NCBI RefSeq assembly: GCF_001194135.2
Contig: NC_068995.1
Span: forward strand, 9,044,359 to 9,078,575
Length of the DNA stretch: 34,217 bases
Direction: 5' to 3'
Source of the DNA: Octopus bimaculoides
Taxonomy: Eukaryota
Part shown: positions 1 through 34,217 of the stretch, in pieces
Numbering within the stretch: the stretch's first letter is position 1
Layout of the letters: each line of letters begins with the position of its first letter
Notes under the pieces: model-generated
Databases searched by the model: none
The model's input: only the letters and a program-made list of their open reading frames with translations
Told to the model about the DNA's origin: nothing
Translations under genes and position numbers: made by a program

Positions 1-12398: not shown

Positions 12399-12692
12399 CA
12401 GTAGTAGTAGTAGTAGAAGTAGTAGTAGTAGTAGTAGCAGTAGTAGTAGTAGCAGGAGCAGTAGTAGTATTAGTAGTAGTAGTAGTAGCAGTAGTAGTAG
12501 TAGTAGTAGTGGTGGTGATGGTGGTAGTAGTAGTAGTCGTAGTAGCAGTAGTCGTGGTGGTGGTGGTGCTAGTAGTAGTAGGAGGAGGAAGAGTAGTTGC
12601 TGTTCATGATGGTGATGATGATGATGATGATGATGGTGATGATGACGATGATGATGACGATGGTGATGATGATGATGATGATGGTGATGATG
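12303..12692. repeat. 390 bp compound trinucleotide array (TAG/CAG, GGT, GAT)
   Basis: Read directly; source of the poly-V/D and poly-L/H pseudo-ORFs 12221..12700 and 12276..12779. Confidence 0.97.
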
Positions 12693-12810
12693 TCTTTTAG
12701 CCCCTTGTAAGTTCCGACCCCTCAGATTTATGATGAATGACTTGCCATTCGTTACCATACCGTTCTTTTTTATATTCATACATTAAGGTGTAGCATCGTA
12801 TTATTCCAGC
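12693..12810 (-). mobile_element. SINE-like family C 3' fragment (cluster copy 2, most diverged)
   Basis: TTTAGCCCC is the reverse complement of the family C end motif GGGG(T/C)TAAA, directly after the trinucleotide array; weak further similarity to copy 4. Confidence 0.4.
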
Positions 12811-12934
12811 ACATAGTCGTTTTTATTATCATTGTTGCTGTTGTTGCTAGTGGTGGAAGTAGTAGTGTAGGTGGTGGTGGTGTTAATGGTGGCGGTGATG
12901 GTGATGGTGATGGTAATGTAAGTGGTAATAAACA

Positions 12935-13155
12935 TTCAAGCTATAACCACAGGTGCTTTAGCAGTGATAAATCCGTCGTTTAATCAGGCACGGTAGTATC
13001 TAGAGTTAAATAGCCTAATGTGTGTGTATGTATATATGTGTATGGGGGAGGGGGGTGTTTCTGATTCTTCTTTTTGTTATGGTAACATGGTATGTTTTGA
13101 GGGACATTTGACTAATTTTCTTCAAGAAATCGGTCGATTCTACATGAAAAGAAAC
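12935..13155 (-). mobile_element. SINE-like family C copy (cluster copy 3)
   Basis: Block-wise alignment with 12040-12290. Confidence 0.7.
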
Positions 13156-13204
13156 TTCTCATTGTACTTTTCGTTATTGCTGTTTTAGATGTTGCTGTAG
13201 TGGG

Positions 13205-13420
13205 CGTTGTTGTCGCTGTTTATCGCTGACGTCAAGCCTGATCAAGTGGATATATGAGCACCAACTTTCCAGCAGTGACCATCCTGTCGTCTATTCATTC
13301 ATATTCTTTCTAGAGGTACATCGTCCTATGTATTCTATTTATTTAATAGCAGAGAGGGATTTAAGCAAGATTTCGTTGCTATTTCCTGCCTAGCTAGCCA
13401 GCATCTATAGGCTTCCTCAG
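13205..13420 (-). mobile_element. SINE-like family C copy (cluster copy 4)
   Basis: AGCAGTGACCATCCTGTCGT...TCTAGAGGTACATCGTCCTATGT aligns with copies 1 and 3; preceded by a degenerate (GTT)n. Confidence 0.6.
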
Positions 13421-14479
13421 ACTACCTACTTAAAATGGCAGAGAACTTTCTTTACATATTTTAAAATTTACCTTGTGTTGCTTAGTGTTTGTTTTTTTTT
13501 CTTTTCAGTTTGTACGGATTTTTTTAAATTTTTTACCTTACAACTCTATCGAACAAACAAACCCAAGAAACGACATGCAATCCTATCTGATGTTCAACAT
13601 AAGCATAGAGAAAAATATATTTTTTGTACAAATTGCAAAGCACTTTTCAGCCCACCCTAAATGTTATGAGATTTTCAACATGAACAATATAAAAGTTAGT
13701 TACAATTACCAAAACACGCTAGCAACATGTCACACAATTTTTAAACACGTCATATAGCTAGAAACGATGACAGTCTTAATTATAATGGATGGCATCGATG
13801 TTATGTAAATGAAAATTACCTTAAAATATTAAATCTAAAAGCCATCGGTCCTGCGATAAGGATTAATTGGAAAAGATGTGACAAAAGTAATAAGAGGGAT
13901 ACTGCGAATTGCTTAATTTGCAATTTAATCCTTAACTTGAGTGGCATCAGTGTTGAAGCAGTTAGTAAGGATGTAAATAATGTATTATAACAACATAGAA
14001 TAGCAACCCAAAATCTGTCTTAAACTAGGGAAAGTAGAAGACCTTGGATCGTGAAGTTTTAGAAACAATAAACTGAATATAAAATGGGACGGTCATAACT
14101 GAAATGCTGCTGAGCAAACAATACCGAATTCAACGAAATCGTGTCATCCGTTACACTTAAAAACCACACCTTTCTTCCGCCGCCATTTTAGTTTTACAGT
14201 AGCGTACCACTAATTTTTTTTATCAGACCTTTCCTCACATTTACCATAATGCACCTACCCTCTCCTGTTTTAGTCTACGCTACCCTACTATAATCCTTTC
14301 ATGAAACCACTAACATACATGAATTGTTAGAGAGGAAACGTCTTCACAGACGGTGAATCTGCTGGACGTACCAACGGATTTTGTGCCGAATCTTAATCTG
14401 CGACTTTAAACTGGAAGGACATATTGGATCGCATAAAGTACGTTTGTGAAACATGGCTGTATCTGAGAGTAATAACTGT

Positions 14480-14531
14480 GTTGAGCAGAGTTCTGCTCGA
14501 TAAGAGCCTTCCTGGGGTTAAACAACTACAA
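14480..14531 (+). mobile_element. SINE-like family C 3' end
   Basis: TCTGCTCGATAAGAGCCTTCCTGGGGTTAAACAACTACAAC, similar to 5035-5092. Confidence 0.5.
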
Positions 14532-15167
14532 CCACTGGTAGTTTTGCAAAACTACAAAATCAATTAATTTCCGACTGATTGTCTTCTGTTTATATTCTTA
14601 CATAATTAAGTCTTTGTGTAAGAGGCAAATAAAGGAAGGAGAAAGGAAGAAGAAAAAAGGAAAAGAGAACAGAAAACGGAGGAGAAGTGGAGGGAGATAA
14701 GGAGGAAGGGGGGAGAAAGACGGGAAGAAAAAGAAAGACGGGAAGAAAAAGGGCGATCAGTGCTGTTAACTGTTCTGTTATTTTTAGTTTGACACGTCAC
14801 GTTAATATATAGTTCAGATCGAGTCAGAGACACGCGACTGATAGTGTTTAGAGCAATTGAGTTCTCAATACTTCAGTGTCAGTCAAAGAGGTTGCTGTTG
14901 TTGTTGTGGTGGTGGTTGTGGTGTTGGTGGCGGCGGTACTTTAGGATTTGATTTCAATTCTAGCAATGGTCAGTTTGATGTTTTATTTTCCCAGTGTCGA
15001 TAAAATATGTCGGCCAAACACTATGTCTTTTAAATCGACTATTTCCATCTTCCCACCAAAATTCTTATTTTGTGCCCATGCAAAAAACCATAAAATCAAA
15101 ATAAAATCATCTCTTACTCACCGGACTCTAATCAAAGATATTCATGATTTCACACCTTATCATACTG

Positions 15168-15211
<44 letters not shown>

Positions 15212-15732
15212 NNNNNNNNNNNNNNNNNNNNNNNNNNNNNNNNNNNNNNNNNNNNNNNNNNNNNNNNNNNNNNNNNNNNNNNNNNNNNNNNNNNNNNNNN
15301 NNNNNNNNNNNNNNNNNNNNNNNNNNNNNNNNNNNNNNNNNNNNNNNNNNNNNNNNNNNNNNNNNNNNNNNNNNNNNNNNNNNNNNNNNNNNNNNNNNNN
15401 NNNNNNNNNNNNNNNNNNNNNNNNNNNNNNNNNNNNNNNNNNNNNNNNNNNNNNNNNNNNNNNNNNNNNNNNNNNNNNNNNNNNNNNNNNNNNNNNNNNN
15501 NNNNNNNNNNNNNNNNNNNNNNNNNNNNNNNNNNNNNNNNNNNNNNNNNNNNNNNNNNNNNNNNNNNNNNNNNNNNNNNNNNNNNNNNNNNNNNNNNNNN
15601 NNNNNNNNNNNNNNNNNNNNNNNNNNNNNNNNNNNNNNNNNNNNNNNNNNNNNNNNNNNNNNNNNNNNNNNNNNNNNNNNNNNNNNNNNNNNNNNNNNNN
15701 NNNNNNNNNNNNNNNNNNNNNNNNNAGACGGG

Positions 15733-15817
15733 AAAATGTTGCCAAGAGGAGGTTACAGGATTTGAACCCGTACCGGTTTAGTGTTGTAGCCATTCAGCTA
15801 AACGGCACCCAGACAAC
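15733..15817 (-). ncRNA. Candidate Pol III small RNA, unit 1 (vault-like or tRNA-derived)
   Basis: TATAA 30 nt upstream (15847-15843). A box TAGCTGAATGG (15800-15790). B box GGTTCAAATCC (15768-15758) within an ACGGG/CCTGT T-arm-like hairpin. 5' GTTGTCTGGG pairs with 3' TCTTGGCAAC. TTTT terminator. Confidence 0.35.
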
Positions 15818-15990
15818 AAATAGCACCAAATTTAATGCTACGTTATAGGTCTGGAATGCGACTTTTTAGAAACAAAATTTGGAAGCGACGAATTCGGTGG
15901 GTATTTTGCTGAAAAAGAAGTAAATTTCGAATGCAGTAAACCCGTAACAAGAGCAGAGAATAATTGGGTATTTTACGTTTATAAGACAGC

Positions 15991-16140
15991 AAAAAAAAAA
16001 AAAAAAAAAATTCCCAGAATGTGGATAAGGGACTAGAACCTGTACCCTTCAAATAATTGCTGAGTACTCGGAAACGAGCCACTGAAAACCATTCTATCAA
16101 ATTTAATGTTGTATTATTGCTTTCGAATGCAACATCTTTT
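15991..16140 (-). pseudogene. Diverged third paralogue of the Pol III-type unit
   Basis: Minus strand GCATTCGAAAGCAATAATACAACATTAAATTTG...CGTTT aligns with the upstream flank of units 1 and 2. GGTACAGGTTCTAGTCC matches unit 1 GGTACGGGTTCAAATCC. Ends TGGGAA + T20. A box is degraded. Confidence 0.4.
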
Positions 16141-16312
16141 TCAGGTCTACAAGGGTAAATTGCCCAATCTTCCAATGCTCTGTTTGCAGTTTTACTGCGT
16201 TCAAAATTTACTTGTCCGCAAAATACCAATCATATTCGACGCTTCCAAAATTTCTTTATAAAGTGTTGTCGCATTCAAGAGCTATAATTTAATATTAAAT
16301 TCGGTGGTAATT

Positions 16313-16404
16313 GTTGTCTGGGTACCGTTTAGCTGAATGGTTACAGCACTAAGCCGGTACGGTGCGGGTTCGAGTCATCTAGCCGCCACCTGGCAACTTT
16401 TTTT
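16313..16404 (+). ncRNA. Candidate Pol III small RNA, unit 2 (vault-like or tRNA-derived)
   Basis: TATAA at 16283-16287 (-30). A box TAGCTGAATGG at 16330-16340. B box GGTTCGAGTC at 16367-16376. 5' GTTGTCTGG pairs with 3' CCTGGCAAC. T7 terminator at 16398-16404. Confidence 0.35.
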
Positions 16405-16845
16405 CCGTCATACACAAAACACACTCACACACGCATACATATATGCACATATGGTAAATGTCCTGTTCGCCTGTATACGAATAAGACTTATAAACTGACT
16501 GGATGGGCATTTTTAGAAGGTCTTTCAATATACGTCTGCTCACTCAAAGCCGATACAATACCAAACAGCAACAATATTATCCTGATCACTTAACTAACTA
16601 TATATGAAAATATTTAAAAGTGAAATAAGCGAATCAGTTATTTATATAATATTTAATTAATTCTATTCCTCGCAGCATATGTCAGTACATAGCAATCCTG
16701 GTTTTAACATAGTAGTGTGATCTCAGTGTCCAGATTAGATTAGGTATACACGAACTAGTGTCTCCTTTTAGACAGTAGACACAGAGAAATTAATCAAAAC
16801 CAGCGTTCTTATATTAATACATACAAATCTAATAAACTTACACTT

Positions 16846-16971
16846 GGTGACTTAAACATTTAAAGTTATACGAAATATCTTTGAGGAGTAATATCTCGGT
16901 TTATTAGAGGTTAGTAAATTCTGTAACTCATTATGAATTTTCTGCGAAACGTTCAAAATGGCTGAGTGGTT

Positions 16972-17008
<37 letters not shown>

Positions 17009-17347
17009 CAGATCTTTAACGTCGTTCGAAGGACGGTATGTATTCGCTGTGTTCGAAAACAACACATTTGATTATCACAGTGACTTCATCACTTTAAGTT
17101 ATATGGAATATCTTTGAGGGGAAATATCTTGGTTTATTAGAAGTCAGGAAATACGGTAACTCATTACGGATTTTCTACGGACTCCTTGTGACCTACCTCT
17201 AGATATTCGTATATACTTGCTGTGTTCAAAAAACAACATATTTAATTGTCATGGTAACTTCACCATTTAAAGTTACTAGAATAATTTTGAGAAATATCTC
17301 GGTATATTAGAAGTTAGTAATTTTGTAAATCATTGGGAATTTTCTGT
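16846..17347. repeat. Three diverged direct copies of a 100-135 bp unit
   Basis: AAGTTA, TTTGAG, AATATCT(C/T)GGT(T/A)TATTAGA(G/A)GT and ATTTTCT recur at about 16846-16946, 17046-17180 and 17219-17347. Confidence 0.85.
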
Positions 17348-17719
17348 AAGAATGTAGAACCTTCAAGTGGCTGATGTGACTACCAGAATAATAAACTATT
17401 TCTATATGCTGGTGCCTACTCCTCACTGGTACTGCAAGATTGCTTTTCAAGATATTATTTATAATTATCAAAGACCTTTATACGTGTTTCTGGAGAGATT
17501 ACGTCTTTTCTTTGGTGGCATACTTTTTCAATATTGTAAACAAAACATTATGAACATAGAAAAAATATTCATTAATCTCTATTTTTGTAAGCAATTGTAA
17601 ATATATATTATGTCCGTATTTTTGTATGCTGTGTAAATTTATGAAATATAAGCAAATGAACGAAATAGCAAACGTATGGAACTGCTAATTTAACGGTAAA
17701 TGCCACAATAAAAAAATTA

Positions 17720-18132
17720 AGTCGTCAGGTATGTATTTGTATGTGTAGATGTGTATGCGTGTGTATGTGTGTGTGTGTTTAATAACGTACCGGATATAGT
17801 ATGTCTGTACTTTTGTATGCAGTATAAATTAAGGAAATAGAAGCACTTGTANNNNNNNNNNGTACTTTTGTATGCAGTATAAATTAAGGAAATAGAAGCA
17901 CTTGTACAGAGAGACAAAGAATGTTATATTTTACCTGCCAACCTTGTAACTTCTGCGATAATTATTAATCGATAATGGAAGAGTAAATGTGTATTGTTTT
18001 AAAGGAAATGAAAATAAAATTTCGTACTGACACTTAACGCATGTCAGTCGTCAGGTATGCATGCGTAGATCTGTGAGTGTTTAATAACGTACCGTGATAA
18101 TATGTCTGTATTTTCGTATGCAGTGTAAATTA
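17720..18132. repeat. Diverged direct duplication (17720-17832 vs 18046-18132)
   Basis: GTCGTCAGGTATG, GTAGAT, GTGTTTAATAACGTACCG, TATGTCTGTA, GTATGCAGT and TAAATTAA are shared in the same order. Confidence 0.85.
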
Positions 18133-18289
18133 ATCCCCCCAAAATTGCAGTATCGAAATGTGATTGTTTCAGTTTTGATGCTGAAATAGTGGAAAGGTTT
18201 CATTTTTAAGGTATTTGACATGAGTATTTGTGTTTCACTTTTGATACGTAATACTTAAATAGTGGATGAGATATTATGTTGCAAGAAGT

Positions 18290-18434
18290 TAAAAATTGTT
18301 TTTGACTAAAACACAACCGGGACACTAAGTAAGGCATGTGTAAAATTTGAATGAAATTGGTTGTGTAGTTCTGGAGATTTAGGGATTCACACAGACACAC
18401 AGACATGCATTCTCATTAATTATATATATATAGA
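18290..18434 (-). mobile_element. Probable non-autonomous Helitron/Helentron (DINE-1/HINE-like) 5' end
   Basis: Minus strand starts A|TCTATATATATA then TGTCTGTGTGTCTGTGTG and GAACTACACAACCAATTTCATTCAAATTTTACAC, the layout typical of invertebrate non-autonomous Helitrons (recognised from memory). The 3' CTRR end was not found. Confidence 0.55.
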
Positions 18435-19218
18435 TAATTGGTGGTAGAAACACCGTACTTCGTTCGTTTTTCAACTTTAGTATACTCTCAATTATATTAA
18501 ATGTTTATAAGTCAATATACACATTCACACAGAAAGAGAGCAGGTGAAAGAGAGAAGGCTTTTAATAATTTTCCGTTTGTGTGTGTGTATATATGTATGT
18601 ATTGTGGTAAAATAAATATATAGGTCAATAGGTGATAGATAGATAGATAGATAGATAAACAGACAGATCACAACCAGTAACAAATCCGACAGAGAGAAAG
18701 AAAGAAAGGTTTTGATAACAGACAATTAGTAGCTTGTTTAGATGTAGACTTTGATTTATTATTAAACGAACAGAACAGATAAGCTGATCAGAGGAAAAAT
18801 AAACATGATTTTACAGTCGGTTTCGTTACGAAATTGGTACTGCTTAGTTGCGACAAGAACACTGCAGAAATGTAATGAAGACAGGTTTGAAAGAGATATA
18901 TATAAGTATACTGGACGTGACGAACATGTCCGACGACTACACGTATAAACCACTGTTATATCACTTCCTCCCAATCAAAGATTACATGTTTCATTGGATT
19001 AAGTCGTGGAATTTAATTACTGTTGCATTCGAAAAGACTTTAAAGTCATTAACTTTAGTTCTGGGAGACATTTATTGATGCTGTAACAGTGCGATATTCA
19101 ATCTGGTGGCATGTTAAAGAACAAGCTAGGTGAAAGAGGGGGATATTTGGAAGCGGCAAAGTGTGATTTTCGAGCGATTTTTGTTTAATAATTTCTGTGT
19201 CATGCAGGAGTAGCCATT

Positions 19219-19339
19219 GGAAAAGGAAAACTAAAATGGCGAGATGATCTCACCCGCTACCTGGTGCTTATGTGGCCCCGACTGACCAGGGACACACCGG
19301 TGGAAGGATTTCAGGGAGGGGTTCCTCTTGCAGGAGTGA
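19219..19339 (+). mobile_element. RTE-clade LINE extreme 3' ORF remnant (different subfamily from the 4.1 kb one)
   Basis: KGKLKWRDDLTRYLVLMWPRLTRD, then a frameshift, then HRWKDFREGFLLQE*. Matches the RTE C-terminal RWxDDL..WxRxAxDRxxW..EGF pattern. Confidence 0.7.
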
Positions 19340-19635
19340 AGCTCTGGGTACGGAATTTCTGACAAGACCTACAAATGACCTATCACACACTCTCTCCCAC
19401 CTTCCCCCTCTTTCTCTCCCTCTCTCTCCCTCTCTCTCCCTCTCTCTCTCTCTTTCTCATTCTTCCACTTGCTCTCTGTCTTTCTAACCAACACGTTAAC
19501 ATTACAGCTAATGTCTCACTTCGTACTGTGCAGTTTATCAGTTACAACATATCATTATATATGGAATTAAAGATATATAGTATATCTCTGTCAAATTTTT
19601 AAGGGGTAGAATGGCTAACACACAAGCGCTCAAAT

Positions 19636-19688
<53 letters not shown>

Positions 19689-19921
19689 AGCACACATGCG
19701 CACACATAATTTTTATCTATATGAAATTCACTAGCAGAGTTCACAGACGACAGCTCTTCCGTGGTGTCATTCAGTTCCTCAAAGACACTTGCGGTGATGT
19801 ATCAAGCTCTTGAGTAATAATTCTAAGAATATTCATGAAATGTCTCCAAAGAATTTTTTACGTTTCTTCATTTATATCCAACAAATCTCGGTTAGATTTA
19901 TGTGTGAGTATACACATACAG

Positions 19922-19952
<31 letters not shown>

Positions 19953-20004
19953 TATCCATATATATACATATGTATATAGTTTTTGTCTATATGTGTGTAT
20001 AGGC

Positions 20005-20011
<7 letters not shown>

Positions 20012-20088
<77 letters not shown>
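20012..20088. repeat. (TA)n microsatellite
   Basis: Read directly. Confidence 0.97.
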
Positions 20089-20090
<2 letters not shown>

Positions 20091-20738
20091 TTACATTCTT
20101 GCTCGTACGCCATTTGATCAAAAATTGTTAACGTTTTTTTTTACAATCTATGCGCTTAACAGACATAGATCAAATGTCGACCGAAAATATTTACCAACCG
20201 AAGACTGAAGATGCAGACAATGGATTTTAATATTTAAGAAATATATAATGTCAGACGAAGCATTCAGAATTTCAGGTGACCAATAAATACACGAATAGCG
20301 GCATGGTTAGCACGGTCGATTTGAAGCGATGTGGGTTATTGTTTGTTTGAAAATTAACTGCACCTCGAGCAAATTCCTTGACAATAATTTAGTTAAATGG
20401 AAACTATGCAGAAGCCGATTTTGTTCTATAAGTCCAATTTAAAGAAAAAATAATAACTAGTAGAGACAATCATGAAAGACACGTGACCGACAGGCGCGTT
20501 GTGACATTGGTCTTAGAGCAACGCTTCATCGCGTGAGACGAAAGTTGCGTTGTGAAAGCTAAGGTGTGTTCTTTAAGATGAGGGTGAAAAGACGTTCTGA
20601 AGGGGCCGTGTGGAATGAGAGCAATGGGACAATGATGCTACAATTCGATCCTTGGAAGACCACCATGAGTGAATGTTAGCTCTTACTACTGCATACTTTC
20701 CATTGCTCGGGCCCAAATAGAAGCGTACGTCTTTTACG

Positions 20739-20797
<59 letters not shown>

Positions 20798-20873
20798 GCT
20801 GCTACTGCTTCAGCTACAACTACTGCTGCTACTACAACTACTGCTACTGCTGCTGCTGCTGTTCCTGCTACTG
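20739..20873. repeat. (CTA)n/(CTG)n compound trinucleotide array
   Basis: Read directly. Confidence 0.95.
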
Positions 20874-20950
20874 ATATTACTATTATTATTTGCGCATTTG
20901 AAATTATATCTTCGGCAAGTTAACTTGGGATTTATATATATATATATATA

Positions 20951-21610
20951 TTCTTTTATTCTTTTACGTGTTTCAGTTATCTGGCTGCGTCCATGCTGGA
21001 GCACCGATTTTAGTTGAGCAAATCGACGCCGGACATAGTCTTAATAAGCCTAGTACATATTCAATCGTTCTCTGTTTACGACCGGATAAGCTACAGGGAC
21101 GTAACCACGCCACCATCGGCTGTCAAACGATTGCTAAGTCGAGAACAAACACAGGCACGCAAGCATATATATATATATATATATATANNNNNNNNNNNNN
21201 NNNNNNNNNNNNNNNNNNNNNNNNNNNNNNNNNNNNNNNNNNNNNNNNNNNNNNNNNNNNNNNNNNNNNNNNNNNNNNNNNNNNNNNNNNNNNNNNNNNN
21301 NNNNNNNNNNNNNNNNNNNNNNNNNNNNNNNNNNNNNNNNNNNNNNNNNNNNNNNNNNNNNNNNNNNNNNNNNNNNNNNNNNNNNNNNNNNNNNNNNNNN
21401 NNNNNNNNNNNNNNNNNNNNNNNNNNNNNNNNNNNNNNCATACTTATATATATATACAACGGGCTTCTTGCAATTTCCGTCTACCAAATTTATTCACAAG
21501 GCTCTAGTCGGCCAGAGGCTATAGTAGGAGACATTTTCCCAAGGTGCCGCGCAGTGGGACTGAACCAGGAACCATGCGGTTGGGAAGCAGGCTTCTTATC
21601 ACACAGCCAT
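20951..21610 (-). mobile_element. tRNA-derived SINE, family A, copy 3 (full length, internal microsatellite spans a 251-N gap)
   Basis: Minus-strand head has A-box-like TGGCTGTGTGA and B-box-like GGTTCAGTCCC; body aligns with copies 1, 2 and 5. Confidence 0.92.
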
Positions 21611-22344
21611 TCATACTACTAAGCAATTCGCTTCTGTGTCCCAATGAGACTACAGGCCACTGACTAAAACAAGTATGCGAAAGATCAGAGATAATCGCAT
21701 CACGCTTCTTGGTTTGCATATTTCCTCTGATCCCCAATTAGTAGCAGACGATTTGATACAGCTGAATGGGTGAATCGTTGCCTACAAATCTTCGTGGCCA
21801 CCAGTTGAGGTTGCGCTCCACCTGAATAACATCTTAGGCAAGGGTTTCTACAACATTATGATCAGAGAAACAAAATCCTTTTCAGTGAGGTTTGGCAGAA
21901 GAAAATGGCGTTAAACAAGTCTGTCAAGTACAAATAAAAGCGACCGCAAAATGTACTTCAATTGCGGTGTGTAATTCGGTCAGAATAAAACTTCCGTATA
22001 ATTATATTTCATCTTTAAGAAGATCGCTGAACTAGTAGCAGATAAATGTATGTTACTCCATATAAACCACTGAAATCTAGAATTTTAAAATCCCTAAAGA
22101 AACACTGACCGCAATCCGATAACTGAAAAAGGAAATGCATCAAAATTATATCGCTATGTGACTAATTATTCCAATTGTGAAGAAGATAATTAACCCCAGG
22201 AGTATAAACTAATTATAAACTAACGGCAATGACTTTTTTTTTTTTACAAATAGAGTCGATCATAAAACCTGTCATCTCAGCACTATCCTGAAACATAACC
22301 TGAAATATATATATGTGAGTGTGTTTGTATATGTCTATCAATCA

Positions 22345-22365
22345 ATCTATCTATCTATCTATCTA

Positions 22366-22430
<65 letters not shown>
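22345..22430. repeat. (ATCT)n-(AT)n compound microsatellite
   Basis: Read directly. Confidence 0.95.
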
Positions 22431-22438
<8 letters not shown>

Positions 22439-23311
22439 ATTAAGTATCCATCTGTATAAATGTAAGTACGCAATTGTGTGAGTGTATATATATGTGTTCA
22501 CACACACTCAGAAACACACACATACATATATGTATAGATGGATTCAAGTATATGAATATACATGCGTGTATGTATATATTAGTATGTATGCATGTGTGTG
22601 AAATGCTTGTGTGCTTCTGTGTGTGAGTATATATGTATATGTGCATTTGCGTGTGTGTGTATGTGTGTGTCTTTGTGTGTGTGTATGTATGTGTGTAAAT
22701 AGGATAGGTAATTTAGTATTTCATACAGCCAGCTTCATTACTCGAATTGGAGATTCTTGATTGCCAACGGCAACGCTTCAACGACGAAGTTTCGTCAAAT
22801 ATTAAATCGACTCAAACACGCACAAATACAAGCACACAAACACACAAACACACACAGGCACACAAACATAAATATGCAACACACACATTTATAGATATAA
22901 ACATACACGCAAACACACAAGCATAATATATAACAGCGAACCACAAATATACACGGATACATTCACAGATATATTTGTTTTACGTTATGTTATTGGACAC
23001 ATTAGAAGAAAATTCTAGACTGTGAATTTAAACTAAATCTAGAAAAAAATATAAAATGATTTGCTGCCATCAATAGATCTCATCAGTGATTACGAAAGCT
23101 GTACCTAGAGTCCAAGTGAGGAATCGTAATCTTTGGTAGAGCTTTAGAAGAAGAAATATTAAATACAAGAAATTCTTGTGATCACATGTTGTTCGTTCGT
23201 ATTTTTACAAATTCTTAGATAATTTATGGCTTCTGTTTATGTTCGCGAATTAATTTTTTATTTGGTGGCCCATCTGTGTCGAATCTTGTTTCTCGTAAGT
23301 TAAACAGTTAC

Positions 23312-23351
<40 letters not shown>

Positions 23352-34217: not shown

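Follow-up and report, generated by a model that had tools for sequence, protein, structure and literature searches.

Three old local copies of a short, apparently tRNA-derived unit lie within about 700 bases of octopus DNA, and we tentatively read them, in preference to the alternatives weighed below, as a low-copy, lineage-specific cluster of three tRNA-derived Pol III transcription units. The units, here called U1, U2 and U3, are part of the window, by which we mean the whole 34,217-nucleotide stretch of Octopus bimaculoides DNA that was analysed. An earlier note on this DNA had described a local cluster of paralogous Pol III-type units with TATA at -30, A and B boxes, a terminal stem and a T-run, and this description is borne out. 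Both of the units that it listed are present at the positions given below, but their number is three, U3 having been overlooked. To judge from their sequences, the units are neither tRNAs nor recognisable vault RNAs. As to whether they form a gene family or part of a repeat, both readings stand, with the gene cluster favoured.

Architecture of the units

U1 occupies positions 15733–15817 on the minus strand, where the sequence and a covariance model delimit a predicted transcript of about 85 nt that opens with GTTGTC and closes with GGCAAC, A and TTTT. Its A box, TAGCTGAATGG, lies at 15790–15800 (minus strand; sequence and pattern scan), and its B box, GGTTCAAATCC, at 15758–15768 on the same strand, within an intact T-arm-like hairpin (sequence, Rfam tRNA alignment and pattern scan). 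The minus-strand spacer upstream of U1 (about 177 nt, 15818–15994) is homologous to that of U2, as seen in the inverted repeats and in an alignment with 75% identity; it carries TATAA at -30 (15847 to 15843) and, at about -45, an aligned conserved block, GTCGCATTC. U2 lies on the plus strand at 16313–16404, with a predicted transcript of about 89–92 nt and a T7 end (sequence and covariance model). Its A box, again TAGCTGAATGG, is at 16330–16340 and its B box, GGTTCGAGTCA, at 16367–16377, both found by eye and by pattern scan. Upstream of it are TATAA at 16283–16287, also at -30, and a spacer of about 176 nt (16137–16312), delimited by the inverted repeats, alignment and identity.

The first base of TATAA thus stands exactly at -30 from the G of GTTGTC in U1 and U2, as the earlier note had it, and its other promoter observations hold as well: the A box is identical in the two units, each has a B box, and the spacing from A to B box is short, at 21 nt in U1 and 26 nt in U2. 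A T-run follows the stem in both, T4 one base beyond it in U1 and T7 directly adjoining it in U2. T4 is a minimal terminator, and the "clean terminator" that had been claimed can be judged for U2 and U3 only, the 3′ side of U1 lying in an assembly gap. The terminal stem, put earlier at 9–10 bp with one mismatch, exists together with its mismatch, but as read here this U-U mismatch is accompanied by 9 pairs in U1, three of which are G-U, and by only 8 pairs in U2; the hand-drawn model used for pair counting has a terminal stem of 8 pairs. Between these two units a paired T-arm is kept by U1 alone, as had been stated, the T-stem of U2 being broken.

U3, at 16011–16089 on the minus strand, is a diverged third copy that begins with GTTTTCAG, ends with CTGGGAA and has a degenerate A box; it was recognised by BLAST, alignments, the covariance model and its terminal stem. 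Its B box, GGTTCTAGTCC, is read directly from the sequence at 16040 to 16030 (minus strand). Its terminal stem, GUUUUCAG/CUGGGAA(U), retains 7 of 8 pairs, one of them changed on both sides, and is followed directly by a run of 20 T (15991–16010, minus strand; sequence and alignment), which is probably a Pol III terminator lengthened by slippage. In front of U3, on the same strand, is a promoter-like block (16090–16144) that aligns at 69–73% identity and contains a TATA-like AATAA at -29 (16118 to 16114), as well as the motifs GTTGCATTC and ATTAAATT, which are common to U1 and U2. This upstream homology ends at about -52, where the U2 arm of the inverted repeat described below begins. By BLAST, 16005–16138 aligns to 15733–15867 with 62.6% identity between U3 and U1, and MAFFT extends the alignment of U3 from the unit itself to some 50 nt in front of it. 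Away from the conserved blocks, the alignment of U3 has to be taken as uncertain.

Layout and origin of the cluster

U1 and U3 stand head-to-tail on the minus strand with their starts 272 nt apart, and U2 is inverted relative to both. The two arms of the resulting inverted repeat, 15727–15994 and 16137–16409, are 78–80% identical, and the 142 nt between them consist of U3 and its short promoter block; the inverted self-alignment of 15727–16409 has E = 2.6e-91. An assembly gap of 514 N (15212–15725) masks the sequence 3′ of U1, together with whatever other units may lie there. Because U1 lies 7 bases from this gap, neither its 3′ flank nor the outer limit of the inverted repeat is visible. The arm repeat could extend beyond the units, its end on the U1 side lying in the gap.

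The surrounding window is 36% G+C, crowded with microsatellites and interrupted by 11 runs of N, and no convincing coding ORF was found in it. The composite of A box, B box and TTTT occurs in the window only at the U1 and U2 sites and in none of 300 shuffles, and the B-box pattern has three matches in 34 kb, all of them inside the cluster. A chance origin of the cluster's anatomy is excluded.

The earlier note had argued against a SINE from an upstream flank shared by its two units, and that argument is sound. The homology of the flank is confirmed, but at about 176 nt and 75% identity between U1 and U2 it is longer than the roughly 160 bp then estimated. Since upstream sequence is homologous in U1 and U2 over about 176 nt and in U3 over about 50 nt, the copies were made by duplication at the DNA level and not by retroposition; on the evidence of these alignments, the three are products of local DNA duplication and inversion. 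Nor is the cluster an assembly artefact, because its arms are 78–80% identical, as against 100% in a real one: the window does contain a true gap-closing artefact, an exact 45-nt duplication flanking a 10-N gap (17807–17851 = 17862–17906).

Affinity to tRNA

The units resemble tRNAs in the placement of their A box at tRNA positions 8–18 and of their B box in a T-arm-like hairpin, and they share a T-run terminator and local clustering with tRNA genes, tRNA pseudogenes and "tRNA-lookalike" Pol III units. The A box of U1 and U2, TAGCTGAATGG, agrees with a TRGCNNAGTGG-like sequence, while that of U3 is degenerate; the B boxes of all three depart from the GGTTCGANNCC-like consensus by at most one mismatch in 8 specified positions. 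The D arm is perfect in U2 (GCTG-AATGGTTA-CAGC), and the T arm is intact in U1 (ACGGG-TTCAAAT-CCTGT). When the 774-nt region was searched with Rfam at E ≤ 10, the tRNA model (RF00005) matched U1 at 16.3 bits, below the gathering score of 29, in an alignment with 6 nt in the anticodon region against 17 in the model.

These likenesses stop well short of a tRNA gene. ARAGORN found no tRNA genes and rejected all three units, no Rfam model matched anywhere in the window at gathering thresholds, and U2 alone (108 nt) gave no Vault, Y RNA or tRNA match at E ≤ 10. None of the units yields a cloverleaf with an anticodon arm that scores above threshold. In contrast to tRNAs, they have 10–15 nt where anticodon arm and variable loop should together account for 22 nt, their acceptor stem is interrupted, with 4 of 7 pairs left in U1, and their 10-nt leader pairs with the trailer as an extra terminal stem. 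To our knowledge, the A box and B box of tRNA genes are about 31 nt or more apart, and the 21–26 nt of the cluster is shorter than in any of them. A tRNA origin of the units is therefore weakly supported, and the description "a tRNA without its anticodon arm" keeps that much support from the 16.3-bit match of U1, its T arm and the D arm of U2, but remains below threshold. A selenocysteine tRNA, which the TATA at -30, a length of about 90 nt and the long terminal stem might suggest, was considered and rejected: the units have neither an anticodon arm nor a long variable arm, and 8 nt separate T arm and stem.

A model for the cluster

From the sequence, an ancestral unit was copied as DNA along with its promoter, giving the head-to-tail pair U3/U1 and the inverted U2. 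If the cluster is indeed one of transcription units, TFIIIC would bind the B box, and in U1 and U2 also the A box, while TBP/TFIIIB would be placed by the TATA element at -30. Transcription would start at the G of GTTGTC, about 17 nt upstream of the A box, and stop in the T-run just past the terminal stem. The predicted product is an RNA of about 80–90 nt ending in UUU-OH, a La-binding end, in which the 10-nt leader and the trailer would form a panhandle clamping the tRNA remnant. That remnant would consist of a 5′ hairpin holding the A box, a short linker in place of the anticodon arm, and a T-arm-like hairpin holding the B box. With its broken acceptor stem and paired ends, the transcript would be no substrate for RNase P or RNase Z, and it would persist as a small structured RNA and not become a tRNA. 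Its role can be guessed at by analogy: it may serve as a small RNP scaffold or as a tRNA mimic, after the manner of vault RNA, Y RNA or BC1.

A stronger version of this proposal, which we regard as doubtful, is that the units represent an undescribed class of stable Pol III RNA specific to octopods or cephalopods: a multigene cluster under selection, with a promoter of TATA and B box, an anticodon arm lost, a leader-trailer clamp, and a function as RNP scaffold or tRNA mimic like that of vault and Y RNAs. Cephalopod non-coding RNA has hardly been catalogued beyond microRNAs. If transcribed and conserved, the units would constitute a new lineage-specific Pol III small RNA in cephalopods, and a clear case of a tRNA gene remodelled into a different structured RNA. 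If they belong to a repeat or to a cluster of decaying pseudogenes, they would be ordinary, and would serve as a warning that A box, B box and panhandle are insufficient for a vault call.

Copy number and the relation to repeated elements

The alternative that survives best, which we hold to be possible though rather unlikely, is that the cluster is a patch, locally duplicated or rearranged, of some mobile or satellite family of moderate copy number. Candidates for such a family are a tRNA-derived SINE or the source gene of one, a MITE or foldback element, and a tandem repeat of about 270 bp with a Pol III promoter. SINEs are typically recognised by a tRNA-like head that carries A and B boxes, and several tRNA-derived SINE families are on record from octopus genomes (OR1, cited in PMC4824008). 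The arms would make an inverted repeat of about 270 bp with its outer end in the gap, and the 272-nt spacing from U3 to U1 would fit a tandem array running into that gap. Retention of promoter elements by U3 would also be expected of an element that depends on its own transcription. A BC1-type source gene, moreover, depends on upstream TATA-like elements and gives a stable small RNA.

The units do share a tRNA-derived head and an internal Pol III promoter with tRNA-derived SINEs and source genes (octopus OR/OK, rodent BC1/ID). They differ from these in having no body or A-tail, in a terminator that comes right after the head, and in a 5′ flank of about 176 nt common to copies, unlike retroposed SINEs. 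A head, body and tail without internal terminator is thus not what they present; in each unit a T-run follows the tRNA-like part after 0–1 nt, where it would stop Pol III. A retroposon of the opposite strand with an A-tail was rejected, an A-run being available in only one of the three copies and a sense T-run in all three; the plus-strand A20 is simply the complement of the T20 found after U3 in its sense orientation.

Copy number bears on the same question. A custom covariance model built from U1, U2 and U3 scored them at 101.2, 97.2 and 86.5 bits, respectively, and with this model and BLAST no further copies of the unit were found outside the cluster in about 30 kb of the window, nor any copy in 40.7 kb of Octopus vulgaris. 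The latter sample consists of two 20-kb loci of GCA_951406725.2, the O. vulgaris reference genome (PMC10700109), that were reached via matches of a SINE control, and it brings the total searched to about 71 kb. One covariance-model match at 16108–16142 (10.3 bits, E = 1.3) overlaps the U3 promoter and was treated as chance. By comparison, a SINE-like repeat with an internal microsatellite has five copies in the window and seven in the same 40.7 kb of O. vulgaris, at 75–87% identity, which places the window among octopod DNA. Neither the units nor their flanks show similarity to this abundant family of the window, alignment scores being at shuffle level, and an apparent likeness of the U2 3′ flank to it is microsatellite. 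Because no extra unit copies were found against 12 SINE-like copies in the same DNA, the unit family is not among the very abundant repeats, which argues against a dispersed family; a family of hundreds to about 10^4 dispersed copies may nevertheless be compatible with a search of about 71 kb. No hammerhead or other ribozyme of the kind found in Pol III-promoted tandem repeats was matched by Rfam, and the Rfam "miRNA" matches across the window are microsatellite artefacts.

Several further searches said little either way, as their SINE controls made plain. The A-box region had no matches in a metagenome scan, where a SINE-pattern control was also at chance level, making the scan uninformative; because that control gave chance matches only, the collection evidently holds no octopus DNA. 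A 128-aa ORF across the cluster had no exact record and no homologue in a word-indexed search that the SINE control likewise showed to be uninformative, and a 40-aa antisense translation of U1 had no homologue in a word-indexed search whose SINE control was equally empty. With HMMER and a chimeric query, the control SINE half matched SINE-derived O. vulgaris "proteins", and the unit half nothing beyond a bacterial-type repeat protein matched by chance. Strings of the unit sequence returned nothing relevant from the full-text literature.

Signs of constraint and the pseudogene alternative

We think it quite unlikely that the units are dead tRNA pseudogenes, which would have lost the anticodon arm, been duplicated with their flanks and then decayed neutrally, with incidental transcription and, at most, a role as DNA-level TFIIIC sites. 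Such an origin would suit the fact that the sole relevant Rfam similarity is the sub-threshold tRNA match and that ARAGORN returned nothing, as it would the broken acceptor stem, the broken T-stem of U2 and the lost A box of U3. tRNA genes, too, commonly occur in small local clusters in both orientations. Promoter and body of U3 are about equally diverged (p = 0.19), as neutral decay would have it.

Against decay stand several comparisons among the copies. Between U1 and U2 the transcribed part is 85% identical and the flank 75% (one-sided Fisher p = 0.04), and the 5′ half of the transcribed part is more conserved than the flank, with 43 of the first 47 nt identical (p = 0.016). Of 80 aligned unit positions, 37 (46%) are different between U3 and U1, a share that rises to 55% outside stem and B box. 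Even so, U3 retains every one of the 8 specified B-box positions, 7 of the 8 pairs of the terminal stem, the T-run and a TATA-like box. In a neutral simulation at 40–50% divergence, stem and B box both survived in at most 0.1% of trials, so that their retention in U3 is unlikely under neutral decay, with the reservation that the constraint tests on U3 were picked after the data had been seen. All three copies preserve the pairing of leader and trailer, with one compensated change, G-C to U-G, made on both sides of the U3 terminal stem. A second two-sided change, G12-C29 in U1 against A12-U29 in U2, supports the predicted 5′ hairpin holding the A box.

Folding and pairing point the same way with less force. 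The fold energy is -24.1 kcal/mol for U1 (z = -2.29) and -32 kcal/mol for U2 (z = -1.73), and the z-scores of the three units are modest (-2.3, -1.7 and -0.75), U3 having the lowest in magnitude. In the three-sequence alignment 89.5% of cells are paired, compared with 32–58% when the partners are slid, and in the terminal stem alone 95.8% of cells are paired across U1–U3. The observed values of pairing and covariation were matched by 31 of 500 shuffles, in keeping with the almost complete lack of covariation power in three sequences. Taken as features of the sequences, these signs of constraint on the units are suggestive, none of them being decisive.

Comparison with vault and Y RNAs

The earlier note had likened the units to vault RNAs, a likeness that has some substance. 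Vault RNAs are made by Pol III, measure 80–150 nt and form a panhandle, and their genes, which have upstream elements as well as A and B boxes, occur in small clusters; the units, at 79–92 nt with a panhandle and T4, T7 and T20 as Pol III terminators, are of this general form, and the combination of 85–92 nt, panhandle, A and B boxes, upstream TATA and clustering speaks for the comparison. Vault RNA genes combine internal and upstream promoter elements. The units' TTTAGCTGAATGGTTAC agrees at 14 of 17 positions with the vertebrate vault sequence TTTAGCTCAGCGGTTAC; of the likeness to the vertebrate A-box context that had been pointed out, only some 6 nt lie outside the generic consensus for an A box.

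At neither the gathering threshold nor E ≤ 10 did the Rfam Vault model (RF00006) match the window, the 774-nt region or U2 alone. Vault RNAs evolve fast outside their boxes (PMC8824774), a point in favour of the vault reading. The Rfam family includes the mollusc Lottia gigantea, the annelid Helobdella robusta and the flatworm Macrostomum lignano (PMC8824774), and because it already covers a mollusc and yet gives no match, the vault reading is unsupported. Lophotrochozoan vault RNAs have been found by a signature of box A followed by TTACTTCG (PMC8824774). At the position of TTACTTCG, U2 reads TTACAGCA and U1 reads CTACAACA, and this extension is absent from the units. That the units are octopus vault RNA genes, whose product would join the vault particle via TEP1 and MVP, is consequently very improbable: besides the missing Rfam match and the missing extension, their 5′ leader is longer than that of vault RNAs, the A box starting at +18 and not at about +10, and their clearly tRNA-like D-arm and T-arm remnants would indicate a recent tRNA origin and not an ancient vault lineage.

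Y RNAs were compared in the same manner. The Rfam Y RNA model (RF00019) matched neither the 774-nt region nor U2 alone at E ≤ 10, and no Ro-binding stem motif was recognised in the units. Vertebrate Y RNA genes, unlike the units, are not known to carry internal A and B boxes. The likeness lies elsewhere: Y RNAs are small Pol III RNAs with an end-to-end stem and an upstream TATA, and in vertebrates their genes are clustered and divergently oriented, as are the units of the cluster.

Sequence adjoining the unit cluster

An assembly gap of 514 N (window positions 15212–15725) starts 7 bases past the T-run of U1, the putatively tRNA-derived unit that runs from 15817 to 15733 on the minus strand, and a (TA)21 array lies on the far side of this gap from the unit. 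As U1 and its head-to-tail neighbor U3 (16089 to 16011, also minus) are spaced 272 nt from start to start, the gap has room for one or two more units, and that number could lie within it.

On the plus strand, a short stretch at 16108–16142 that reads GTTGTA...GCAACATCTTTTT looks like a unit that has lost its middle part and kept its two ends. It overlaps the promoter block of U3, on the opposite strand, and was matched at 10.3 bits (E = 1.3) by the custom covariance model built from the three units of the cluster; its unit-like resemblance is probably due to chance.

Immediately downstream of the cluster are three direct repeats of ~97 nt each (16845–16944, 17080–17176, and 17252–17346), which are 82–84% identical and have no similarity to the units. 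An exact 45-nt duplication (17807–17851 and 17862–17906) flanks a 10-N gap on both sides and is almost certainly an artefact of scaffolding or gap closing.

Dispersed repeats and microsatellites

The window also holds five copies of a SINE-like interspersed family, with identities of 74–83%, at 3581–3828, 10536–10964, 20946–21131 plus 21440–21612 (one copy, split by a gap), 26401–26581, and 29697–30100. This family, which carries an (AC)n/(AT)n microsatellite within its sequence, has 7 copies in the 40.7 kb of the two Octopus vulgaris loci L008 and L009, where some are annotated as small 'proteins' (P0001, P0003). A second dispersed family is present at 24486–24700 and, inverted, at 5520–5685, as well as in both O. 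vulgaris loci (L008 18081–18259; L009 10290–10678 and 14688–14953). Very long microsatellite arrays, which include (TAG)93, (AAT)/(GAT) runs, and (TCTC)n of ~500 nt, occupy 12303–12692, 25287–25606, and 31968–32471, and at relaxed thresholds dozens of spurious Rfam miRNA matches arise from the microsatellites of the window.
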